Source: Setoptus koraiensis (taxonomy: Eukaryota > Animalia > Arthropoda). Taken from it: a stretch of DNA of 64,000 nucleotides. Below are positions 1-64,000 of this stretch, one piece after another. The notes under the pieces are model-generated. The model worked only from the letters and a program-made list of their open reading frames with translations. It had not been told where the DNA came from and searched no databases. The translations under genes were made by a program, and so were the position numbers. Every line of letters begins with the position of its first letter. The first letter of the stretch is position 1. The stretch spans positions 3,782,001 to 3,846,000 of the forward strand of contig CM106586.1 in the NCBI GenBank assembly GCA_048013815.1, written 5' to 3'.

Positions 1-2015
1 CTTAAAGTTCAACAGAAAATAAAACTCTCATGAAGGGCAAACACGTGTTATGTTATTCGCACATCAGACATTATCGGCAGATACTAAAGAGCAAGGTTTT
101 AAGGGAGAAAAAACAAACCATGGAATTAAAACGAGCCACAGTCAGACGAAATGCAGGCTGAGAGTATCAAAGAGGGACAACTTCGGAAAGAGCGAGAGAA
201 TCGTGGGGGAGGAGGTTTCATTGAGGAAGGTACTACATCCAACGGAAACTATACACAAACTAATACTATTACATATATTACCATATATTACCATTATTGC
301 TATTACATAGCAACGCAATAATGGGACCTACGACTGTATCCTGGTCACATCAATAAGTCTGCTTGATACACTTAACGCGCTAGTCAGTATCCATTGAAAC
401 GAATCAAGTTTCGAATCAAATGAGCACAACTGAAATCAATTTGATGTCTCATGTTGTATAATAAAAGGGATTATCATTTCGGCGAAGTAACGACTACGAT
501 AAAACGCACAAACAACGAATAAAGTCTCAACAAAACAGAAATGTAGGTCTGGTCAGCAAGGACTCGGCGTGTGTCCTTCTTGATATCTCTACGAAGCTAA
601 CACGCATTGTTTCATCATTTTACCATTATTTCATCATAAACGTCATCGTCATCGTCATTGGCTCTGATTTGTTGTTTGTTTCAGATGAATGGACACCCTG
701 TTGATTTGTAATGTGATCACAAAATCAATCCAATCAAGTCAACTTTTTTTCCTACCCTCTCTAGCACTGATGTAGTTCTTTGTTAAGACGCGCATCACGT
801 CATTGATGATAGTACTGCATGGTATCACAAGTTGTTGGCTATCGTATGGAATAATTTGATCCGTATCTTAGATCAAGTTGATAGATGGTTTGACATTGAT
901 TCAAATATTTCTTTTTGGCGTTTTATAACGTTAATAATAATAATAATAATGATTGTTGTTATTATTATCAGTGATAATCAGTTGCTTGCCAGGCACACGA
1001 CCGACTAACCAGACTTGTAAGCATAACAGAATAAATTGAACACCGCTCCGGCTGTTTGTCAGGCAATTTAGCTTGCGAGGTTGCCTGGTGTGTGCAATTT
1101 AAAGTTGCCTTGTTTTCACACATATATAAACACAAGCAAATATACTGTACTGGTTTGATAGCGCACAGTGTGCAACTTTGATCAGACTCGCTCGAGATTG
1201 TTACATTTGTCAGGGGGCGCTTCTTGCTGTCTTCATCATCATGTATCCCATAGGCTACAGATATGCTCCTCTGGGGTTGGGGCCATCCGGACTAGGTGAA
1301 TTCCACATTTACGTGGAGCATATTCACATTACTGAAAGGATTACTAAAACCCAAACACCGTAACTGCTTCCTCTTGAACGATGAATCTCTTGAATGCACC
1401 ATGACCAGACCACTCTGCCGGCGACTTGTCAGCTCAACCGTGTCAGTGCAGCGCCTCTGCTGGATTGTTTTTGACTCGGATGCGTTCGTTCATAAAAAAT
1501 ACACATGCTAGACACATACACACAAACAGTGTGTGCGTGTGTCTGAAATACAGGAGAGATTTGGACACAAGAGGGAACATAAGGACACACACAGATGCAT
1601 ACAACATGATGATGGTGATGATGAAGATGATGGCGAACAGATGAACGGGTACAAGTAATCGGGAATAAATAATAAATAAAACACAACAACATTGGAACTG
1701 ATATTCATATATACCGAATGGTACTGGCCTCACCATTATTATTACTGAAAATTATAATTATTATCACCATTATTGGTCTGCTTCCATTGTTGCTCACTAT
1801 TCAATACCATCAGGAATATACTGAATTTATTTTACACCCATCTTATACTCCCATCTTGAACACACACGAACATACATAACTGGTAGTTGATTATTATTAC
1901 CAATATCATTACTATTCCACCAGAAGCATATTTATTACTAACATAACACACACATAGAGAACAGAACCACTATTACTATTACTAGTATTATTACTAATAT
2001 TTATATAGTTACGAC

Positions 2016-3364
2016 ATGAAAATGGTGTTGACGGCTAGACAGCAGGAGGAACTCAATCACGCCATTGTCGAATATCTGTCCGCAAATGGATTCGATAAGA
2101 CCTGTCAATTGTTCCGTGATGAAGCCAACTTGCCAAATGAGATAGATAGTAAATTTACAGGACTACTAGAGAAAAAATGGACATCAGTCATTCGTCTACA
2201 GAAAAAAGTTATGGATCTTGAATCTAAGTTGTCCGAAGCTGAGAAAGAATTCATTGGTGGCGCACCTACTAGAGATAAACGATCACCAGTTGAGTGGATA
2301 CCCAGGCCCCCTGAACGATTTTCATTGAGAGGTCATCGTGATCCAGTTACTAGAGTAATATTTCATCCCGTTTTCAGTTTAGTTTGCTCATCTAGCGAAG
2401 ATGCCACTATTAAAATTTGGGACTATGAAACTGGTGATCACGAGAAAACATTAAAAGGTCATACAGACTCCGTGCAAGATATTGCATTCGATCCAAGTGG
2501 CAAATATCTTGCATCCTGTTCTGCTGATCTGACTGTAAAATTATGGGACTTTCAAAGCTATGAATGCGTCAGGACTATGCATGGCCATGATCATAATGTA
2601 TCATCAGTCACATTCATGCCAAGCGGTGATCATCTACTATCTTGTTCTAGAGATTGCTCACTCAAAGTATGGGAAGTGAGCTCTGGATTTTGTAAAAAAA
2701 CTTTTGTAGGTCACAATGATTGGATCAAAATGGTCCGCGTCAGCAAAGATGGTTCATTACTGGCAACATGCTCCAAAGATCATGTAAGTAACTCTCTTTT
2801 GTATCTCTGAAGGTACCAATTTATTCTTTGTTTAACATCGACCACTATTATGCTCTATTACACATTTACCGTATGCAGACAATAATTATATGGAATGCAA
2901 ATCAGAACGATTTACCCTCCTGCAACTCAAATCAAATTAAATGTACACTGAAAGATCACGATCACACAGTAGAATGTATCGCATGGGCCCCAGAGAGTGC
3001 CTTCAGCAACATCCTAGAGGCTGCTGGACCAAATTACAAAAGAGACCGTACAGGACCTTACTTGATAAGTGGATCGAGGGATAAGACAATCAAAGTTTGG
3101 GACGTTAGTGTTGGTGCTTGTTTATTCACACTCATAGGCCATGATAACTGGGTGAGAGGTGTATGCTGGCATCCTGGTGGAAAGTACATTATCAGCGTAT
3201 CAGACGACAAGACACTCAGAGTTTGGGACATAGTCAATAAGAGATGCTTCAAGACATTAGAAGCACATTCACACTTTTGTACATCCATTGACTTTCATTC
3301 CAAATCGCCTTTCGTTGCTACAGGTTCTGTGGACCAGTCCGTAAAAATATGGGAGTGCCGTTAG
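2016..3364 (+). CDS. LIS1: Lissencephaly-1 (LIS1/PAFAH1B1), LisH + coiled coil + WD40; exons 2016-2783 and 2879-3364, 417 aa
   Basis: [19 protein letters not shown] Lis[28 protein letters not shown] and C-terminal KIWECR. GTAAGT donor at 2784 and TATGCAG acceptor ending 2878 (95-nt intron) join the two ORFs in frame as SKDH|TIIIW. Confidence 0.97.
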
Positions 3365-4125
3365 TAGAGATCAATTAAAAAGAAGTTATAGTATAAATTT
3401 CTATACATTTACATGTATATATATGTATATGTATACATATATATATAACCATTATATCTATAGTTACTCATTTGTCTACTGAGGCACCTCCATAATAGAA
3501 GAGGATATAGTAGATATAGATATATAGGATACTCTATAAATATGAGTAGAGTTAAAAAGTCCTAGAAGTCGTGATGTAATTTATTAATAATGCTACTTTC
3601 AGCTTAACGCTTCTATTAAACTCTAACCGTAATGCAAGATGTAATTTTTGCGGTGCGTTGATTTGTATCCATAGCATCAGATTATCATTACTAAGTGAAT
3701 GGGCAACAATTGGTTCGAGATAATGCTCCCAATTTCGAAGGAACGTGGTAGACAAGTAGTTTGGTTTTAGGCACCTGCCAAGCAGCATTTTATTGGTCAT
3801 AATGTTTACACATTTAGTTGTCACGTCCACGTTAGCAAAAGTCTCAGGCTGAAAGTGATGAAGCCCAAGGTGAGTTTTGGTAACGTGCGTACATGAGAGA
3901 GGAATCAGCTTGCTGAAAACGGTGTCTCTCGGAGGTACAGATACCAATAACATATTGGCTGACATTCTATGAATACAAGAATGTAGACAGTTGAGATTGT
4001 AGTCGTCCGTGGCTTGGCCTAAAGGTTTTTGTTGTTTTGTATAAATCTTGAACATCGCGATATATAAATAATTTGTCCACAACTTTTTGTGATGAGAGCA
4101 AACGATATTCAAGAGGAGAGGAAGC

Positions 4126-4407
4126 TTACTTAGATCTCTCACGCATCTTCCTCCTCTTTCGCTTCAGCCTACGCATACGCTTCTTACGCCACTAAGATAG
4201 TCAGACCATTTAACATCGATATAGATAGACATGATGATTAGGACAATTGAATGTGATAGAGACAGACAGGGATAATTGGGGTTAGGTTAGAAAAGTGAAT
4301 TATGACGTTGTGAGTGACGAATAGGCGACATTAGCTGATTGGGGCCGACATGCCCGATTAGGTAATAAAATGTTTGGGGATCGAAAAAATCTTACCTTGG
4401 CTCTCAT
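4126..4407 (-). CDS. RPL41: 60S ribosomal protein L41 (eL41), 25 aa; exons 4407-4396 and 4191-4126
   Basis: Manual minus-strand reading: ATG AGA GCC AAG|gtaag ... ctatcttag|TGG CGT AAG ... AAG TAA gives [25 protein letters not shown]. The intron is 204 nt. Too short for the ORF track. Confidence 0.97.
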
Positions 4408-6045
4408 ATTAATTTACTGTGATTTATCGGATCGATTTAGGCCAGTCCCAGATGGTTAGTAGATTATCTTTGGGTCAAATTAATATTTTACTTTCCTCCA
4501 GAAATTAATCTCGAACAGGCGAGACACGATGAAACAATGGTACTGATACTTTCAGTGTGCAAGCATTTATATATTTTCCTACCGAGAGAACAGCATGCAC
4601 ACACATTCACACACCACACAAGAACGAAATTTTCATTTTAGAATTGAGCTTCATGTTAGACAGTCGCACCAATAAGTAAAAGCGTCCAAAAGTGACACAC
4701 AGACGACTAGACTATCTGCACTAAAAGTTGCTTGTGCCGGACGTACTAGTCCAAGGCAACAAAAGAATCTGCGCATGCGTCAAATCTTAAGAGCGCTAAA
4801 TACAAGTCAAAAGTTTTCGATTTTGCCAGATATCCGAGGAGGATTTCCTCAGTCGTTCGAATGAATTAAGATTTACGATTTTACGAAGTGGCAAATACCC
4901 ACCAATCGAGAAGAAAAAGATCAGGATATTTCGCCTCGACTCGCAAAGCTGCCGGCCTTGCCGAATGTTCTGTCGATCGCACTCTCGAAAAGAGCAAACC
5001 GTATCGATAGGGAACATGTACCTGCACTATGGTTTGTTTGAACGTGGCTCGCCATGAGCTTGCTATTGATTTTGTCACCAACATTCTTTCTGTTGCAAAT
5101 CTAGATGGCGTAGTCAGTCAGAGAAAATCCGCCGTTTTGTATCCGTGGCTAGAGCTAAAACATGCCAATTGTCTGCTAATTGTCTTGGAACCTGTCGAAT
5201 AGAGATGGAAACGCACCACTCATTTTTATGCCGAACTCACCGACAAAACTTTGCATGTGATATTATGTATGCGTATGTATGCATAATTAGGTTCCTTAAA
5301 GCACTGGAGCTCAAGGATGACTAGTTTTATGATGGCTTATGGTTGCTAATTGTTATTAGTGTCACATGAGTGGCCACAGATTGAACCGTATTCTGAGCGG
5401 AAGAGCGAAAATGATGGAAGAATCTACTCGGAAAACTTTGTCGGACATAAAGAGTCAGTCGCTGTTGAGTAAAGCTATTGAAATGTTTGATCGAGCAGAC
5501 TGATACATTGTCAGTCGATGTTGTGATAGTTACACGATATTCGTCAAATAAGGCGTCTTGTCAGATCACAGCGAAAAAATATTGAACAATTCGCAAGGAT
5601 GAATAGTAATTTGAATAAAAATATCAATAATAGTTTTGCTGGACGACTTGGCATCGCCAAGAGTTCTCATACTTCCCATATGAGAACTCTATGGGTTTGC
5701 TGCAAACGAACAGTTTTGGCTGCAAACATCGCAAATGATGCACGATATTGTCATAACGGAAGTGCAGTAGATTCGACCATTGTCGACGCGTTGTCATGTG
5801 TCTGACCAGTTTGTATAGCTTCCTCTCTGAGAGATTCAATTCCACGCAATATCAGCTACATACATACATATGTTTCTATATCACAAAATTCTTTTCGTTT
5901 CTCTAGTTGCAGTCATCAGTATGTATTCAAAATATTTCACGGAGCCCTTGCGCGACTTTATTGAAATTTCTGCCATAGAATCCTAAATTAGGTTAACATT
6001 CTTTTGTGGAACATAGTGTCATATAAAACATCAGACATCGTCATC

Positions 6046-6349
6046 AAGACTGCAAAAAGCTAGCCAGACAACAACTCAATCGGCATGAAGAAAAGACAAT
6101 ACTGTCCGGGTACAGTGGCACTAAAAGATATTAAAAGATTACAGAGCACCACAGATCTTCTCATACCTCCGACAAGATTGATGAAATAATTCAAGACAGC
6201 AGGGCCACAAGTTATCAATCTTGAATAGTAGTGTTATTAGCCCTACAGGAGGCATGCGAATCTCAATTGGTTAGCCTGTTCGCGGACACTGAAAACTGTT
6301 GCTGAGAGAGTTACTATCATGCGAAGAGACCTGTTTGGCCAAACGAATT
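6046..6349 (+). pseudogene. Decayed, divergent histone H3-family gene
   Basis: Fragments in shifting frames: KTAKS*, MKKRQYCPGTVALKDIKRLQSTTDLLIP, DEIIQDSRATSYQS*IVVLLALQEACESQLVSLFADT, RVTIMRRDL, LAKRI. They are collinear with the H3 histone fold but carry stops, frameshifts and deletions. Confidence 0.85.
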
Positions 6350-9300
6350 TGCAACTAACGTTGATACCATATACATCTTGTAGTCAGAAAGAAATGACTA
6401 TTTACGCTTTCCAAATTTTATCGGATTTGAACTTGTGGCGAGATTAATTTCAGGAGCAAAATTCAGAGAGATATTTTAATGATATATACATCTTTATTAT
6501 TGATGAGGCAATTATTTAGGAAAAGTCCATATTACGATGGTTGAACAAGTGTCAATAATAAAGGTTTGCAACACAGTTGGGATCGGTCAATATGGAATGA
6601 AATCAGATATTTGTCTCATCGACTGTGAAGTTCTTTCAATTGGTTTATACCTTGGACTGTAGAAGAGTTATTATTCCATGGCATCAAGTCAACGATATTA
6701 AGCTGATCATTTCCGTTTCTGTGTCTAATGAGTGTAGGTGGGATGTTTTGATTAGAGTAGACTGAAGTTACAATATATCCCGGACAGATGCGCTTGTGAT
6801 TGGTGTAGTCAATCGACATTGTGATCTTGTTCTGTAATAATTTGATGCGAATTCTCTTTTCGACTGAGGATCTTTTTACGAAAACAATGGTTAAAAACTG
6901 TATGTTTTTTTTTCTAACGGAATCGATTGATTGTTTGATACCGTGTGGTGGTTATTTATAGTGAGAAGATTGATGAAACATATTCAGCATATTGCTGGAT
7001 TTGTTTATCTACCTTTGCTTTTTAATCAGCATACAATGCTTGCGTGAGTAATTGTGTTTTGACATCTTCAAAGTACTAACTTTCTTGTTACTTAATAGCG
7101 CCTCCTTTACAGTACAAAGTAAATAGAAATTGCGAAACTTGTTATTTGTATAACTACTCTCTTAAAATTACTGGTAAGTGGAGTTCAAATCGACATAATT
7201 ATGGTTGTGAAACCGGTGATAAATATAAGTGATCAACTGTGGTTAAAGTTGCCTTCACATAATGTTGTTGAGTCAAAGTATTTGTGCCGCATTTATCTCT
7301 CACTCTCGACGTCAAAACACCTTTCAAAAATCCAATTAGCAACTCAAGCAAATTCTGTGATCTTAAATGATACTTGTCTTAGCGTGCAGTTGATACTGGC
7401 AACTGTTTTACTCTGACACAGACTCAACATGGTCGCAAGAACAGACTGACATCAATAGGCTGCCGTTTCACAACCATATTTAAGTTTGTGACAAAAGTTA
7501 GCTTGACAGCCGAGCTAACTTTTGAACTCACAGCACATGCTGGTGGGGGTTTGGATCTGATTCATTGCTTAGAAATTTCGCGTCGATGGCAGAATACTTG
7601 TGTACATTTCATGCACGTATAATTTAATGCTGGAGATACTTTTATTCTTTACTATGAGACAAGATGGAAATTTTCAAGTCTTCTCTCCTGCCTCGACAAT
7701 AATCATATCTCGAAAGATGTATTGAAACAATAGCAAGAATTATCGTCACAAAAAAGAGTTCTGAAGGATTCAGAGAACTTAGAAACAAAAAAAAATACAT
7801 GAAATCGTTGTAACGATTCTGAGAAAACAATGACCTAACTAGTCTGGTTAACTTATCCGCATTGAAGAGGGTCTAGCGTGAGATGCGCCTCGTGAATCAC
7901 AAAAGATGTCACTAAATACTAGAATGAATATAATTGGAATAATTCTATGAAATGTTCCTTCTATCATGCATACTATAGATGTGCTGGTGGCGATACATTT
8001 CTATCGCATATGATTTCTGGAAATCAGTGTAAGTTGATGAAACGACCCACATTTGTATATCAATGATGTCTCAATGTGGCAACAAGACACACAATTACAT
8101 GATAATTTGTCATGATTAATCATTCTATTTAGTAGACAACATTTCGTCACATTGTTTGTCTCTTGTTCATGGAATATTGATGATTAGTGGCTTATTAGTC
8201 ATAGACGATGATAGCCAAATGGTGTTGTTGCTCTTCTCACAAAATATTAAAATATCATGTCAAGCGTATAAATGATCATTAATCACGCTTTTGTTGGTCG
8301 CGAATTCTGTATAAATCATAATGATTTGTTTGTCTGGGAAAGTTGTTGCGCATAATAAGAATGATAATTTGTTCGCACTTTCATTTCATCAGCTTCTCGC
8401 CTCTGAAACTACTAGTAGAAAAGAAATTGATGGTACTCTTCACTAGGCAGTTCACAATTATGCACCCAAACGAAACACTACTTCTAATTGATCTTACGAG
8501 CCTAGATTTCTAATGATTAACATATGTTTAGCAGTGTTTACCATCAACTAACTACACTTTTATTTAATATGCTACACACAGTGATTGATGTACTTTTTAC
8601 GCAGAATTCACAGCAACAATATTGATTCATATCATATTATCATATTATCATTGGTAATCATTGCATATTGTCTGTAAAGCTCATTTGAATATGTCGCCTG
8701 TTGTACCGGCCTCCCCTCGATGTGTATGCAAAGTATGACGACGAAGATGATCGGCTTCAGAGGGAAAGGAGCTCGAGATGAGTTCTAGAAGTGACGACAA
8801 CCCTATCACCGATAAGAAGACAGAGAGAATTGCTTTTTGTCGTCATTTCACTAAGTTGACGATACTAACTTCGACAATTAATAGCTCGGTTATCGTAGCA
8901 TGTTTTGGGCACGATTCAATTTAGTCGTTTAGCACTCATTTTCCAACCTATAAGTGTCAGTTTAGTCAAATTGTCATGATAATCGTTAAAGCTAGATTAA
9001 TAATATGGTTAAATTACGTAATTACTAAATCAGCGATCCTTCAGTTAATGGCGACTGTCTATATAGGAATAGTTGATTTCTCATTAATCTAGTAGACAGC
9101 ATAATATTCAAATGTGTCTTCGATTTAGCTCACACACGAAGTTGTTGTGTAGGCTAGTATTAACCGCCAACCGAACAATATTTCTTGATGAACACTAGTG
9201 TGTCATGTGAATGTGAGTTTCATCTGATAACTAATTAAATTGCTTCTGCATAAAACATTAATTTATCACGTTTATTTATCATTTCATATTATATCATCAT

Positions 9301-9867
9301 GCTGGTGTGAACTGACAACCGCCATACAAGCAGTCAGTAGTAGCATAGTAAGATGGATCATTAATTGTATTGTCAGACTGTGTGTATTGATTTCAGTTGG
9401 TGTAATTGGAGTTACACCATCAGACTCTAACTTTTATTGATCATTCAAGGCTGAGACAAATAATAAATGAACGATGACGATGGTGCCCGTCTAGGCGGCC
9501 TATGAGTGCCTGGCCTGACACTCTGACTGTGTGTCCATCTTGAGCCCATTTCGACACTAGATAATCTAAGCCAAATACAGAGATACAAGCCCATTTGCGC
9601 GACTTTCAGGCAATTGTGTTGCATACAAAGTAAAGTGGCGCAATCAGGTTTGCTATTATCAGCGTTCTTCTCTCATGTATCATTCTCTTATGCATCATCT
9701 GTTTATATATACAGTATATATATGTGGTGCTTGGAATGGATATTATCACCATGGTTACGATAACGCCGACGACGACGTGTGACCATTTCATTGCGTGTTT
9801 ATTATAATTATTATTATTATGATATCTCTGTTTAACTTAGTTTAGCTTAGTGTACAATAAACTAGCG

Positions 9868-9887
9868 CACTCAAGTCACCTTGAGTG
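9868..9887. promoter_or_regulatory. Inverted pair of TTGAGTG (NK-class homeodomain-like) sites
   Basis: CACTCAAG-tcac-CTTGAGTG is a perfect 8-bp inverted repeat in the long non-coding region upstream of bagpipe. Function is inferred only. Confidence 0.3.
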
Positions 9888-12874
9888 TTGCGAATCACGC
9901 TCATCCGGTTGCATAGTGTTTGGTGTTGAGCGAAATCCAGTAGTTTCGATACAATAATAATAATCATGACATTGGCTAATAAACAACCTCGACACTACTT
10001 ATCTACTACTACGGCGTTTGATACAGCACTTACCAAAGCGAGTTATTACAGGTAAGCACAATAATGATAATAATTATGAGACCAAGTTGATGTTTCTATT
10101 ATCGAATGGATCGTTTGAGATGAGATCTCTGTATATATGTGTGTGTGCATATACAAACAAATAGATAATCTGTTCAAGATTGCATATGCAGTCAGTAGAC
10201 AGGTGAATATATTCAGTCAACAGGTATGAACATCACGTATCCACTATATGGGTGGTCATCTCTAAACCATCAACAGAGTGTGGCTTTGGCCAGAGAATCT
10301 TGCGAGATGTTTAATCAACGGTAGCGAGAGTAGATAAAGAGAGATAAACGACCAGCAAGCGTGTGTTGTTTTTGGCAGTGACTACTACTGCATTTATATC
10401 TATATTCGTAAGTTTGTTGTTGCCACTGTTACCGGAGTCTCTCTCTTTTCTAAAGTCTCGACTCGTCAATTACCACGGCTATATTGGCACAACGCGATGG
10501 CTTGGTTGCCACTTTCAAAATGAGTTCAACATCAACAATCCCACTTTAAAGAGACGAACACACGGCAAGAAATTTATTATTCGTCATCATTAGCATAAAG
10601 AGATGACTTTCAGGCAACCTCACTAACTAGCCATGAGGTTGACATTTGAAGATCTTCTTCAGACTACTCACTGGGATTTACTCAGATTCGTTCTATCGAA
10701 AATCAAGTTGCGATCTAAAAACTAATTGTGTAACTCAATTGACTCTTTGATATGAATTAATACGGTATATAAATAAATAGCAGTAGCAGTAGCAGCAGCA
10801 GCAAAATAAGTAGCGTATATTTATATAATTTGTACAGTGGTGACTCAACATCAGCTCAATTCGAAACTCTCACATCGGATAGATAGAATTGACTTCGAAC
10901 AGCTCAAATTTGCAATACGAATGCACACAAGAGAATATTGTGAGATATCCATCTCTGTTGCGCTAAAGGCGGTGCCTAAATGTATGCCCAAATCAAATTA
11001 AATCGTTGCCATCGTCAGTATCGGGGATGATTGATCGCTTTTTGTTGTTGTCAGAAATGGTTGTCGTTGTTATTCATTGCTGACTGAGCTATTCTTCCCA
11101 ACTGCTCAGTGGCTTGCCTCTATTTGTGCTGCTGCTCAATTGGTAGCACCATTTAGAAAATTGCTTACTTCCAGCTCGAGTCGCTCACTCACAAAATGCT
11201 TAGCTTACTAAATATCTACCCGATTATAGCCCGATTATAGGTCCGTTAGACGCTGCTGTTGAGGCGTATAATACAGTATCAGTTATATGTATTAGTTGTA
11301 TAGTATTGCTACTATAGCTTAATGAGTCTACAACAAACTTCTCATGGTTCTATTGGTCGTGTGCCCATCATCATGGCCATTATGAAGCCACCAGTTATTA
11401 TGTAACTCATATTTGGTCGCCGTTAACGACCAATACACTACAACACGTATAAATATATATAAAGAATGCTGCATGGAAAAATACCAAATTCAGTATTTCA
11501 CTCTTTTTGCAGTATTGTCACTACTCTAACCGTTTAGTTTCGGTGTTGATAGTGTCAGTACATAGTGTAGTTCAACCGATGAAACCGGACAATACCCTGG
11601 ATCACAAAGCAGTAATTTAGGGTATCCTGGCCAACTTTTTCTAGTTTGACCGTCCGTTACCAACAGCCTCGCACATATTTGATGTGGCGTTATTAATAGC
11701 AACCACAACAACAAAATAATAACCACTCCCAATTCCCAGCACGTGCCGAGTCACGTGGCTGTGACAGTTTTTGATTGGGGCCGCTTTAGAGTGTGTACGC
11801 CCATCAAACGAAAGTACAATTGTTTTGCCAGTTCGCGCGTAATTCGCTTCTGAATGGCCCCAAAATAGGCCGCTGCCAATGTGCTAATCATGGCTTATGC
11901 TATCATGTCTCAACAGCACATCGTTAGACACACAAATCAAATTATTACTTATATAAATCCAATCTGGCTTATCCGACCAGGTAGCTACATGCGTGCATAA
12001 ATCATTGCCATCTCATCATTCCCGAGATATTCAATTGTGTTTAGCATTATTGATTAAGCATTTACTAATAGATAGCCAGTGATGAGCAGCCTCTAACAAA
12101 TGATGATACAACCAACGATGTAACAACAAATGTTTCCATGATCCCTTTGCACTGTCAACGTGCTTGGTCAATTTCGTTAGGCCTGTCCTCTGTTATGAGA
12201 GCAGGGTAACTAATGATTAGTTACTAATGCGAACACAATTGATGACAATTATCCTCATCTTGACGTTCGTTATGACAATGTTCGCTTGGACTAGAAAAGT
12301 ATCACCGATGATGCGAGGCTATAAACAAAACATAAGCCTATTAATGTGCCAGTGATAACATTGTTGTTGTTTATTTCGATCATCGTTTAGCTGGAATGGC
12401 TCGAGTTTAAGCGGCTCCATTCCATGAACGTATAATACATGATATCGGGGTCACACTCACAGACATGCACTGTGTATATTAATATCGACTGAGATATATC
12501 TGAACATATAGGAATTTGTGCATTTGCATTATGCAAGATGCAGTCTGTCTGGTGCAGGTAATCGTTACGATACAACGTCCAATTACGGCCAATGATAATC
12601 ATTAAACTAGATACAACTATTGCGACACAGATTGTCATTAATTAAACAGGTAGCGACAACTAGTGTTGCAGGAATAAAGGCGAACAAAACAAATGTATGC
12701 TGATGATCAGACGCTTGAATGGGGTTTAGTCGTTGAATTATCGGAGGTGTATGCCGTGTTTCATGTAATCCATCATGTGTTTGCGTTGCACATCTAGTTA
12801 CCAGTCGCATGTAAATATTACTTTGCTCATCCAATTGCCGAGCTATTATTATTATTGAAAGAATTTCGGTGCCC

Positions 12875-12959
12875 TAGATCGTCACAGGTCCACACAGTGC
12901 GTCACAGATCCACATAGATCGTCATGGGTCCACATAGATCGTCATGGATCTACATAGAT
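12875..12959. repeat. 20-bp minisatellite, about 4.2 degenerate copies
   Basis: Units tagatcgtcacaggtccaca / cagtgcgtcacagatccaca / tagatcgtcatgggtccaca / tagatcgtcatggatctaca / tagat start at 12875, 12895, 12915, 12935 and 12955. Confidence 0.85.
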
Positions 12960-15900
12960 GGACCTATTAAAAAAAGGGCTCATAATATTCATGCCGAATA
13001 CAGGTTGCTCGCCCGGCTGAGCCATGATAAATTTGTTGCTAGCAACAGTTGCGGCGCGTCCGACTGGCCACTGGACATTATGACACTATTATCAGCTATT
13101 ATTTCTGTCACGATGGTGGTGGTCCACTATACAAGATTATGGCGACAAATGTTTGCGACCAAAACGATGATGATTCACAATTCAATTATCAAGATGAAAC
13201 AAATATTCATTGAGAAGAAAGAATGAGTATGTTTGGCGGCAGAAACATCATCATCATCATCAGCAGCAGCATGTCTATAGTTAGCTATCGACTGGTAATA
13301 GCAATGATTATTATTAGTTAGGTGTGTGCGCTAACTATGTTTCAAATCAATTGAATTATTTTATTTTAATTTATCTTTAAAATCTGTATATGAGTTCTCT
13401 CAGATTGAACCTGTAGATAGATGGAAAGACACATAGGTAATGTCGATAGGCAATGACTGTGTTCATGCGTGTGGTAGCCGGCCGGAGATCTTGATTATAA
13501 TTGAACATGCACCGACACCAGCATCACAGAATAAATGAATGAATGAATGAATAAATTGCAACTGTTGGCTCCAGTTAAAAGTAGTCAATATCATCATTAC
13601 ATTACAACATTATCTTTTTTCTTCGATCAAGGCTCGATAACAACGATAATTCATTAATACTATATTTGCAGTGTTTTTCTCTCTGCCTGAATAACTAGAT
13701 TCATTTTCATTGATCATTTATTTACAGTTTTCAGTGTACAGCTTTTAGACCATCCGGACACACTATAGGGTCTAAGTAACTAGCCTACTTGGAATTAACT
13801 AAATTTTCCTTTTTTCCCTTCCGTTGCTTGGTGCATTCTTTGTTTCAGTGGGCTCTCGACCAGCCTCAAGATTCGTAGATTTTGGCAAATGCCAACAACG
13901 TTGGCTCATTACACTGTCTATATATCGTGTGTAAAATTTCGAATCACACAAACGCTTTGACAGGTTGAGATGATCACCTACTCAGAGTTGTCATATTTGA
14001 TATTTAATATTTAATGCAATTCAATTCAAATCAATTGAATTGAGCCGAGTCATTTCACCACCAACCCGAAGCCTTATCATTCTCTTTCTATCTCATCTCA
14101 CATTTCTTTTTGCCCTCCACTTTGCTTACTTTGCCAATGATTGTGTGCTCGATAACCCTCTGTCTGCCTCTTTGAAACTCTTAATATCATTAGTCCCTAA
14201 GTTGATTCAAAGATGACGAAAAGTATCTTTTTCCCATCATTCTAATACTCGTTCTATGTGTGTTCGCTGCTGGTGATGCTTGGAATTTCATTGAAATTGT
14301 GAGTATACAGTCAGGCAAGCAGATATATTGGGAGATAGGTGTGACAATCTCAAACAGACATCAGGCACTGAATATTTTTCACTCACTCCATATACTCATT
14401 TCAGTAAGTAGTTGCTTCTTTCAAACTATAGGGAATTCGCTTGATCTATTTTAATGGCGATTCTCTTTCCCTTTCTTGCCCTTTTGAAATGCCAGATCAA
14501 CGAGATAGTGTCAAAGAAAAAGAGAAGAACGACAAAAACTCAACTGAAACTGCTTGGTTGACATGACTCTCAAATGAGTCGGACAGTTTTCAATTCATCT
14601 CGGCTAGCTGTTTGACAACAACAGACAGTAACTGGCGAAGAATTATTCATAGTGCACCCTTAACTTTAGTAGCAATCTTGTTCTTTTTTATAATGTTATA
14701 GTGTCTGTAAGTGGATGATAATTCAAAAAGATGCCTTAAAACAGAGAGCTACGTCCTGATAACTATCTTGCACTTTACCTGGATTTGCTTTCTGATACGC
14801 ATTCCTATCGATACTATTTACCACACAGTTGTAAATAGCTTGTTGATATCCTCTAATTGACTGCTTTTAATTGAAGCCACAAGGCATGTCGTGCACTGAT
14901 CAAAATGATTGTGTGATTCTTCATCTAACCAACATACAAACAACACAGAAAGTGTCAAGATTTTTTGATCGTAGTGCTGGATCTGTAAAAAATACCAATC
15001 AACTGTCGTTAGGAACTGAATTAGGCAGAAAAAAAAATAAGACTAGTTAGCGTTGTTCGTTTGCATGTCTAAATAGAGACACACAGACAATATTGGAAAG
15101 ATGGGAGGAAAGATTTAGCCGTAATGCAGTAGTACTATATCGACTGCTACTGCTGCAACTACTGTACTCATTTGCATGTTAATCATCTTGATTATAAAGC
15201 ACATTATGTAAGTGAGACACAAGAGAACGATCGCTACCACTAATAATATCAGTTGTGGTGGTGGTAGTAGAGAGAAGAAGCAACTTAACAGACCATTACC
15301 AGAGTACCATGACGGTTAGATTGCTCTCCATGTTAAAAGTCCATTAATACATATTCTTGACTTTACCATTACTATTTCTAATAAGTCTGTCTCTAGTATA
15401 TTAGTAACGAGTATGCATTAGACATCTCGTCTCATGATACAATCATCATCATCATCATCATACCAATCTAATGAGAACAGTAGCCTTAACACTATAGCTT
15501 TAGTAATTGAATAAGAATTTGCCAACCACTAATTAGCCATTAGAAAAACGTGGACGCTGTTAGTAATCACGATTTGAAAAATTGTAGTTTCTTTTGCTTG
15601 TAGTGGTGGTTGTGGTTGAGTTGGAAAATTCATTTGTCAAGATGGCGATGCGTTCGCTCGTTCGTTATATTTGATTGGTATCCTGATTGATGCTTGAGTT
15701 TTTTCTAACTTTTCTAACTTTTCAGTTTGTTACTCTGAATTAGGCATTATATGGCCTGTCGGCAAGCGTTACTGCTCTATCAACAAGTTGTTGATGACCT
15801 GCTCTGAAAAGCATGATTAGACATGATAATAATAATTGAGCTAGCTCAACAACAACCAACACAACCACACTGCCAACAACAACAACAACAACAACTATTG

Positions 15901-17427
15901 TATATTATTGGTTGGGCTGTAACAGAAATTTTAAGTTTATCGTGCATGTTCACTGCTAGCCAACCAGATCACTCACCTGATCGGCCGTAGGAATCGCTCG
16001 GTTGCACAACCACAACAAATGGCCAACAAATAAATGGGGTCATTACACACAGACAAGCTGACCCAAGTTGAGAGTTGAACGAGTGCCAACCAGTCATCAC
16101 TCGCCATGGACGAGCAAACAACTGCCGACTGACGTGTCTTGACGTGTTTGCATGGTAATGCGAATAAATATCTCAGATCGATGCCAACAACTGCGCAAAA
16201 AAAAAGACAATTTTGTCTTCGTGTCTTGGTAATTTGAGCAGTCATAATTACCATTGGTGGCAAGGTGGACAAACATACACACACATTATATAGATCGTCC
16301 TATTTAGCCAGCGAGTTGTAGTGTGGGCGACACTTCTGGGGCTTGTCGGAACTACCACCACTACTAGCAGTGTCATTGTGTAATCAACAAGCTATTCGTT
16401 GATTACACAAGCAGCCTCTTGTTGTCTGCTGGCAATTAATTAACTATACAAACGAGCAATTCGAATCAACTTTGCCAATATAAGCAACCATTCAAATTAT
16501 TGGATCGTCCGAAATTGGGGTCTGTTTTGGGGAGAATTTCTTCAGCCTATAAAACAGGGGAGCAGTAGAATGCATTCTGTCGGATGAGTTTTTCGACACA
16601 TTGTCGCTTGTCTAAGGGCAGACAATTGGTAGGTATAGATTTGCATTGTATGATGCTCATTGATCACTGTAGAAATGGCCTGTCTTTGTTATTGAGAGCG
16701 ATTGTGTTTCGTCGGGGTGTTAATTGTGTGTAGATTCACACATCAAGTGTTGACATCATTATTATTTGGTGCTGACAAAACCGTAAAATGGCACATGTAT
16801 AACAAGCTCTCACAGCATCTCCGACCGCACTGTTGATTGGCGCATTCGAACACAAAAAGAAGCCAAAGAATATAAAGTGTTTAATCGAAGCGTGACATCA
16901 TTCTTTTCATGCCATGTCCATGCAACCATCCATTTGTTTATGTTCTTTTCTTTTTTTCAGTTCGCAGCTATTTGTACACTATAGCGGCTTAATTGTTGCT
17001 TGTGCGCATGCGCGCAAAATTCAAATCAACCAATTCTTTTAGAGCCGCAGTGGGCGGCCCAAATCCAACTAAATATAATCACTCCAGTCTATATTCTCTC
17101 AGACTATCAATGCTCAAGTACTAAATCAAGTGCTCACTCTCTCTATCTCATTGGTCTCTTAGTTTCGAAGCTGCTCGATCTTGTTTATTTGCTGAGAGTA
17201 ATCTCTCTGAGTGAAGTGCTGACGACATCAACGACCGGACACATTCATGTTCCTATAATCAACAAGCCAGTCAATACTCAAATCTCCTTTGTCTGAGTCT
17301 CTACAGTAACCAGAAGCAATAAAAAGCTGCAGTTCGACAAGTAAAATGAACAAAGTGTCTCGTTCCTAGTGAAGCCGAAACTATCAATCCACGACAACAT
17401 TACGAATAAAGTCATTTCGAGGCACAA

Positions 17428-19540
17428 ATGGACAGACTAAATAGTGTCGAGATGTCAGCAAAAGGCGAACAAGTTCAAGACAAAACAAAAAGAGAATCAT
17501 CTGGCCAGAGGACAAAAGACAAGAGCGGCCAAGATAGCTCAAGTGATCAAATACAAACAACAAGAATCACAACTGTTAATAGAGAAAAATCCTCACTAGC
17601 TTCTAATTATGACAGACACAAACAATCGCAAGCTATCAATGAGAACAATACCAGCACCATGTCAACTGTCTCACCATTTGCTATTGCACAATTGCTGAAA
17701 GATTGTATATCATCGAACGATAGTTTCAAAAATAGCAAATCAATGTCTGGCCCACAAACAAATGACATGAATGTGTCGGCAGCACCAGCGGCTCGTCACC
17801 ATCAGCAGTTACATTCGAATCAATTGTCGCAGCAGCAAATCAACGCCAGATCATCTTCCGATCATTCGACACAATCAAAGACAAATGCAAATCCTAACCT
17901 ATATTGTCAGCAGCAGCCCATCAAGACGGCACCGACAGATATAGGTTTGCGTCAAACTGCATTCAATGCAATATTCGACAAAACGAAAATTGCAACCTCT
18001 ATACCTCAGCAACATCAACAGTTATTATCCAACTCGCACCATCTTCAGCAACAATATTTTCAACAATTGATGGTGGCCGCGGCTGCTGCAGCAGGATTAG
18101 ACAAATACAACAATGCTAATGTTGGTAGCAACAGCAGTAATGGTGTTGCCCTTGTCAACAACGAAACAAACACCAACAGTAACAATATAAGCTACAACAA
18201 TGATTTATGCAATAAATATTCAAGTTCGTCGCAACCTTTTTCACACTCACTGGACCCGTATCACCAATGTCAAACCAATAATTGCCCACAAGATCATTGG
18301 CATATGGCAATGCGAAAAATAAATTGTATTGGCTCATCTTCCTACGATGACATAAGTCATCGTCAACTAGATAAACTGCATGATGAGCAATTTGGAAGCA
18401 ACGGAAGGACTATTCAGCAATTTGGAAGTAGTCTACACAACATACAATATAATCATCACCCTAATCAATCTACTTTAGCGTCGTCGACAATCAATAACAG
18501 TAACCCGATGAACAGCAATCACGACAAAAATCACGATGATGGTTATAGGCCGTTAGCTAACTCATCAGTGAACAGTGATCCTACTCATCACAATTTACAG
18601 CTCGATGGACGAAATTTAGAGAGTGGTTGCAAGAAAAGAGAATCAACTGTGCCAACTGTGATAGATCAAAACGCTACTTATGCCTCCTCTCAATGTTTCA
18701 AACAAAACATTTTATCACTAGACAAGGAAGATGTGTGTGAGTCCTCTCGAACCGGAGACAATTTTGAACAAAACCTTCGAGATTCGCTGGATTTAGAGGA
18801 TAGTCGGGCGGAATTTAACGCTGAAATAGATGTTATTGTAGATGTAGTCGATGATATAGCTGATGGTCGAGACAATAATTCCTCGAGACAAAAGGGTGCA
18901 ACTCATCACCAAGAAGAAGAGAAAATATCGGAAAATGAGGATAGCGACTCATTAAGTGGTGTCTCCGCAGATGACGAGTCTATCGACAATGAAAATGAAC
19001 ATGTAAGGAATCTCCATCACCATAACAATAGTAATCATGTCAATCGGCATATCAATCAACAAGGATTTAGTCAGCAGATGATAGCAGATATTGCTAGACA
19101 TTCAGCGAATGCCCACCAACATCGTAAAAAGCGTTCCAGAGCAGCCTTCTCTCATGTTCAAGTTTACGAATTGGAAAGAAGATTCACCCATCAAAGATAC
19201 CTTAGCGGCCAAGAAAGGTCAGATTTGGCAAAAAGACTCAAGTTGACCGAGACACAAGTAAAGATATGGTTTCAGGTGAGTACTATGATGACTAAAATAT
19301 GTAAGATGTCCATTCACAACTTTGGGCGATTTGAGAACTAATCTCTCTTTGATTTGTTTCAAAAATGTATTTGCATCAAATAATCTAAATCTATAGAATC
19401 GTCGTTACAAGGCAAAGAGAAAATTATTGCAGCAAAACTTCCTTTTGACAAGTCATCATCATCATCACCCGGGTCAAGCCTATCATCCGCCTTCATGCTC
19501 AGATCAATTGTCAGGAATAAATTACCAGTTTGGATATTAG
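17428..19540 (+). CDS. bap: NK3-class homeobox protein bagpipe/NKX3-2; exons 17428-19275 and 19397-19540, about 663 aa
   Basis: Homeodomain [51 protein letters not shown]|NRRYKAKRK has NK-type Tyr54. GTGAGT donor at 19276 and CTATAG acceptor ending 19396. An eh1/TN-like SPFAIAQLL lies near 17671. Confidence 0.92.
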
Positions 19541-19585
19541 AAGGTCAAATCATAGGATTATCATTATTTCTTTGAAAAGATTAAT

Positions 19586-19617
<32 letters not shown>
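19586..19617. repeat. (TA)n microsatellite between the convergent bap and TRMT10 stop codons
   Basis: Direct inspection of the sequence. Confidence 0.85.
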
Positions 19618-19635
19618 GTATAAATATAAGGATAA

Positions 19636-20559
19636 TCAATCCTGTAAATTAACGCACTCCGCTTTATTAGGAGCCTGTTTGCGTTTGGGTATAGCCTGCC
19701 TGAGAGCTTCTTCCCAGGTTATACCTGGTGTCCCGGTGATTAGTAACAATATCTCAAATACAGCAAAGGTGGACAGTATATGACGCTGAATCAGCTTAAC
19801 ATGGGAATCAATTGGAAGCCTGGCAGTTTTAACGCCGGATTCTATTGCACGCTTATGACATAAGCCCTTGTGTCTATTATGATCAACTAAACCACCAATA
19901 ACGAATACATTTGTACCACCGTGGATAATATCATCTATTTCAGGCAATGTGTTCTCAGAATCACCTGACATGTAGACAATGTGATCACAGCTATTAGTAA
20001 TGTTATGAGGTCCGTTGTTTCCTTTCAATTCATCGCTCTTATTTGAAAATAAATTTAGATAGCTATCGGCGCATTTGTGAATGTCCCAGTTTATATAACC
20101 AGGTTGGCTTTTATCCATATGCTCTTTTATCTTTCCATGTAATGATGTGAGATATAGCTGGCAAGGCTGTTCAAATTTTCTGTTTGTCGCATAGATTCTT
20201 CCGATTTGTTTTACTAATTTGTTCATCTCGGCGTCTTCCATGAATTCGTTGAAGTCTAAATCTATCACAATGGTGAATTTATTTTTTGAGTCTTTCATCA
20301 AAGTGTTTCGTTTAGCTAAGCATGGGATTTCAGTGACACCACAATCGTTCTGCTTGCTAGCAGCTCTTTTCGCCTTCTTCTTTAGTCTCTCAAGACGTCT
20401 TCGCTCGGGCAATTGGGCCAGCCATTCCTGTCGTTTCCTCAGTTTTTTAGCCTGGGTTTTAGATATAGTTGGACATGGAACATCTTCCTCACCCTGTACA
20501 CCGTTTTCCTTGGGAGTCTGCGACTGGTATGCCTCAGCCTCTGGATAAATAGAATTCAT
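19636..20559 (-). CDS. TRMT10A: tRNA m1G9 methyltransferase TRMT10 (TRM10A-like), intronless, about 307 aa from first ATG
   Basis: SKTQAKKLRKRQEW, IVIDLDFNEFM, YATNRK, VYMSGDSENTL, FVIGGLVDHNRHKGLC, TARLPI and WEEALRQAIPKRK. The ORF-track start at 20592 is TTG and the first ATG is 20559. Confidence 0.92.
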   Translation of the reverse strand: MNSIYPEAEAYQSQTPKENGVQGEEDVPCPTISKTQAKKLRKRQEWLAQLPERRRLERLKKKAKRAASKQNDCGVTEIPCLAKRNTLMKDSKNKFTIVIDLDFNEFMEDAEMNKLVKQIGRIYATNRKFEQPCQLYLTSLHGKIKEHMDKSQPGYINWDIHKCADSYLNLFSNKSDELKGNNGPHNITNSCDHIVYMSGDSENTLPEIDDIIHGGTNVFVIGGLVDHNRHKGLCHKRAIESGVKTARLPIDSHVKLIQRHILSTFAVFEILLLITGTPGITWEEALRQAIPKRKQAPNKAECVNLQD

Positions 20560-20985
20560 GTCTAGCTGGAAATATATGTTCTTGAAACCCAAATGGGAAT
20601 TCAGATTTCTTAAATCACATGTTCATCACGCTGATTGTTTGATGTGGCAGATGCAATTTTATTTTCTCGTGTGACGCTTTACGCGTGGTGAAATTGTTGA
20701 ACTGCTGGAAAATTGTTCACGAGTGAATGTGAACTGTAAACATCTGTGCATTCCGTTACAGAGGAATCATATTCCCAGTGTGAATATTCGTGCCGGGAGA
20801 TTCATCCATGAATAAATTTCTCCTCGTGCACATGCTCAAGTATTTCATGCAGTACGTGTATAAATAACCGCGAACGAGTCTACAATATTGAATATTTATG
20901 ATTGGTTATAGATATTACTAATAATTGTGAGTAAGTTTATTTCATCCGATCATTACAACCATAACACAATTTATCAGAATACATC
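20560..20985. promoter_or_regulatory. Probable bidirectional promoter for TRMT10 and RFC2
   Basis: Divergent start codons are about 430 bp apart. Confidence 0.55.
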
Positions 20986-22039
20986 ATGGCGTGGTAAGTA
21001 TTCTAACCTTCAACATTTGCGTCGTTTTTGGAACTGAGCCTCATCCTGACATCACACAATATTTTGATTATCCTCTTTTCGCAGGGTTGAACGTTTCAGA
21101 CCCAAAGAATTCAAGGATATCGTCGGTAATGAGGAGGCGGTCTCCCGTTTGGAGGTATTCTCCAAAGAGGGAAATATGCCAAATATAATTCTTAGTGGAC
21201 CACCTGGATGCGGAAAGACTACAACCATTTTATGTTTGGCTAGAAAGATACTTGGTCCTAGCGTGAAGCAGGCTGTTTTAGAATTGAATGCTAGTAATGA
21301 TCGTGGCATTGATGTGGTCAGGAACAAGATAAAAATATTTGCCCAAACCAAAGTGACACTGGAACCTGGCAAACAGAAACTTATAATATTAGATGAGGCC
21401 GATTCCATGACGGAATCTGCACAACAGGCTCTAAGAAGGATCATAGAGCTGTACTCGAAAACAACTAGATTTGCTTTTGCTTGTAACAACTTTGACAAGA
21501 TGATAGAGCCCATTCAATCTAGGTGTGCTGTTGTGAAATTCACCAGATTGAATGACAATCAAATTCGAGGAAAATTGATTGATATTTGTAGGGAACTCAA
21601 TGTAAAGTATAACAATGAAGGAATAGATGCCATTATATTTACGTCCCAGGGTGACATGAGACAGGCTATCAATAACCTTCAATCTACTCATGACGGATTT
21701 GAAGAGATAACCAGCGAAAATGTGTTCAAAGTTTGCGATGAACCACCCCCAATAATGATTCAAGAAATGATCAGGCATTGTATCAAAAGAGATTTCGTTC
21801 AGGCTGAGGAGCATATGAGTCATCTGTTCAAACTCGGTTACTCTACAGAGGATCTAATCTCGAGTATCTTCAGAGTTATCAAGTCTTATGAGATGCCAGA
21901 ATATCTTAAGTTGGAATATCTGAAACAAGTGGGTATTATACATTTGAGAATAGTCCAGGGTGTTGGTACCTTGTTACAGATGACTGCATTGTTGGCCCAT
22001 TTCTGCAGTAAGAGTGAGGAATTCCAGACAGCCAAGTGA
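20986..22039 (+). CDS. RFC2: Replication factor C small subunit (human RFC2 / yeast Rfc4 type); exons 20986-20993 and 21085-22039, 320 aa
   Basis: ATG GCG TG|gtaagt ... tttcgcag|G GTT GAA gives [12 protein letters not shown]. Also [42 protein letters not shown] and [15 protein letters not shown]. Confidence 0.95.
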
Positions 22040-22342
22040 TCAGTTTTACGCTTTTTGTATTAATTTTTTTTACAATAAATCTTTGATTCATAGGTGGCCA
22101 CTTTATTACTGATTCTTATTAAGTCCTTATAGTACTTTCAAACAGGTACTTGATTTATGATCTTGCACTTTTGCGTACATATGAGTACATATATATATAA
22201 AATTTATTATTTTTCTATATATATATACATTAATGTGTAGGGTGAATTATATCGTATCTATTATTAATTAATTAATTGTATGTTTTAATAAATCTTGAGT
22301 GAAATGTATTGTTTGAATTCATGATAGATAAAACGTTCATCA

Positions 22343-22993
22343 TCATGATTTACATTTCACACAACGCCCGCTTGATTGCTGTTGGTCATCATTTGTAAGA
22401 TGAACTCCCCTTTGTCCGCCGGATTGGTTTGAGGATGAATTTTGGTCGCCCTTTGGTAGTCTGTTGGCGATGGCTAAGAATATCTCGCTAACATTCATAG
22501 CTGTTTTAGCTGATGTTTCCATGAATAACAATGCATTTTCCATGGCGTAATTTTCAGCTTCAGCTACATCAACAACTCGCTTATTCGTTAAATCTGTTTT
22601 ATTACCCGCTAGTGCTATCACTATATTTGGGCTTGCTTGACGTTGTAACTCTAAAACCCATGTTTTAGCACGATTAAAACTGTCTCGGTTGGTTAAATCA
22701 TAAACAACAATTGCGGCTTGTGCACCGCGATAATACATAGGCGCTAGCGAGTGATATCTTTCTTGTCCTGCTGTATCCCAGATCTCAAATTTAACAGCGG
22801 TATCATCTAAACAAACTGTTTGTGTCAGGAATGCTGCTCCAATTGTGGACTCCTGGTATTCATGGAATTGACCCTTAACAAATCTTAGTACCAGGCTAGA
22901 TTTTCCAACTGCTGATTCACCCAATAGTACCAATTTGAATTGACATATTTTCTTTTGTGCACCGTTAGGCCGGCTAACAACACGGTTGGCCAT
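22343..22993 (-). CDS. RAB5: Rab5 GTPase, intronless CDS
   Basis: [62 protein letters not shown] and ETSAKT. Confidence 0.98.
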
Positions 22994-24002
22994 ACTTGTC
23001 TACTCTATATATGGATAATTGTGTGAGTTGCTTGATTATCTAATAGCGATACTAGTGGTAATAATAATATGGGTATCAATGATAATAGGTTTGCAGTAGC
23101 TGTTGATATGTGAATAATGGTGATAGTAATAATAGCAGCAATAATAATAAGTAATAAAAATAATAATAAGTGTGATGATAATAACAATGAGTGATGCTAG
23201 AAGCTAGTAGCGATGGCTAACTCACATCTCTCAAAATGTTTATCAATAGTGAGGCGTTATTGATTTGACACTCTCATCTTATAGGGTGTCTAGAGCAAGC
23301 GGTCCATGTACAAAAGCACCTGCGCGGCACATTAGCACAGAATACGAATTGCGCGTACAAAAGTGCAATTTTGTGCCGATGCACGGTGAGCATGCAAAAT
23401 AAACTCTTGGCGAGTGAAAACAGAGCCAAACTCGAACGCAAGCGACTTTGAAATTCGCGGGGGCCCGATTTGTACTGCAAGCGTACTGTGTGCTGATGCA
23501 CACTCTGTGCTTGCGTAGATTCCACAGCGCATTTAGGAAAATGCGCTGTGGAAGGCAGCGTAGCGTAAACTGTAGAGAATATCAGCCAGTTTATTACCAT
23601 TTAATTGTGAACACTCTGTATAGATTGTATACTAAAAATGTTAGGTTAAATCACAACACAGAGACAAGGGGAAGCTTACGCAGCGCTTGCATAGAGACAC
23701 ACACAAACAGTCGCACTCGTACAAATACTGCGCAGATCGAATTCACTCATTCTGGTGGTGCCCGCCGTCACCGCTGGGCCGAGTCCGAAAGTACATTATG
23801 TTGCAAAAATCATGGTCAGATTACATGTTGTAGTGGTGTGTTTGTGTGTGTGCTTGTGTGTATGTGTGTGTGTGGGCATGTGTGTGTGTATAATCCTAAG
23901 TTTTTATGCGTGAGCATCCATCAAGATCATTTATTCGCGATCAGATTGTTTTTATTTTATATTTGCACATAACTCAAAAGCACTTTGACACCCTAGATGT
24001 TT

Positions 24003-24446
24003 TTATCTGTCGCGGTCAGGTAGACGCTCCAAAAATGCATCGTCACGGGGTCTATGGGCGAAGTATTCACTGTGTGGCACTGGTGGCAGTGAATTGGGGG
24101 GTAATGTCACATAGAGCTTGTCGCCATAGTAAGTTCCGACTTTCCAATTTGGATTGTCCTTCATCAACTCCCGCTCGGCCTCTCTATTCAGTCTCAACTG
24201 TCTGAGAAATTTTCTCTCTCGTTCGGCAAGAAGAAATGGCTCTACGGCAACATAATTTTCCAACAATTCAGACTTGAAAATTGCCCTCCTTTTGCATTCA
24301 TAGGCAAAGTGTCTGGTGCCCCAATAGGTCCACACTCCCATGATTCCTATCCAGACACATGGTGCAATTAGTCCCTTGACGTATGTCCTTGCTGTTGCAA
24401 CAGTGCCAAATCCGCCTGGGGGCGGCATGTCCTGATGTGCGGCCAT
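24003..24446 (-). CDS. NDUFA13: NADH dehydrogenase 1 alpha subcomplex subunit 13 (GRIM-19), intronless
   Basis: QDMPPPGGFG, a single TM segment, PFLLAERERKFLRQLRLNREAERELMKDNPNWKVG. Confidence 0.93.
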   Translation of the reverse strand: MAAHQDMPPPGGFGTVATARTYVKGLIAPCVWIGIMGVWTYWGTRHFAYECKRRAIFKSELLENYVAVEPFLLAERERKFLRQLRLNREAERELMKDNPNWKVGTYYGDKLYVTLPPNSLPPVPHSEYFAHRPRDDAFLERLPDRDR

Positions 24447-24845
24447 TTAAAATAATAATAATAACAAAAAATACAAGATTCTGTTCGAACCTCGAAGAAT
24501 AAATTGTAATATTGATTTTTGTTTTATATGAACACAAAACAATTCAGAGGTGATGGCCGCCGTAAAATGATCTGACTGCTATGTGCCGACATCTGCACAA
24601 TCGCATGTGGGCACAAAGGTTAGAGACTTAAATCTGGCGCTCAATTCTGCGCATCGGGGGCAGGCAAAAGTTTTTCCCATTGTTCTAATGTTGATTCACG
24701 CAACTGTGTGGAGATCGTCTCATAGCAGATATTTCATTTCACAGTGGCCATCACCTCTGAATAGTTTTGTATTCGTATAAAACAAAAATCATTATTACAA
24801 TTTATTTTTCGAACAGAACTGTGTATTTTTTGGGAAATTGTCACA

Positions 24846-25604
24846 ATGTTGGAGAAGCCTATCGCTTCAAAGAACCATGCGTCTGGTGACTCGGCGGGAT
24901 CTGTTGGATCTTATCCTCCCGATATTGTTTGTGGCATTAATACATCGCCGGGTATCAGTATGTTCACACTAGCAAGCAAAAAACCCATCATTATTAGCGA
25001 GGCAGGCCGAAGAGCCAGCAAAATACTGGCCCAGATTCAACTAGAGGAGAACCAGGATAAACTTCTTGAAGATATCGGTCGATTAGTGCCAAAAAAATGT
25101 GGTGTCAATGAGAGTAGCTCTAGTAAGAGGCCTGACTTATTGGGATCCGCGAGCTCGCCATCTCCTTACTCGTTATCTGGTCATGGTTCGTTGAAACGCT
25201 CTTGCCCAGTATCACCAATCAAAGGCCAGGTGACTCCCATAATCAAGTATAGGCGTGGTAGTGCAACTCAGTTCAAACCTCCGACTATCTCTGACACTAG
25301 CCAGCTGCCAACAAAAGTCAAAGTACAAAATAAACAATCCATTTATGACAGTGATAATCAAGTTACGCGCGTACCCCTCACAGAGAGCAGTATATCTCTC
25401 AGTTCTTTAGTTACACCGCCAGAAACACCGAATCAATCTATCAATGCCAGTCTCCAGGATAACATCAAGTGTGACATGGACGATTGGTCGTCAGAAAATC
25501 TATCGGACGAAAGTTTTGACTTCGACGATGAGGATGACGCAGAATTAAGCCGTATTATAGACACATCTCTCAGGGAGCAGGCTATACAGAACGGCTCGCA
25601 TTAA
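24846..25604 (+). CDS. 252-aa mostly disordered protein with one BRC-repeat-like motif, a BRCA2 TR2-like motif and an acidic tail (candidate minimal BRCA2)
   Basis: ATG-started single ORF. Residues 40-63 FTLASKKPIIISEAGRRASKILAQ resemble BRC. Residues 117-146 KRSCPVSPIKGQVTP...FKPP resemble TR2. The ORF is likely real but the identity is tentative. Confidence 0.5.
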   Translation: MLEKPIASKNHASGDSAGSVGSYPPDIVCGINTSPGISMFTLASKKPIIISEAGRRASKILAQIQLEENQDKLLEDIGRLVPKKCGVNESSSSKRPDLLGSASSPSPYSLSGHGSLKRSCPVSPIKGQVTPIIKYRRGSATQFKPPTISDTSQLPTKVKVQNKQSIYDSDNQVTRVPLTESSISLSSLVTPPETPNQSINASLQDNIKCDMDDWSSENLSDESFDFDDEDDAELSRIIDTSLREQAIQNGSH

Positions 25605-25903
25605 CCATGCATAACCATTAACCACCGAATGCACAGTATGAAATGAAGCAATTATAACATTTGCATAGAACGATAATCTCACACACAAATTAGAATATCC
25701 ACTCACTAATGGTTATCACTCGCCGATTAACTAATTGATACAGACTATCTATTTATTGTAAAATTCTGTTTATTCGATGATAACAATACTTGAAATAAAG
25801 ATTGACTTACAATTGTTGCCATGATTTTTAAGATTTTCCCTCTGGAATATTCTAACCAAGCACCACACAGACATAAATTACTTTTTATAAGCGAATTCAA
25901 ATT

Positions 25904-28036
25904 CTACAGCAACAGCGCCGGATAATCCTTTCCCACCTCTAGCTTTCTGCCATCCATGCCTTTCGGAATGACTAATAAACAGTCGCAGCCTCTCAAACTT
26001 GACAGACGACTACTCTGCTGGTTAATAGATACTGAGATCAAGTATTTTGATGTTTTAGAGTTGAAACAGACTATAACTGCTCGTATAAACTCCATGCGGT
26101 TTTCTAGACAATACTCTTTATCTTTCTCTTCTATGGAGACCAACTCCGCTTTTACCAAATCTAATATCTTTGTCCAATCACCAAGAGAAGCAGGTTCACG
26201 CAAGTTTGCTTCCATAGGATTCAGTTTGATACTTTGGCGCAAGAATGGCATGATCAGAACGAGTGAAGTCACGAATGTCGACACTGGATTTCCTGGTAGA
26301 CAAAAGATGAACTTTTCTTGGCCTTTGAAGAGGCATGTTGCGAAACCAACTGGTTTACCAGGTTTGATATTGACGCGACCAAAATGAATTTTTCCTTTCA
26401 AATCATCCTCAATGATCTCTTTAACATAATCTTTAGTCCCCATGGATGCTCCACCTGAGATAATCAGGATGTCTGTTCTGCTTAAGGCCTGACTCATTTT
26501 CGTGAGCAACTGATCACAATCATCTTTGACGATGCCACAATTGCTTACGCTGAAGCCTTTTTTCGTGAAGAAAGTCGTTAGAAGAGGACCATTCGTGTCG
26601 ATTACACTCTGATCATGAATGTATGACCATTTGAATGGTTCGACCACTTCATCACCAGTAGACAGTATAGATATAGTCGGTTTTTTGACAATCTTTACTT
26701 GATTAACGCCCATCGAGCATAATAGACTTAATTCTACAGGCCCAATCAAAGTTCCTGCACTCATGCAAAAATCTGATGGTAAGTCACTACCTATTTCCCT
26801 GGTATACATATTTTTTTTAATTTCATAGATGGGCACTTTGTTATCAGTTATAGGCCCGGTTTTCTCTATTGGCACTACCGCACAATCCTTCGGCGGTATT
26901 CTACTTCCTGTGTTGACGGGATAACAAAAGAATGTATTCGATTCCTCGATCTTTTGCTTGGCCGAGAAACTTTCAAGATCCGGTAGTAGAAGTGCTTCTA
27001 TGAAAACAAAACTGAACTCTTCAGGTAAATCAGGCGGCATATTGACCAGAAATCCATCCATTGTGGATACTCTATGAGATGGTATGATACGTCTGGTGGT
27101 AACTGACTCAGCCAAAGTTTCTCCGATGACTTTCTGAGCTGACTCATAATCTCCGATGGTATATGTAACAAAGTCACTATATAGACGCGTAGATTGCCGA
27201 CGCAATTCTGAAATCGCATCATAATATTCAACTAGAGGGTACTTGGATTCTCTTGGGCGAACACTCTTGACAGATGGAACGCAACTTTTTAGGCCTCTGT
27301 CTAATATTGGAATGGTATCGTTGAGATTCAGTTCAGTGTTCTTTGAAACTCCGTAGTCTTCCGACTCATTTTCCTCGACAGACATTTCTTGATCATCATT
27401 CGTATTGATAGTGTTGTTGTTCATGTTCACAGTTCTGGAAGAAATGGCTGTTTCCATTTTCGACAGGTTGTCAGAATTCGAAACATTCATTATCTGGTTT
27501 TTTATTTGAGCAGTATGAAAGGCATCTATCGATGCACGATCGTAATTTATCTGGTGTATGCTATGAAAGAGCAAAGGTTCTAGGCAGGCCCAACAATCTT
27601 CGCAAGCCTTTCGCTTCCCAGGAAAATTGACTATGAGAGTATTTTTTCTTATTCCAGCAGTCAACCTGGATAGGGCAGCGAATCGTGTTATATTTAGCGA
27701 GTGTAATGACAAAGCAGCCGTTATGCCAGTACAGTGCTTTTGAATGACGTCATGAGTGGCCTCTGGGGTGACATCATTAGGACACAATCCGGTACCCCCG
27801 ATAGTTATTATGAGTGCCGAATTAGGTTTATCACTGAGCTTAACCAGCCAATCTACAATTGTTTGTCTATCATCCTGAATTATCACTTTCGTAACTGGAT
27901 TGAATCCGAGTTGTGTCATCTTCGCTTCAATCACGGCTCCACTCTCATCAGTGGCGATACCGCTAAAGCATCTATCACTGGTAACCAAGACCGAAGAGGA
28001 ATAGGGACTGAAGTCTTTCGATGACATGATTGACAT
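25904..28036 (-). CDS. GPHN: Gephyrin/cinnamon (MogA G domain + linker + MoeA E domain), intronless, about 710 aa
   Basis: ITIGGTGLCPNDVTPEAT, LSRLTAGIRKNTLIVNFPG, STMDGF, ILSTGDEVV, DTNGPLL, ISGGASMGTKDYVK, GRVNIKPGKP and LPGNPVS. The track start at 28048 is TTG and the first ATG is 28036. Confidence 0.95.
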   Translation of the reverse strand: MSIMSSKDFSPYSSSVLVTSDRCFSGIATDESGAVIEAKMTQLGFNPVTKVIIQDDRQTIVDWLVKLSDKPNSALIITIGGTGLCPNDVTPEATHDVIQKHCTGITAALSLHSLNITRFAALSRLTAGIRKNTLIVNFPGKRKACEDCWACLEPLLFHSIHQINYDRASIDAFHTAQIKNQIMNVSNSDNLSKMETAISSRTVNMNNNTINTNDDQEMSVEENESEDYGVSKNTELNLNDTIPILDRGLKSCVPSVKSVRPRESKYPLVEYYDAISELRRQSTRLYSDFVTYTIGDYESAQKVIGETLAESVTTRRIIPSHRVSTMDGFLVNMPPDLPEEFSFVFIEALLLPDLESFSAKQKIEESNTFFCYPVNTGSRIPPKDCAVVPIEKTGPITDNKVPIYEIKKNMYTREIGSDLPSDFCMSAGTLIGPVELSLLCSMGVNQVKIVKKPTISILSTGDEVVEPFKWSYIHDQSVIDTNGPLLTTFFTKKGFSVSNCGIVKDDCDQLLTKMSQALSRTDILIISGGASMGTKDYVKEIIEDDLKGKIHFGRVNIKPGKPVGFATCLFKGQEKFIFCLPGNPVSTFVTSLVLIMPFLRQSIKLNPMEANLREPASLGDWTKILDLVKAELVSIEEKDKEYCLENRMEFIRAVIVCFNSKTSKYLISVSINQQSSRLSSLRGCDCLLVIPKGMDGRKLEVGKDYPALLL

Positions 28037-28635
28037 TAGTAGTTGCAAATCCTAGAATAGTAATGAATGTGAGTGATGAGTAATGATAAAGTAATGATAT
28101 GTGGAGTGCTTTGTCAGTAAATAAAAATGCAAGTCTATTGTGCTTTTGTTGGAGCCACAGTTTTTCTTATCAGATACAGGGCCTAAACTTTCTCGGGTCT
28201 AACTTTTTTCAGTTACGTTGTCTAGTGCCTCAACGTGGTGGGGCGTAGCAATTGAGGCACGAGCGGTTACGATGGTTCGCTGGGATGCATCAGTTTGCGG
28301 ATATTACAATACCCGACATGATCGCGGGCCAGTAGTCACGCCCTGCGCAAGGTGCGCTTTTGCCCGTAACATCGAGTCGAGCACAGATGTAAACAAAAAT
28401 CGGCATGTTACTTATGCGCGTAGCGAAATCCACAAAAAAAAGACTCCTTTGAAAAAATTCCCAATTCAGTACCCAGTTTGCTTTGTTAGTATTTTAGGCG
28501 GGTATTGAATATGACGAAATCTTTCATGCATGTTTGCAATCGACGCTATGACGGCATTGTTATCGAGACCGCGTCAGAAAAAACATAGGGAACCCATGTC
28601 GAAGACACCATACGACGAATCTGGTTTCTATCTCT

Positions 28636-29943
28636 ATGATGGCTAACAAGTGGACAGCAAAACCAGCCAGCAATAAACTACCATACGCCCCTTTGATCAG
28701 ACACTCTTACCTGAACTTTAATCGTCGAAGTTATGGACAGCATCACTTGCAAAGATGTTTCGACTATCTCAGTATTTTGTCTGAAGACAAAATGCTCAAT
28801 CCATACATAACATTTAGATGTGCCTTCCTCATGATTGAAGCATGTGACAAGCGGATGATTAGACCTGCCCTCATTTCCAACTTGGAAACCATAACAAGAC
28901 ATCTGGACCTGCATAAGCCTGACATTTTTCTAGAGTGCCTTTCCTATCTCATACGCAACAAACAGATTGACTTTGCCAAACAATTTTTCAGTGATAGATC
29001 CAGATATATAAGATTGGTTCATCATTTTAAAGTCCCCATCATTGAGCTCACTATAGACTGTTATGAGTCCTATCTTTCCTATTTAACGTGGCTAGAATTC
29101 ATGGAAAAGGATCCAAACGATTCAAGACTGCAAGTCGCCTTTGAAAGCCAAGTAGCCAACTTTGGAGCAATTTTTGAAAGATCAAACTTCAACCATGAAT
29201 ATTTTCTGAAATGTTTCCTCCGGATGCTGTATCAGAATAACTGTTACAAAATGGCCGAAAAGTCTGTGCTGGATTTTGTGGCCAATAACAAATTTAATTT
29301 ATCGGGATATCTCACGCTCTATCGACACTTGCTTATGTGTAAATCGACCGTCACAACAGAAGAAGAGTCATCGCCGGAAGAAGAGAAACCACCATCCAGG
29401 GAAGTAGAGTTATCATTGGAGGACGAAGAATTATCATTCGAAGGGCCGCCACTAGGCGGACCATTAGAAGAGGAAACACAAATGGATGTGGAAGATACGC
29501 CCGAATGTGATAGTAAACCTGATCTCCCACAGATAGTTATCAATGAACGCTCAGCCAAAGATAATTTCGATACCATCTGGAGTGGACTGAGAAAATTAGA
29601 TCCAGCAAATGAGCTCCTACTAGAACTAATGACAGATGCCAATGCGAGTCTCGACGTCATTACTAAAATCACTTGCTTGATGGATATGTTGGAGTACAGA
29701 CAAAACTTCGGCAATCTCTTAGCATGGAGAACTCTTATCAACGAGCAAGAAAATCTCATGGAGAATCATCAAGAACTTCGAACTTGTGCCTCAAATCTTT
29801 GGTTGAAGAAGTATTCGACTGTATGGTCTCAGGTTAACTTTTTGAAGCATGTAGACCTCGATTCAAACGCGACGAATCAGTTAGCGGAACTTATTACTCG
29901 TGCGATGGATTTGTGGACTAATCAAATCTTGATCAGAACATGA
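28636..29943 (+). CDS. Probable TAF1A-like (RNA polymerase I SL1 subunit TAFI48), with an acidic insertion
   Basis: Helical-repeat protein. Segments such as AEKSVLDFVANNKFNLSGYLTLYRHL, LRKLDPANELLLE and LMDMLEYRQNFGNLLAWRTL resemble recalled TAF1A C-terminal blocks. Needs an HMM check. Confidence 0.55.
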   Translation: MMANKWTAKPASNKLPYAPLIRHSYLNFNRRSYGQHHLQRCFDYLSILSEDKMLNPYITFRCAFLMIEACDKRMIRPALISNLETITRHLDLHKPDIFLECLSYLIRNKQIDFAKQFFSDRSRYIRLVHHFKVPIIELTIDCYESYLSYLTWLEFMEKDPNDSRLQVAFESQVANFGAIFERSNFNHEYFLKCFLRMLYQNNCYKMAEKSVLDFVANNKFNLSGYLTLYRHLLMCKSTVTTEEESSPEEEKPPSREVELSLEDEELSFEGPPLGGPLEEETQMDVEDTPECDSKPDLPQIVINERSAKDNFDTIWSGLRKLDPANELLLELMTDANASLDVITKITCLMDMLEYRQNFGNLLAWRTLINEQENLMENHQELRTCASNLWLKKYSTVWSQVNFLKHVDLDSNATNQLAELITRAMDLWTNQILIRT

Positions 29944-29977
29944 TACTGACTGTATAGTAGGTAGTTCGAAGATATAA

Positions 29978-30550
29978 TTAGCGCTTAGGCTGCTTTATTT
30001 TTCTAAATTGTTCCGGAGCATTCAAGTTTTCTCCTTCGTAGAATGTTCTTAATAAATTGACTGCTTCATCACATCTCACTCCATGGATGTATTGCAATTC
30101 AGGCTCACTTTTGATCAAAGATTTATCGGTAACTCTGAGGACGGACCTACATCCCCCAAATCTATCATTTGAGCATCCATAAATGACTCGATTGACCCTG
30201 AGGTGTCTCAAAATTCTGGCGCATTGTATACAAGGTTCACAAGAGACGTACACATCCATGTCGGTCCATTTGATTTTTTCGGAAGAGCCTCCAGTGACAT
30301 TGTTGTTTATGATATCATCTATGCAATTCATTTCGGCGTGTCTTGTGGCGTTTTTCGTCTCGTTCACTCTATTTCTATTGGTAGCCAAGATACGATCGGT
30401 GGTACTATCAACGAATACACAGCCAATAGCAACCTCTCCGTTATCCAGAGCTTCTTTGGACATTTTTAGGCTCAGGTCAAAATAAGCCATATTGAAAGAC
30501 ACGGATTGAGAAATATCTGGCTTCGGTTCGGTTTCTTGTGTTCGATTCAT
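29978..30550 (-). CDS. ADAT2: tRNA-specific adenosine-34 deaminase ADAT2, intronless
   Basis: GEVAIGCVFV, NRVNETKNATRHAEM, VYVSCEPCIQCA and YGCSNDRFGGCRSV. Confidence 0.95.
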   Translation of the reverse strand: MNRTQETEPKPDISQSVSFNMAYFDLSLKMSKEALDNGEVAIGCVFVDSTTDRILATNRNRVNETKNATRHAEMNCIDDIINNNVTGGSSEKIKWTDMDVYVSCEPCIQCARILRHLRVNRVIYGCSNDRFGGCRSVLRVTDKSLIKSEPELQYIHGVRCDEAVNLLRTFYEGENLNAPEQFRKIKQPKR

Positions 30551-30983
30551 AATTGGAGCTATGAGGACTATTTCTAATACTATACAGACATGACAATAAC
30601 ATTCTGCTTATTTCTACAACAGATGGAGGGAGCAAATATTCGGACAGTGAACTTGCGAACATGTGATCTGCATAGCATGTTTTTCTCAATTATCTGGGCA
30701 ATGCGTGCGTTCTTATGGGTAGACGAAGGCATTTGGGTATAAAGGTGTGTCGAATGTTACATATTCAGATTGAATGGGTCCATAATTAGGATATTCTTTA
30801 GATTACAACCATCATGTTGCCCATTTATGCCCCATGTGTGTCAAGCGACCTCTAGTTTTGTATGACAAATATCATTCGTGGTACTAGAGGTGAAATCTGG
30901 ATTGAGGTTTCACGTAAATTGTTCTTCGAGGATGCCCAATTATAGTTATATTTAGATATTCATTGTCCCAAGAAAATCCCCTC

Positions 30984-33032
30984 ATGGCTTTGCTGAATCC
31001 ACACATTACTACAATAGATCTGGGTCTTACCTGTATTCTTCTTGGTATAGGAGCTTGGTATCTTTTGAGGAGTAGGAGGAACGATGCCAAGCCTGGTGTA
31101 GGTATGGGTTTAGATGACAATATGCAGATAGACGAAGGGGAGAAAACCAGCTTGTATGACAGGATGATATCAACCGATCGTACTATAATAGTTTTTTATG
31201 GCTCACAGACAGGAACTGCGGAGGGATTTGCAAATAGACTAACCAAAGATGCGGCCAGATATGGGATGAATGCATTAATAGTCGATGCTGAGAATGCCAA
31301 CTTTAACGATCTCACACTCATTAGCACTATCTCAAATTCATTAGCAGTGTTTTGTCTGGCTACATTCGGTGAAGGAGATTTCACTGACAATGCCAAGGAA
31401 CTACACAAATGGCTCAAGGCTGGAGAAGCTGATCTAAATAAGCTTAACTTTGCGGTGTTTGGCCTGGGAAACAAAACATACGAACATTTCAATGCTGTTG
31501 GTATTTACGCCAATGACAGACTAGCAGAAATGAATGGAAACCGTATTTGTGAGCTGGGTCTGGGTGATGACGACGGAAATATCGAGGACGATTTTATCAC
31601 ATGGAAAGACAAATTCTGGCTTGAAGTCTGTGACAAATTCAAACTTCATGAGGCAAAGAATTTAGTCAACTTCCGTCAATATCAACTGATAGTACATGAA
31701 AACAGGGACGATTTTTACGTAGATGGGAAGTCTGTTGGTCTGTTTACTGGAGAGCCTCATCGCATTGGCTCGTATGAGTCACCGAAGCCACCTCATGGAC
31801 TGAAAAATCCCATACTCTGCCAGCCAATCAATTGTCGTCAGTTATACAAGGGCAAAAGATCATGCATGCATATTGAATTTGATCTCAAACAAAAGCTTGT
31901 GGCCTATGATACTGGTGACCATTTGGTAGTGTTTCCTGAGAATGATCCAGATTTAGTGAACAAACTAGGAGAATTGTTGAATATTGATTTGGACGAGATT
32001 ATTTCAATGAAATGCCTTGATGTGCTGACAGCTAAGAAATACATAATACCATGTCCTTGCACTTTCCGAACTGCTTTCACTTATTACGTGGACATAGCAA
32101 GCCCACCAAGGATGCATACATTGAGAGATTTGTCTAGTTTTGCTCAAGATGAAGAACACAAGAAGTTTATGGAGCTGATTAGTTCATCAAGTGAGAAAGG
32201 AAAAGCTGAATACGCCAAATGGATCTTGAGCGATTGCAGGAATATTGTGCACGTGCTCACTGATTTACCCTCATTCAAGCCTCCTGCAGATCTACTAATT
32301 GAATTGTTGCCACGTCTTCAACCTCGTTACTATTCTGTTTCATCTTCTAGTTCTGCAAATCCTAGCGTAGTTTCAATTACGGCAGTGGTTGTAGAATATG
32401 AAACTCCGGCAGGCCATGTCAACAAAGGTGTTGCAACAAACTTCTTGCAAAGAAAGACTGGTCTATTGAACAAGAATGGCTACAAGGCATCCCCTGTACC
32501 TTTGTGCTTTGTAAAATCAAACTTCAGACTGCCCTCCAAAGTGAAACTATCTCAGGATAATGCAATGCCACCAATTATTATGATTGGTCCTGGCACTGGT
32601 TTAGCTCCGTTTCGTGGTTTCCTACAAGAGATAGAGCATCTGAAGAGGAGTGAAAATTTATCTACATCAGATGTGGTATTGTATTATGGTTGTAGGCACA
32701 AAAATGAAGACTATCTATATGAAGATGAACTCATGAGATGGAAAGAGAACGGTACCCTGACACAACTCAATGTCGCATTTTCACGGGATCAACCGGAAAA
32801 GATCTATGTGACACATTTACTTGAAAAGAATAGAGAGGCCACTTGGGATATAATTGGAAAGCGGAACGGTTGTGTGTATGTTTGTGGTGAAGCTCGATCG
32901 ATGGCCAAGAACGTTCACCAAATTTTCAAGAATATCGTAATGGAGCAGGGACAACTCGAAGAAAAGGCTGCAGATGCTTTCCTCAAAGAGATGGACAGTA
33001 CAAGAAGATATCAGGCAGATGTGTGGTCTTAA
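30984..33032 (+). CDS. POR: NADPH-cytochrome P450 reductase copy A, intronless CDS, 682 aa from first ATG
   Basis: N-terminal TM, FYGSQTGTAE, FGLGNKTYEHFN, RYYSVSSS, MIGPGTGLAPFRGF, YYGCR, AFSRDQPEKIYVTHLL, YVCGEARSMAK and C-terminal DVWS. The track start at 30963 is TTG. Confidence 0.97.
   Translation: MALLNPHITTIDLGLTCILLGIGAWYLLRSRRNDAKPGVGMGLDDNMQIDEGEKTSLYDRMISTDRTIIVFYGSQTGTAEGFANRLTKDAARYGMNALIVDAENANFNDLTLISTISNSLAVFCLATFGEGDFTDNAKELHKWLKAGEADLNKLNFAVFGLGNKTYEHFNAVGIYANDRLAEMNGNRICELGLGDDDGNIEDDFITWKDKFWLEVCDKFKLHEAKNLVNFRQYQLIVHENRDDFYVDGKSVGLFTGEPHRIGSYESPKPPHGLKNPILCQPINCRQLYKGKRSCMHIEFDLKQKLVAYDTGDHLVVFPENDPDLVNKLGELLNIDLDEIISMKCLDVLTAKKYIIPCPCTFRTAFTYYVDIASPPRMHTLRDLSSFAQDEEHKKFMELISSSSEKGKAEYAKWILSDCRNIVHVLTDLPSFKPPADLLIELLPRLQPRYYSVSSSSSANPSVVSITAVVVEYETPAGHVNKGVATNFLQRKTGLLNKNGYKASPVPLCFVKSNFRLPSKVKLSQDNAMPPIIMIGPGTGLAPFRGFLQEIEHLKRSENLSTSDVVLYYGCRHKNEDYLYEDELMRWKENGTLTQLNVAFSRDQPEKIYVTHLLEKNREATWDIIGKRNGCVYVCGEARSMAKNVHQIFKNIVMEQGQLEEKAADAFLKEMDSTRRYQADVWS
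31408..32994 (+). repeat. 1587-bp near-identical direct repeat, copy 1 (partner 38897-40483, offset 7489)
   Basis: By eye I found only 5 substitutions between the two segments. The flanks diverge abruptly. Confidence 0.93.
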
Positions 33033-36000
33033 GGCCTTGTTTCGCTTTGATGTGCCCTATATCACAGAAACACTAGTCGAATATTTGAATCTCATATGAT
33101 GTCACTCACCACGATCCATCATATCAATCGTCGGGGATTACTGTTTTTTAAAGTTTACCAGCTTAGTCGAGTTGCTCCATGTAATAAAATATATCATCTA
33201 CATGATAGATTTCATGGTTCAATTCATTAAATGCCTTTCAGGTATCTAACCTAAAATAGATCAATAATTTTGCCTATCGACGAAGACGTTCTTCAGCTTC
33301 AATGAAAGTATAATCACAAACAGAAAATTGTGTTGATTTGAAATCAGGGATAGAGTTGTTATTCCATCAGTCTTGCGACTGATTGACTGAGACTGACAAG
33401 CCATTGAAATCTTAGGTCGCATCGTGCTTGTATTTACTCGGTCAGTGTTGCGTACCTACATATCAGGTGAAAATTCCATCGAAGTACATATCTGACAAAA
33501 TCCACCCTCAGAAGCGACTATAGTTACTTCATTTTGCAAACTGATCTTGCAAAATTAACCTCTATTCTATGATATCTCTCAGTAATTACACCCCTCCCCT
33601 TTGATGTCGGACGCGCAACTTCTGTCCAAGGTTAAAGAAAATTGTGACCGCGAAGAAATGAAAATCGTATCATCTTTTTCTGTTGCAACCTGAGAGATCT
33701 TTATGTCTCGACCCAACCACAAATCGAATATTAACTTTGACAAGTCCTCATCAGACGACCGATGATAGAGAGCTACCTAAATCAAGGGATTTGTTCGAGA
33801 GATTTCTTGTAAGTAATTCAGATTCCACTTGAATGAGCAGATGAACAATCAGAAACGATCCGTTCACTTTTACAACGTTTCATAGAATAGCTTCATTTTG
33901 CAAGTCTTTGTGTTCATTAGTTGATTGATAAAATTCCTATAATGTTCCAATCAAACTATCGAGTGAGATCATACTGGAGCCGTGATGTTCACATGTGGAG
34001 AGGAGACACTAGCTTCGCATTAGTCATTCTCAAGGCCTCCACAATTCAGTCATGAATAGTGGAAGTTGAATTCACTTCCAAATATTAGATCAGTGGTTTT
34101 TTTTGTCAGGCTTAGAAAAAAAAAAAATAAAACACTAACAAATGTGTGTCAATCTTTCAACTAAATTATTACCTATATTCTACCTACTGTATATTGTTTC
34201 GTTCTATATTCACAGCTACTCGCTAATATAGCTAACAATAAAAGACAGTTGAAGGAAGCTCACAAAACTTCACATAGTAAATAAATTGAAAGTAAGTAAA
34301 GTTACTTCTGACATAACTGCACACCAATACTATAGCATTCTTACCATCCATCCATCCAGTGAAATGAAATGTACCTTGTCAGTGGTGTCTACCAAAAATG
34401 CACTCCAACGTATATTATCTCTTTCATGCTCTCATCCATCTACTACCTGCCCGATAAGTTTAGCTAGAGAGCTTATGAGTTGGTTAATTAATAGTTTGGC
34501 ACCCATCTGACGAGTGAAAGCCACATGATTCATGTAAGCTTGCATTATCATCGCTAGTGCATGCTGTCAGTTTTGGTTGTTTTCTCCACTAAACAACTAT
34601 CACGATAACCATTGACGGATAATCTCTGCAAATGGTGACGCACGTTTGACAATGTTAGACAATGAGAATTACGTTCTCCAGCTATTCTCATGAAATTAGT
34701 CGTGACAAATGAATAAGTATACAGTAGTTATCAGGCATCTTACATCCATTCATTCATCTTATATAATAGGTTGTGATAGGATGATTCACGAAGAGTCATT
34801 TGCACGATCAATTCAAGTTTCACAAAATTTCTGCAACATTGTCGTCACTTAGAGATCTTACACAAAACAAAGTGATACTTCACTCGTTATTACATAGTCA
34901 TCTCCTTAGTCTTATTAGGATTTCATTCTAGTATAAGTAGGCAGTCGGGTATTGAGTGGTAGGTTGTGGAGTAGCCAGCAACAAGTTTGTTCTAAGTTTA
35001 AATCAGGTTCAAGGCTAAAACTACTGTTCCCGTTAGTCGAATCTTTAAAGTAGGCTAAAAGTCGAAAATGTTTTGTCGCTGTTGCTGATGTTTGCATTGC
35101 AATAGAGTTCATTGAGCATATCCGTTTTTTGTTTTGTTTTCTTCTTGTCACTACGACAATATTCAGGTTTAAGTGTTAGTCAGTGTTGTACAACAAGTGT
35201 TGTTGTGAGTCATTTATGTGTCATGAACAAACACTTAAGAACATAGTTGTAGTTGGTTATCTGTGAAATGTAAGTTGAAATAAAACAACGTTATCGTTAT
35301 TATAATGTCTTGTGAGTAGCAATCACACAATTCTAAGCTGTTAGACTGATCAAGATCGCATGCTTTCAGAGTTGTTCGGACAAACACAATGTCTTTTGTC
35401 GTTCCAATGTTAAAAACAATCGCCTGTTGTCCAGCAATTGTGTTGCAAATCCATTTGTTTGTCTTGAATGTTGTCAGATTGGCAGGCAGGCAATCGGGCA
35501 GGCAGACATACAGGCTACGCAGTTGCGGTCAAATCGACTTAAACAACATTCTTAGGCGGCCCCCACTTTCTTTTTTTCCTCATCAAAACTGACACTAATT
35601 GTTTGATGAGGGATTTGCTGGAGGTGGCAAATGGAAATTCTACGCTGTGCCATTGGGCTGTTGATTAGCTAAATGATGATGTTCGCACAAAAGTGAAATT
35701 TTCCCAGATTGTAAGATGTACATGTGGACAGTATTTGGACCTTCACACAAAACTATACAACAGGTGAACGGCTCGTTGGTTACGAGTATAACTTAGAAAC
35801 GCGTGGCTTATTTTGTTTTAGCTCTTTCGCATTCATTTTTTCTTTCTTTCTTTTTCTCCCCCGCAATCTCATTCTATTTATCTGCCTTCCAATAAGACTG
35901 GTTGGGAATTTGGAGAAATTGGAGCTTTTGGTTGGACTCTAGATCTAGGGATCGTGTAAGACCTGTAACAGGATGTAATTGAGCAACAACAACAACTTTT

Positions 36001-36898
36001 ATTGAATGTGAGCAATAATACTAACCGATTTATAACAAATATAGTGGATGTTTGTGTTTGTTGTACTAACAACGTACTTAATATGAAAATGAATTTTTAT
36101 CATACTGATGAAAAAGAAAGCAAACTGTTAGTAAGGAGCAACTTTCCCTTCAAACAATAGTTGAGACAGTGAACAATAATCGGCATTCAATTGATGGGAG
36201 GCGTCTACATGCATTGATGGGTGTGCTCAAAGAACGGTTAGTTAGTTTGTAGCTAGATAAGCTTGTTAAGTTGAAAGTATTTGCCTATACATTTTCTTGA
36301 TTCGATTCATATTCGTTGATGCTTGATTGTTGGAAGCAGCCAGCCGGGCGACCAGCTAGCAGCTTGATAATCGTCACTTAATTTGCAAGGTTTGTTCATT
36401 CACCATGCCTCACCAGTTTGAGCAAAAGTACAAGAAATTCATTAAACTATCCATAGCAAGCCTAGAGGTGAGACAGACTCAAAATCTCGCTGCTACAGTA
36501 TGTATTATGAATCGCTCTCATATAAATTAGAACTCAACCGAGTACTGCAAACAGGTAAAAGCTAATGCTACAAAAAAGAGAGATCTTGTCATGTTTACCT
36601 GTGCGCTGAACTAAACTTCAAAATCGGAAATAGTAGTTTGCAAAAATAGTTGGAAAGGTAGCTCGCTAAAACTCTGAGCCGTGAATTGACTAATTTGGCT
36701 CAAACAACTCACTAGTTGTATTGCTAATAGTGGTAGTATATGATAGTATCGCGTGTATTTAGCGCCTAACTTCGCTTACCACTAATAAACTACGGGGATC
36801 ATTTACGAATAGCAACCAACCTAAGAGAGAAAGCAGGCGCCGAAATTTTATCGCTATATCTTCCATCTACTCTACTTACTATCTTTGCATAGACATCT

Positions 36899-36926
36899 CG
36901 ACGACGACGACGACGACGACGACGAC
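36899..36926. repeat. (CGA)n trinucleotide microsatellite, about 9 units
   Basis: Direct inspection of the sequence. Confidence 0.9.
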
Positions 36927-38235
36927 AGATATCCATGTGAAGTAGTGGGCATCATAATAAACGTCATCACTATCATATAGTTTTAGTTGTACTTAGTTGA
37001 AAGAGCAGCCACATGAATTGTGGAACTAGCATTCCACAATTCACTTGTTAGTTCACCACAGTTTCTTTTCGAAGATTACATCATCACATTGAAACACACA
37101 AATAGACAGACAAACAAACGCTCACACTGGTTCACATAAAGTCGGACTACAATTTTATAATAATCTATTTATCTCAACGTGTATATAATGTACATGTAGC
37201 AATATTGATTGATGTACTAGAAACACACCAACAATTGTTATCATTATTGTTGCAAAATTGTTGTTGTTATTGACAAAACAACATCATGACCAGTGTGTGA
37301 TAGTGGTGATTTAATTAAATGATCAGTCAATAGTATCTTCTATCTGATACCTGATATTCAACAATTATATACTTCGCTGTCGACACAACAACATCAGAAT
37401 GCCAGTAAGTCACCGTGTCAGTGAAAGTCTATCAACCTCTGTGCTATAATAGTAGCTATATATAAGAAATTACCTAGTTGTTAGCTCATATCAGTTACCA
37501 AAGCAAATAAACTTTGATCAACTGTTTCTACGAAACGAGAAGAAATAAACAAAAGACAAGGATAAATATAAAATAAACCTTGAAACAGCCAAAGAATTCA
37601 ATTGAAACAACAACAGAACAACAACACTTTCTGACTTCTTCTTATTGTAAACATTGTGTCACAATGCGTGTGTGTGTATGCGGGTTTGGTGCCGATCAAC
37701 AAGTCAATTAGCAAGCAGCTCAAGATAAGGCTCGCATCTTTACTTCAATTTATTTTTATTTTACCTGTACACATTGTATTCACTCAAGACGCTGAGTCAT
37801 ACCGTCTAGATAAACTATCAGTACTTATCGGGAAATGATTCATTTTAACTACATTTACTCATATGTGAATAGTGTAATCAGCAACAGATGATATCAATTA
37901 TAACATTTAGCACACACAAAATCAGTCATGGCCACATGAAAAGCACATTGGAAACAATTTGAGAAAACACACAACAAGCCCGAGTCTCTATCTTTATTTC
38001 GTTATTATTCAAGTCCGACAAAACTATCGGTGGAACCAATAAATCAATCGGATTTCAACGAATACCACAATTCATTATAGCGCCTCATTAATCCTACATT
38101 AGATGAAGTAGATACGCGCATTCTCTTTAGACGACGCCACCTGATAACCGCTTTCCAGAATTCTGCAAATCTTATCAAATAGCATATCTGAAATTTTTTG
38201 GACTCAAGCCTAATAATCCACCTAATACTAGCACC

Positions 38236-40521
38236 ATGGATTTGGCAATAAATTCTATTCTCAGTACACATATTAGCCCAACGGATGTGGCATTAACATG
38301 TATACTGCTCGGCATTGGAGCCTGGTACCTGATAAGCAAGAGGAATACAGCGGAGCAGGACGTAGACTTGTATTTAAAAGAGTAGGTTTTGAGAGAGTAG
38401 TACCTTTGTTACTCATTTTAACATACACAAGACATTATACAGAGTTAGACTCGTGAATTGATTATACTTCCATCGCTATCTTTCCACTTCCATAGAGTTA
38501 CATATATAGATAGCCCCGATGAAACTGGTAGGGATAGCTTATACGAAAAGATGAAGTCCACAGTAAGTCGGAACTGCCCTCTAAGCAAACTAGCCCAAAA
38601 TACTTGCTACAAAAACCTTGTTCATTAATTGTGCTGCGGCCATTTACTACTCACTGTCACTTAGGATCGTACCATGGTTGTCTTCTATGGTTCTCAAACA
38701 GGAACAGCGGAAGAATTTGCTAACAGACTCACCAAGGATGCAGCGAGGTATGGAATGAAAGCGTTAGTCGCTGATCCTGAGGAGGTAAACTTCGACGACC
38801 TGACACACATATGTAACATCCCAAATTCACTAGCAGTATTCTGTCTAGCTACATACGGCGAAGGTGATCCAACTGACAATACCCAAGAATTCTATGAATG
38901 GCTCAAGGCTGGGGAAGCTGATCTAAATAAGCTTAACTTTGCGGTGTTTGGCCTGGGAAACAAAACATACGAACATTTCAATGCTGTTGGTATTTACGCC
39001 AATGACAGACTAGCAGAAATGAATGGAAACCGTATTTGTGAGCTGGGTCTGGGTGATGACGACGGAAATATTGAGGACGATTTTATCACATGGAAAGACA
39101 AATTCTGGCTTGAAGTCTGTGACAAATTCAAACTTCATGAGGCAAAGAATTTAGTCAACTTCCGTCAATATCAACTGATAGTACATGAAAACAGGGCCGA
39201 TTTTTACGTAGATGGGAAGTCTGTTGGTCTGTTTACTGGAGAGCCTCATCGCATTGGCTCGTATGAGTCACCGAAGCCACCTCATGGACTGAAAAATCCC
39301 ATACTCTGCCAGCCAATCAATTGTCGTCAGTTATACAAGGGCAAGAGATCATGCATGCATATTGAATTTGATCTCAAACAAAAGCTTGTGGCCTATGATA
39401 CTGGTGACCATTTGGTAGTGTTTCCTGAGAATGATCCAGATTTAGTGAACAAACTAGGAGAATTGTTGAATATTGATTTGGACGAGATTATTTCAATGAA
39501 ATGCCTTGATGTGCTGACAGCTAAGAAATACATAATACCATGTCCTTGTACTTTCCGAACTGCTTTCACTTATTACGTGGACATAGCAAGCCCACCAAGG
39601 ATGCATACATTGAGAGATTTGTCTAGTTTTGCTCAAGATGAAGAACACAAGAAGTTTATGGAGCTGATTAGTTCATCAAGTGAGAAAGGAAAAGCTGAAT
39701 ACGCCAAATGGATCTTGAGCGATTGCAGGAATATTGTGCACGTGCTCACTGATTTACCCTCATTCAAGCCTCCTGCAGATCTACTAATTGAATTGTTGCC
39801 ACGTCTTCAACCTCGTTACTATTCTGTTTCATCTTCTAGTTCTGCAAATCCTAGCGTAGTTTCAATTACGGCAGTGGTTGTAGAATATGAAACTCCGGCA
39901 GGCCATGTCAACAAAGGTGTTGCAACAAACTTCTTGCAAAGAAAGACTGGTCTATTGAACAAGAATGGCTACAAGGCATCCCCTGTACCTTTGTGCTTTG
40001 TAAAATCAAACTTCAGACTGCCCTCCAAAGTGAAACTATCTCAGGATAATGCAATGCCACCAATTATTATGATTGGTCCTGGCACTGGTTTAGCTCCGTT
40101 TCGTGGTTTCCTACAAGAGATAGAGCATCTGAAGAGGAGTGAAAATTTATCTACATCAGATGTGGTATTGTATTATGGTTGTAGGCACAAAAATGAAGAC
40201 TATCTATATGAAGATGAACTCATGAGATGGAAAGAGAACGGTACCCTGACACAACTCAATGTCGCATTTTCACGGGATCAACCGGAAAAGATCTATGTGA
40301 CACATTTACTTGAAAAGAATAGAGAGGCCACTTGGGATATAATTGGAAAGCGGAACGGTTGTGTGTATGTTTGTGGTGAAGCTCGATCGATGGCCAAGAA
40401 CGTTCACCAAATTTTCAAGAATATCGTAATGGAGCAGGGACAACTCGAAGAAAAGGCTGCAGATGCTTTCCTCAAAGAGATGGCGAACAGCCGAAGATAT
40501 CAAACCGACGTGTGGTCTTGA
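38236..40521 (+). CDS. POR: NADPH-cytochrome P450 reductase copy B; exons 38236-38381, 38496-38562 and 38665-40521, 689 aa
   Basis: Exon 1 MDLAINSILSTHISPTDVALTCILLGIGAWYL matches the copy A anchor. GT-AG introns at 38382-38495 and 38563-38664 keep frame and give ...SLYEKMKST|DRTMVVFYGSQTGTAEEF. Canonical TYGEGDPTDN is present. Confidence 0.95.
38897..40483 (+). repeat. 1587-bp near-identical direct repeat, copy 2
   Basis: Matches 31408-32994. Confidence 0.93.
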
Positions 40522-41339
40522 ATCGCTCGAGAGCATTTTATGATCGACAAATCCAACAGGGTAAAGTTTATTCACTGCTGTGATAGCACGCGTATTCTCT
40601 TTTGTACAGTATTCCATGTTTCAACTTATAGATATCAATGACATTTTAGTACAATATTAAATCCACCTCACAACAATTAGATCTCTGTTCTTTCCACGCT
40701 ATTTAATGACATACTCCACCACCTTAATGTTACTATGAGACTAGAATCGGAACTCATGTTTCACTTAAATTTCTACTAGTAGATCCGCCGGTGGTTTCTA
40801 AATTTCTCGCTATTGTTCCAAACCGGGGCTCTCATTTATTCGGATTATCTGGTTCGTGACATGACAGATCTTCTATCGATTCTTCGGGCATCAATAGAAG
40901 TTGATCCGTACCGCCTTCTTTGAGTAACTTTCACATATTTTTGGAGCCATTTTTATCTCGGCGGACAGCTCTCCCCAATTGTTAAATAGTTCAGCTCAAT
41001 TTTAATCATCAATCGAGCAGAGAGTGATTTCATTATCAAAATTAACAAAAAACAATGAGTCTATCGATTGATCGGACAAAGAAACACCCAGTGCTGGCTT
41101 GTTGTGTAAACAACTATTTCAATGACAGCGTGGTTGACAAAGATCAACAACCCAATGTTCATTTGATTGTAAAATGAAAACTACGCGGTGGCGCATGACT
41201 GAATCACCAATCGTAAATCACGATCAGTTTCTGGCTGAAAAATTTTAAGTCTGTCCGAACGAAAAAAAAACAGTCCAGATTCAACAATATAAAAGTTCGA
41301 GATTCCTTTACAGTTGCCATTCTAATTATCTTTTTAAAG

Positions 41340-42302
41340 ATGGATGAATCAACTATTAACCATATGCCAACAAGTAGTACATCTGACGAACGCTCAAAGT
41401 TGCTGAAAGGTGACCTTAAACGGAAACGAGACAATAATGAAAGATGCACTGAGATTCGTCATTGCTGCCTATTCATATTCATCATGATTACGATTCTGGG
41501 CGCCTTGATTGGTCTATTCTTTCTAGTTAAATTGACATTTGATGGATGGTCCGACGAATCGTGTCAATTGATACGTTATACGCATATGCACCATAGAAAT
41601 AAAAGCATAGTAAAGAATGAGTCAAACTTGAGCAAAACTCTCCTATCCATCAAGACGTCGATCGGTTTGGACAAGAAGAGCAAAGGTTCGGGCAATTGTT
41701 CTTGTAAAGACATTCATAACGAAGAAAAACCAATCAGACAGAAGGAATCAAATCAATCGCAACCGTATTCTTATATGCAGAATATGGTTAGCACAGACAA
41801 TTTGGTTAAGCTGGACTTCCGAGGCTATGTTATTATAGAGGATCTTACACACAAATATACGTTTGTATCGAATTTAGGCAGCAAAGCTATTCTAACTCAT
41901 ACTCTAGAGAGAAATGAACCTACCCTTGCGGTCGATTTCCATTGTGGTGAAATCGTTTTCCATATCAACACAGATCTGAATAATTCATCAAGAAAATATG
42001 CAACAATAATGATAACGGGTAAGACAAACAGTGGCATAATTTATGGACACAGAGAGTTCCTTGAATGGCGCACGCCGACACTCCCGAAGCCATTATTTCT
42101 CAATATCATAGATAAAGAACACTACTACTGTGACGAGGAGAGAAATTTGAAATTGTTGATACACAAAGAGACCAACTTCCAATTGACTCTGGTTCTACAG
42201 CACTTGGAACTGGAAATCTATCGTCCGTCTAAGCAGGACAGGGATAAATTTGCAACACCAAGAGGTAGGTGTACTGACTGTCATGATGACACAATGAAAT
42301 AA
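41340..42302 (+). CDS. Single-pass membrane protein, probably type II, with a LAMP-like luminal domain
   Basis: Cytosolic-type DERSKLL, a basic run, then a hydrophobic helix at about residues 42-64. C-terminal PTLAVDFHCGEIVF and HYYCDEERNLKL...LVLQHLELEIY...F...C..C resemble LAMP-domain spacing. There is no C-terminal TM. Confidence 0.5.
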   Translation: MDESTINHMPTSSTSDERSKLLKGDLKRKRDNNERCTEIRHCCLFIFIMITILGALIGLFFLVKLTFDGWSDESCQLIRYTHMHHRNKSIVKNESNLSKTLLSIKTSIGLDKKSKGSGNCSCKDIHNEEKPIRQKESNQSQPYSYMQNMVSTDNLVKLDFRGYVIIEDLTHKYTFVSNLGSKAILTHTLERNEPTLAVDFHCGEIVFHINTDLNNSSRKYATIMITGKTNSGIIYGHREFLEWRTPTLPKPLFLNIIDKEHYYCDEERNLKLLIHKETNFQLTLVLQHLELEIYRPSKQDRDKFATPRGRCTDCHDDTMK

Positions 42303-44298
42303 TACCTTGATTAATACCTTCAATATCTAGAAGCTGAATAATAATAATGATCTATTCGTCTCGCCAACCAGGTGTCAAATGTGATGATTCATTTGTCTAA
42401 TGATGGGAAATGGAGATATTTTTTTAACCACGCACAATAGAACATATAAATATATATTAGGAATAAATAAATCATTTTAGACTCACTAGAAAACACTTGT
42501 GAAACAGTCATTCAAGACAGTTCTCTTTCTTCTTCTATTGCTGAACTTCCCTTCTTAATGAATCATTTGAATACCGATATATTTAAAAATAATATTACCG
42601 ATTCTTTGTTGAACACCAGATCAGTCTAGGTAGCAAGTATCGCGTCTTCCGACTGGAGTTCTTGGTTACATTACACCTGTGTAGCCGAAGGCACGGTTAA
42701 GTCCCAGGAAGGCATGTGAAATTGTGTAAAAGCAATACAACTTTGGTCCCCAACAAGACTCGAAATCCTCGCCAAATTCTGAAAAAAACAGCTGATAAGG
42801 CGTGAGATGTTGAGAATGTTGTATTGTGCAATAGAATTAGCGAACCCTCGCGCCAATATTGTGTACTAGCAAACGAAAGCCACACTGGCTTACCACCTCT
42901 ATCTAGACAATGTGCATTTTTGTTTTTCTCCAACGACCCCTACCGAGCGCGACATCAACATGACTCATGATACATTTTTTCTAGAAATCACCCCCCATTA
43001 ACACTCGTTGCAAGAAAAAAAAAGTAAGTCGTTGCCTTTCACTAGAAGAATGCAAAATTATTAGTCGATCGACCGAGCAGCCTCAACCTCACTGTTGATA
43101 ATTTAGCATCAGATGAAAGATCGAGAATGTTGTTAGTGCAGCATTGTAAAACTTAGTTCAGAGAGACAACAGAATACTTAGTGTAAGAAAGGATCGAAGA
43201 CATTATTTTTCAGGGCCGAGTACATCACGACTTCGAGCATAGCTTACAGTTGCGCTATATTTTTCATGCATGTAGCTGGTGAATTGATATCATTTGAGTT
43301 GTTGGAAAAATCTTGTATAAATTGGATAAATAATTAGTTACTTTAGTTCCTATAACACACAAGATATAACGCAAAGAACAAGAAGTGGCAACATATTAAA
43401 GTATTATCGTGATACTTATTACACAAATTGCATATGTGCCATTTTTAATCTTACTATATCATTATATCTATCATTACTGCTACTATTATCGCTGCTATTA
43501 TTATTGGAAAAAAGGATAACTACAAAGAAAACAGTAGCGTTCATTAATGTAATAGACCTCTAAGCGATCAACGTTGATTTTTACTCCAACACATAGGCGG
43601 AATATCCTTGAAAAACAAATCATCACTAGGAGAGTTACTTAATTCTATTTATTTAAGTAAATGCTTGAAAATACCATAGTAATCAAATCGATATTCTCTG
43701 ATCGAGCGGTAAAAATCATTAACACCCATCGGTCACAGATTGTAACTCATTACGATCTGACCTTTGCAGGAAGCTTCGTGAAAGTGCTTTCTAACGAATA
43801 GCGAAAGCGGCGCAATCAATAATTGATCTCCAGAGGCTCACAAAATGAGCATTGCATTTGTTATTATAAGCATCAACTAAAAATTCAATTTCATCATTCT
43901 TATCTGAAGGAACGTATTCAAGCGCAGTCGACTTTCTATCGTGCATTCTATTATTGCGCCTACAACTGACACCCACACATTATTGCACTAAAACAATCTT
44001 TAGAGTGTAACTAAGACCTACACCGTTTATTGAAATAGCTGTATTTTTCAGATTATATCTCACTGAAGTTTATAATCAATAATAATGGTATCCATATTTT
44101 AATCTATTATTATTATCAGTTTAGAAATAATCTCGCCAGAATGACTTAGAATATTACATCTAACTAGCTTATTATTTCGAGAAAGATTTGATTGTATTGC
44201 ACAAAATATCGTATCTAAACTCTATAATACCCAGAATAGAGGGCATCAATGGTTGATAATTTTAAGAGTGCTAAGGACAATTAAGGAATTATATTAAT

Positions 44299-45645
44299 AT
44301 GCAATCTAGACGAAGTGGTACCGAGGATAACCCGAGGAACTCCAATCAATCTTCCGAAGGTAATGGGGGCAAAGTTCATCACGTCCCAATATTCGTTGAG
44401 TCTCGCGGAAACACACTTGATGGTAGAGGCACTAGGGAGAGTTCGGGTCATAGGGATGGAGATCGGAATGAGCAACCAAGATTCAATAGTTTCACTACTT
44501 CGGCGAACCAATTGAACTTTGATGATCCTATTAATTCAAACCCAGCTTTCTCTCAGTATCGCCAATCACCGCCTTCCTTCTTCAATCAAAGCAGAAGCAA
44601 TAAAGGAGGATTTCCAAGTGCATTTGATCCGAACAAAATTTGGAATCGTTCGGAGAGTAGTTCACCAGAGTTTTCGTCTAACTTCACTACTTATAGAGAG
44701 CCTAGAATCTTCGACAACGATCCATATATGGGTGCTTTTAGTCCTGGCAAGAGTCAAAGATACGATTATTCCGGGCAGCCTGGATCTCAACAAACTCAGA
44801 ATGACTCTGCTCGCGGAACAGAGGGAGGATATAACAATCGCAAAACAACTGAACCTCTTCATCGTATGAATAGAAGGTTCGAGAAAAACTCTCGATCACC
44901 GAGTCAATCAGAGCCGGATACACCCAAATCTACTGTGATCCATGTTCCATCTCCACTTTCGGAATCGAGGGACAACGTGACCATTGTGCCTATTAGTGGT
45001 AAGAAAGCCGACTCACCTGAGGACCGACCTCCAAAGGTTATACCACTTTATTCACCAGAACCAACTGAACCTCAATCTCCTCCGCTATCAACTACACCTA
45101 TACCATTACCGCCACCGCCGAGTCTATGCAAAGCGACAGAATCAAAAGAAAAAAAATCTACATCTAATGCCATACCGTCAAGCACAATACCTCAAGAGAA
45201 AGTATTAGCAGCAGAGCCTGTACCGATCGATGAGATGTCAATAGCAAAATCTGATACACCTATTCCAATGCCACCTCCAGCTTCTGCTTCAGATCGAGAG
45301 CAACTACAACATGGGCATAGTTCGGACAAATCGCACCTGGATTCAAGCAAGCAGGACCATAGCTCTTGCGACAAAGGCGAGTCCATTCAACTGATTGCAA
45401 TCGAGAAAGTTGAAGCTGAAGCCAAGACATTATTGGCTGAAATCACTGCAACCAGTGATATGACATATAGAGACAAACAGTACAGATACTTGGACGAAAT
45501 GTTAACACGTTGCATGCTTAGACTAGACAAGATTGACTGTAGCTCTAACGAGGCGCTACGTCAAGCTCGTAAAGCTGCAATCAGAAGTGTTAATCAAGCC
45601 ATTAACCAACTAGAGTCCAAGATAGACGGTAGTTCGGACAAATGA
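44299..45645 (+). CDS. BAG-domain co-chaperone (BAG3/starvin-like), intronless
   Basis: C-terminal BAG domain (QYRYLDEMLTRCMLRLDKID...RQARKAAIRSVNQAINQLESK), IPV-like motifs (HVPIFVE, VIHVP, TIVPI, KVIPL) and PxxP-rich tracts. Confidence 0.85.
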   Translation: MQSRRSGTEDNPRNSNQSSEGNGGKVHHVPIFVESRGNTLDGRGTRESSGHRDGDRNEQPRFNSFTTSANQLNFDDPINSNPAFSQYRQSPPSFFNQSRSNKGGFPSAFDPNKIWNRSESSSPEFSSNFTTYREPRIFDNDPYMGAFSPGKSQRYDYSGQPGSQQTQNDSARGTEGGYNNRKTTEPLHRMNRRFEKNSRSPSQSEPDTPKSTVIHVPSPLSESRDNVTIVPISGKKADSPEDRPPKVIPLYSPEPTEPQSPPLSTTPIPLPPPPSLCKATESKEKKSTSNAIPSSTIPQEKVLAAEPVPIDEMSIAKSDTPIPMPPPASASDREQLQHGHSSDKSHLDSSKQDHSSCDKGESIQLIAIEKVEAEAKTLLAEITATSDMTYRDKQYRYLDEMLTRCMLRLDKIDCSSNEALRQARKAAIRSVNQAINQLESKIDGSSDK

Positions 45646-45941
45646 AAACACGACGAGGACATCATATAGATGACAAAGGAAAAAATTGTGTTGATTTTGT
45701 CGTTATACTTATTTTATTTTCAAGTTCATTTCAAATAAAATGTTTGTCGTTGTCGTCCAGCTAGGACCAAAGTCACATCTCTACTCAATGTACTTTGAAG
45801 ATTGTGTCTAAGCATTCTTGTACAAATTCCTATTTCATTCTGTTGCATCGGTTATTAATCGGCTCCAATGTGATATATGCACAATGATTTTATGGCATTC
45901 GGGTAAAAGCGGAAATGTATGTGTGTATTTCATATTTAGAT

Positions 45942-47312
45942 TCAAATGAAATGTTCGACGTTATTTTCTAGCTCCATTAGTTCCTCATTAACTTCATCAA
46001 CATTGAGTTCATCAAGTGTTAGAGTTGGTATTAAAAGGTCGATATCATGATTATCTTGAATTATATTAGGTCCAGAGAGATTTTGTTGGCTTATGGCTGT
46101 TCTCGTATCTCCATAAAGATTATTAACTGTACCATCGCTGTCCCAATAAGGATGAGTGTGGGCGCATGGACTGAGAACTGAATCATTACTGGTTTGTCGT
46201 ATATGATAATTAGTTTGATTTAACCCTCCATTAGAGTTATGAATAAAAGGATGATTGGTGCAACTAGTAGACCTCTCTATTTCGAAACCTGCATTTCTTA
46301 TGATACCCTCGCGTTTTATCATCCTCACTCTATCTTTCTCTAGATCTATTAGGTTTTCCCGTGTTAAATATGATCCTGACGAGGATGGTCTATTATCACT
46401 ACTGCTGTAAACTGTCGATGCTGATTGAGTATGTTGATGAAATGATAGCCGCGCCTGTGGTTGATGTATCGGTTGCTGTTGTTGCTGATGAGGTTGAGAT
46501 GGTGGTTGCGGTTGGTGTTGCAGCGTCTGGTGTGGTGAAGGTTGGTGAGGAGATTGGTGTTGTGGTTGTGGCTGGTGTTGCGAAGGTTGGTGTAATGATG
46601 GTGGTTGGTGTTGAGGTTGAGGTGGTGGTTGATGTTGTGTAAGCAGCTGTTGGGGCTGCGGTTGCGGCTGAAGTTGTGTTGGCTGATGTTGAGGTGGTTG
46701 TGGTTGGATTTGTTGTTGTTGTTGCTGAGGCAATGCTGGTTGATGTTGTTGTTGGTGTATGTGATGATGGTGTTGGTGGTGTGAGCGTTGATGTGTGTGC
46801 TGTTGGTAAGGTTGTGGTTGATGTTGCTGCTGGTATTGTTGTTGTAAATGAATTTGCCAATTTAATTGATTTTGATTGTTGGGCTCATTTAGAATTGCAG
46901 GAGATGAATATAAGCGAGTATGATTGACTCTTGGCGCTGGTTGCGGAGCCACCTGTTGCTGTTGTAATTGGGGTTGTTGAGGCTGTTGTTGCTGTGATTG
47001 TGTTTGCGGCGGCGGGGGTGGTGGCTGCTGCTGCTGATGAAGATGATTATTATTATTGTTATTGTTGCTATTGTTGTTGTTGTTGTTGTTGTTGCTGTTG
47101 TTTGTTTTATTATTTAGGTTTGGCTTAAAAAAGGAGGAGGGTAGATCGCGCTCTATCATTGGCTTCTGTTGATTTGGTTTGAAGTGTTGAACTTTGTCAA
47201 AGTCAAATAATTGACCAAAGATCTCATCCCTGGAACCGTATTCCTTGAGTACTCCATTGCCAGTTTGTTGTTCAATAATGTGATTTGTACTACGAGAGCG
47301 ACTGTGGGCCAT
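45942..47312 (-). CDS. yki: Yorkie/YAP-family coactivator lacking WW domains, intronless, 456 aa
   Basis: TEAD-binding block EIFGQLF...KPMIERDLPSSFFKP, 14-3-3 site HTRLYSSP, coiled-coil remnant LEKDRVRMIKREGIIR, degron-like HIRQTSNDS and an N-terminal HSRSRS. Confidence 0.85.
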   Translation of the reverse strand: MAHSRSRSTNHIIEQQTGNGVLKEYGSRDEIFGQLFDFDKVQHFKPNQQKPMIERDLPSSFFKPNLNNKTNNSNNNNNNNNSNNNNNNNHLHQQQQPPPPPPQTQSQQQQPQQPQLQQQQVAPQPAPRVNHTRLYSSPAILNEPNNQNQLNWQIHLQQQYQQQHQPQPYQQHTHQRSHHQHHHHIHQQQHQPALPQQQQQQIQPQPPQHQPTQLQPQPQPQQLLTQHQPPPQPQHQPPSLHQPSQHQPQPQHQSPHQPSPHQTLQHQPQPPSQPHQQQQQPIHQPQARLSFHQHTQSASTVYSSSDNRPSSSGSYLTRENLIDLEKDRVRMIKREGIIRNAGFEIERSTSCTNHPFIHNSNGGLNQTNYHIRQTSNDSVLSPCAHTHPYWDSDGTVNNLYGDTRTAISQQNLSGPNIIQDNHDIDLLIPTLTLDELNVDEVNEELMELENNVEHFI

Positions 47313-47877
47313 TGCTCAATCGATACCGATATCGATTTGGTGTATGATTAATTTAAAGATAATAATAATAATAATTTAGGATTTTAATAATAATTATGAT
47401 GGCAATAATGAAGTGGAGTGTAAATTAAAAAAATAAAGTAATAATAATAAATAGGGAGTCATTGATTGAGGTGAGATGAGAGGCAAGTGAATGGTTGTTG
47501 TGGTGGTCGTGGTTTCAACTGGTGCGCGTTGATGCACACTGCTAATAAGATGGCGACCACCACTGATTAGTGCACACACTAGCCTGTTGCTGCTGACCCT
47601 GCTCAACACCAGAGCACCAGCTACCACAACATCGCCAGCAACCACAGCTATAACAACCAGTGCACGCACGCACACACACAAGAGCGAAGAACAAAATGAT
47701 GATGAGAAAAGAATGTCTTTGTGTGTGTGCGTGCCTGTGTGAGCTGCCCCTCGACAAGAACACACAAGAAAGAGCCACCATGAGCCACCTCGTGAGAGAA
47801 GAGCCTGTTGCTCCCTCTCCCTCAATCGTTTTGTGCCTTCCCCCTCCCCTGGCTTGTTTGTGTGCGTGTGCTACGGA

Positions 47878-47930
47878 CTCTCTCTCTCTCTCTCTGGTAG
47901 AGTCTCCAGTGCAGAGAGAGAGAGAGAGAG
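47878..47930. repeat. Inverted (CT)9 and (AG)9 tracts with a 17-nt spacer, upstream of yki
   Basis: Direct inspection. These are GAGA-type elements followed by TATAAAA on the + strand at 47934. Confidence 0.8.
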
Positions 47931-48798
47931 ACCTATAAAACCAAATGTGACCACAACGACCAACATGCGAACTCTGTGTCCCAATCTCGCCACCCCCCGG
48001 CTGCCGCCCCTCACACCGTCGCTCGCACTGGTTCGTTCGTTACTTGCGTACTGCACACCGAATGCAAAAGCATGCAACAAGCATCATTCGATTCGGCAAT
48101 GACCGATGCGTGGTCAACGCGATTGATTGGTTATTTTGGAAAGCTGCCGCCAGGTTGTGCTTGGCTCTGTTTTGTTGCTGGTGCTGCTGGTGGGCACGCA
48201 CAGCGAACTTGGCCGTTGCCGCCTTCGAACTTCGAACTGTCGCGGCCGCGAAAGTTCCAAGTAAAATTAAATGGGGCACCTCGGCGTCCCATTTAATTTG
48301 AACGGAGCTAGCGCGAGCGATTGGCGATTCTGGCGGGCCAATCAGAACGCTTACTTTAGAACGAATGGTTCGAAATAGTTCGTCGCGGTAAACCGAATAT
48401 TTTGCACAAATAGATCAATTGACAAGAAATGATAAGCCAGAAATTGAGCCAGTGACTAGGGACACATCTATCTGGGCGTGATTACCATTCAAGGCAGATA
48501 AGTATTTTACATCTCATAAACGTACATCGCGTAGCTCGCGTACAATGTTGCTGTCGTTATGTTGCTGCTGTTATGTTGCTGTTGTTGCTGTTTCTTCGTG
48601 TTAAATATCAACGATAATAATGATTATGGTAATAGTGATAATAGTCAGTAATATTGATAGTCATTTGCACCATAAATTGCTTTGTGCTTGATGTTTCGTG
48701 GCGGACACATGTCGAAGCCTTCATAATGTCGATATGTTGTCTATGCTCATCATCTTCCAAACAATCGCTTTGAGGTCGTCGTATCACGGCATTTGCAC

Positions 48799-49560
48799 TC
48801 ACAAGATCATACTCTTGAATAGATTAGCGTTAGAATATAAATCCGAGTTGAAATGACGTATAGTCTTGCCAGCCCACCTATATGAATAGTAAACGGTGAA
48901 AACAAGAAAGATGATGAGATCAATGCCAGTTCACGTTGACGCCGATAATCGACCTGTTCTGTATCTAGCTTACCTGTCGGTGTAAAACGGGCTAGACTTG
49001 TCTTGGTACTCAAATTCCTCTGAGTCTGTTAGTGTTGAGGCTTTGTTGGGCAAATTCGGCCTGTATGATTGTGGATTTATGGAACCCAACGATTGTCTCC
49101 TGTTTGCTGATGAGCTGCTCCAGTTGTCATCTGATAGGGATGCATTAAATGATGACCTGTATATTATGTCGGGGGTGTTGTTTGCACGACGCGCAGGAAC
49201 AAACAATCCCAATTCGGTATCGAAATCCGTTAAATTATCGAATCGTTGTCGTGTTATTAATGGTTCATTATGATTATTGTTTGAGAGTATTGTTCTAGAA
49301 TTGTTATTGTTATTAGTAGTACTAGTTGTTATAGTAGTATTATTGTCTTGTTGATTGCTAATAGATGGTAAATACCCCGTATTTGCATTCCTGACAGACC
49401 ATGGTAATTCTGTGTTGAATTTTCTGCTGTCAATTTCGCCTATTTTGTCACTATACAACGAATTGCCGTACTCTACATTTTTACCATAAATTGTTGAATG
49501 AGGTCGCTTCCAAACTTTAGGTACAAGAATCTTCTTTGAATTTGTGCTTGTTGAGGCCAT
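48799..49560 (-). CDS. Short protein with an N-terminal motif reminiscent of arthropod mini-paramyosin-type muscle proteins; probable exons 49560-48974 and 48877-48799
   Basis: KVWKRPHSTIYGKNVEYGNSLY...ID resembles a recalled W-x-R-P-x-x-x-I-Y-x-x-N-x-x-Y-G motif. AG|GTAAG at 48973 and a pyrimidine-rich acceptor ending 48878 define a 96-nt intron that removes the ORF-track stop. Confidence 0.4.
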
Positions 49561-52011
49561 CTTGATGATGTCTGAATGTTACAATAATTATTATTGTTTG
49601 TTATTTAATGTTCAATTATTGAGGTGTTGATGACCAGAAGTGTTAATTTCCTTCGTTTATTTGTCTGTTTGTCTTGGTGCTCTTCTTTGAAATGCACAAT
49701 TGATTTTGATTTCTGATTTGGACGTCACGGTCAGGATAACTTTCTTAATCTAAACAACTAACCTTAGTAAATGGATAAAAGACGACACGCACAAAGTATA
49801 GAATTATTAGTGTTGGATGCTGAGTGTTGAGTTACTCAACTTGATATGAGTATGAAAACTACTGTGACAAATAGAAATCATTAGATAGTAGCCACTACAA
49901 AAAAAAAGATATCTTCATTTGTTCTGCAATAACATACGAGGAAAGACTAGGCGATCATCTTTGACTTTATTCTTTTCGTGCGACTTCAATTTCCACTTCT
50001 ATAGAAATAATAAATTGTTTGATATACTGACTTGTTGACAATATTATTAATTTAATGTTTGCAAAGATTTAAACAATCAAAGGATTCAACTTCTGTCCCT
50101 TGTAGTTTATAGCTCTAGTCTGCAGACTTTTAACTTATGACTCAAATGTAACTTTACCCTCTTCTTTGCTATCAAGGTGAAGCAGCCGTCTAAGCGCTCG
50201 TAACAGTTGCTTGAACTTGAATTATCCTAATTATTCTATGTTAATTTCACTGTGACAAAAACAACAAACAATACTAAAGAAAGATGGTACGAATGACGTG
50301 GCCAGGACGATTTAGTTGTACAACTACTATTCATGTAGAATATTTGATGATGGAAAGGTTGTTAATACTTACGTTCTTGAAACAAACTCTATTGTACTGC
50401 ATGATGGACCCTATCCAAACCTACATTCTGCACATTTATTAGCACTACTGTTCTTCTGAATGAATTCCTCTACTGTGTGTATTTTGAGTGCAAGATTCAG
50501 AAGGCAAGAGAATGCCTTATCAACTGGGGTTGACTTCTCGCGTGACTAAATCTATTTTCGATGCCATAACTAAGTCAGTCGTCTTAGAGGAATCTAATTT
50601 ACAGCCTAAACTGTTATAGATGATGGTGATATAACTTATGAAAAGCAAATGCACTGATCAGCAGTTGTTACTAAAATACAAGCTCCAGAACATTCATCCT
50701 ATGGTAGCTTCTTCGCATAATTCTCAAGTCGACTTAGGGCTCGACCCCTTTAAGTCTTAGAACTCCGTATCATTACTGTATACAAGATGAAATTAACAAC
50801 TACCGAACTGCCAAACAAAGATGGCCAACAAATCACAAAAAGAGCAACAGTCGATTATGTAAATAGATAAATAAACATCTCAACTCATCGCTATCTACTC
50901 AATCTCCTTTTTCAATATCCAGCCCAAAAAGAGTATACAAGACTTTATTTTCTTGTTATAAAGTGCAAAACGACATAGTACTGATATATCTGAGCTAGCA
51001 AAATGTAACATCATAATCATTGTATGCGCGTTTCTTTGACTGCAAATAATTTAGTCGAGTTTTTATTATTGTGGGCGTCCGGATTCATATGAACCATGAA
51101 ACATACTAGCTGTGACGTAGAATATCCGTATGAACAAAGAAGAACAACAATTTATTCTTAAGTTTGAGAGAAGTGACTTATATAAGACAAAGTTGATATG
51201 AAAGAAAATCAAGTTTATATGAACAATATGAAGACTTCCTCTTGCTTTTCATGGCGACAAACTTCATCGTTAATGATATTTATGGTCTTCTGCTATCCTT
51301 AAGACAAAAGCATCAACATTATTATGCTTTCGAAACGACTTGTCTCAAGTCAGAATCCTTCGTTGTTGTATGCCATGGAATATAATCTTAGGTACCTCAA
51401 ACTTCACAAATGCTCTATCTAAATGAATGAGATTCTATAATAGGTGGCAAGATGCCAACTATTTGCCAATCTTTACTTGCGAACGATGCCAATATGTATG
51501 CAATCCTACTGAACTTCATCCATCACTCGACATACTACCAAATAATTTGTTGTATAAGTCTAGTCAGATTGATCTCTCGAAAGAACAAAATTGAGCTGTG
51601 TTATCGAGATGCTACTGGTGGATTTCTGTCGGATTTACATATGCATAGAGACGATCGGAAATCATTGCGCTTCTTTCATGTAATCATCATGCTTCTCATT
51701 GACTGACATATATAAATTCGATAATTTCTCTTTCCCATGACCAAATGCATAGATGGCCAGTCGATGAATTCATAAATTGTACTCTAGAGAAGCATCCATA
51801 TTTTTAGACAAGATAGCCGGTAATTGATCGGCACATTCGAACGATTTTGTTTTAGCTATCATGTCCGCCATAAACATCTTTATTTGACGGGTGGACAGAG
51901 ACACCTAAAAGGATTTAGACATTTTGCTAAGTCCCATCTTTTCGAGCATTTCTTTACCATCATAATTTAAATAATTTTTGGAAAAATAAATTATTATTGC
52001 CTACTGGAAAG

Positions 52012-52848
52012 TTAAATTCGAGGTTTCACATAACTGATAATTAGATCATCGCCATCTTCGAGCGTTCCATCTGATATGAAATCCGCAAATTTCTTTTGTG
52101 AATCTAATTCAAAACAAGCTCTAGCCTGTTTTAGTACTAATTGATCTGCTTGAGCAATATTATTACAATTTGTCAAATTTAGTTGTATTGCGATCCAATC
52201 AATCAATTTACCCACAGGCATATTCCTTGAGGTGAATACATTCAGTTGCTGTACTGACAATTTGTTGTCACCAGTCGATAGGGTTGTTTTAGGTTCGTAT
52301 TCAACATGAAAATGCAACCGATCGGCCACGGGTATGTTGGGCGGTCCTTTAGCTGATTGTTTGATCTTCATGATACGTATACGCTTAGCCAGCTGCTGGT
52401 TTTTATTTGTAGTTCCATAGGCTTGTCCCTGTACACCAGTGTTACCATCTTTCCTCAATTTCTCCAATATTTCCTGATTCCTTTTCACTTTTTCATCCTG
52501 CTCTAATCTGTTTAACCTCGCTATATCTAGCTGCTCTCTGGTAGGGGAGCAGTTATGTTGGTGTCGGTGAGCAAGACAATATTTTCCCTTGCATAATGGA
52601 CATTCTACTAAGGCTAATTCTGACGTAGACTGCTTACAAAACTCGCAGAGACTTTTAGGTATAGGCTTATTTTCCGAAACCTTGCTGTCGTCGGCATCAG
52701 TATTGGATGTCAATTCTATTGGACAGTCAGACCCGTGATTGTTCTTGTGTTCTGTACAAACCATCTTGTTGCAATAAGCGCATCGGAATGGTAAGAAATC
52801 TGTCCTATTACATATCTCACATGTTGCACCGATATGTGGTAGTTCCAT
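52012..52848 (-). CDS. ZFAND1: AN1-type zinc finger protein 1, intronless
   Basis: MELPHIGATC..C...DFLPFRC..C....C.EH, a second AN1 finger, MKIKQSAKG..NIP..DRLHF and a ubiquitin-like tail (VGKLIDWIA..L.L.N.NN). Confidence 0.9.
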   Translation of the reverse strand: MELPHIGATCEICNRTDFLPFRCAYCNKMVCTEHKNNHGSDCPIELTSNTDADDSKVSENKPIPKSLCEFCKQSTSELALVECPLCKGKYCLAHRHQHNCSPTREQLDIARLNRLEQDEKVKRNQEILEKLRKDGNTGVQGQAYGTTNKNQQLAKRIRIMKIKQSAKGPPNIPVADRLHFHVEYEPKTTLSTGDNKLSVQQLNVFTSRNMPVGKLIDWIAIQLNLTNCNNIAQADQLVLKQARACFELDSQKKFADFISDGTLEDGDDLIISYVKPRI

Positions 52849-54365
52849 TGTTTCTTGTTTTTCCTAATTCACTTCTTTTGTGTTACATCCGTTTATGTTA
52901 TGAATGAATATTTGCTCCTACTGGTACGCCGATTCGCATGAAGCTAACAAATATTTTTCATGATGGGTGATTATCATGGGTTCATTGATTACAGCACAAT
53001 TAAAATTGATCCCGATGAGACAATCTGAACCTGCAGTTAAGCGCACATTTCAAAAAACTCATTGATTCAATCAATTTGATTGTGAGTCATTGTGACAGAA
53101 TGGATGAGCATAGGGGAAGGTTTTAATCCAAAAACATTAGTATTTGTAGCTCCTTTAGATAGATCCTTTGGTCTTTTCTTCAGAATTGAGGACCAGAAAA
53201 GTGCAGATTTCGGACGCAATCAGCTGATCCTCTTATTTGTCTCGCCCACTCACGAGCCTTTTTCTGTGGGCACGTCTCGGGACGAACTAGAAGCAGGAAA
53301 GGCGCGAAAGAGAAGGTAGACAACAACACTATATAGTACCATTGTAATTTGAAGGATCTTTGAACAGTATTCATATGTCTTCATATATGTTTAGATTTTG
53401 GTTGTGAATGTGCAACTTTCGTCAGACTGGGGCCTCGGTGACGACGGCGTGACTTATCGTTCTAGTTGATTACTTTCGATTGCGCCCCAGATGCTTTCGA
53501 GAATCTTATAAATTATCTTATCTTATATTCATTTATTACGCTAGTCAATGATAGTAAAAACTGCCTGCCATTGAGGCCCCAAAGCACAAAACGAATACAA
53601 AGACTTGGGAACGAGAGGATCGGGTCAAATGTATGTAGTTGAGCGAATTTCCCAGCATGGAAAGGTAGGTACGAAGAAACTTGTTTAGCTGGCGGAACTA
53701 GATCTCAAAGGAATGAAACTACTCTTAGGAGTTGGGTGTGAATTCTAGTGCGAGTTATCGTTGGGTTTTCGTCAGCATCATGGGATACACTATTGAGACA
53801 CAGAATGGACCTAGAAAACGAGCAACCGTTGCGTGCCCTTACTAATCCTGACCATTTACACGTTTTCTTCTTTGTTCTCGCAGTATTTTGGTTAATTTCT
53901 TGCATAATGCAACATGAAGAATGCCGCTCGTCAGAGACTAAGCTGCTCCTACGGCCTTCGAATCGCATCTGACAGCTTGACGTCTTTGCCAGAAAATACC
54001 GAATCTGGGAGTTGATGCTACCCAGACTGGCTCTCGTTGTTAGAGGCGCAATCATTTCAGCAGTTCATGTAACACAGAGTTGCCACGCGCATAAGTTCGA
54101 AAGTTGCACACACACGCAAACACACGCAAAATAGAACTTTTCCTTCCGGAATCCGGACACCCCTTTATCATTCGATCAGTGAGAGCGACGCAGCTAAATA
54201 TACTCTAGATAAAAATAAATATGTGCTCAATCACAATCAACAAATTGAAATTTATGTACACGTAAGATTTTTTTGGCAGACACAGAATTCGCTCATTAAT
54301 ATTTCCTCTTCATTTTTATTGAATTTAATTTAGATTGTTCTAATTACAAAATCAAACGATTGAAA

Positions 54366-56198
54366 ATGGACAATCAACAGCTTGTTACTACTAACGACGA
54401 AGATCAAATCCTTCTGGTTAACACTGTGATGGGATCAAATCTTCGAGATCTACAACTGGGCAAGGTTTGCTACATCGATGAGGAGACAATAAAATCACTA
54501 GAACTAATAGAGAATAACCTAGAGCCAAGGAATAGATATCATTCATTATACGGGGCGATAAAGACAACAAAAACATCATGTGGAGCGAAGACTTTGAAAT
54601 CAAACATAATACGACCCGCTGCACATTTGGAGACCATTGAGGAGAGACTTGATTGTGTCCAGTACCTGATTCAGCATCCGGATGTGCTCGCTTTGATACA
54701 AGCATCTATGCACAAATTCAGCTTTATAGACTTGGAGCACTTAGTAAACGAATTAGTACATACATCAGGAAATTGTAGAACAGTGAGCATCAAAACGGCA
54801 GAAAAACGACTTGAGATTCTTATAAGTGTAAGAAGAATGCTGTTTTATGTTGAACATCTAAAAGAAGCCATGTGTAGAGCCGATCAACCAACAATAAGCT
54901 CTTATTGCGAAGTGCTACAGGATCCCAGCTTCGATGCCATATCCAATGAGATTGATGATATGATACGAAGAGATTTCATTGAAGAGAAAAAATCCAAGAA
55001 AGCGGACAAAAGAGATCTGCTGAACGCTATCAAGAGCAACAAAGAGTTACTATTGGATATAACTAGAAAAACGTATCTTGAGGCCATTGCAGAAATGGAG
55101 GATTATGTTCAGGAACTGGCCGTTGAGGTAAACCTTCCGTTGAGATTAAACCATCAACTAGGTAGAGGTTATTTTCTGCAATTGAATAGAGACGCTGTTG
55201 GGCCTCACTTCAAGATGCCATCAATTTTCCAACGTGTCTATACTACCAGAAACATTCACACTTTTACTACTACTGATCTGATGCGCTGTAATGTTCGAGT
55301 GAATATGTCATATGACAATACTCTCAAGATGTCCAATGACATGCTCGACAGCCTTATAAACCGTGTCACCGCTTATTCCACGCCACTGTTCAAAATACTA
55401 GAGGTTGTTGGTTTCATCGACATGATCATTGGATTTGCCGAGATATCTTATGATCCAAAAAGAAGACTGGTGAGGCCTCAGTTTAACAACAAAGGAATTG
55501 AAATAATCGGAGGCCGTCATATGATTTTGGAGACAGTTTTGGAGAAGAGTCGAGAGAGAATTAGGTCAAATAATACTTCCCTTATGGGCCACAACTTTGC
55601 TTTGATCACAGGTCCGAATATGGGAGGTAAGACTGTTTATCTGAAACAAGTCGCCATAATTCAAATCATGGCACAAATGGGTTGCTTTGTACCTGCTGAG
55701 AGCGCCAACCTTGTAGTTCATGACAAAATTATAGTTCGCTCCGGCAGTGATAACGAATTTGAATCAACTTGCTCTTCGTTCATGAATGAAATGAAAGGAC
55801 TACGTAATGTTTTGCAAGAGGACAATCGCACTTCTCTTATCATTATAGATGAACTTGGAAGAGGTACATCATACGAAGATGGAGCCTCCTACAGTTTTGC
55901 AGTTGCGGAGGAACTGGCTTCGAGGAAAGACGTATTTACCTTGTTCGCGACACATTTTCCATTGCTACGATCGCTTAGCGAATTCTACAATAATGTCAAA
56001 GTATGTCAGTTCAGAATGAAAGAAGATAATTCAGGATTGATATTTTCCCATGAACTCGATGAAGATGCTTTTGATAATGTTCATTATGGACTGAAACTGG
56101 CCGAGTATAGTGCTCTACCAAAAGAAATCATAGAAATCGCGAAAAGTTATTTAGCCAGCAACATACAGTTACAACATATTAGATATAGTCGTTATTGA
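54366..56198 (+). CDS. MSH4: MutS homolog 4 (meiotic MSH4), intronless CDS, N-terminally short
   Basis: IDEETIKSLELIENN...SLYG...TKTSCGAKTLKSNIIRP, GPNMGGKTVYLKQVAIIQIMAQMGCFVPAE, SSFMNEMK, IIDELGRGTS..DG and FTLFATHF. The track start at 54360 is TTG. Confidence 0.88.
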   Translation: MDNQQLVTTNDEDQILLVNTVMGSNLRDLQLGKVCYIDEETIKSLELIENNLEPRNRYHSLYGAIKTTKTSCGAKTLKSNIIRPAAHLETIEERLDCVQYLIQHPDVLALIQASMHKFSFIDLEHLVNELVHTSGNCRTVSIKTAEKRLEILISVRRMLFYVEHLKEAMCRADQPTISSYCEVLQDPSFDAISNEIDDMIRRDFIEEKKSKKADKRDLLNAIKSNKELLLDITRKTYLEAIAEMEDYVQELAVEVNLPLRLNHQLGRGYFLQLNRDAVGPHFKMPSIFQRVYTTRNIHTFTTTDLMRCNVRVNMSYDNTLKMSNDMLDSLINRVTAYSTPLFKILEVVGFIDMIIGFAEISYDPKRRLVRPQFNNKGIEIIGGRHMILETVLEKSRERIRSNNTSLMGHNFALITGPNMGGKTVYLKQVAIIQIMAQMGCFVPAESANLVVHDKIIVRSGSDNEFESTCSSFMNEMKGLRNVLQEDNRTSLIIIDELGRGTSYEDGASYSFAVAEELASRKDVFTLFATHFPLLRSLSEFYNNVKVCQFRMKEDNSGLIFSHELDEDAFDNVHYGLKLAEYSALPKEIIEIAKSYLASNIQLQHIRYSRY

Positions 56199-56433
56199 TG
56201 GTATTTATCAGAATCGTATCATATTTAAACAACGTTTACTGCTTAAGGTATCCTTCATCTTCAGAGTAGATTATGAAACTTAGTTTCGATAGTAATTTTT
56301 TCTGTGATGTCTGTAATAGTTTGTGTGAGTGTGTGAATGAATTTTTTTTTTGTGATAAATTTTGTTGACTCAATTTGAATATAATTAGAACAATCTTACA
56401 TAAACTTTTGTCCTGTGTAACATGATGTAAAAA

Positions 56434-57336
56434 TCACTGAGCTGCCCAGGCTTTGAGTTTTTCAAGCTCTTCCTCAGCTTTTTTGCTTGCGGCGGATTTA
56501 TGGGAACTTGTGGCAATTGGTTCAGCCGAAGGTACTTCTGGCAAGGAGGTAGGGTGACTGTCGGTTTGCAACAATTTCTCGTCTAATTCTTGTTGCTGCA
56601 TGCCCTCAAGCTCCTTCAGAAGCTCGTCCTCATCATGTTGTTGTATACCGGGGGTTGCTATCATATTACTGATTTCTTTGGCAATCTCTTGTTGCTCTTT
56701 AATTTCATCCAACGTGTCCTCAACTTGGTTGATATCCATGTTGTTGTGGGCTTGTTTCATAATCTTGGCTGTCTGGGCCATTGTTTGCATGATCGCAGCA
56801 TTGGTGCTGGCATTCTCGAGCATCTCAATTTGGTTTTCAATATTAGTTAAGATACCTAGATCATGAAAAAAGATTGTTCGAATAATTTAGTTTGTGGGAA
56901 AAATTGCACATATATATATAAATGGATAGTTTGCGATCGGTAAGTAAGCATACCTTGGTTTTGCTTGAGTTGTTCTTCATATCTCTTTTTGCTTTTCAGT
57001 GATTCCAAGGCTTTCCTTTTATTTTTATTAATATTTTCTTTGATAGTCTGTTCACATTCTTCGATTTGCTTTTCAATATGTGCTATCTTTTTTGTGACCA
57101 TCTCTTCTTTTTCACGCAACCTGATAAATGGATAGAAAGACAGGTTCATTTTGAGAAAAGTGTCAGTGGAATATTTGATCCAAATTAAGCATATCATCAT
57201 GTTGTGCAATGTGGATGGATTCGTCGGCGTCGGAACCCCAATGAATGTATACTCACTGTTCTAATCCAGATTTTGGTGATGGACTAGGTGGTTTGGCGCT
57301 GGAACCCCCTAAGAGACTTTTAAAGAAAGACATCAT
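56434..57336 (-). CDS. CHMP4B: ESCRT-III CHMP4/Snf7/shrub; exons 57336-57257, 57120-56954 and 56855-56434, 222 aa
   Basis: MMSFFKSLLGG..., Q|LREKEEMVTKK, NKRKALESLKSKKRYEEQL, G|ILTNIENQIEMLENASTN, DEDELLKELE and LKAWAAQ. GT-AG introns of 136 and 98 nt keep frame. Confidence 0.93.
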
Positions 57337-58548
57337 GTTGTATTTTCGTTTAAAATTTTTAATATTTTAGTATTTTAGTCTAATGTAATAGTGTTTCCAT
57401 GAATGATAGAGGAGAGAATTAAATTATGGCTAACAACAATGATAATAATAACAACATTATTATGCTATTATGAATTTTTGTTGCATACAGTCATACAAAG
57501 ACGTATATATCGAAAGCGCCAAGTTTGAACGAATGCGCAAAGTTGATTTTTTTGATTCTGCGTTCAAGGTTGAATTTGTATTGTTTCGACTGTACAGATC
57601 TTGATAGGTGAGGCAGTGGATTATTATACATATCCCCATATGCATCATGTTGTGTAAAATGAGTCAGCAACAAACAACAACATTAAACATTTTAATGTGG
57701 CGATAAAGCCTTTCTCTTATTGTCCGGATGAGGTCGCTAAGGATACTAGAAAACCCACAGTGTCGGCTACAACGCTTTTTCATGGATGTTGTTTTCTCTT
57801 TTTGATTGATTCATTCTCACGGGCATGCGGGATTCGTCAGTGCAACATTTCAATTTCGGAGATGTAATAGAGCGCCGTCAGGTGGGAACCATCGTAAACG
57901 ATATATCTAAGAATTGTGAGAGCACGAGACAGATTTTTGCTTCAATTGCTGCCATGTGAGACTGGTGTATAATTGAGAGAACCGCGGAAATCAAGATTCC
58001 ATCTTTATTAGATACACCTAGTTACTGATGGTGTGATTTAATAAAGAGTTATTTGGAGTCGTAAAATGAAACACAGCATCAAATATTGTGTAGGCGAACA
58101 AAGGACATCTGATAATGAATAGTGCGTCGCTTTCACTGATCTTGTTTCTATCCTATTTCGAGAGCCAGTCTGTCATAACACTGGAGGCTCTTTTGTGTGG
58201 CTACAGACTTGGTCGCGAAACTCTCCGATCGTGTAGATTGACGCTTTGAGGCCAAGATTGTTAGATCAAACTCATGTTATGGATCATGAATATCCATAGC
58301 CATGTGAAGTATAGTTCATGATGATATATAATCAGATGATTATTTCTTTTGATTATTTATTCTCTGACTAGGAGTGGAAAAGCAATCGGATATACAGGAT
58401 GTACAGGCTATGAAAAGTTGCGTAACTTTCTGTTAAAGTCAACACATCGATTCAAAACATGTGATACAGTTTACCAGTTATAAATTAGGTGTGGTTACGA
58501 GGAGACATTTCAAGATCTCGAATTGTGTGCACACTTTAGTTGGAGTTC

Positions 58549-60141
58549 TTATGAGAGTAGCGATCGTTGTCGCTGTTGCTGGAATATAGCTGTAATCTCC
58601 TCAATAGTTGTACCTTTGGTTTCTGGCACTTTGTAATATGTGAACAGATAAAACATGAATAGTAATGCTGAAAAAAGCAAAAATGTATACCCATGTAATA
58701 TGTGCGTCAATGGCAGAAATGCCAATGAAACTAGGAAATTAGCGCTCCAATTAACGGCCACTGCTATGCTGGTTGCAACCGATCGCGCATTAGCTCCAAA
58801 TAATTCTGTCACCAAAAACCATGGAATGCTTCCTGGTCCGCACGCAAACATCACAATGAATACGTATATTAATATGACGCTTACGTAACTGAAAACTACA
58901 GAAGAATCTTTGGCCGCTAAACAAATAGATATGATAAATGTGGTAATTGACATTCCCAGTAATCCTGTCATATGTAGTGTCTTGCGACCGGCCTTATCCA
59001 CTATTAGCAATGACATTACTGTCATGCATACATTGAGAATGCCCATGCCTAAAGTCGCACTCAATGCACTTTGATCGCTCAAACCCGCACTCTTGAAGAT
59101 AGATGTCGAGAAAAACATAACTGCATTTATGCCCGATAATTGCTGGCTCAACATGACGACCACAGAGATAATAAGCGGAGTCCGGAAGCAGGGATTTGTG
59201 ACCATGTCACGAAATGTTATACTGGGAGAGCTTTTGCTAAGTTCTCCTTCGGCTCTTAACTCGTCCATTTCGTCATGTACCTCTAAAGTTTCTCTAAACC
59301 AACTCAAAGCTCTTTGTGCTTGCAGTTCTGATCCTTGAACAATTAGTAAGTGCTTCGGAGATTCTGGACATTGTGGTAAAGTGGCCAACATAAATAATGA
59401 TGGTATTATTGGAATGACAAACAATACTGGCCAATATTGCTCCGTTCCTAGTAATCCAGGCATTCCAAATACATTTGATAGGAGAATTGATATGGTTATC
59501 ACTAATTGATAAATTGTTCCAACTCCACCGCGCATATGATTGGGTGAAATCTCAGTTAGATACATAGGGGCTATTCCAGCATTTAGACCAGCATTGACTC
59601 CTATCAAGAATCTACCAAATATCATCATCTCATACGATTTCGCTCCTCTTGCTGAGCCCATGAACATAACTGCCAATATGACTAGAGCATTGTTGTACAG
59701 AAGACCATTTCTTCTTCCTACTTTCTCTGCGACAAACGCCGTCAAAAGAGCGCCAATACATCCACCAATGCAGAATATGGATACAATCACTGAGAATATC
59801 ATGTCGATTATTCTTTGATCTGCATAGGCGTTATTTCTCTTGAAATATGTCTCGTTGATGAACTGGCTAACGAATTTTTCCGGAGCATTCACAACACCAG
59901 TGTTGTAACCGTGCTGAAAGCTGGAACCAATAGCAGATGCCATTATAGCGAACGCCAGCTTAAGAGTTAACTTTCCGTGAGTAGACGATGTTAACTGGCT
60001 CCTAGAATCTCCCAATGGATGACGATCGGCATCGGACATAGAGTCGTTCCGAGAGGTAGATGCCTTATTTATATGGTTTGTGTCCTGCTCACCATCTTGA
60101 ATATTCATGTACTCTACTTCCGTTAGTTGTGTGTTGGCCAT
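58549..60141 (-). CDS. Facilitated glucose transporter, class I (GLUT1-like), 12-TM MFS, intronless
   Basis: GSSFQHGYNTGVVNAP, GRRNG, MYLTEISP..MRGG.GT..QL, PESPK, QQLSGINAVMFFS, DKAGRK, GPGSIPWF...ELF and PETKG. Confidence 0.93.
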   Translation of the reverse strand: MANTQLTEVEYMNIQDGEQDTNHINKASTSRNDSMSDADRHPLGDSRSQLTSSTHGKLTLKLAFAIMASAIGSSFQHGYNTGVVNAPEKFVSQFINETYFKRNNAYADQRIIDMIFSVIVSIFCIGGCIGALLTAFVAEKVGRRNGLLYNNALVILAVMFMGSARGAKSYEMMIFGRFLIGVNAGLNAGIAPMYLTEISPNHMRGGVGTIYQLVITISILLSNVFGMPGLLGTEQYWPVLFVIPIIPSLFMLATLPQCPESPKHLLIVQGSELQAQRALSWFRETLEVHDEMDELRAEGELSKSSPSITFRDMVTNPCFRTPLIISVVVMLSQQLSGINAVMFFSTSIFKSAGLSDQSALSATLGMGILNVCMTVMSLLIVDKAGRKTLHMTGLLGMSITTFIISICLAAKDSSVVFSYVSVILIYVFIVMFACGPGSIPWFLVTELFGANARSVATSIAVAVNWSANFLVSLAFLPLTHILHGYTFLLFSALLFMFYLFTYYKVPETKGTTIEEITAIFQQQRQRSLLS

Positions 60142-60823
60142 TTTATCAGAAGAATTCTACAATTTTACGACTTGATATTTTTTAATATGCAATTATTTGT
60201 GTACCACAAATTGAAAGTGTTAATAACTGTGCTGTGATAATAGATTTATGGTCGGAATATCCCATCAACTTGGTTCCAATGCCGTGTGCATGAGAAATGT
60301 CTTTTTATCAATTATGCTGGTATGTTCATGACAAAATTAACGATCCATATGTGTTCTGAAAGAACTCAAGTCTATAAGAGCTATCCAATAATGAGAATGA
60401 CCCAGGTCTCATAAGCTGACAAGTTAAGATGGCACAAGAGGGCAAGTACGAACAATACTGGTGTTACCAATAGTGCAGCTTGACAAGTCGAACTACAAAG
60501 ATGAAAGAAGCATCAGTGGTTATACAGCTTGGATAATTTTCTGCAGAACACTGTAGTGGTTCATTCGCTCAAGCTGTTTGCCCTAGTTTTTCTTTCTAAA
60601 GGAGACATCTGATCCGTATGTAGTAGACAGAAGAGGCCCGTATTGTGAGTTTGCGCAACAAAGCACAGCAACATATTCGCCACGTATTACAGGTGAATAA
60701 CAGAATGATAGACGTGGTGTGGCCTCTCGTTGTCACATGGGCGATAATTGCACGACTAGTTTTCTGGCCCCTTTTATTGAATTACGCATTGACAGTCTTG
60801 TTCTTGTATTGGTGACGATAACA

Positions 60824-61288
60824 CTATAAGTCACTTGTGCCGTCGTAGTAACCGGCATGATAGCCTGCATAATACCAAGATATGAGCATGTTCCGTAGAG
60901 CTTCGTCATGGAGGGCCGCTTTAGGTAATGGAGGGAGACCTGGTAGTGTTGGAGTCACGCTTTTAATCTTATCAGCGTTGTGCTCTGTAATCAATTCATC
61001 CATTGTAACAAATCTTTTTTCGCCTGTGTCGTGTCCCGTTGTAAGTGATATGTCTGGTGTCTGTGACGACGACGTTTGATTCTTGACACTTACCACGTTC
61101 TTCTCTTTAGATTTGTTCGTTCTGTCTTGTTTTGTTTCTTTTCGGGATTCTCCTTTGTCCAACTTGAGTCGATCATCTATGGCGGCTTGTATCTTGCGCA
61201 TGGACTTGTTATATTGCTCTATAAGTATGGTATCGTCCCAGGCTCCGTCATCACACTCGTCACGAATTGCCGACAATTTTTCACTCAT
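60824..61288 (-). CDS. SMN: Survival motor neuron protein (SMN), 154 aa, without a Tudor domain
   Basis: Gemin2-binding WDDTILIEQYNKSM, a Pro tract PTLPGLPPLP and YG box DEALRNMLISWYYAGYHAGYYDG. Confidence 0.9.
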   Translation of the reverse strand: MSEKLSAIRDECDDGAWDDTILIEQYNKSMRKIQAAIDDRLKLDKGESRKETKQDRTNKSKEKNVVSVKNQTSSSQTPDISLTTGHDTGEKRFVTMDELITEHNADKIKSVTPTLPGLPPLPKAALHDEALRNMLISWYYAGYHAGYYDGTSDL

Positions 61289-62170
61289 TATTCACCTGAG
61301 TACGAATGTTTTTTCGATTAATTTGTAAAATGATGGAGATGTGAGTCTAAAATGTAACTAAAAATAAAATATACTCTTTACAATAAATGAGCTCGGTACA
61401 CGTGATGGCATTTTCAATACTTTACACTTGCATTACTACCAGAGATGGATAAACAATTGTAAACACTGCTATGCACAACTTTTTTGGGCGCCAAGTTTGA
61501 AATTTTTCGAGCTAAGCTGGGGCCCGAACACAAAGTTGCCAATCCCTTTGGGGTTCTAGCTAACGAGCATGCGTATGCTATTCGCTCGGATTTACAGATC
61601 TATAATGCGTTGTGCCTCGACGAAGAAACTTTATGTAATTTGGTACATAGTTCATTATGGTAGCGTTACGTTGACTTGGGTTTGCGCAAACTCTAATAAT
61701 TTCACATCATAGTGGAAATCGGAACTTTGGTGTAGCCAGAATTCTATTGTGCGGTATGAGAATCAGAATGCGTGAATCATTTGTTCTGTTTGATCGTTTC
61801 ACATTACATCAATCATAGGCGTACGCTGTTTCATATAATAAATGGATGGACGCTTGGTTAATTGTTGCACCGATATGTCGCATCTGCGTGAAATACAAAT
61901 TATAAGCGGTCGATATAGTTGATATTATTACGTTCAGGAATCACTAACTCTCTTTTGTTGCAAGCCTTTACTAGCAGATGAATAATACAATCAGATCAAG
62001 CAACGAAAAATGAATGAGTTTTAGAAGAGCAACGACAACAACGTCAATTGCGGAACAAAAAGATTATTACTTTTGACTTTGTTCGACAAAACATTGAATA
62101 TTACAACAATAACTAGTATTGCAAGATTGTGGATTGTGTGAATTTGGCCAGCAGCAAATTAATTGGCATC

Positions 62171-63027
62171 ATGAGTAAAAATCAACAAGAAACAACAGAC
62201 TTGGAAGTTATTGGTTGCGGCGATAAACGATGTGAGCCGGCATCAAAAGATTTGCAAGCCACATCAACAAATATTTCGACACAGTCAACGTCAGTGAGCG
62301 AGACAATAATGCCATCGCAAGATAATGTGTCGTTGAATGCCGATGCCCCATCTAATAATGCAAACAACGAAGTTTCTTGTATTAATACCAAAAACAAAAA
62401 CAATTCTTGTGCTCAAAGAAAGATCAATAATCATCAAAGCAAATCTAGTCAACAGGATCAAGCTCGTGGACAATCACAGGCTAAAGATTACAAACATACT
62501 AATAACAGTGTGGCTCGCGGATATCGTGAAATAACCAGTATGCAACCAGAAGAAAACCAACGATTCAACGAACAGTATTCAATGGCCAGTAGTGGCAGCT
62601 TAAACAATAGTGCTGCCAGCTCTATTGAGGCAACAAACATGAATTCTTATCCAATTTGTAGTGTAGATAATTGTAACAATGATGATTTAATGCTGGGATA
62701 TAGCGACAGTTATATTATAAAAAATAGAAATAGAAGAAATAGAAATAGTAGTATTATTAGAGACATTAGTAATAATAGTAGACAATTAGTATACAGAAAT
62801 AATAGTAACAACAACATAACAATCAATAGCGATGAGACACAATCAATCACTACTGCAACAACAGCTTCAAATTCTACCCTCAACAATAGAAGAGATCAAA
62901 TGATGAACGACTCTCAACGTCAACTTGACCCTAATAATCCATACCCATTATATGCTCCAATAACATTCTGTTGTTTAGATCAAGTGTCTAAACCTCGCAG
63001 TTGGTGCCTGGCCATCGTCTCTAATAA
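62171..63027 (+). CDS. Ca-alpha1T: First coding exon of a T-type voltage-gated Ca channel alpha1 (Cav3 / Ca-alpha1T); the gene continues beyond the window
   Basis: YPLYAPITFCCLDQVSKPRSWCLAIVSN matches the Cav3 pre-IS1 motif (YP..AP..F..L.Q...PR.WCL..V.N). Similarity stops at an ATATCCTG 5' splice-site-like sequence. Confidence 0.85.
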
Positions 63028-63035
63028 ATATCCTG
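63028..63035 (+). other. Putative U12-type (AT-AC) 5' splice site
   Basis: AAT AA|ATATCCTG lies exactly where Cav3 similarity ends. The consensus is ATATCCTT. Confidence 0.75.
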
Positions 63036-63607
63036 CCTATTCAACACACAAACAACAGATTTCTATTTCCGAATCCCACTCACACAAAATCCATGAGAGA
63101 TCCATAACGGGCTAACAAGTAGCGACGACTACGAGGAACCGAGTAAGATATACAAATTAGCAGCTTATATCCGGCATGTACAAATTTGCAGTGGCAAACA
63201 TTCGTATCTCGTATTTCGTATGTCACATCTCGTACCGCATAAAAGTTTTACCTTTTTGTGATTGGTGCGTTTAGAGTTGATATACTTTTCGCCAATTACC
63301 TTTATCTGACAAACGAATGAAAGCACGCGATCGTTATCTTAGTGTGCCTGTCCGCGAGATGGATATCGATTCATCTTTTGTTATCTCTGCATGATTGGTG
63401 CATGTTGAACATACAAAAGTAAGAGTTAGCGGTGAGAATATCTTGTTATAAGTGTGTGTCTTTTTGACCATTGCGATCACAGGTCGCACCCGTTGGGGCC
63501 CCGTCGCTGCCGGGCCGGTCCGGTCCGATTTGGTTTTGCTCGGGCGCGAGTCGCCAGTTTACTGGCTGTGAAACGAATGAGCCAGCTCACTGAAGCTGTT
63601 GATCTTC

Positions 63608-63648
63608 TGATTGGCTCGCTGTGATTGGCTCGCTGTGATTGGCTCGCC
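63608..63648. promoter_or_regulatory. Triple 14-bp tandem repeat, each unit carrying an inverted CCAAT box
   Basis: (TGATTGGCTCGCTG)x2 + TGATTGGCTCGCC, next to a GC-rich patch at about 63490-63555. Confidence 0.5.
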
Positions 63649-64000
63649 TAGCAACGCCAGTGTTAACGCCAGGGGCCCATTGTACAGTGTTGCCAAATTT
63701 GAAATCGCAGTCACATAGTGCATGTGTATTTGTGTATTTGTGTTGCTCATCACAAATACACATGACGCCACACATAACTGTCGCCGACACGTGATTGCAA
63801 GTCCAACAATGTTGCAGACAAGATACAACGGAGCGCCTCGATGACACACATGATTGTTTGATTTGTTGATTGTGGCTGGCATTTGAAGCAGAAATTATTT
63901 GATTAGCTAGTCGGGAGTCAACTGGCTAACAGCCGACGTGCCACTGTGAAAAGGAGCGTAAAATTAGCACGAAAATGGGGCCCAACTTTTGCAGCCCAGT

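What the first reader, a model, noticed from the sequence alone, without database searches (positions are those of the whole stretch)
24846..25604. Candidate ultra-minimal BRCA2: one BRC-like repeat plus a TR2-like motif in 252 aa
Seen: F-T-L-A-S-K-K-P-I-I-I-S (24963 onward) and KRSCPVSPIKGQVTPIIKYRRGSATQFKPP (25194-25283), plus an acidic tail. The gene is boxed in by NDUFA13 and GPHN, so no DNA-binding domain can be spliced on. Established: BRC repeats bind RAD51 through FxxA (BRC4 FHTASGKKVKI). The human C-terminal RAD51-filament site reads PVSPI..VSP..FQPP with CDK sites. Drosophila Brca2 lacks the DBD and C. elegans BRC-2 has a single BRC. Inference: a stripped RAD51 loader with two RAD51-binding modes only. 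Caveats: Leu replaces the usual Thr, and the second half is one residue short.
Basis: inference. Interest (0 to 1): 0.72.

Follow-up and report, generated by a model that had tools for sequence, protein, structure and literature searches.

The report
Tiny BRC-like mite protein family
This is a real, expressed and strongly conserved small disordered protein of plant-feeding eriophyoid mites. Its conserved front end resembles the RAD51-binding BRC repeat of BRCA2, so it could be the missing recombination mediator of mites, but the evidence is at motif level only and the "TR2" half of the idea does not hold as an ancestral feature.

Summary
**Observation.** It is confirmed. ORF 24846-25604 (252 aa) carries the quoted motifs at the quoted coordinates and lies between GRIM-19/NDUFA13 and gephyrin.

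**The gene is real.**
- A 1,061-nt gene-sized contig covers exactly 24764-25823.
- An in-frame stop lies at 24762 and AATAAA at 25794.
- dN/dS against an 87%-identical relative is 0.07, as low as for NDUFA13.

**New here: an eriophyoid gene family.** Using the neighbouring genes as anchors, I found orthologs of 101-262 aa in six further mite assemblies, plus a 36-aa N-terminal fragment in a seventh. The shared features are:
- an N-terminal S-F-x-[LWY]-A-[NS]-x-[KR]-P-hydrophobic motif followed by a helix;
- a KRK patch;
- one or two acidic D-W-S-D...E-L-S-R-N-I-S-L-L-E motifs.

**For a BRC repeat.**
- The best hit among 1.84 billion proteins is an 11-BRC-repeat protein, aligned in register.
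- Profile-profile P is 1e-5 to 2e-6, and 0 of 1,000 shuffles reach the observed score.

**Against a BRC repeat.**
- The Pfam BRCA2-repeat model hits no member.
- A PDB profile search does not retrieve BRC peptides.
- The conserved Thr is never present.
- The big-search E-value is inflated by repeats.

**TR2-like block.** The PVSPI...FKPP block exists only in this species and its close relative. There it is almost invariant, so it is a lineage-specific insert and not inherited TR2.

**Verdict.** This is a plausible noncanonical BRCA2-like RAD51 binder (about 0.4). Whether a conventional BRCA2 exists elsewhere in the genome could not be tested.

The parts
24764..24845 (+). 5' untranslated leader, as far as the transcript-like contig reaches
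   Evidence: The contig of run X1 starts at 24764. An in-frame TAG lies at 24762. The leader lies inside one arm of the inverted repeat.
24846..25604 (+). Coding sequence, 252 aa plus stop. A member of an eriophyoid-wide family of small disordered proteins.
   Evidence: dN/dS is 0.07 against L007. All four listed strain variants fall at codon position 3.
24954..25049 (+). BRC-repeat-like module, residues 37-68: the FTLA hairpin motif, a helix and an Ile-Leu dyad followed by LEE
   Evidence: F40 and A43 are invariant in the family. The module aligns in register to Pfam-validated BRC repeats. hhalign gives P 1e-5 to 2e-6. AF2 shows a beta bridge 41/47 and a helix 52-80. dN/dS is 0.05.
25182..25325 (+). 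Basic Ser/Thr-Pro-rich block, residues 113-160, present only in this lineage. It includes the S123-P and T130-P sites.
   Evidence: It has 9 K/R against 1 D/E. There is 1 nonsynonymous against 16 synonymous changes versus L007. It is absent from L004, L009, L011, L012 and L013.
25272..25283 (+). FKPP, an FxPP 'P-motif'-like tetrapeptide (residues 143-146)
   Evidence: The motif class is defined in PMC11229353 and PMC10622577.
25461..25601 (+). Acidic tail, residues 206-252, with D-D-W-S, F-D-F-D-D-E-D-D and a predicted helix at 229-249 (A-E-L-S-R-I-I-D-T-S-L-R-E-Q). It is the counterpart of the family's D-W-S-D-C-D-E-x-E-L-S-R-N-I-S-L-L-E motif.
25605..25823 (+). 3' untranslated region with AATAAA at 25794. 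It overlaps the likely 3' UTR of the convergent gephyrin gene.

Best explanation
The ORF encodes a small, nuclear, intrinsically disordered protein that belongs to a gene family conserved across eriophyoid mites. Its most likely job is to bind RAD51.

Proposed mechanism:
- The N-terminal module (a Phe-x-x-Ala hairpin, then a helix ending in a hydrophobic pair and acidic residues) would dock on monomeric RAD51 the way a BRC repeat does.
- The KRK/basic centre would give nuclear import and perhaps DNA contact.
- The acidic Trp-containing motif with its helix would engage a basic partner surface, with RPA as the obvious candidate. It would then act as a DSS1-like or DNA-mimic handle for exchanging RPA for RAD51.
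- In this species and its close relative, an inserted, almost invariant basic block with Ser/Thr-Pro sites and FKPP may add a second, filament-type RAD51 contact that CDKs could regulate.

Taken together, it would be a noncanonical, domain-less BRCA2-like mediator.

Shown here: the gene is real, appears to be transcribed and is constrained; the family and its motifs exist; the N-terminal motif resembles BRC repeats statistically.

Inferred: every binding partner, and the equivalence to BRCA2.
For: The gene is real:
- Gene-sized contigs with gene-specific depth in run X1 cover 24764-25823.
- dN/dS is 0.07 at dS about 1, compared with NDUFA13 0.083 and gephyrin 0.12.

The family:
- Positional orthologs sit next to gephyrin or in the Rab5/NDUFA13/RFC cluster in L007, L009/L010, L011, L012, L013 and L006. 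L004 also has one.

BRC likeness:
- The exhaustive search of 1.84 billion proteins gave only two hits. The best is a protein with 11 Pfam BRCA2 repeats, and F40/A43 align on its F-R-T-A.
- Each repeat scores 12.8 bits. Two genuine BRC repeats score 15-16 bits against each other.
- hhalign of the family N-terminus against four BRC repeats gives score 23, P 1e-5, with 0 of 1,000 column shuffles reaching it (maximum 16.5).
- Without the window lineage the score is 19, P 1.4e-4, with 0 of 600 shuffles reaching it.
- Against one P0001 repeat, hhalign gives Prob 89% and P 2e-6.
- A small BRC HMM ranked family members 1st and 3rd of 3,174 six-frame ORFs. The first of these, L004, was discovered that way.
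- AF2 draws a hairpin-like bridge followed by a helix.

Context from papers:
- In the spider mite Tetranychus urticae, Rad51 is present but no BRCA2 ortholog was found (PMC13571142).
- DBD-less BRCA2 exists in Drosophila and as a 391-aa intronless protein in moss (PMC12412785).
- FxxA plus FxPP pairs occur in BRCA2 and FIGNL1 (PMC11229353).
Against: - The Pfam BRCA2-repeat model hits none of the seven family sequences scanned (L004 was not scanned), even at E<=10.
- The small BRC HMM scores are only 4.8-7.6 bits.
- A family-profile search of 177,635 PDB sequences does not return the BRC4 or Leishmania BRC chains. Its best chance hit, TraR (M-S-M-F-T-M-A-S-D-K-P-V-I), matches the motif as well as BRC repeats do.
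- The Thr of F-x-T-A, conserved in all four reference repeats, is Leu, Trp or Tyr in every member.
- The big-search E-value of 1e-8 comes from summing 5-6 near-identical repeats. A clearly spurious tick repeat protein reached 2e-6 the same way.
- Most orthologs have 2-3 extra residues between the hairpin and the helix.
- The acidic motif matches nothing in Pfam or the PDB, DSS1 included.
- No RAD51 binding data exist.
Confidence: 0.42

Rival explanations
1. It is a lineage-restricted, disordered nuclear protein with a function unrelated to RAD51. The conserved N-terminal F-x-x-A-N-x-K-P motif and the acidic Trp motif are docking sites for other partners, and the likeness to BRC repeats is a chance match of a short linear motif.
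For: No Pfam hit for any member. The PDB profile search gives an equally good chance match in TraR and no BRC chain. The BRC HMM scores are not significant. The Thr is missing in all members. The ORF was selected for the motif.
Against: The best hit among 1.84 billion proteins is a BRC-repeat protein, aligned in register. The profile-profile score lies far outside the shuffles, also without the window lineage. The resemblance extends over both BRC modules in L004 and L006. This lineage has added an FxPP motif. The related spider mite has no known BRCA2.
Confidence: 0.38
2. It is a BRC-motif RAD51 regulator that is not the BRCA2 equivalent. It would be an accessory or inhibitory factor, like the BRC-like motifs of FIGNL1, RECQL5 or MCM9, while a conventional or other mediator does the loading.
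For: BRC-like A-motifs and P-motifs occur outside BRCA2 (PMC11229353). There is a single degenerate repeat only and no DNA-binding domain.
Against: Those known carriers are large enzymes, whereas this family has no enzymatic domain. No BRCA2 has been reported for the one acariform mite surveyed.
Confidence: 0.12
3. It is an APC/C-controlled cell-cycle protein. The C-terminal D-R-S-A-L-H-E-I-S-N-L of the orthologs fits the destruction-box pattern RxxLxxIxN, and F-x-L-A-x-D loosely recalls an ABBA motif.
For: The RxxLxxIxN pattern is present in L009, L011, L012 and L013.
Against: In all four species that motif is encoded antisense to the conserved gephyrin C-terminus K-G-S-K-F-x-V-G-Q-T-Y, where the two genes overlap by 59-107 nt. 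Its conservation therefore needs no function of its own. It is absent from the window ORF, L007 and L004.
Confidence: 0.05
4. It is not a gene: a chance ORF in an intergenic stretch.
For: No database homolog of similar length and no self-hit in the protein collections.
Against: Transcript-like contig. dN/dS is 0.07 with 92 synonymous against 39 nonsynonymous differences. Orthologs occur in seven further assemblies.
Confidence: 0.01

Closest known systems
BRC repeat of BRCA2 (Pfam PF00634; solved as human BRC4-RAD51, 1N0W, and Leishmania BRC-RAD51, 7QV8)
   Same: Phe-x-x-Ala, then Ser/Asn-x-Lys/Arg-Pro-Val/Ile-x-hydrophobic, then a helix and a hydrophobic pair with acidic residues. The order and approximate spacing are the same.
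   Different: The Thr at position 3 is replaced by Leu, Trp or Tyr. Ser-Gly is replaced by Asn-Asp in most members. Most orthologs have 2-3 extra residues before the helix. The Pfam model does not score any member.
Noncanonical, DBD-less BRCA2 of Drosophila melanogaster (DBD-less per PMC12412785; 971 aa with 3 BRC repeats is from my own knowledge) and of the moss Physcomitrium patens (391 aa, intronless, NLS plus 4 BRC; PMC12412785)
   Same: Disordered, no helical/OB/tower domain, a basic NLS-like patch, and an intronless gene in the moss case.
   Different: Only one, degenerate, repeat. The protein is 101-262 aa, shorter than any BRCA2 in the papers read here. It has an extra acidic Trp motif. 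The moss protein was linked to BRCA2 by HHpred at 94.7%, whereas here the link is weaker (81-89% in pairwise hhalign).
BRCA2 TR2 / PhePP 'P-motif' (KxFxPP; human 3296-KAFQPPR-3302 with CDK site S3291)
   Same: FKPP with a basic residue inside it, Ser/Thr-Pro sites upstream and a basic context.
   Different: No Lys at -2. The T-P to Phe distance is 13 rather than 7. It is present only in the window species and its 87%-identical relative, so it is not inherited from BRCA2.
FIGNL1 RAD51-binding region (A-motif and P-motif 40 residues apart) and RAD51AP1 (WxPP)
   Same: An A-type and a P-type motif combined in one disordered stretch.
   Different: The motifs are about 100 residues apart here. There is no AAA ATPase and no detectable sequence relationship.
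DSS1/Sem1 (acidic, Trp-rich BRCA2 partner)
   Same: Composition only: acidic runs around Trp, followed by a short helix. The DSS1 sequence is recalled from my own knowledge.
   Different: No Pfam DSS1_SEM1 hit and no PDB profile hit. This is a resemblance, not membership.

Membership tests
BRCA2 (canonical) | At least one BRC repeat recognised by the curated Pfam model PF00634 | tested here: not met
   No hit for the ORF, for its pieces at E<=10, or for any of 7 family members. The same scan gives E 7e-83 for the control P0001.
BRCA2 (canonical) | Two-module BRC signature: an FxxA hairpin, then a helix ending in a hydrophobic pair with acidic residues | tested here: inconclusive
   The pattern is present and conserved. 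hhalign gives P 1e-5 to 2e-6 and beats all shuffles. However, HMM scores are 4.8-7.6 bits, the PDB profile search misses BRC chains, and the Thr is absent.
BRCA2 (canonical) | DNA-binding domain (helical domain, OB folds, tower) that binds DSS1 | tested here: not met
   No Pfam domain. AF2 gives pLDDT 50 and no fold. The ORF is closed by stops, and the contig is colinear with the genome.
BRCA2 (canonical or noncanonical) | Direct binding to RAD51 and promotion of RAD51 loading | not testable with these tools
   No complex prediction or experiment was available. RAD51 of this genome is not in the window.
BRCA2 (canonical or noncanonical) | The only BRCA2-like gene of the genome | not testable with these tools
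   Only the 64-kb window could be read. The scan's notes mention no BRCA2. A paper finds none in Tetranychus urticae.
Noncanonical BRCA2 (Drosophila, moss) | BRC repeat(s) plus an NLS in a disordered protein without a DBD | tested here: inconclusive
   Disorder, a basic patch and the lack of a DBD are met. The BRC repeat is only motif-level (see above).
BRCA2 TR2 / P-motif | KxFxPP core with a CDK Ser-Pro 7 residues upstream, conserved among orthologs | tested here: not met
   FKPP is present, but Thr stands at -2, the T-P lies 13 residues upstream, and the block is missing in five complete orthologs.
DSS1/Sem1 | Match to the DSS1_SEM1 profile or to solved DSS1 chains | tested here: not met
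APC/C substrates (D-box) | A functional RxxLxxIxN degron | tested here: not met
   The pattern is absent from the window ORF. In the orthologs it is antisense to the conserved end of gephyrin.

The most novel reading that the evidence does not exclude
Eriophyoid mites, and perhaps acariform mites in general, have replaced conventional BRCA2 by a 100-260-residue disordered protein. It would have one degenerate BRC-type RAD51 hook and an acidic, DSS1-like RPA handle fused in the same chain, making it the smallest recombination mediator known in animals. In this lineage it has additionally and independently evolved a TR2-like, CDK-gated FxPP filament clamp.
Probability: 0.25. Interest if true: 0.85.

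Novelty: new variant of a known kind. Interest (0 to 1): 0.6.

Why it matters
BRCA2 is regarded as the central RAD51 loader of animals. Yet a 2026 survey found no BRCA2 ortholog in the spider mite although Rad51 is present, and DBD-less BRCA2 proteins have only recently been accepted as a class. If this family binds RAD51, it would define how little of BRCA2 is needed in an animal: one hook, a nuclear signal and an acidic handle. It would also give a 100-250-residue model for mediator biochemistry and explain the 'missing' BRCA2 of mites. The lineage-specific FKPP block would be a case of convergent gain of a filament-binding motif. If it does not bind RAD51, the result is still a newly defined, strongly constrained orphan family of the smallest arthropod genomes.

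Tried and rejected
- **Word-index protein search with the ORF.** Nothing found.
- **ESM Atlas, by features and by structure.** Nothing usable; the Atlas model of ortholog P0040 has pTM 0.19.
- **phmmer and profile searches of the PDB.** Queries were the ORF, the whole-family profile, the acidic-motif profile and the N-terminal profile. No BRC or DSS1 chain was returned, only chance hits.
- **Pfam on pieces and on seven family members.** Nothing relevant.
- **Metagenome scans.** The ORF gave nothing. The sub-alignment A2 returned only the already known JGI contig and a twin.
- **NDUFA13 anchor for the closest relative.** The contig ends just where the ortholog would start.
- **Second big-search hit, P0002.** This is an Amblyomma hypothetical protein with tandem repeats. 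It scores 6 bits per repeat, so I rejected it as a repeat-inflated chance match.
- **UIM, SIM, LIR, PALB2-binding and RPA70N/TFIIH-type readings of the acidic motif.** I considered these from memory only. None is supported by a tool, so they remain leads.
- **D-box reading.** Rejected as evidence after I found the antisense overlap with gephyrin.
- **RNA run X12.** This raw-read run of the same organism label carried essentially no reads of this locus, so it says nothing about expression.

Full report
**1. Observation**

The window holds an ATG-initiated ORF at 24846-25604 (+) of 252 codons.
- The sequence F-T-L-A-S-K-K-P-I-I-I-S begins at 24963 (F40).
- The stretch from K117 to P146, ending in F-K-P-P, spans 25194-25283.
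- The last 47 residues carry 15 acidic and 3 basic residues.
- The flanking genes are GRIM-19/NDUFA13 (24003-24446, minus strand, Pfam E 2e-36) and gephyrin/MoeA (25904-28048, minus strand).

**2. Organism**

Earlier notes of this scan call the genome an intron-poor, plant-feeding mite. My own searches agree.
- The nearest relatives of the gephyrin neighbour are single-ORF genes on compact contigs.
- The only named one is from the eriophyoid Aceria tosichella.

I did not establish the species. The published eriophyoid genome paper (PMC7738191) does not mention BRCA2, RAD51 or DNA repair.

**3. Is it a gene?**

*Transcription.* I laid four public runs on 21000-26900, which is 5,901 letters and within the operators' limit.
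- Run X1 gives gene-sized contigs with gene-specific depth: Rab5 at 29-33, NDUFA13 at 26 (23893-24552), this ORF at 21 (one 1,061-nt contig, 24764-25823, no mismatch, no joint), and gephyrin at 0-5.
- Almost nothing lies in the 24553-24763 spacer.
- Run X6 covers genes and spacers evenly, as DNA does.
- I read X1 as RNA-derived. This is an inference, because the record does not state its kind.

*Gene limits.* The contig begins two bases after an in-frame TAG (24762) and ends 24 nt after an AATAAA (25794). The message is therefore unspliced and the protein cannot be longer.

*Selection.*
- The four strain variants listed inside the ORF are all at third codon positions.
- Against the ortholog in a related assembly (L007, 87% identical), Nei-Gojobori counts are 92 synonymous and 39 nonsynonymous differences. 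That gives dS about 1.0 and dN/dS 0.07.
- The neighbours give 0.083 (NDUFA13) and 0.12 (gephyrin).
- Residues 113-205 have 2 nonsynonymous against 28 synonymous changes.

**4. Relatives**

Direct searches found no protein of similar length. The exhaustive search found no ortholog either. I therefore used the conserved neighbours as anchors and fetched their contigs.

*Positional orthologs.* In five assemblies a small, unannotated gene lies tail-to-tail with gephyrin, as in the window:
- L007 (249 aa);
- L011 (about 196 aa from the likely start);
- L012 (239 aa);
- L009/L010 (188 aa);
- L013 (193 aa).

*Synteny.* In L009/L010 the order is gephyrin, this gene, Rab5, NDUFA13, RFC. These are the same genes as in the window.

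*Further members.*
- L006 holds the first 36 residues of another member, right after Rab5.
- A 101-aa member in L004 turned up as the top hit of a BRC HMM.

*Shared features* (alignments A1, A2, A4):
- (i) Within the first 6-20 residues (residue 40 in the window lineage): S-S-F-x-[L/W/Y]-A-[N/S/D]-x-[K/R/Q]-P-hydrophobic-x-hydrophobic, followed by a helix-prone stretch. F and A are invariant.
- (ii) A KRK-type basic patch.
- (iii) One or two copies of N-D-D-D-I-D-W-S-D-C-D-E-x-E-I-S-R-N-I-S-L-L-E-Q. The window tail (D-D-W-S ... D-D-A-E-L-S-R-I-I-D-T-S-L-R-E-Q) is the diverged counterpart.

*The D-box-like end.* A fourth conserved piece, D-R-S-A-L-H-E-I-S-N-L at the end of four orthologs, looks like a destruction box. 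It is encoded antisense to the conserved last residues of gephyrin, because the two genes overlap by 59-107 nt there. It is absent from the window, L007 and L004. I do not count it as a feature of the protein.

**5. Is the N-terminal motif a BRC repeat?**

*For:*
- The exhaustive search of 1.84 billion representatives returned two proteins only.
  - The better one, P0001 (E 1e-8), consists of 11 Pfam BRCA2 repeats (E 7e-83).
  - The ORF's residues 29-98 align on its repeats with F40 on the Phe and A43 on the Ala of F-R-T-A.
- Profile-profile comparison of the family N-termini used four reference repeats: human BRC4 and Leishmania BRC as printed, and the two repeat types of P0001.
  - The score is 23 (P 1e-5, probability 82%).
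  - 1,000 column shuffles give 6.9 ± 1.7 with a maximum of 16.5.
  - Leaving out the window lineage still gives 19 (P 1.4e-4, 0 of 600 shuffles).
  - The tool's own hhalign against one P0001 repeat gives 89% and P 2e-6.
- L004 reads K-E-S-T-A-K-A-K-S-L-L-S where BRC4 reads K-E-S-L-D-K-V-K-N-L-F-D. The likeness therefore covers the second BRC module as well.
- AlphaFold2 with the family alignment is otherwise disordered (pLDDT 50). It draws a beta bridge between residues 41 and 47 and a helix at 52-80, which is the BRC topology.

*Against:*
- Each single repeat of P0001 scores only 12.8 bits. The E-value comes from adding near-identical repeats. A plainly unrelated tick repeat protein (P0002, 6 bits per repeat) reached E 2e-6 in the same way.
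- For scale, genuine BRC repeats score 15-16 bits against each other.
- The curated Pfam model hits none of the seven sequences scanned.
- My four-sequence HMM gives 4.8-7.6 bits.
- The family profile searched against all PDB sequences does not return the BRC chains. It returns a chance match in TraR that is as good as any BRC match.
- The Thr of F-x-T-A is never present.

*Weighing.* A real BRC-type RAD51 hook and a chance resemblance of a conserved docking motif are about equally likely. I lean slightly to the former, because an unbiased search of the whole library pointed to BRC repeats and because of the biological context below.

**6. The TR2-like block**

The human motif was checked in PMC10622577.
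- Residues 3289-3304 bind the filament.
- The core is 3296-K-A-F-Q-P-P-R-3302.
- S3291 lies seven residues before F3298.
- The shared pattern with PhePP is KxFxPP.

The window has T-Q-F-K-P-P-T, with T130-P 13 residues and S123-P 20 residues upstream. So FxPP is present, but the Lys at -2 and the spacing are not.

More important, the whole block (about residues 95-205) exists only in the window and L007. The five complete more distant orthologs have a short KRK linker there and no [F/W]xPP anywhere. It is therefore not inherited from BRCA2.

The block is nevertheless the most constrained part of the protein in this lineage. It is basic (9 K/R, 1 D/E in residues 113-160) and holds one of the protein's four Phe. 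A functional, convergently acquired P-motif or a DNA/partner-binding segment is possible (my estimate about 0.25), but it is untested.

**7. Comparison with what is known**

- Canonical BRCA2 membership fails on the Pfam repeat model and on the DNA-binding domain.
- The closest known kind is the noncanonical, DBD-less BRCA2 of Drosophila and of moss. The moss protein has 391 aa, is intronless, and carries an NLS plus four BRC repeats (PMC12412785).
- A- and P-motif pairs also occur in FIGNL1 (PMC11229353).
- A 2026 survey of DSB-repair genes lists Rad51, Rad54 and RPA for Tetranychus urticae but no BRCA2, BRCA1 or RAD52 (PMC13571142). Acariform mites therefore lack a known RAD51 mediator.
- An unchecked note of this scan says RAD51 is full-length in this genome.
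- The acidic Trp motif recalls DSS1 and RPA70N- or TFIIH-binding acidic peptides. That comes from my memory only, and no tool supports it.

**8. Limits**

- I could not read the rest of the genome, so I could not test whether a conventional BRCA2 exists elsewhere.
- No complex prediction was possible.
- The two short reference BRC peptides were copied from the output into scripts.
- No spliced model was needed.

**9. Verdict**

- The gene is real and belongs to a previously undescribed eriophyoid family.
- The BRC-like reading is plausible but unproven (about 0.4).
- The TR2 reading fails as homology.
- 'Ultra-minimal BRCA2' remains an attractive, directly testable hypothesis (about 0.25-0.3).

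Noticed in passing
window 24465-24607 and 24697-24832: There is a large imperfect inverted repeat between the divergent NDUFA13 and ORF start codons: 116-nt arms at 82% complementarity plus adjoining 25-nt arms at 88%. The transcript-like contigs of run X1 end at 24552 and start at 24764. Each arm therefore lies in the leader or promoter of one gene, which would make a mirror-image bidirectional promoter region.
   Followed up: partly
L009:7916-7974, L011:5278-5351, L012:7057-7163, L013:6880-6977: In four eriophyoid assemblies the family gene and gephyrin overlap tail-to-tail by 59-107 coding nucleotides. The D-box-like D-R-S-A-L-H-E-I-S-N-L of one gene is the antisense reading of the conserved K-G-S-K-F-x-V-G-Q-T-Y of the other. 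In the window the two genes are 300 nt apart and only their 3' UTR signals interleave.
   Followed up: yes
L009/L010 6001-12979; L006 1-2968; window 21149-28048: A gene cluster (gephyrin, the small family gene, Rab5, NDUFA13, RFC small subunit, often U11-48K nearby) is kept together across eriophyoid assemblies whose gephyrins are only 35-41% identical. There are local inversions of Rab5 and NDUFA13.
   Followed up: partly
P0001 (ENA metagenome contig of 47.5 kb): This 1,072-aa protein is made almost entirely of 11 BRC repeats of two alternating types. The 146-residue double units are nearly identical to one another, and there is no DNA-binding domain in the called product. The organism is unknown.
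   Followed up: no
P0002 = KAK8777889.1, Amblyomma americanum: This tick hypothetical protein has about seven near-identical 127-residue tandem repeats. It reached E 2e-6 against the ORF purely by repeat summation (6 bits each). It is a useful warning for reading big-search E-values on repeat proteins.
   Followed up: yes
window 23000-23980: The spacer between Rab5 and NDUFA13 shows very uneven depth in the DNA-like run X6 (up to about 300 against about 10 elsewhere), with many partial contigs and loose ends. The tool skipped a repeat at 23834-23892. This suggests a dispersed repeat or mobile element.
   Followed up: no

Follow-up and report, generated by a model that had tools for sequence, protein, structure and literature searches.

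[quoted passage not shown] The locus described here raises that question in another form: why should a mite carry two CPR genes side by side, one of them diverged in its FMN domain? Within the window, the whole 64,000-nucleotide stretch of Setoptus koraiensis DNA that was analysed, the two genes lie in tandem, copy A at 30984-33032 (+) and copy B at 38236-40521 (+). We lean slightly towards copy A being a maintained paralogue beside B, whose partner-docking or FMN surface has been re-tuned.

Copy A is a complete, intronless coding sequence (30984..33032, +). Its translation (30984-33029, +) is a CPR of 682 aa, followed by a stop codon, with a membrane anchor and flavodoxin (FMN), FAD-binding and NAD(P)-binding domains. 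All three Pfam matches pass the cut-off (PF00258, 3e-30; PF00667, 3e-62; PF00175, 3e-15), and the full-length HMMER alignment to the solved chain 9ef0_A, named NADPH-cytochrome P450 reductase, has E=5.5e-197. Copy B is a CPR of 689 aa with two small 5' introns, spliced from 38236-38381, 38496-38562 and 38665-40521. Exon 1 (38236..38381, +) encodes the anchor and the start of the linker and meets a GT donor at 38382 in phase 2. Exon 2 (38496..38562, +) continues the linker to ...KMKST, where a phase-0 intron follows (38563-38664), and exon 3 (38665..40521, +) carries the canonical start of the FMN domain, a converted tract (38897-40483), the C-terminus and the stop. The first intron equals a Tetranychus urticae intron in phase and nearly in place, and the second falls at the exact T. 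urticae position (KST/GR versus KST/DR, the slash marking the intron). The host genome is intron-poor. An Rfam scan of 28000-43000 gave no match.

The first 64 codons of copy A (30984..31175, +), delimited by pairwise alignment and NG86 comparison, encode the membrane anchor and linker. A hydrophobic N-terminal anchor is required for coupling of CPR with microsomal P450s, and in copy A it is predicted from sequence at residues ~10-28, IDLGLTCILLGIGAWYLL; its 13-residue core, LTCILLGIGAWYL, is shared unchanged with B even though synonymous sites are saturated. The catalytic signatures of the FAD/NADPH part of CPR are RxYS, GTGxAP, the catalytic Cys of YVCG and a C-terminal D-x-W-S. Copy A has RYYSVSS, GTGLAPFRGF, YVCGEARSMAKNV and DVWS, the same as B, and all but the DVWS terminus lie inside the converted tract.

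DNA homology between the copies begins at 31176 and the near-identical tract begins at 31408; their flanks are otherwise non-homologous. The copy A share of this 1,587-bp tract (31408..32994, +) is 99.7% identical to B and takes in the latter half of the FMN domain together with the connecting, FAD and NADPH domains. Only five positions differ (31424, 31583, 31708, 31856 and 32060), and synonymous divergence is low (dS 0.012), against dS saturation in the coding sequence on either side. Upstream lie the ~80 codons of the unconverted FMN-domain start (31176..31407, +), with ~78% identity to B, where the derived changes are found; downstream are the C-terminal 12 codons and stop (32995..33032, +), unconverted in the alignment to B and with the DVWS end intact.

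A sharp-edged, near-identical tract resembles the product of collapse or polishing, and one could suspect that the duplicate stems from mis-assembly or over-polishing, or that two alleles were set in tandem. However, in X2 and X3, runs from two other studies, the shared tract was recovered as a single 1,570-bp contig joined by both A-type and B-type flanks. Depth in X2 was equal over the A and B flanks (about 100-118) and about double over the shared tract (215); in X3 the tract stood at about four times flank depth. The flanks have no further homology to each other, and A-specific sequence is present with 0-1 differences in contigs of four runs. Gene conversion is thus real, as both junctions and about double depth occur in independent contigs, and the A-specific sequence, present in contigs of other studies, is not an assembly error. 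On these contigs we rejected an assembly artefact or alleles, to which we give next to no chance. Two statements of an earlier note on this DNA stand with this result: that both tandem CPR genes are real, B being canonical, and that the copies have a near-identical FAD/NADPH module in common. The conversion tract behind this shared module is seen in independent read sets. A third sample, X7, has another mixture of A and B alleles within the tract, as expected from continuing exchange between the copies. The 5' edge of the tract could reflect either selection for a divergent A segment or too little homology for conversion.

Outside the tract, the copies are far apart. Pairwise NG86 comparison of the 80 unconverted FMN codons gives pS 0.68, dN 0.136 and omega 0.075, and the anchor and linker give pS 0.72 and omega 0.146. 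The pS between A and B is almost as saturated as that between species, and omega on the A branch is about 0.1. Saturated pS with a dN/dS of about 0.08 implies that the split is old and that purifying selection acted on both copies; both are maintained by it. A dN/dS near 1 in the unconverted region had been named beforehand as the sign of an incipient pseudogene, and the value obtained, 0.075 with saturated dS, is far from it. A neutrally decaying pseudogene was ruled out by the omega values (0.075-0.146), the saturated dS and the open frame.

Evolution has nonetheless been uneven, at three to fifteen times the rate of B in the unconverted part of A. Derived replacements in the unconverted FMN part number 12 in A and 3 in B (chi-square 5.4, p=0.02), maximum-likelihood branch lengths are 0.36 and 0.023, with A and B as sisters (support 97/87), and three-point pN is about 0.094 for A and about 0.030 for B.

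The replacements in copy A had been listed in the earlier note as five motif changes from B to A, TAEEF to TAEGF, DPEE to DAEN, NFDD to NFND, TYGEGDP to TFGEGDF and QEFYEW to KELHKW, all of which are present letter for letter. Its interval, 31170-31410, fits the affected codons at 31224-31409, and its tally holds as well: four acidic residues have gone, and two Lys have appeared for one that disappeared, a net charge change of +5. A further change from B to A turns GMKAL into GMNAL. Copy B was rightly said to keep the canonical motifs: translation and alignment agree, and every canonical CPR motif is present, including TAEEF, DPEE and TYGEGDP. In rat numbering, from the HMMER alignment to 9ef0_A, copy A has E93G (codon 31224-6), P114A (31287-9), E116N (31293-5), Y140F (31365-7), P145F (31380-2), Q150K (31395-7), F152L, Y153H (31404-6) and K at 154 (E154K, 31407-9), and in addition D/E120N (31305-7). 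Each change with a codon position (all +) is derived in A. In X3, the copy A segment carries a non-synonymous variant, H to Q, at position 31406.

Four of these changes, E93G, P114A, Y140F and P145F, sit in columns that are 100% invariant among 120 other CPRs, and residues never found in those 120 number 13 in A and 3 in B, a pattern beyond chance. Invariant columns are nevertheless changed less often in A than variable ones (4/31 versus 17/49, p=0.04), with 27/31 invariant columns kept. The SQTGTAE phosphate loop, GEGD, TDN and LGNKTYEHFN are all retained.

The strongly acidic surface patches of the CPR FMN domain are, in rat, D113/E115/E116, E142/D144/D147, D207-D209 and E213-D215. Copy A has lost E93, E116 and an acidic residue at each of positions 120 and 154, and keeps D113, E115, E142, D144 and D147; the stretch holding the D207-D209 and E213-D215 clusters, placed by alignment, belongs to the converted tract and does not differ between the copies. 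Net charge of the unconverted FMN segment is -4 in A and -9 in B, against -5 to -11 in the 120 others, and of the whole FMN domain -10 and -15, against -12 to -18. To call the docking face remodelled, as the earlier note did, is therefore too strong, with five core acidic residues kept and the FMN domain still at net -10. Since the best-studied acidic residues are unchanged, any effect on docking may be small. Against the strict published contact set, the A-derived changes are not significantly enriched (3/13 versus 9/67); counted at or adjoining published contacts, enrichment is marginal (7/26 versus 5/54, p=0.044).

The changes in A do fall in the three FMN-surrounding loops and a helix linked to P450 docking (PMC7094780, PMC7555755, PMC13494183). 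Among the positions altered in A are those of human P117, E119, Y143 and Q153. Contacts proposed for human CPR include the D116/E118/E119 patch, E95, Y143 and Q153; mutations of P117 give CYP-isoform-specific gains, and the effects of the patient variant Q153R depend on the isoform (PMC7094780, PMC7555755, PMC13494183).

Copy A has Phe at 140, where Tyr is invariant elsewhere, and Phe at P145, with the loops otherwise intact. The features by which CPR binds FMN are the SQTGTAE phosphate loop, the aromatics at rat 140 and 178, and the GEGD and LGNKTYEHFN loops. As an aromatic is retained at 140, copy A likely binds FMN, judging from its residues. Transcription of copy A is weakly indicated. In X7, an RNA-like run of unspecified library type, coverage is confined to coding sequence, with an A-specific contig (30965-31175) at depth 2.5 and B-linked contigs at 10-20, and X8, also of unspecified library type, holds a single 199-bp copy A fragment. 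These depths suggest that expression of A is low relative to B.

Might copy A instead be redundant, with the constraint on it relaxed? As B does the work, mildly deleterious changes could then have drifted in on the FMN side of A, while conversion from B kept repairing most of the gene and made it seem sounder than it is. We hold this to be possible but rather doubtful. Its replacement rate, 3-15 times that of B, would fit, as would the change of residues invariant everywhere else, the usual mark of lost constraint, and so would the absence of significant enrichment at strict contact residues. The apparent depth of A falls below that of B in one RNA-like run, an A-type orthologue was not found elsewhere, and another sample carries one non-synonymous variant. 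Yet the 145 unconverted codons are synonymous-saturated with dN/dS of only 0.075-0.146 and an open frame, where neutral sequence so diverged would be expected to carry stops or frameshifts. Invariant columns are depleted of changes, with 27/31 retained, those of the FMN phosphate loop and of GEGD among them, and the anchor core is the same as that of B. Moreover, redundant duplicates are not normally retained across so large a synonymous distance.

A different emphasis is that the changes chiefly affect the tuning of the FMN cofactor, or the balance between closed and open domain arrangements, and not partner recognition, so that A would differ in electron flux or leakiness and not in its choice of partner. 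Y140F and P145F fall in the 140s loop flanking the isoalloxazine, at positions invariant in the 120 CPRs and both altered here, and the charges that A has lost are turned towards the FAD domain when the enzyme is closed. The module downstream is that of B, so any kinetic difference must stem from the unconverted segment. For human CPR, FMN binding is ascribed to tyrosines 143 and 181, and G144, beside Y143, interacts with FMN (PMC7094780). G141, E142, G143 and D144 are unaltered in A, however, and four of the derived changes alter surface charge away from the ring. The rat Y140F mutant, too, is said to have retained FMN content and activity (reportedly work of Shen et al., 1989). We consider cofactor re-tuning improbable as the chief effect.

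We return to a maintained copy A with a re-tuned surface, and propose a model for how it works. Both genes are mosaics in which recent conversion keeps 1,587 bp near-identical, while the first 145 codons (the anchor, linker and first three FMN-surrounding loops) diverged long ago outside the tract. Selection has apparently retained an intact, membrane-anchored A alongside the housekeeping B, and the FMN-side surface of A has become less negative than in any of the 120 compared reductases. Copy A would still bind FMN and draw electrons from the FAD/NADPH engine common with B, and would meet its acceptors with a surface of lower acidity and a 140s loop of altered shape. Judging by the positions changed and by the human mutants, its preferences among P450s and other acceptors could move accordingly, and its FMN potentials or open/closed balance might change as well. 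On the residues of A, this mite may offer one of the rare instances in animals where two reductases have specialised. It is tempting to speculate further, and here we are tentative, that the locus encodes a two-reductase microsomal system, a conversion-homogenised FAD/NADPH engine with two FMN 'adaptor' halves, in which A serves a subset of acceptors and the edge of the tract is held by selection against homogenising the adaptor. Examples of A acceptors under such a reading would be certain clan-3 P450s, heme oxygenase, squalene monooxygenase or cytochrome b5.

A naturally maintained second reductase whose difference from the first is confined to the first three loops around the FMN, with some residues there invariant in all others, would be a ready-made domain swap. 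If the two-reductase reading is true, this would be the first such arthropod system described and a natural experiment on CPR-partner specificity. If A is instead a relaxed, half-impaired copy, the locus clearly exemplifies how conversion can mask the decay of a duplicate. There is relevance for pests as well, as P450-based detoxification and acaricide resistance rely on CPR; validating spider-mite P450-based resistance in Drosophila required a homologous CPR (PMC7761253).

A full-length search covering 21 close relatives turned up no A-type orthologue, and neither did 58 matches to the N-terminal 157 aa of copy A, the best of which is 62% identical and canonical. A look-up of the exact copy A protein returned no record. 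The contigs of relatives held no second CPR copy or remnant within 6-10 kb, and a comparison with their CPR loci for a copy at the ancestral place found no shared neighbours. We found no publication describing a pair of CPRs in a mite, eriophyoids included. Some insect reports of 'two CPR genes' were set aside, their titles apparently referring to cuticular proteins, and the tomato russet mite genome paper names diflavin reductases in a methods heading, with nothing on them in its text or supplements.

How, then, does this locus compare with known systems? Mosaic tracts are familiar from the concerted evolution of tandem paralogues, and A and B likewise have a sharp-edged tract amid saturated coding sequence. 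Both share the architecture of the canonical animal POR/CPR, solved for rat and human (9ef0, 1amo, 3qe2), from end to end, including DVWS, and are about 50% identical to chelicerate and insect CPRs. Animals are generally described with one CPR form (PMC3578826), whereas this mite has two, and A departs from the canonical enzyme in the replacement of E93, P114, Y140 and P145 and in an FMN domain less acidic by 5 charges. Human POR variants, whether engineered (P117H, P117L/L125V, N151D, G144C) or from patients (Q153R, A115V), shift activity differently for each CYP (PMC7094780, PMC7555755, PMC13494183). At the positions homologous to P117 and Q153, copy A has Ala and Lys, respectively, and it is changed beside the D116/E118/E119 and D147/D150 patches as well. 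Each of those variants is a lone laboratory or disease mutation of a gene present in one copy, whereas A combines about a dozen derived changes in a second gene maintained in nature. Plants (class I/II), fungi, Dictyostelium and trypanosomes have more than one CPR, thought to serve different P450 sets or conditions (PMC3578826, PMC8942828, PMC2257935). Their paralogues diverged over the full length, whereas A and B differ in the first 145 codons and the rest is homogenised.

Two NADPH-cytochrome P450 reductase (CPR) genes stand in the same orientation in a window that is AT-rich (~38-41% G+C) and dense in genes, mostly without introns. Copy A (30984-33032, + strand) is one open, intronless frame of 682 aa with flavodoxin, FAD-binding and NAD-binding Pfam domains, and a solved CPR matches it over the full length (E=5.5e-197). 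Copy B (38236-38381, 38496-38562 and 38665-40521, + strand) encodes 689 aa in three exons, its two short GT-AG introns both falling within the anchor/linker part. The closest named CPRs, at ~50% identity, come from mites, ticks, spiders and one scorpion. The 5.2 kb separating the genes (33033-38235) contains no open frame of more than 78 codons, though the window is otherwise gene-dense, and an Rfam scan of 28000-43000 returned no match. Flanking the pair are frames of 435 aa (28636-29943, + strand) and 320 aa (41340-42302, + strand), neither with a Pfam match at E<=0.01. On the opposite strand, a 189-aa cytidine/deoxycytidylate deaminase-like gene (29978-30550, - strand; PF00383, 1e-18) has its end ~430 bp upstream of the copy A start codon, and the two may have a short divergent promoter region in common.

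DNA similarity between the copies is limited to the coding region 31176-33030. Only five A/B differences occur across a 1,587-bp gene-conversion tract (31408-32994), and identity on both sides of it is ~78% or less; the proposal that both copies have one FAD/NADPH module in common is thereby borne out. In contigs from runs of other studies, the A-type and B-type 5' flanks both enter a single 1,570-bp contig, from which both types of 3' flank diverge at 32994. The depth of this shared contig in one such run, X2, is 215 vs 100-118 for the flanks (~2x), and the excess is still larger in a run from the other study, X3. Two flank types on each side, together with the raised depth of the joint contig, indicate two real copies with an identical tract, and these junctions and depths rule out polishing, assembly collapse or an allelic artefact. 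The A/B substitutions are thus confirmed as real. In X7, from a third sample, a B-linked contig has the B allele at 31583 and 32060 but the A allele at 31708 and 31856, together with a private A>G at 31781. This suggests continuing A/B exchange and a tract that is mosaic between samples, unless this contig mixes both copies. The X3 contig with the copy B 3' flank (joining at 32965-32994) has a depth of 123 vs 7-12 for other flanks and could represent repeat or highly represented adjoining sequence.

Copy A is distinguished by the segment just outside the tract, the first ~80 codons of the FMN domain (31176-31407). Translation and alignment recovered every substitution listed in the earlier note, along with its charge tally: copy A has lost four acidic residues and one Lys and has gained two Lys. 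From B to A, in rat numbering taken from the alignment of copy A to the solved CPR, TAEEF becomes TAEGF (E93G), DPEE becomes DAEN (P114A, E116N), the acidic residue at position 120 becomes Asn, TYGEGDP becomes TFGEGDF (Y140F, P145F) and QEFYEW becomes KELHKW (Q150K, F152L, Y153H, E154K), with K108N in addition. E93, P114, Y140 and P145, all replaced in copy A, are 100% invariant across 120 other CPRs. Among the same 120, 119 have E or D at position 116, 112 have an acidic residue at position 120 and all have K or R at position 108 (copy A has Asn at each of the three); none is basic at position 154, where copy A has Lys. Residues unseen in these CPRs number 13 in copy A vs 3 in copy B. Net charge over the 80-residue segment is -4 in copy A and -9 in copy B (other CPRs -8 +/- 1.15, range -11 to -5), and over the whole FMN domain -10 and -15 (other CPRs -15.4 +/- 1.6, range -18 to -12). 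In X3, a different sample under the same organism label, a non-synonymous C>A polymorphism at 31406 in copy A turns the derived His at position 153 into Gln.

The earlier note described this acidic face as remodelled, and the loss of four acidic residues and the altered invariant positions stand. However, copy A retains SQTGTAE, GEGD, TDN, D113, E115, E142, D144 and D147, and all that follows, including the stretch with Y178, D207-D209 and E213-D215 as placed by alignment, lies inside the tract, where the copies match. The surface is therefore partly de-acidified rather than rebuilt. The rat Y140F enzyme, in work by Shen et al. from 1989, reportedly keeps FMN and activity, a tolerance that would fit retained cofactor binding in copy A.

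The main rival to a selectively maintained second reductase, a possible but less likely one, is that copy A is a redundant duplicate under relaxed constraint, patched by conversion. Copy A is indeed the fast copy. Both copies were aligned with 11 named arthropod CPRs and with 21 related sequences, 60-65% identical, that come from metagenomes and public read assemblies. A and B differ at 21 places in the segment; the derived state lies in A at 12 of them and in B at 3, and 6 are ambiguous (relative-rate chi-square 5.4, p=0.02). A maximum-likelihood tree of the segment groups A with B (support 97/87) on branches of 0.36 and 0.023, respectively, placing the duplication within this lineage. Three-point pN puts the A branch at ~0.094 and the B branch at ~0.030, and the upper limits on omega, for equal time and saturated dS, are ~0.1 and 0.03.

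Against relaxation, the part of the FMN domain that lies outside the tract (80 codons) gives pS 0.68 (dS ~1.8), dN 0.136 and omega 0.075, and the anchor plus linker (63 aligned codons) gives omega 0.146 (both NG86). Because this pS is close to the 0.72-1.05 between Setoptus koraiensis and its nearest relatives, the unconverted parts must have split long ago, the latest conversion (dS within the tract 0.012) being >100-fold younger. Neutral sequence at such a synonymous distance would not retain 145 open codons with fewer than one-fifth of residues changed. A dN/dS near 1, which the earlier note had offered as the mark of an incipient pseudogene, fails as a long-term description of copy A, whose frame is open at an omega of 0.075. 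Replacements in copy A affect only 4 of the 31 invariant columns but 17 of the 49 variable columns (p=0.04), and constraint on its segment clearly persists. The reading in the earlier note thus has partial support: a second, selectively maintained CPR combines the FAD/NADPH module of B with a less acidic FMN-side surface changed at invariant positions.

The fetched contigs of three relatives each have one intronless CPR gene, and neither a duplicate nor a remnant lies within 6-10 kb of it. The copy B introns (38382-38495 and 38563-38664, + strand) were compared with those of Tetranychus urticae CPR (3157-3245 and 3312-3642 of the sequence used): intron 2 matches in exact position and phase (KST/DR vs KST/GR, phase 0), and intron 1 matches in phase at nearly the same place. 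Two ancestral introns are therefore kept by B and have been lost from A and from the relatives' single gene; either introns were lost at least twice, or an older duplication was followed by loss. A-type sequence was absent from the 21 related sequences and from 58 matches to the N-terminal 157 aa of copy A, and a literature search turned up no account of a mite with two CPRs.

The A-specific stretch is absent from runs on record as RNA. X7, whose library type is not on record, covers coding sequence only within the stretch compared, at a depth of 2.5 for the A-specific contig (30965-31175) and 10-20 for B-linked contigs. This ratio does not fit plain DNA; RNA with B several-fold over A would fit, a hint of expression. 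X8, guessed to be RNA, yielded one 199-bp A-specific contig and nothing else.

In human CPR, numbered as rat + 3, the acidic patches linked to CYP binding include D116, E118, E119, E145, D147 and D150 (PMC7094780, PMC7555755, PMC13494183), and FMN-domain contacts with CYP1A2 in a docking study include E95, E118-E119, Y143-G144, D147, D150-N151 and Q153 (PMC13494183). Changes derived in A fall at or adjoining the listed contacts in 7 of 26 positions vs 5 of 54 elsewhere (p=0.044, marginal); for the strict contact set, 3 of 13 vs 9 of 67 is not significant. Judged from the changed positions, it is reasonable to suppose that copy A may have altered partner specificity or redox tuning. Among random mutants of the human enzyme, P117H and P117L/L125V give higher activity with CYP1A2 or CYP2A6, depending on the isoform (PMC7094780; PMC7555755), and the patient variant Q153R, as recounted in PMC13494183, lowers CYP17A1 activity and raises several other CYP activities. 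Copy A is altered at the equivalents of both positions, as it is at those of human E96, E119, Y143, P148, F155, Y156 and D157.

Follow-up and report, generated by a model that had tools for sequence, protein, structure and literature searches.

A tandem pair of cytochrome P450 reductase genes in a phytoptid eriophyoid mite, probably of old origin and partly homogenised by putative gene conversion

[quoted passage not shown] In animals generally, CPR is usually a single-copy gene (PMC4616063). The window analysed here, a stretch of 64,000 nucleotides from Setoptus koraiensis (contig CM106586.1, positions 3,782,001 to 3,846,000) that is free of N gaps, contains two intact CPR genes on the same strand at 30984-40521 (+), designated copies A and B, which are 96% identical over their whole length. 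This raises the question of whether the pair is a fresh duplicate in which an intron loss can be watched, a product of the assembly or an older arrangement, and what role a second reductase might have. The host is a conifer-feeding eriophyoid mite; other mites and insects have one CPR gene.

The first-pass annotation of this stretch had described two full-length, same-strand CPR genes about 5.2 kb apart, one with two 5' introns and the other without them, the second intron being precisely absent. This description was borne out in all respects, with a gap of 5,203 bp, outer boundaries at exactly 30984 and 40521, introns of the GT-AG type that contain in-frame stops, and an absent intron that left no indel (Table 1). 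When the frame of copy B is read unspliced, six stop codons are encountered within the two inserts. The protein of copy B was analysed exon by exon and by reference, and the trees took exon 3 only. A gene, a non-coding RNA or a repeat in the 5.2-kb spacer was ruled out by an ORF scan (no ORF of at least 80 aa), by Rfam (no family) and by its uniqueness in the genome; no recognisable gene was seen within it.

Table 1. Coordinates, within the window, of the two CPR genes, their parts and the putative conversion tract
Feature	Coordinates	Strand	Description
CPR copy A	30984..33032	+	single ORF, ATG 30984 to TAA 33032, 682 aa, intronless
Copy A domain order	30984..33032	+	membrane anchor, linker, FMN, FAD, NADPH domains
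Intron 2 site in copy A	31175..31176	+	phase 0, ...IST/DRT..., intron absent without indel
Unconverted first half of A FMN domain	31176..31424	+	fast-evolving segment
Putative gene-conversion tract, A side	31425..32994	+	1,570 bp, A residues 148-670, 4 differences from B
Spacer between copies	33033..38235	.	5,203 bp from A stop to B ATG; single self-match in genome
Copy B exon 1	38236..38381	+	146 nt, membrane anchor, ends in phase 2
Copy B intron 1	38382..38495	+	114 nt, GTAGGT...CCATAG, GT-AG, phase 2, ancestral position
Copy B exon 2	38496..38562	+	67 nt, linker, C-terminal ...SLYEKMKST
Copy B intron 2	38563..38664	+	102 nt, GTAAGT...ACTTAG, GT-AG, phase 0, ancestral, directly 5' of FMN domain
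Copy B exon 3	38665..40521	+	FMN, FAD, NADPH domains to stop; canonical sequence
Putative gene-conversion tract, B side	38914..40483	+	ungapped, offset 7,489 bp from A tract

Both proteins contain the Pfam domains Flavodoxin_1 (PF00258), FAD_binding_1 (PF00667) and NAD_binding_1 (PF00175) above cut-off, and the FMN domain of copy A gives a gap-free alignment with solved CPR structures (E = 1e-65). A hydrophobic N-terminal anchor (...LTCILLGIGAWYL...) followed by basic residues can be read from the sequence of both, as can the SQTGTAE, RYYS, CG.AR and C-terminal DVWS motifs and the FMN ring loop, the latter in altered form in A. The top matches of both copies are named CPRs of ticks, spiders, mites and insects with 47-54% identity, and both fall within the chelicerate CPR tree, while other diflavin loci of the same genome are just 26-36% identical to them. 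Judged by these comparisons, A and B are orthologous to CPR and not to NOS, MTRR or NDOR1. They are the sole CPRs in the 48.8-Mb genome, where the next-best paralogues reach at most 36% identity, and no further CPR relics or exons were found in the spacer or elsewhere in the genome. Both copies are predicted to encode catalytically competent reductases anchored in the ER, B being most likely the housekeeping P450 reductase, and their conservation would imply that B is spliced and that A is transcribed.

The overall identity of 96% is owed to a single tract of 1,570 bp. Indeed, the comparison of A with B yields a mosaic, which is about 25% diverged at 31176-31424, near-identical at 31425-32994 and once more diverged over the final 38 bp. 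Within the tract the copies differ at four sites (31583, 31708, 31856 and 32060), whereas the rest of the alignment contains 73 differences in 287 nt (Fisher p = 9e-58), and dS is 0.009 in the tract as against 1.71 in the 5' segment of exon 3. In this segment (31176-31424) 61 of 249 nt differ, with 14, 7 and 40 differences at the first, second and third codon position, respectively, and a dN of 0.13. The longest identical run between the copies measures 934 bp and was equalled in none of 100,000 permutations. The tract comprises the second half of the FMN domain and the connecting, FAD and NADPH domains, amounting to about three quarters of the coding sequence. From this pattern the near-identical block is read as interlocus gene conversion with sharp edges, within old paralogues. 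As to the direction of conversion, the root-to-tip length of the tract is about that of the sister clade, and the same is true of the unconverted part of B, which hints, although not decisively, at a tract of the conservative type.

A coincidence of the 5' tract edge with a lost ancestral intron (...NFA/VFG..., at about 31454/5) was considered and dropped. The edge is bracketed merely to 31425-31582, and with about 10 ancestral intron sites in 1.86 kb an overlap between edge and intron is expected by chance.

A second copy might also be created by the assembly, as an uncollapsed haplotype or another false duplication of a single locus, which the first-pass annotation had named as the outcome that would overturn its reading, or the tract might have been made during assembly or polishing. 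The published Setoptus koraiensis assembly was built with Flye from noisy CLR reads and went through two rounds of short-read polishing, and it derives from a pooled wild sample of more than 100,000 mites with a heterozygosity of 1.13%, a value above the 0.25% difference found in the tract. Haplotype duplicates, however, would have common flanks and introns, whereas flanks and spacer are here non-homologous and unique, introns are present in one copy only, and 24% of the sites in the 5' coding parts differ, distributed over codon positions as is typical of prolonged purifying selection. In addition, making a sharp-edged block of 1.6 kb uniform between sequences with about 25% divergence elsewhere is not something that an assembler or polisher would do, so that at most the identity has been inflated; the 99.75% identity of the tract may be overstated if the assembly used here is the published, short-read-polished CLR/Flye one from pooled mites. 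With flanks, intron content and codon-patterned 5' divergence all distinguishing the copies, a single duplicated locus was not borne out, and we regard an assembly origin of the pair or of its tract as very improbable.

The pair is thus treated as genuine, and its age can be judged from the unconverted parts. A local duplication, as had been proposed, is upheld by the non-homologous flanks and by unconverted coding differences that lie mainly at third codon positions. With synonymous sites saturated outside the tract (dS about 1.7) and no homology between the flanks, the duplication is old, and we consider it probable that it is a tandem duplication specific to the lineage of this phytoptid eriophyoid mite. 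A recent duplication is ruled out by the saturated dS outside the tract. A and B are adjacent, have the same orientation and are sisters in the gene tree: on 83 unconverted columns they form one clade (support 98/95), whose sister group consists of 21 other eriophyoid-like CPRs. This clade could itself be the product of an older conversion, in which case the duplication would predate the split from other eriophyoids. Every one of the 21 eriophyoid-like CPRs outside the pair is a single ORF (verified on contigs for five), and each of the five loci checked in their contig context has a single intronless CPR without tandem partner, in accordance with the literature (PMC4616063) and with the earlier statement that CPR is normally single-copy. 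In public data, where A-type orthologues were sought, the closest relatives reach just 60-65% identity, and every one of them is B-like. The neighbourhood of CPR shared nothing except CPR itself with other eriophyoid-like contigs, so that synteny was of no help in dating the duplication.

The ancestral intron state was derived from four outgroups, namely the scorpion Centruroides (12 introns) and the trombidiform mites Tetranychus, Halotydeus and Dinothrombium. Intron 2 of B occupies the same site and phase in all four, and in each of them a phase-2 counterpart of intron 1 precedes intron 2 by 55-64 nt. As both introns of B reside at ancestral arachnid positions and phases, it follows that A lost both and that B gained none. 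Of about 12 ancestral introns, B holds just the two most 5'. At the site of intron 2, copy A reads ...ATA TCA ACC/GAT CGT ACT..., as compared with ...TCC ACA/intron/GAT CGT ACC... in B, and exon 2 of B is colinear with the intronless eriophyoid-like CPRs (...VEYID...SLYEKMKSTDR...).

The opposite polarity, with an intronless ancestral eriophyoid CPR and two introns gained by B after the duplication, would agree with the single ORFs of all 21 other eriophyoid-like CPRs. Two independent insertions at exact ancestral sites are implausible, however, given that position and phase of both introns coincide with those of four distant arachnids and that the small exon between them measures 67 nt here and 55-64 nt in the arachnid outgroups. 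Moreover, with A and B sister to all 21 others, one loss in the latter and one in A suffice. Intron gain is accordingly extremely improbable, and intron loss in A is retained as the reading.

Eriophyoid genomes have undergone massive, mostly precise and 3'-biased intron loss, which has been ascribed to reverse-transcriptase-mediated intron loss (RTMIL) (PMC7738191), and an additional wave of intron losses has been placed at the crown of the Eriophyidae (bioRxiv 10.64898/2026.08.24.746826). Hallmarks of RTMIL are present in our pair as well, including the precise loss at the intron 2 site, the 3' bias of the losses and the absence of two adjacent introns from A. The genome also contains many intact reverse-transcriptase ORFs, with 49 or more RVT_1 matches of which many fall in long open frames, and this would permit a cDNA route. 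A cDNA-mediated loss in A is plausible but unproven, since saturation on either side of the lost introns makes a cDNA route look the same as an exact genomic deletion. Of the earlier proposal, the intron loss in A stands, given the ancestral positions of the introns in B, whereas the notion that it had been caught side by side does not, dS of about 1.7 making the pair ancient. Not being a fresh intron loss, the pair does not by itself decide between mechanisms of intron loss, the question raised by Greenhalgh et al. It also reveals that a basal eriophyoid lineage retains ancestral introns which are gone from its sampled relatives.

The lack of introns would likewise be explained if copy A were a retrogene, derived from a reverse-transcribed, fully spliced ancestral mRNA instead of a tandem duplication at the DNA level. 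A is indeed wholly intronless, its homology to B is confined to the coding sequence (none was detectable in non-coding flanks or introns, for the flanks even at word size 7), reverse-transcriptase ORFs exist in the genome, and retroposition is among the possible routes to intronless genes in Greenhalgh et al. (PMC7738191). However, by our estimate a random insertion in 48.8 Mb would come to lie as A does, only 5.2 kb upstream of B and on the same strand, in about 2 of 10,000 cases, and no poly(A) remnant is visible 3' of the stop codon of A. Because dS is saturated, both models predict that no flank homology would be left, and its lack does not discriminate between them. A retrogene origin thus appears unlikely, and we continue with a tandem duplication at the DNA level.

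The two copies have not evolved alike since. In A, the substitutions E81G, P102A, Y128F and P133F, all of them in the unconverted segment 31176-31424, affect columns which are invariant in B and 31 other CPRs and which align gap-free with solved CPR structures. Y128F and P133F belong to the FMN ring loop and E81G lies just after the phosphate loop; all four altered residues are FMN-loop or docking-face positions. In the 83-column tree the terminal branch of A has a length of 0.37 and that of B a length of 0, and relative-rate counts are typically 11:2 with A being the faster. For the unconverted part dN/dS is 0.08 for the pair, or about 0.15 with every amino-acid change assigned to A; both copies are under purifying selection.

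One may ask whether one of the copies, most likely A, is instead redundant or decaying and looks intact owing to repair by conversion from B. The branch of A is faster, three quarters of its length have been overwritten by conversion, and four invariant residues have been changed, including the position of the FMN-stacking tyrosine and an adjacent proline. The unconverted parts of A, however, which are beyond such repair, are still open and conserved despite saturating synonymous divergence, with the low dN/dS given above. The anchor LTCILLGIGAWYL is identical in the proteins of A and B in spite of synonymous differences in 10 of its 13 codons, and the exchange of tyrosine for phenylalanine keeps the aromatic side chain. 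Decay of A is therefore quite doubtful, and we regard A as a maintained gene.

Taken together, the following history would account for the locus. A single arthropod-type CPR, presumably already down to its two most 5' introns, would have undergone an old, lineage-specific tandem duplication. B would have retained both ancestral introns and the canonical protein, whereas A would later have lost both introns, precisely at the second site, recombination with spliced cDNA being the most likely route. Substitutions would then have built up about five times faster in the anchor, linker and first FMN half of A than in those of B, under purifying selection throughout, while gene conversion would have kept the rest of the coding sequence, three quarters of it, almost identical. 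The two genes might thus provide a common catalytic module with a choice of two front ends, A possibly serving only some of the partners or tissues. A role in xenobiotic or plant-toxin metabolism, as raised in the first-pass annotation, would be conjectural. The genome has only some 30 P450 loci. Rather tentatively, we suggest that A could be a neofunctionalised second reductase with a less acidic FMN docking face and an anchor and linker of its own, which shares the FAD/NADPH "engine" with B through recurrent conversion. If true, this would be a modular setup of "two heads, one body", maintained for a long time in a highly streamlined animal genome.

The long retention of a second CPR in a genome shaped by the loss of genes and introns suggests selection for two distinct reductases, and a second CPR needs to be considered in any work on P450s or CPR of eriophyoids. 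A single stretch of 9.5 kb displays three processes, namely 3'-biased ancestral intron loss, asymmetric divergence after duplication and gene conversion bounded by domains. These processes are known ones, and we regard the evolutionary case assembled from them as solid and moderately interesting.

Among known systems, the single-copy CPR of Tetranychus urticae and T. cinnabarinus has the same layout of anchor, Flavodoxin_1, FAD_binding_1 and NAD_binding_1, is 49% identical to the present pair and has its first two intron positions in common with copy B. In comparison with it, at least 10 downstream introns are gone here, and A differs at positions where all 31 comparison sequences agree. The RTMIL proposal for Aculops lycopersici likewise involves precise, indel-free losses with 5' introns kept and 3' introns lost; unlike there, the intron-bearing and the intronless state coexist here as paralogues in one genome.

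Two or more CPRs are also kept over the long term in plants, as the class I and class II paralogues (ATR1 and ATR2 in Arabidopsis), and in fungi, the N-terminus being the most different part. Those paralogues are dispersed and diverged over their full length, whereas the mite pair is in tandem with three quarters of its coding sequence homogenised, and the mite duplication is independent of theirs and falls within an animal lineage. Globin and opsin pairs of primates are the classical cases of interlocus conversion with sharp tract boundaries and, like the mite pair, contain a sharply bounded identical block in otherwise old paralogues. Unlike in those, the mite tract covers a functional module, the FAD/NADPH half together with the second half of the FMN domain, and leaves the anchor and the first FMN half free to diverge.

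The two genes for NADPH-cytochrome P450 reductase (CPR) in the window, copy A and copy B, are both complete and on the same strand, one intronless and one with two introns, as the first-pass annotation had described them. If the frame of copy B is left unspliced, six stop codons lie within the two inserts, and after splicing the frame is colinear across both junctions with the intron-free reductases of related mites. Flavodoxin_1, FAD_binding_1 and NAD_binding_1 domains are present in both proteins, as are an N-terminal hydrophobic anchor and the usual cofactor motifs. Searches and alignments of copy B were run on its separate exons, by reference, and the trees include its exon 3 alone.

Features of the CPR locus (positions in the window)
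Feature	Position	Strand	Description
Cytidine/tRNA-adenosine-deaminase-like gene	29978-30550	-	dCMP_cyt_deam_1, 190 aa
CPR copy A	30984 (ATG)-33032 (TAA)	+	single ORF, 682 aa
CPR copy B, exon 1	38236-38381	+	begins with ATG 38236
CPR copy B, intron 1	between exons 1 and 2	+	114 nt, GTAGGT...CCATAG, phase 2
CPR copy B, exon 2	38496-38562	+	
CPR copy B, intron 2	between exons 2 and 3	+	102 nt, GTAAGT...ACTTAG, phase 0
CPR copy B, exon 3	38665-40521	+	

A six-frame search of the whole genome (contigs C1, 24,221,962 bp, and C2, 24,533,333 bp; 48.76 Mb in total) retrieved A and B as the only CPRs, the next diflavin paralogues being at most 36% identical. A second CPR in an arthropod is an unusual gene-content feature, and here it is real and well resolved. 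Two diflavin-reductase-like open frames of 1390 and 1296 aa (L003 at G000:C2:14.135 Mb and L004 at G000:C1:0.938 Mb) show 35-36% identity to the C-terminal half of CPR and are possibly two NOS-type genes.

In blastn, positions 31176-33030 match 38665-40519 with 96% identity and 0 gaps, and the match is confined to exon 3 of copy B, from its first base to the stop codon. The 77 differences are placed very unevenly: 61 fall in the first 249 nt and 12 in the last 38 nt, with four in the 1,570 nt of 31425-32994, a tract spanning residues 148-670 (tract versus remaining alignment, Fisher p = 9e-58). The longest identical run, 934 nt, was reached in 0 of 100,000 permutations (permuted maximum 375 nt). 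In the 5' segment outside the tract the differences are distributed 14/7/40 over the codon positions, giving a Nei-Gojobori dS of 1.71 (pS 0.67, essentially saturated), a dN of 0.13 and a dN/dS of 0.08, whereas dS within the tract is 0.009. The anchor motif LTCILLGIGAWYL is the same in both proteins with synonymous differences in 10 of 13 codons, and the flanks of the two genes, compared over 2 kb on each side, have no detectable similarity even at word size 7. A and B are therefore an ancient duplicate pair, both under purifying selection, which carries an interlocus gene-conversion tract that is recent or recurrent. The saturated 5' segment and the flanks without shared sequence contradict the earlier idea that the event is recent and was "caught side by side".

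The same mosaic of divergence, the contrast in dS and the unrelated flanks exclude that one copy is a duplicate arising from a second haplotype or from assembly. The published assembly of Setoptus koraiensis, a member of the Phytoptidae living on Korean pine, is at chromosome level (two chromosomes, N50 24.53 Mb) and was obtained from a pool of >100,000 wild mites with PacBio CLR, Flye and short-read polishing; its annotation was made without RNA-seq (PMC11920263). Polishing may at most have made the two sides of the tract look more alike than they are. All four residual differences within it (31583, 31708, 31856 and 32060) lie within its first 636 bp, and over the remaining 934 bp the copies are identical, a placement with a chance of ~0.03; the tract possibly consists of two nested conversion events differing in age.

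In the unconverted FMN segment (31176-31424, A residues 65-147) the proteins mismatch at 21 of 83 residues. Changes specific to A outnumber those specific to B with every one of 31 outgroups, typically by 11:2 (p ~0.02; range 8:3-13:1). E81G, P102A, Y128F and P133F in A affect columns that are invariant in B and 31 other chelicerate CPRs, and several acidic residues have been replaced as well (E104N, D108N, E142K); this stretch has a net charge of -3 in A, as compared with -8 in B and a range from -8 to -10 in chelicerates outside the eriophyoids. Its alignment to solved mammalian CPR structures is gap-free; the numbering of 9ef0_A (678-residue chain) is that of A plus 12, which places Y128 at residue 140 in the ATYGEGDPTDNA loop. 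We take the tyrosine at this position to pack against the FMN ring and its replacement by phenylalanine to be tolerated, and the DPEE loop presumably has a part in partner docking. Even if every amino-acid change is put on A, its dN/dS is ~0.15. A decay of copy A is contradicted by the parts beyond the reach of conversion repair, which stay conserved. Judged by sequence, B looks like the housekeeping enzyme and A like a constrained yet modified paralogue, which might serve different partners.

The spacer between the two genes (33033-38235; 5,203 bp) is of unusual length for a genome this compact and contains no ORF of ≥80 aa and no Rfam family, nor was a further copy of it found in the genome. 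The deaminase-like gene is divergent from copy A, with 434 bp separating the start codons (30551-30983 between), and the two could share a bidirectional promoter. Besides A/B, the sole self-match in the window is an inverted repeat (24492-24599 / 24707-24812) of ~108 bp and 84% identity, its arms ~110 bp apart. Genome-wide there are ~30 P450 loci; matches clustered at G000:C2:19.62-19.81 Mb, among them nearly identical frames of 381 aa (at 19763475, 19799613 and 19806182), look like a local expansion.

The closest public relatives of A and B are 21 other eriophyoid-like CPRs from Logan/ENA assemblies (60-65% identical, each a single ORF of 684-727 aa), followed, at ≤54% identity, by named CPRs of spiders, ticks and mites. 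The five inspected on their contigs (L010, L012, L015, L024 and L025) have one uninterrupted CPR ORF each, with no second CPR in the 1.2 to 10 kb available on each side and no neighbour gene shared with the window. Dating of the duplication rests on a maximum-likelihood tree of the 83 unconverted columns, in which A and B are sisters (support 98/95) and the pair is sister to the 21 (92/95), thus branching outside all of them; the terminal branch of A has a length of 0.37 and that of B a length of 0.00. This topology suggests a duplication specific to the Setoptus koraiensis lineage, or else an earlier origin may have been erased from the sequence by older conversion.

Exon structures of annotated CPRs were obtained by matching each spliced sequence exactly to its own genomic locus. 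In Tetranychus urticae, Halotydeus destructor, Dinothrombium tinctorium and the scorpion Centruroides vittatus the linker is interrupted by a phase-2 intron, and all four have a phase-0 intron 55-64 nt after it, adjoining the start of the FMN domain (...KMK(S/T)(S/T)|(G/N)R...). Both introns recur in copy B in matching phases, 67 nt apart (...KMKST|DRT...); they are therefore ancestral to arachnids and were lost from copy A, the second one exactly. Precise absence and direction of change had both been proposed in the first-pass annotation, and the four outgroup maps bear out the latter while excluding intron gain in B. The oribatid Oppia is without these two introns and has kept others. That copy A is a retrogene is possible but unlikely, because it lies in tandem with B on the same strand and shows no poly(A) trace. 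What explains the pair is a set of ordinary processes: tandem duplication long ago, ancestral intron loss, asymmetric divergence and gene conversion.

With the lineage placed outside all 21 relatives, two losses would suffice to leave introns in B only, one along the branch that leads to them and another in copy A. This fits the second wave of 394 intron losses reported at the Eriophyidae crown (bioRxiv 10.64898/2026.08.24.746826). The cDNA-mediated loss suggested for copy A is plausible but unproven: at least 49 matches to reverse-transcriptase domains occur in the genome, many of them within long open frames, which makes this route possible, but around the sites of the lost introns divergence has gone too far to tell whether a cDNA intermediate or an exact deletion in the genome was involved. 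The reverse-transcriptase matches are concentrated at G000:C2:0.27-1.04 Mb and G000:C1:3.06-3.27 Mb. In Aculops lycopersici, where 84% of genes are intronless and losses proved precise in 97 of 100 cases examined, Greenhalgh et al. described 3'-biased intron loss, tentatively ascribed to a reverse-transcriptase-mediated process (PMC7738191). Copy B, which retains only the two most 5' introns where the CPR of Centruroides vittatus has 12, fits the same 3'-biased pattern.

What the first reader, a model, noticed from the sequence alone, without database searches (positions are those of the whole stretch)
45942..47312. Yorkie/YAP with no WW domain
Seen: one uninterrupted ORF carries the TEAD interface (LPSSFFKP, residues 57-64), HxRxxS sites (HSRSRS, HTRLYS at 131-136, HIRQTS) and a coiled-coil remnant. 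The region where WW domains belong is replaced by about 150 aa of poly-Q/P/H. The protein has only two Trp, about 200 residues apart, and no intron through which a WW exon could enter. Established: Yki/YAP WW domains bind PPxY partners (Warts/LATS, Expanded/AMOT, Wbp2, NcoA6) and are needed for normal activity. Inference: either a rewired Hippo output driven by a prion-like low-complexity region, or a dominant-negative Scalloped-binding paralogue.
Basis: partly seen in the sequence, partly recalled or inferred. Interest (0 to 1): 0.82.

Follow-up and report, generated by a model that had tools for sequence, protein, structure and literature searches.

The report
Yorkie-like mite gene lacking WW domains
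A tiny plant-feeding mite keeps, under strong selection, a Yorkie/YAP-type growth-control gene that has its DNA-factor docking site and kinase control sites but has replaced the two WW modules, thought essential in this family, with a glutamine-rich disordered stretch.

Summary
The window has one uninterrupted 456-codon ORF at 45942-47312 on the minus strand. It carries a YAP-type omega-loop (PMIERDLPSSFFKP, residues 51-64) and three HxRxxS sites, where 0.18 are expected by chance. It has only two Trp (152 and 390), no Pfam WW domain, and no WW-like exon anywhere in the 64 kb.

Ordinary homology searches found nothing except C-terminal fragments from two close relatives. Motif-level tests are decisive. 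The only PDB hits to the loop are YAP1 TEAD-binding peptides. Five YAP hallmark blocks chain in YAP order with z of about 10.

Against a sister species, dN/dS is 0.08, compared with 0.24 for the neighbouring gene. The gene is therefore real and constrained, including its Q/P/H tract.

I read it as a Yorkie/YAP-derived Scalloped/TEAD cofactor. It probably remains under Warts, 14-3-3 and degron control but has lost all PPxY-mediated contacts.

Two things are unresolved. I could not tell whether it is the mite's only yorkie or a paralogue, because the rest of the genome was out of reach. I also have no N-terminal comparator.

The scan noted two other "WW-less YAP-like" ORFs elsewhere in this genome. 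Neither has been verified.

Verdict: a new variant of a known kind.

The parts
45942..47312 (-). Whole coding sequence, 456 aa plus stop, with no interruption
   Evidence: dN/dS is 0.083 against sister locus L001.
47289..47306 (-). HSRSRS (residues 3-8), an N-terminal LATS/Warts-type HxRxxS consensus site
   Evidence: Motif only; no comparator sequence is available.
47205..47231 (-). Candidate alpha-1 helix of the TEAD-binding domain (residues 28-36, RDEIFGQLF), with an FxxLF core at 32-36
   Evidence: AF2 predicts a helix at 28-35. There are 14 residues between F36 and P51, against 15 in the equivalent human YAP spacing. The BLOSUM block score is not significant.
47121..47162 (-). Omega-loop of the TEAD-binding domain (residues 51-64, PMIERDLPSSFFKP). 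It keeps the equivalents of YAP P85, M86, R89, L91, P92, S94, F95, F96, K97 and P98.
   Evidence: The only PDB hits are YAP1 peptides. Smith-Waterman score is 51 against 23.7+-3.9 for shuffles, P about 8e-5. Criteria come from PMC7784741.
46938..47117 (-). Poly-N/Q/P low-complexity spacer (residues 66-125)
46890..46922 (-). HTRLYSSPAIL (residues 131-141), the equivalent of YAP S127 (HVRAHSSPASL). It combines a LATS site with a 14-3-3 mode-I-like RxxSxP motif.
   Evidence: 7 of 11 residues are identical, and this is the best offset in the whole protein. The YAP string is attested.
46425..46862 (-). Q/P/H-rich disordered tract (residues 151-296), occupying the place of the WW1-WW2 region
   Evidence: Composition. 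Short degenerate tandem units. Conserved in frame in L001 and L002, with dN/dS 0.10. No WW by Pfam, regex or fold prediction.
46293..46361 (-). Predicted long helix or coiled coil (residues 318-340). IDLEKDRVRMIKREG at 322-336 matches the start of the YAP coiled coil, LQMEKERLRLKQQEL.
   Evidence: Nearly invariant across three taxa.
46170..46205 (-). HIRQTSNDSVLS (residues 370-381), the equivalent of YAP HSRDESTDSGLS. It combines a LATS site with a CK1/beta-TrCP-type phosphodegron in which Gly is replaced by Val.
   Evidence: 7 of 12 residues are identical, and this is the best offset in the protein. Invariant in L001 and L002. YAP reference.
45948..46001 (-). Acidic amphipathic C-terminal helix (residues 438-455, VDEVNEELMELENNVEHF), a candidate activation segment. 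There is no PDZ-binding end.
   Evidence: AF2 helix with the highest pLDDT in the model. Conserved in relatives.

Best explanation
This is a Yorkie/YAP-derived transcriptional cofactor gene of an eriophyoid-type mite, and most likely its yorkie. It has lost both WW domains, and a 146-residue Q/P/H-rich disordered tract stands in their place.

Inferred mechanism:
- The N-terminal helix plus omega-loop dock onto Scalloped/TEAD.
- Warts/LATS phosphorylates S8, S136 and S375.
- Phospho-S136 (RLYpSSP) recruits 14-3-3 and keeps the protein in the cytoplasm.
- Phospho-S375 primes the adjacent DSVLS degron.
- Activation comes from the Gln-rich tract and the acidic C-terminal helix, not from WW-PPxY recruitment of partners such as NcoA6 or Wbp2.
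- All PPxY-dependent inputs (Expanded, Warts docking, Tgi and others) are gone.

Shown here: the motifs, their order, the absence of WW, and purifying selection. Inferred: TEAD binding, phosphorylation, 14-3-3 binding, the degron function and the source of activation.
For: - Omega-loop: a 21-aa query hits only YAP1 TEAD-binding peptides among 177,635 PDB sequences.
- A-priori probe: human YAP61-99 gives SW 51 against 23.7+-3.9 for shuffles, Gumbel P 8e-5, with a maximum of 31 in 229 other ORF segments of the window.
- Invariant residues: every residue that PMC7784741 calls invariant or critical (P85, M86, R89, L91, S94, F95, F96) is kept. The linker length lies within the published 4-15 aa range.
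- Collinear chain: five YAP blocks score 146 against a shuffle maximum of 105 in 20,000 (z about 10-11), and against a maximum of 84 in 55 real proteins. Four blocks sit at their single best offset and in YAP order.
- LATS-type sites: three HxRxxS sites against 0.18 expected.
- Selection: dN/dS is 0.083 at dS 0.59, compared with 0.238 for the adjacent BAG gene. Indels are in frame.
- Conservation: the C-terminal 240-272 residues, including the degron block, are conserved in two other samples.
- No WW: Pfam at E<=10 finds none. No WW pattern occurs in six frames of 64 kb. AF2 shows no beta fold.
- Context: the eriophyoid Aculops has lost fat, dachs and four-jointed.
Against: - No HMMER-level homology to any Yki/YAP was found. 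phmmer against 1.84 billion representatives returns only a close relative's fragment. Word-based searches were blank.
- The YAP blocks were chosen after I had seen the ORF, so the chain statistic is somewhat inflated.
- The omega-loop match alone (P about 1e-4 per protein) could arise by chance about once per proteome.
- The alpha-1 helix is not supported by alignment score.
- No N-terminal sequence from any relative was obtained, so conservation of the TEAD-binding domain and of the S136 site is unshown.
- The rest of the genome could not be searched for a canonical yki.
- The degron has Val where the canonical DSG has Gly.
Confidence: 0.6

Rival explanations
1. This is a lineage-specific paralogue of yorkie, and a canonical WW-bearing yki lies elsewhere in the genome. 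The WW-less copy would act as a specialised or competing Scalloped partner, possibly a dominant-negative or Expanded-insensitive one.
For: The genome beyond this window could not be searched. Two other WW-less 'YAP-like TEAD binder' ORFs are noted in the same genome (unverified), so omega-loop proteins may form a small family. WW domains as such do exist in this genome (mini-Kibra note).
Against: The protein keeps the complete regulatory set: three LATS sites, a 14-3-3 site, a degron and a C-terminal acidic helix. It is under stronger constraint than its neighbour. That pattern fits a principal effector better than a decoy. None of about 2,390 notes on this genome mentions a canonical Yorkie, which is weak evidence because an ordinary gene would not be flagged.
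Confidence: 0.25
2. The protein is unrelated to Yki and acquired a TEAD-binding omega-loop convergently, or it belongs to another omega-loop family such as Vg/VGLL2 or FAM181.
For: Omega-loops occur outside YAP: in Vg and VGLL2 and in FAM181. There is no HMMER-detectable homology to YAP.
Against: The loop is of YAP type (PM..R.LP.SFFKP), not Vg type (M-S-x3-F-x3-F-W). The helix core is FxxLF, with Leu rather than the Tondu His. Pfam finds neither a Tondu nor a FAM181 domain. Three further YAP-specific blocks follow in the correct order: HxRxxSSPAxL, the coiled-coil start, and HxRxxSxDSxLS.
Confidence: 0.06
3. The result is a gene-model or assembly artefact. The real mRNA would contain WW exons, or the Q/P/H tract would be intronic or a collapsed repeat.
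For: No transcript data were available. Low-complexity CAA/CAG-rich DNA breaks short-read assemblies, and both relatives' contigs end inside the tract.
Against: The tract is open in frame in three independent assemblies. Indels come only in multiples of three, and dN/dS is 0.10. There is no WW-like coding potential in any frame within the 64 kb.
Confidence: 0.05
4. The resemblance is chance, produced by short motifs in a disordered orphan protein.
For: Each motif is short. The PDB E-values are only 0.5-1.3.
Against: The joint collinear chain has z of about 10, with 0 of 20,000 shuffles reaching the observed score. The motifs are invariant in relatives wherever sequence is available.
Confidence: 0.03

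Closest known systems
Yorkie / YAP1 / TAZ (Hippo pathway TEAD coactivators)
   Same: The omega-loop carries all published invariant contact residues. A helix with a PhixxLF core lies at the correct distance upstream. An S127-type site (HxRxxSSPAxL) combines LATS and 14-3-3 motifs. The coiled-coil start matches, and a C-terminal HxRxxS is followed by a DSxLS degron. The order of these elements is the same, and the spacing between the S127-type site and the coiled coil is similar: about 180 residues here against roughly 184 in human YAP (the YAP figure is from memory). Like Drosophila Yki (from memory), it has no PDZ-binding end.
   Different: There is no WW domain, whereas WW plus coiled coil are the most anciently conserved parts of the family (PMC4032125). 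A 146-residue Q/P/H tract stands in their place, and there is a further poly-N/Q spacer. There is no HMMER-detectable similarity to family members. The degron has Val instead of Gly. The helix has Phe at the Leu65 position.
Vestigial / VGLL2 (Tondu domain plus omega-loop)
   Same: These are WW-less TEAD/Sd cofactors with a helix, linker and omega-loop arrangement (PMC7566471).
   Different: Vg has a Tondu beta-strand and helix with a conserved His, and an omega-loop of the form M-S-x3-F-x3-F-W. It lacks LATS, 14-3-3 and degron sites. None of that matches this ORF, and Pfam finds no Tondu domain.
FAM181A/B (vertebrate omega-loop TEAD interactors)
   Same: These proteins are disordered, have no WW domain, and carry an LxxLF motif and an omega-loop.
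   Different: In FAM181B the LxxLF lies 54 residues from the loop. The family is vertebrate-specific and has no YAP-type LATS sites. Pfam gives no hit.
Choanoflagellate TBD-like, WW-less sequences (Salpingoeca rosetta, Monosiga brevicollis)
   Same: They show good similarity to the metazoan YAP TEAD-binding domain but have no WW domain (PMC7784741).
   Different: They are non-metazoan, and in those species other proteins carry the WW domains. No LATS-site architecture is reported for them.

Membership tests
Yki/YAP/TAZ | Omega-loop of the TEAD-binding domain with Pro85, Met86, Arg89, Leu91, Ser94, Phe95 and Phe96 (Arg89 and Ser94 are invariant in all animal YAPs, PMC7784741) | tested here: met
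   Residues 51-64 read PMIERDLPSSFFKP and keep all seven. PDB hits are YAP1 only. SW score has P about 8e-5. Criteria.
Yki/YAP/TAZ | LxxLF alpha-helix, 4-15-residue linker upstream of the omega-loop | tested here: inconclusive
   F32-G-Q-L35-F36 has Phe where Leu65 would be. AF2 predicts a helix at 28-35. Acidic D29 and E30 sit at the helix N-terminus, and the spacing is one residue shorter than in human YAP. However, the block alignment score is not above chance, and there is no comparator.
Yki/YAP/TAZ | At least one WW domain (Pfam PF00397; W-x21-W in the operational definition of PMC7784741) | tested here: not met
   No Pfam hit at E<=10. The only Trp residues are 152 and 390. There is no WW pattern in six frames of the window. 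AF2 gives no beta sheet in the model. Relatives lack WW in the 240-272 residues available.
Yki/YAP/TAZ | Main LATS/Warts site HxRxxS with a 14-3-3 motif (YAP S127, Yki S168) | tested here: met
   HTRLYSSPAIL at 131-141 matches HVRAHSSPASL at 7 of 11 positions, and this is the best offset in the protein. RxxSxP is present. This is a sequence motif only; phosphorylation cannot be tested here.
Yki/YAP/TAZ | Coiled coil C-terminal to the WW region | tested here: met
   AF2 predicts a helix at 318-340. The block at 322-336 matches the YAP coiled-coil start at 5 of 15 positions plus conservative changes, and this is the best offset.
Yki/YAP/TAZ | C-terminal LATS site followed by a CK1/beta-TrCP phosphodegron (HSRDESTDSGLS) | tested here: inconclusive
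   HIRQTSNDSVLS at 370-381 is identical at 7 of 12 positions and invariant in three taxa. The DSG glycine is replaced by Val, so degron function is uncertain.
Yki/YAP/TAZ | Sequence-profile-detectable homology to family members | tested here: not met
   phmmer against 1.84e9 representatives gives only a near-identical fragment. Word-indexed searches were blank. Whole-protein and 51-aa PDB searches were blank.
Yki/YAP/TAZ | Physical binding to TEAD/Scalloped and Hippo-dependent localisation | not testable with these tools
   This needs peptide binding (SPR), reporter and localisation assays.
Vg/VGLL (Tondu) | Tondu beta-strand and helix with a conserved His that hydrogen-bonds to TEAD | tested here: not met
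   No Pfam family hit. The helix core is FGQLF, with Leu at the His position (direct reading; criteria).
FAM181 | FAM181 family domain, with LxxLF distant from the omega-loop | tested here: not met
   No Pfam hit. The helix lies 14 residues before the loop, not 54.

The most novel reading that the evidence does not exclude
This is the mite's only Yorkie. Its WW loss would then be part of a pathway-wide dismantling of the WW-PPxY wiring of Hippo signalling in eriophyoid mites. Fat, Dachs and Four-jointed are published as lost, and unverified notes in this scan report a 'SARAH-only' Salvador. What would remain is a minimal Warts -> Yki -> Scalloped axis, with activation coming from a Gln-rich disordered region. 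That would be a natural experiment showing that WW domains, the most ancient part of the family, are dispensable for Yki function in an animal.
Probability: 0.35. Interest if true: 0.82.

Novelty: new variant of a known kind. Interest (0 to 1): 0.62.

Why it matters
In flies and mammals the WW domains of Yki/YAP are needed for growth promotion. They recruit NcoA6/Trr and Wbp2, and they mediate regulation by Warts, Expanded, AMOT and Tgi. Evolutionary surveys rank them as the oldest and best conserved part of the protein, and one survey used a WW domain as an entry criterion, so it would have missed forms like this one. A WW-less Yki that selection maintains, with its TEAD-binding domain and LATS/14-3-3/degron sites intact, would separate the core phospho-switch from the PPxY network in a living animal. 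It would also allow a direct test of which Yki functions are WW-independent, and of whether a Gln-rich disordered region can replace WW-mediated coactivator recruitment. It also fits the picture of extreme genome and body-plan reduction in eriophyoid mites.

Tried and rejected
- Pfam on the ORF at E<=10 found nothing.
- PDB phmmer found no YAP with the whole ORF, with residues 20-70, with residues 123-151, or with residues 315-391. Only the 21-aa loop query found YAP.
- The search for homologous proteins on residues 300-456 and 1-68 was blank. This was later explained: the relatives exist only as short fragments, below the length filter.
- An exact look-up of the ORF found it not on record.
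- Exhaustive phmmer returned one true fragment plus one low-complexity hit. A decoy test beforehand showed that Q/P/H-rich junk is filtered out.
- Two metagenome scans, with the N-terminal and C-terminal pieces, were blank.
- Synteny through the BAG/Samui neighbour worked only for the close sister, L001. In Halotydeus and another mite the neighbour is VPS18 or a Focal_AT gene, so synteny says nothing about orthology there. P0013 had no DNA available, and P0021 was not on record.
- A second LPESFF at 19696(+) lies antisense to a real ORF and is chance.
- The supplements of the Aculops genome paper held nothing on yki, sd or wts. The SRA run accessions appear in no paper.
- The search of earlier findings by sequence was blank.
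- I considered that 'LNWQ' at 149-152 might be a relic of the WW 'GWE'. The spacing to downstream Y and H does not fit, so I dropped the idea as unsupported.

Full report
**Observation**

The window carries a 456-codon ORF at 45942..47312 on the minus strand. It has no internal stop. An in-frame TGA lies two codons upstream of the ATG, so the ORF cannot extend 5' without splicing.

- LPSSFFKP at residues 57-64.
- HSRSRS at 3-8, HTRLYS at 131-136 and HIRQTS at 370-375. Three HxRxx[ST] sites compare with 0.18 expected from composition-preserving shuffles (P=0.0007).
- Only two Trp, at W152 and W390.
- No PPxY.
- A tract at 151-296 that is 40% Q, 20% P and 17% H, plus a second N/Q/P tract at 66-125.

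TRF shows only short, degenerate tandem units in the tract.

**Is there a hidden WW domain?**

I found none.
- Pfam finds no family in the protein, even at E<=10.
- A six-frame scan of the whole 64 kb for W-x18-25-W-xx-P, and for half-WW patterns, finds nothing credible.
- An AlphaFold2 single-sequence model is essentially disordered (mean pLDDT 42). It has four helices, at 28-35, 147-160, 318-340 and 438-455, and no WW-type three-stranded sheet.

**Is it a real gene?**

The neighbouring convergent gene (44299..45645, plus strand) encodes a BAG-domain protein. Its closest named relatives are arachnid and mite 'Samui' proteins. That agrees with earlier notes calling this genome an eriophyoid-type mite.

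I used this neighbour as a synteny anchor and recovered locus L001 from Logan run SRR33593474. L001 holds the BAG orthologue and, convergent to it, the last 272 codons of an orthologue of the ORF, cut by the contig end. The exhaustive search yielded a third sample, L002 from SRR24908299, with 240 codons.

Comparing the window with L001:
- dN/dS is 0.083 overall.
- It is 0.068 in the C-terminal 156 codons.
- It is 0.10 in the Q/P/H tract.
- dS is 0.53-0.68.
- The BAG gene gives 0.238.

All indels are multiples of three. The ORF is therefore translated and strongly constrained, tract included.

The fragmentary state of the relatives also explains the blank word-indexed searches. Their contigs break in the CAA/CAG-rich DNA, and the called products (128 and 131 aa) fall below the length filter.

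**Is it Yki/YAP?**

Standard homology detection says nothing. phmmer of the whole ORF against 1.84 billion representative proteins finds only the L002 fragment and one low-complexity hit. A decoy test run beforehand showed that the Q-rich tract would not swamp that search. The case therefore rests on short linear motifs, which I tested formally.

1. *PDB search with the loop.* A 21-residue query (residues 50-70) against all 177,635 distinct PDB sequences returns six hits. Every one is a YAP1 TEAD-binding peptide (3JUA, 5OAQ, 6HIK, 8A8R, 9FZA, 8A8Q). The alignment is PMIERDLPSSFFKP against PMRLRKLPDSFFKP, with E of 0.55-1.3.

2. *A-priori probe.* Mesrouze et al. used the 39-residue human YAP61-99 sequence to define YAP homologues across animals (PMC7784741). 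Aligned to the ORF, it gives a Smith-Waterman score of 51. Shuffles of the non-repetitive part give 23.7+-3.9, with 1 of 5,000 reaching the observed score and a Gumbel P of 8e-5. The maximum is 31 across 229 other open segments of the window. On its own, this could arise by chance about once per proteome.

3. *Published invariant residues.* That paper states that Arg89 and Ser94 are conserved in all animal YAPs, that Pro85 is highly conserved and required, that LxxLF is the helix core, and that the linker is 4-15 residues long. The ORF has P51, M52, R55, L57, P58, S60, F61, F62, K63 and P64 at exactly the corresponding positions. It has an F32-x-x-L35-F36 core inside a predicted helix (28-35), preceded by acidic D29 and E30. 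Its linker is one residue shorter than the human one. The helix is not supported by alignment score, so I rate it inconclusive.

4. *Collinear chain of five blocks.* I took five human YAP blocks from tool outputs and papers: alpha-1, the omega-loop, HVRAHSSPASL (S127), the coiled-coil start LQMEKERLRLKQQEL, and HSRDESTDSGLS (S397 plus degron). I scored them as an ordered, ungapped chain.
   - The ORF scores 146.
   - Whole-protein shuffles give 65.7+-7.9, and shuffles of the non-repetitive part give 47.9+-8.6. The maximum is 105 in 20,000.
   - The maximum among 55 real proteins or ORFs is 84.
   - Four blocks sit at their single best offset in the whole protein and in YAP order: omega-loop at 51-65 (10 of 15 identical), HTRLYSSPAIL at 131-141 (7 of 11), IDLEKDRVRMIKREG at 322-336 (5 of 15), and HIRQTSNDSVLS at 370-381 (7 of 12).
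   - I selected the blocks after reading the ORF, so the statistic is optimistic. Three of them are nevertheless the textbook functional elements of YAP, and the margin is very large.

**Rival omega-loop families**

These do not fit. Vg and VGLL2 pair a Tondu helix, with a conserved His, with a loop of the form M-S-x3-F-x3-F-W (PMC7566471). FAM181B has its LxxLF 54 residues from the loop. Neither family has LATS, 14-3-3 or degron sites, and Pfam reports neither family here.

I conclude that the gene derives from yorkie/YAP. It keeps the TEAD-binding domain, the phospho-regulatory sites, the coiled coil and an acidic C-terminal helix. It lacks the WW module, whose place between the S127-type site and the coiled coil (about 180 residues) is taken by the Q/P/H tract.

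**Mechanism (inferred)**

- The protein docks on Scalloped/TEAD through the omega-loop and helix.
- Warts phosphorylates S136, creating a 14-3-3 site (RLYpSSP). It also phosphorylates S375, priming DSVLS as a Slimb/beta-TrCP-type degron. That function is uncertain because Val replaces the canonical Gly.
- Transcriptional activation would come from the Gln-rich tract and the conserved acidic helix at 438-455.
- Without WW domains and without PPxY, all PPxY-mediated contacts are lost. From established knowledge of flies and mammals, these include Expanded, Warts docking, Tgi, Wbp2 and NcoA6.
- The retention of a full regulatory set under strong constraint argues against a simple dominant-negative decoy.

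**Context and limits**

Ikmi et al. report that WW plus coiled coil are the most deeply conserved parts of Yap, reaching back to unicellular relatives of animals (PMC4032125). Mesrouze et al. required a W-x21-W to call a sequence YAP, so WW-less forms were excluded by design. I found no paper describing a natural WW-less Yki.

The Aculops lycopersici genome paper reports loss of fat, dachs and four-jointed (PMC7738191).

Unverified notes from this scan mention the following in the same genome:
- Two other WW-less, LATS-site-less 'YAP-like TEAD binders'. These could be Vg-type proteins.
- A 'SARAH-only' Salvador.
- A tandem-WW 'mini-Kibra'.

I could test none of these. I could not search the rest of the genome for a canonical yki. 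I could not obtain any N-terminal comparator; both metagenome scans were blank. Synteny with the BAG gene is not kept in more distant mites. Orthologue versus paralogue therefore stays open.

**Verdict**

The Yki/YAP identity and the WW absence are supported. The mechanism is inferred. I class it as a new variant of a known kind, of moderately high interest. Interest would rise if this proves to be the only yorkie in the genome.

Noticed in passing
window 44299-45645 (+) and L001 3053-4393: A BAG-domain 'Samui'-like gene lies convergent to the yki-like ORF, with only about 300 bp between the two stop codons. Its dN/dS against the sister species is 0.24, three times that of the yki-like gene. 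All listed arachnid homologues carry only the BAG Pfam domain.
   Followed up: partly
L001 5135-5524 (+) and L002 1-297 (-): Gene callers on the Logan contigs call spurious wrong-strand ORFs inside the CAA/CAG-rich tract and start the true gene at an internal Met. Real orthologues are therefore stored as 128-131-aa fragments. This hides them from length-filtered searches, and other Q-rich genes of this genome are probably affected in the same way.
   Followed up: partly
window 47870-47940: A (CT)n ... (GA)n inverted low-complexity pair, flanked by CA/GT-rich runs, lies about 560-630 bp upstream of the ORF's ATG. It could be a promoter or GAGA-type element. It also produces spurious long ORFs in other frames.
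   Followed up: no
window 48970-49560 (-): An upstream 196-aa ORF, Asn/Ser-rich, has no Pfam family. It is either an orphan gene or part of a larger gene.
   Followed up: no
window 17428-19341 (+): This long Q/N/H-rich ORF ends in a homeodomain sequence (…[21 protein letters not shown]…VKIWFQ) that breaks off right after WFQ. That suggests an intron at the conserved homeobox position in an otherwise intron-poor genome.
   Followed up: no
window 19696 (+): A second LPxSFF hexapeptide (LPESFF) occurs here. It lies antisense to the real ORF at 19636..20592 and is a chance match.
   Followed up: yes
window 41340-42302 (+) and L001 184-1152: A 320-aa ORF with no Pfam family has a called gene of 322 aa at the corresponding place in the sister contig. 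It may be a conserved orphan gene. I inferred the correspondence from position and length only and did not align the sequences.
   Followed up: no

What the first reader, a model, noticed from the sequence alone, without database searches (positions are those of the whole stretch)
60824..61288. Tudor-less metazoan SMN
Seen: an intronless 154-aa protein with the Gemin2-binding helix and YG box separated by about 85 low-complexity residues, with no aromatic-cage Tudor signature. Established: animal SMN has a Tudor domain that binds symmetric dimethyl-Arg on SmB/D1/D3 and coilin, whereas fission-yeast Smn1 is Tudor-less and of similar size. Inference: convergent reduction to a yeast-like SMN in an animal with few introns, possibly with loss of Sm RG tails, PRMT5/methylosome parts or Gemins.
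Basis: partly seen in the sequence, partly recalled or inferred. Interest (0 to 1): 0.72.

Follow-up and report, generated by a model that had tools for sequence, protein, structure and literature searches.

The report
Mite SMN protein lacking Tudor domain
A tiny plant-feeding (gall/rust-type) mite encodes a conserved SMN protein, the factor that helps build the splicing machinery and is mutated in spinal muscular atrophy, which has lost the methyl-arginine-reading Tudor domain found in the SMN of every other named animal retrieved here, so it looks like the short fission-yeast version.

Summary
Window 60824-61288 (minus strand) is an unbroken 154-aa ORF. It has a Gemin2-binding helix (Pfam PF20636, E 1.1e-4), a 66-residue polar, disordered linker, and a strong YG box (PF20635, E 2.5e-9).

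No Tudor domain was detected by any method:
- Pfam gave no hit at E<=10.
- A custom SMN-Tudor HMM scored Caenorhabditis Tudors at 54-62 bits but found nothing here.
- hhalign gave a probability of 0.4%.
- AlphaFold2 predicted no strands.
- The linker has one aromatic residue, so an aromatic cage is impossible.

A second mite species has a syntenic 144-aa orthologue with the same architecture and only in-frame indels (dN/dS 0.35; YG box 0.14). Contigs of one run, of unrecorded type, cover only the ORFs, which looks like RNA.

Other acariform mites (Halotydeus, Dinothrombium, Oppia) and ticks keep the Tudor. In Halotydeus the gene is also a single exon, so the loss is lineage-specific and not caused by intron loss.

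I could not search the rest of the genome. A second SMN, SPF30, the Gemins, PRMT5 and the Sm RG tails therefore remain untested. Verdict: a real new variant of a known kind, of moderate interest.

The parts
60824..61288 (-). Complete single-exon SMN coding sequence (154 codons plus stop at 60824-60826)
   Evidence: ORF list and sequence. Pfam SMN_G2-BD plus SMN_YG-box. Syntenic 144-aa orthologue P0001 in L001. Contigs of four runs are colinear with it, with no joints.
61151..61258 (-). Gemin2-binding region, residues 11-46 (acidic run, W17-D18-D19, then amphipathic helix 20-46)
   Evidence: PF20636 at residues 11-37, E 1.1e-4. AlphaFold2 helix 20-46, pLDDT about 86. The match to the human SMN 26-51 peptide of 2leh_B gives W17=W34, L22=L39, Y26=Y43; L39 and Y43 are the residues whose mutation most weakens Gemin2 binding (PMC3462613). 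Translation checked.
60953..61150 (-). Disordered polar/charged linker, residues 47-112, in the place of the Tudor domain
   Evidence: pLDDT <50 for residues 57-113 and no strands. Residues 47-118 hold 12 K+R, 11 D+E, 26 S/T/N/Q and one aromatic residue, against 6-8 aromatics in mite Tudor domains. No hit to a 216-seed SMN-Tudor HMM at E<=1000. dN/dS 0.44, bootstrap 95% interval 0.18-0.87. Translation checked.
60989..61030 (-). Conserved linker motif, residues 87-100; possibly a vestige of the C-terminal edge of the lost Tudor domain (weak)
   Evidence: This is the only stretch hhalign pairs with the Tudor profile: 14 columns against the GYGNEEE-V-L-DL end, probability 0.4%, not significant. 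MAFFT places it under the same columns. V-x-[MI]-D-E-L is conserved in P0001. AlphaFold2 gives a short helix at 96-98. Translation checked.
60839..60952 (-). Proline-rich lead-in plus YG box (glycine-zipper oligomerisation helix), residues 113-150
   Evidence: PF20635, 37.2 bits. AlphaFold2 helix 129-145. Equivalents of human Y268/Y272/Y276, G271/G275/G279, the small residues at 266/270/274, W267, H273 and Y277 are all present (human numbering from PMC8287954). dN/dS 0.14. Translation checked.

Best explanation
This is the eriophyoid-mite orthologue of SMN, reduced to its two end modules. Shown: it has an N-terminal helix of the Gemin2-binding type, a C-terminal YG-box glycine zipper, a disordered charged linker between them, and no Tudor domain. 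The gene is conserved in position and reading frame in a second species. Inferred mechanism: the protein oligomerises through the YG box. Each protomer holds one Gemin2, and Gemin2, not SMN, grips the SmD1/D2/F/E/G pentamer and hands it to snRNA. The flexible linker tethers the oligomer near the Gemin2/Sm/pICln complex and may help release pICln, as shown for the equally Tudor-less loop of S. pombe SMN. Without a Tudor, the mite protein cannot read symmetric dimethyl-arginine on Sm tails or coilin. Sm recruitment in this animal would then run by the yeast-type, methylation-independent route. The loss occurred inside an already single-exon gene, after eriophyoids split from the acariform mites sampled here that keep the Tudor.
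For: Domain calls and residue-level conservation. AlphaFold2 gives helix, disorder, helix with no strands, whereas a control with an equally shallow 2-sequence alignment of Halotydeus SMN does give three strands across its Tudor, at low confidence. The custom Tudor HMM scores Caenorhabditis at 54-62 bits and mite Tudors at 83-95 bits, but gives nothing for this protein or P0001. hhalign probability is 0.4%. The orthologue P0001 is 57% identical, lies in the same gene order (SMN, sugar transporter, MutS homologue) and differs only by in-frame indels. dN/dS is 0.35 (0.19-0.57) overall and 0.14 in the YG part. An exhaustive profile search of 1.84 billion representatives found 383 SMN-family hits. 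Only P0001 scored above 66.5 bits, so no second close copy turned up in public data. Halotydeus, Dinothrombium, Oppia, ticks and a scorpion all keep the Tudor. Contigs of run X4 cover the two ORFs but not the 0.5-kb and 1.9-kb spacers, as RNA would. For the mechanism: spSMN is 152 aa, Tudor-less and essential, and six proteins suffice for Sm-core assembly (PMC10470402). The spSMN loop 35-120 is flexible and its charged residues speed pICln release (PMC13249430). [quoted passage not shown]
Against: The rest of the genome could not be searched, so a second Tudor-bearing SMN, or a Tudor supplied in trans (SPF30), is not excluded. The SMN_G2-BD score is 0.1 bit below Pfam's cut-off. Only one relative is available. 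The protein evolves fast (57% identity, against 95% and 82% for its neighbours), and its coding DNA is less conserved than the flanking spacer. Expression rests on contigs of a run whose type is not on record. Binding to Gemin2 and oligomerisation are inferred, not tested. On a 64-column tree the mite pair sits on the branch between the fungal-type group and the other animals, so descent from the mite Tudor-bearing SMN is parsimonious but not demonstrated.
Confidence: 0.75

Rival explanations
1. The mite has two SMN-related genes, or supplies the Tudor in trans. Under this reading, this ORF is a sub-functionalised, Tudor-less paralogue, while a Tudor-bearing SMN elsewhere, or SPF30/SMNDC1, keeps reading methylated Sm tails.
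For: Only 64 kb of this genome and 9.7 kb of the relative were searchable. SPF30 is a widespread SMN paralogue with the same Tudor type (PMC12147562). The protein is fast-evolving, as relaxed duplicates often are.
Against: The exhaustive profile search gave no second eriophyoid-like SMN; the next hits are 66.5 bits or less and most carry a Tudor of their own. No SMN-type Tudor is encoded anywhere in the window or in L001 in six frames; the best hit is 8.2 bits, E 0.41. Synteny, selection and intact key residues fit a sole working copy. SMN is single-copy outside humans according to PMC8287954.
Confidence: 0.12
2. The ORF is a decaying or unexpressed remnant that merely remains open.
For: High amino-acid divergence. 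Its DNA identity (73%) is lower than that of the neighbouring spacer (84%). No run on record as RNA holds it.
Against: dN/dS is significantly below 1: none of 2000 bootstraps reached 1, and the YG part is 0.14. At dS about 0.85 both species keep the frame, with in-frame indels only. Every functional YG and Gemin2-contact residue checked is kept. The coverage of run X4 looks like RNA.
Confidence: 0.04
3. The gene is a fungal-type Smn acquired by horizontal transfer that replaced the native SMN.
For: The architecture and the language-model nearest clusters are ascomycete Tudor-less SMNs. A few YG-box positions resemble fungi (W-Y-Y-A-G, and R-N before M-L). The tree places the pair between the fungal-like group and the other animals.
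Against: It is not nested in the fungal-like group, whose monophyly excludes it with 100/99 support. It has the animal states Y43, H273 and Y276-Y277, where the fungal-like sequences have W, Y and L/H-Y. The best-scoring full-length relatives are animal SMNs. The possible Tudor-edge vestige lies in the right place.
Confidence: 0.04
4. A cryptic, highly degenerate Tudor-like fold persists in the linker and still binds Sm tails.
For: The linker is long enough for one (66-72 residues). One 14-residue stretch pairs weakly with the Tudor C-terminal edge.
Against: The linker has one aromatic residue here and none in the orthologue, whereas the sDMA cage needs four. There is no HMM signal even with filters off. 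No strands are predicted and pLDDT is below 50. The composition is low in hydrophobic residues.
Confidence: 0.03

Closest known systems
Schizosaccharomyces pombe Smn1 (spSMN, 152 aa)
   Same: Same size and architecture: a Gemin2-binding helix, a flexible charged loop and a YG box, with no Tudor. It is essential and works with Gemin2, Gemin6-8 and ICln (PMC10470402, PMC13249430). The best PDB hit of the mite YG box is the spSMN YG box, 7bb3.
   Different: The mite protein is an animal protein. It keeps Tyr at the human Y43 position, His at 273 and the Tyr-Tyr at 276-277, including the bulky residue that S. pombe lacks and that drives higher-order oligomers (PMC8287954). The first half of its linker is lysine-rich, whereas residues 41-78 of spSMN are mainly acidic. 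The resemblance is most likely convergent.
Canonical metazoan SMN (human SMN1, Drosophila Smn, mite Halotydeus destructor KAI1301792.1)
   Same: The end modules and their order are orthologous, and key contact and zipper residues are conserved. The gene is single-exon, as in Halotydeus.
   Different: The central Tudor domain (PF06003) and its aromatic cage are missing. The protein is about 70-140 residues shorter and evolves much faster.
Trypanosome SMN
   Same: Cited as another lineage whose SMN lacks a Tudor (PMC8287954).
   Different: It is a protist. No sequence of it was compared here.
SPF30 / SMNDC1
   Same: A paralogue sharing the SMN-type Tudor (PMC12147562).
   Different: The opposite domain content: by established knowledge SPF30 has the Tudor but no YG box (not tested here), while the mite protein has a YG box but no Tudor.

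Membership tests
SMN family (survival motor neuron) | N-terminal Gemin2-binding helix (Pfam PF20636) with the W-D-D motif and the buried Leu39/Tyr43 equivalents | tested here: met
   PF20636 at residues 11-37, E 1.1e-4, 22.1 bits, which is 0.1 bit under the curated 22.2 cut-off. W17, D18, D19, L22 and Y26 align to human W34, D35, D36, L39 and Y43. Helix 20-46 is predicted at pLDDT about 86. In the profile search, hits align to this region at the N-terminus of full-length SMNs; for example, profile positions 10-70 match residues 15-75 of Argonauta SMN.
SMN family (survival motor neuron) | C-terminal YG box: overlapping YxxxYxxxY, GxxxGxxxG and small-residue motifs (Pfam PF20635) | tested here: met
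   PF20635, 37.2 bits against a cut-off of 21.3. All three motifs are intact. This is the most constrained part of the gene, dN/dS 0.14.
SMN family (survival motor neuron) | Central Tudor domain (PF06003) with a four-residue aromatic cage; present in 'most' SMN orthologues, not all | tested here: not met
   No Pfam hit at E<=10. No hit to the custom 216-seed HMM. hhalign probability 0.4%. No strands in AlphaFold2. One aromatic residue in the linker. The family already includes Tudor-less members in fungi and trypanosomes (PMC8287954), so this does not bar membership.
SMN family (survival motor neuron) | Physical binding to Gemin2 and self-oligomerisation | not testable with these tools
   Needs recombinant proteins. 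The mite Gemin2 gene lies outside the window.
SMN family (survival motor neuron) | Orthology: a single conserved locus in related species | tested here: inconclusive
   One syntenic orthologue in a second species. Copy number in the genome could not be checked.
Fungal Tudor-less Smn1 type | G2BD, disordered loop and YG box in about 140-190 aa | tested here: met
   Architecture. The nearest language-model clusters are ascomycete proteins of 142-183 aa with the same two Pfam domains.
Fungal Tudor-less Smn1 type | Fungal sequence signatures (W at the Y43 position; Y-Y-T-G-L-Y-E-G-Q in the YG box) and placement inside the fungal clade | tested here: not met
   The mite has Y26, H144 and Y147-Y148. 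It falls outside the fungal-like group, which has 100/99 support. It works like this type but is not a member by descent.

The most novel reading that the evidence does not exclude
Eriophyoid mites would be the first animal lineage shown to assemble spliceosomal Sm cores with no SMN Tudor/methyl-arginine handshake at all: a sole, Tudor-less SMN and no compensating reader. In parallel, their intron complement has collapsed and they use yeast-like splicing signals. The several unplaced Tudor-less, animal-type SMN ORFs in public assemblies (P0009/P0020, P0031/P0248, P0067) would then be independent repeats of the same reduction in other compact-genome animals.
Probability: 0.35. Interest if true: 0.72.

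Novelty: new variant of a known kind. Interest (0 to 1): 0.55.

Why it matters
The Tudor domain is one of three conserved SMN modules and a site of disease-causing mutations in spinal muscular atrophy. Reviews list its absence only for fungi and trypanosomes. An animal that lives without it is a natural experiment on what the domain is for in animals: snRNP assembly itself, or regulation, Cajal-body and coilin links, or neuron-specific roles. It also gives a minimal animal SMN of 154 aa for biochemical and rescue work. It adds to the picture of how far core RNA-processing machinery can shrink in a miniaturised, intron-poor animal genome. It also makes one prediction directly testable, namely that Sm RG tails, PRMT5-dependent Sm methylation and coilin binding have decayed with it.

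Tried and rejected
1. A hidden Tudor exon near the gene. Small ORFs in both flanks gave no Pfam hit at E<=1. A six-frame scan of the whole window and of L001 with the Tudor HMM gave only chance-level scores. The best, 8.2 bits (E 0.41) at 61425-61511, lies upstream of the start and has no counterpart among the scan's hits in L001.

2. Tudor lost by fixing an exon-skipped transcript during intron loss. Rejected, because Halotydeus SMN is a single exon that still holds the Tudor, and the SMN ORFs on the P0003 and P0158 contigs are single ORFs with a Tudor too.

3. The contig of P0003 as a possible eriophyoid second SMN next to a SUMO-SmD1 fusion. Rejected. Its SUMO-like gene has no SmD1 part, and its predicted proteins are rich in Asn, Lys and Ile, unlike those of this window.

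4. More eriophyoid orthologues. The word search found one, the metagenome scan none, and the profile search no further close cluster.

5. Taxa of the other Tudor-less animal-type ORFs. There were no source names, no papers citing the run accessions, and the contigs were too short. The neighbouring GDSL lipase pointed only to bacterial clusters. The Neoechinorhynchus 113-aa model lacks a Gemin2-binding motif within 10 kb, so it is not usable.

6. The precomputed Pfam tags alone are unreliable for Tudor absence. They miss the Caenorhabditis Tudor, so I built a dedicated HMM.

Full report
**What is there.** Window 60824-61288 on the minus strand is a 154-codon ORF running from ATG to stop with no interruption. 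Pfam finds two families in the right order. SMN_G2-BD covers residues 11-37 (22.1 bits, E 1.1e-4, 0.1 bit below the curated cut-off). SMN_YG-box covers residues 113-150 (37.2 bits, E 2.5e-9, cut-off 21.3). No Tudor family appears even at E<=10. A sequence search of the PDB hits the YG boxes of S. pombe Smn1 (7bb3) and human SMN (4gli). More weakly, it hits the human SMN Gemin2-binding peptides in 5xjl and 2leh.

**Residue-level check of the two end modules.** The 2leh match puts query residue 13 on chain residue 5, which is human SMN residue 30. That gives W17-D18-D19 = W34-D35-D36, L22 = L39, Y26 = Y43, N27 = D44 and S29 = A46.
- In the solution structure of SMN-Gemin2, Leu39, Ala42, Tyr43, Ala46 and Val47 are buried. 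Y43A and L39A cost >100-fold and 20-fold in affinity, while D44A costs nothing (PMC3462613). The two most important contacts are kept.
- In the YG box the mite has Tyr at the equivalents of human 268, 272 and 276, and Gly at 271, 275 and 279.
- Ser, Ala and Ala sit at the small-residue positions 266, 270 and 274.
- Trp267, His273 and Tyr277 are also kept. Tyr277 is the residue identified as the determinant of higher-order oligomers (PMC8287954).

**Is a Tudor hidden in the middle?** Five tests say no.
1. Pfam gives nothing.
2. I built an SMN-Tudor HMM from 216 Tudor segments of the retrieved SMNs. It scores the divergent Caenorhabditis SMN-1 Tudors, which the precomputed Pfam tags miss, at 54-62 bits. 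It scores the mite Tudors of Halotydeus, Dinothrombium and Oppia at 83-95 bits. With filters off and E<=1000 it reports nothing for the window protein or its orthologue.
3. hhalign of the two-mite alignment against the Tudor alignment gives probability 0.4% over 14 columns.
4. AlphaFold2 on the two-sequence alignment predicts helix 20-46, a stretch with pLDDT <50 from 57 to 113, helix 129-145 and no strands. As a control, an equally shallow two-sequence alignment of Halotydeus SMN gave three strands (82-87, 92-102, 105-112) across its Tudor. Confidence there was only 50-58 pLDDT, so the control is qualitative.
5. Residues 47-118 hold a single aromatic residue (F93) and the orthologue's linker holds none, against 6-8 in mite Tudor domains. 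By established knowledge of the SMN Tudor structure, the dimethyl-arginine cage needs four aromatic residues (not tested here), so a cage cannot be built.

No SMN-type Tudor is encoded in any frame of the 64-kb window or of the relative's contig, nor in the small flanking ORFs.

**Is it a working gene?**
- The word-indexed search of 5.8 billion proteins found one relative, P0001 (144 aa, 57% identity), from a Logan assembly.
- Its contig L001 has the same gene order: SMN, MFS sugar transporter, then a MutS homologue further on. DNA is alignable over 4.1 kb.
- The two proteins share the whole architecture and differ only by in-frame indels.
- Nei-Gojobori dN/dS is 0.35 (bootstrap 0.19-0.57). 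It is 0.14 in the C-terminal part, 0.44 (0.18-0.87) in the linker and 0.42 in the N-terminal part. dS is 0.85, in line with the neighbours at 0.63 and 0.93.
- The gene is constrained but evolves fast. Its neighbours have dN/dS of 0.04 and 0.11.
- Four public runs hold the locus at 99% identity or more, and the one contig bridging the whole stretch is identical to it.
- One run (X4, type not on record) has contigs only over the transporter ORF with its 5' leader and over 60813-61252 of the SMN ORF. It has nothing in the 0.5-kb spacer or in the 1.9 kb upstream, and no joints. That is the pattern of RNA and of an unspliced transcript, but it is not proof.

**Which organism, and where was the Tudor lost?** Earlier notes of this scan call the genome that of a tiny plant-feeding gall/rust (eriophyoid-type) mite. 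A calcium-channel gene is also the only holder of a U12 intron in Aculops lycopersici (PMC7738191).

An exhaustive profile search of 1.84 billion representatives returned 383 SMN-family proteins. Only P0001 scored above 66.5 bits. Named relatives with a Tudor include three acariform mites, Halotydeus destructor, Dinothrombium tinctorium and Oppia nitens, as well as ticks, a scorpion, crustaceans, insects and molluscs.

The Halotydeus gene is a single 684-bp exon that includes the Tudor. The loss is thus specific to the eriophyoid lineage and happened inside an already intronless gene. It is not a by-product of intron loss or exon skipping.

On a 64-column tree of the two end modules, the mite pair lies outside the fungal-like group (100/99). 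It sits on the long branch below all other animals, as a fast-evolving sequence would. This does not prove vertical descent.

One conserved linker stretch, residues 87-100, lines up in both MAFFT and hhalign with the C-terminal edge of the Tudor, the G-Y-G-N-E-E ... L-x-D-L segment. It may be a vestige, but the evidence is weak.

**How it most likely works.** The mechanism is inferred.
- In the established pathway, Gemin2 is the acceptor of the SmD1/D2/F/E/G pentamer. SMN binds Gemin2 through its N-terminal helix and oligomerises and binds Gemin8 through the YG box (PMC13249430).
- In S. pombe, a 152-aa Tudor-less SMN with Gemin2, Gemin6-8 and ICln is sufficient for Sm-core assembly (PMC10470402).
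- The whole spSMN loop 35-120 is flexible, and its charged residues accelerate pICln release (PMC13249430).

The mite protein has exactly the parts this minimal route needs, plus a charged disordered linker (12 K+R, 11 D+E, 26 S/T/N/Q in 72 residues). I therefore read it as an oligomeric Gemin2-holding scaffold that no longer reads methylated Sm tails or coilin.

**What remains open.** I could not search the rest of the genome. The proposed inventory (SPF30, Gemins, PRMT5, pICln, coilin, Sm RG tails) was not possible.

One note reports a SUMO-SmD1 fusion gene elsewhere in this genome, which would be the place to look at an RG tail.

**Comparison with what is known.**
- Osman et al. found yeast Smn to be the only homologue without it among those they compared (PMC6603021).
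- Full-text searches found no paper linking SMN with eriophyoids and none describing a Tudor-less animal SMN.
- The protein is a member of the SMN family and works like the fission-yeast type without belonging to it by descent.

**Other Tudor-less SMN records.** The profile search also turned up several unbroken ORFs with animal-type YG boxes and no Tudor, from unnamed assemblies: P0009/P0020, P0031/P0248 and P0067. It also returned Tudor-less SMN records from animals that otherwise have the domain: annotated isoforms in crustaceans (Macrobrachium, Oratosquilla), a horseshoe crab and cod, and short gene models in a cricket and the fish Muraenolepis. The eriophyoid case may therefore not be the only one among animals, but I could not place those sequences.

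**Verdict.** The feature is real and conserved. It is a new variant of a known kind, of moderate interest, and its larger claim (sole SMN, with co-loss of the methylation arm) awaits a genome-wide check.

Noticed in passing
L004:84-566, L005:29-511 (P0009); P0020; L006:1333-1710 (P0031) and P0248; L002:625-1017, L003:537-929 (P0067): Five further unbroken ORFs from unnamed public assemblies encode a Gemin2-binding motif plus an animal-type YG box (M-L-M-S-W-Y-M-x-G-Y-H/Q-T-G-Y-Y; P0067 ends ...G-Y-H-A-G-Q-L) in 125-192 aa. None gives a hit to the SMN-Tudor HMM. They form two pairs and a singleton. Their organisms are unknown, so Tudor loss may have happened several times in animals.
   Followed up: partly
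window 60142-60823 versus 60824-61288: The spacer between SMN and the sugar-transporter gene is more conserved between the two mite species (84% identity without gaps) than the SMN coding sequence (73%). It is also far more conserved than synonymous sites (dS 0.6-0.9). This points to constrained non-coding DNA, either UTRs or shared regulatory sequence of two tail-to-head genes.
   Followed up: partly
P0255, P0253, P0259, P0262, P0098 (Caenorhabditis SMN-1): The precomputed Pfam tags list no Tudor for Caenorhabditis SMN-1, yet a dedicated SMN-Tudor HMM scores these proteins at 54-62 bits. Domain-absence claims based on those tags alone can be false.
   Followed up: yes
P0007 (Macrobrachium), P0104 (Oratosquilla), P0071 (Limulus), P0081 (Gadus), P0062/P0085 (Gryllus), P0149 (Muraenolepis): Tudor-less SMN records exist for animals that otherwise have the domain. 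P0007, P0104, P0071 and P0081 are annotated as isoforms (X2, X6, X3, X2). The Gryllus and Muraenolepis entries are short gene models. I did not check whether any of them is real or functional.
   Followed up: no
L006:2346-2999: On the contig that carries the Tudor-less SMN P0031, the next gene is a GDSL lipase. Its nearest language-model clusters are all bacterial, which may reflect bacterial-derived genes in that unknown eukaryote.
   Followed up: no
L007:10001-10342 (Neoechinorhynchus agilis KAL7673291.1): An acanthocephalan 113-aa gene model holds only the YG box. No Gemin2-binding motif and no Tudor were found within 10 kb on either side, so the model is either partial or unusual.
   Followed up: partly
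window 2016-2810 and 2828-3364 (+): A LIS1/PAC1-like gene (LisH plus WD40 repeats) is split over two adjacent ORFs in different frames only 17 bases apart. A short intron or a frameshift is likely; I did not examine it.
   Followed up: no
L008:5615-6379 (P0003): This contig carries a compact, gene-dense stretch whose predicted proteins are rich in Asn, Lys and Ile. It holds a single-ORF 254-aa SMN with a Tudor. That protein is the highest-scoring Logan-derived (second overall) Tudor-bearing hit to the eriophyoid profile. The organism is unknown.
   Followed up: partly
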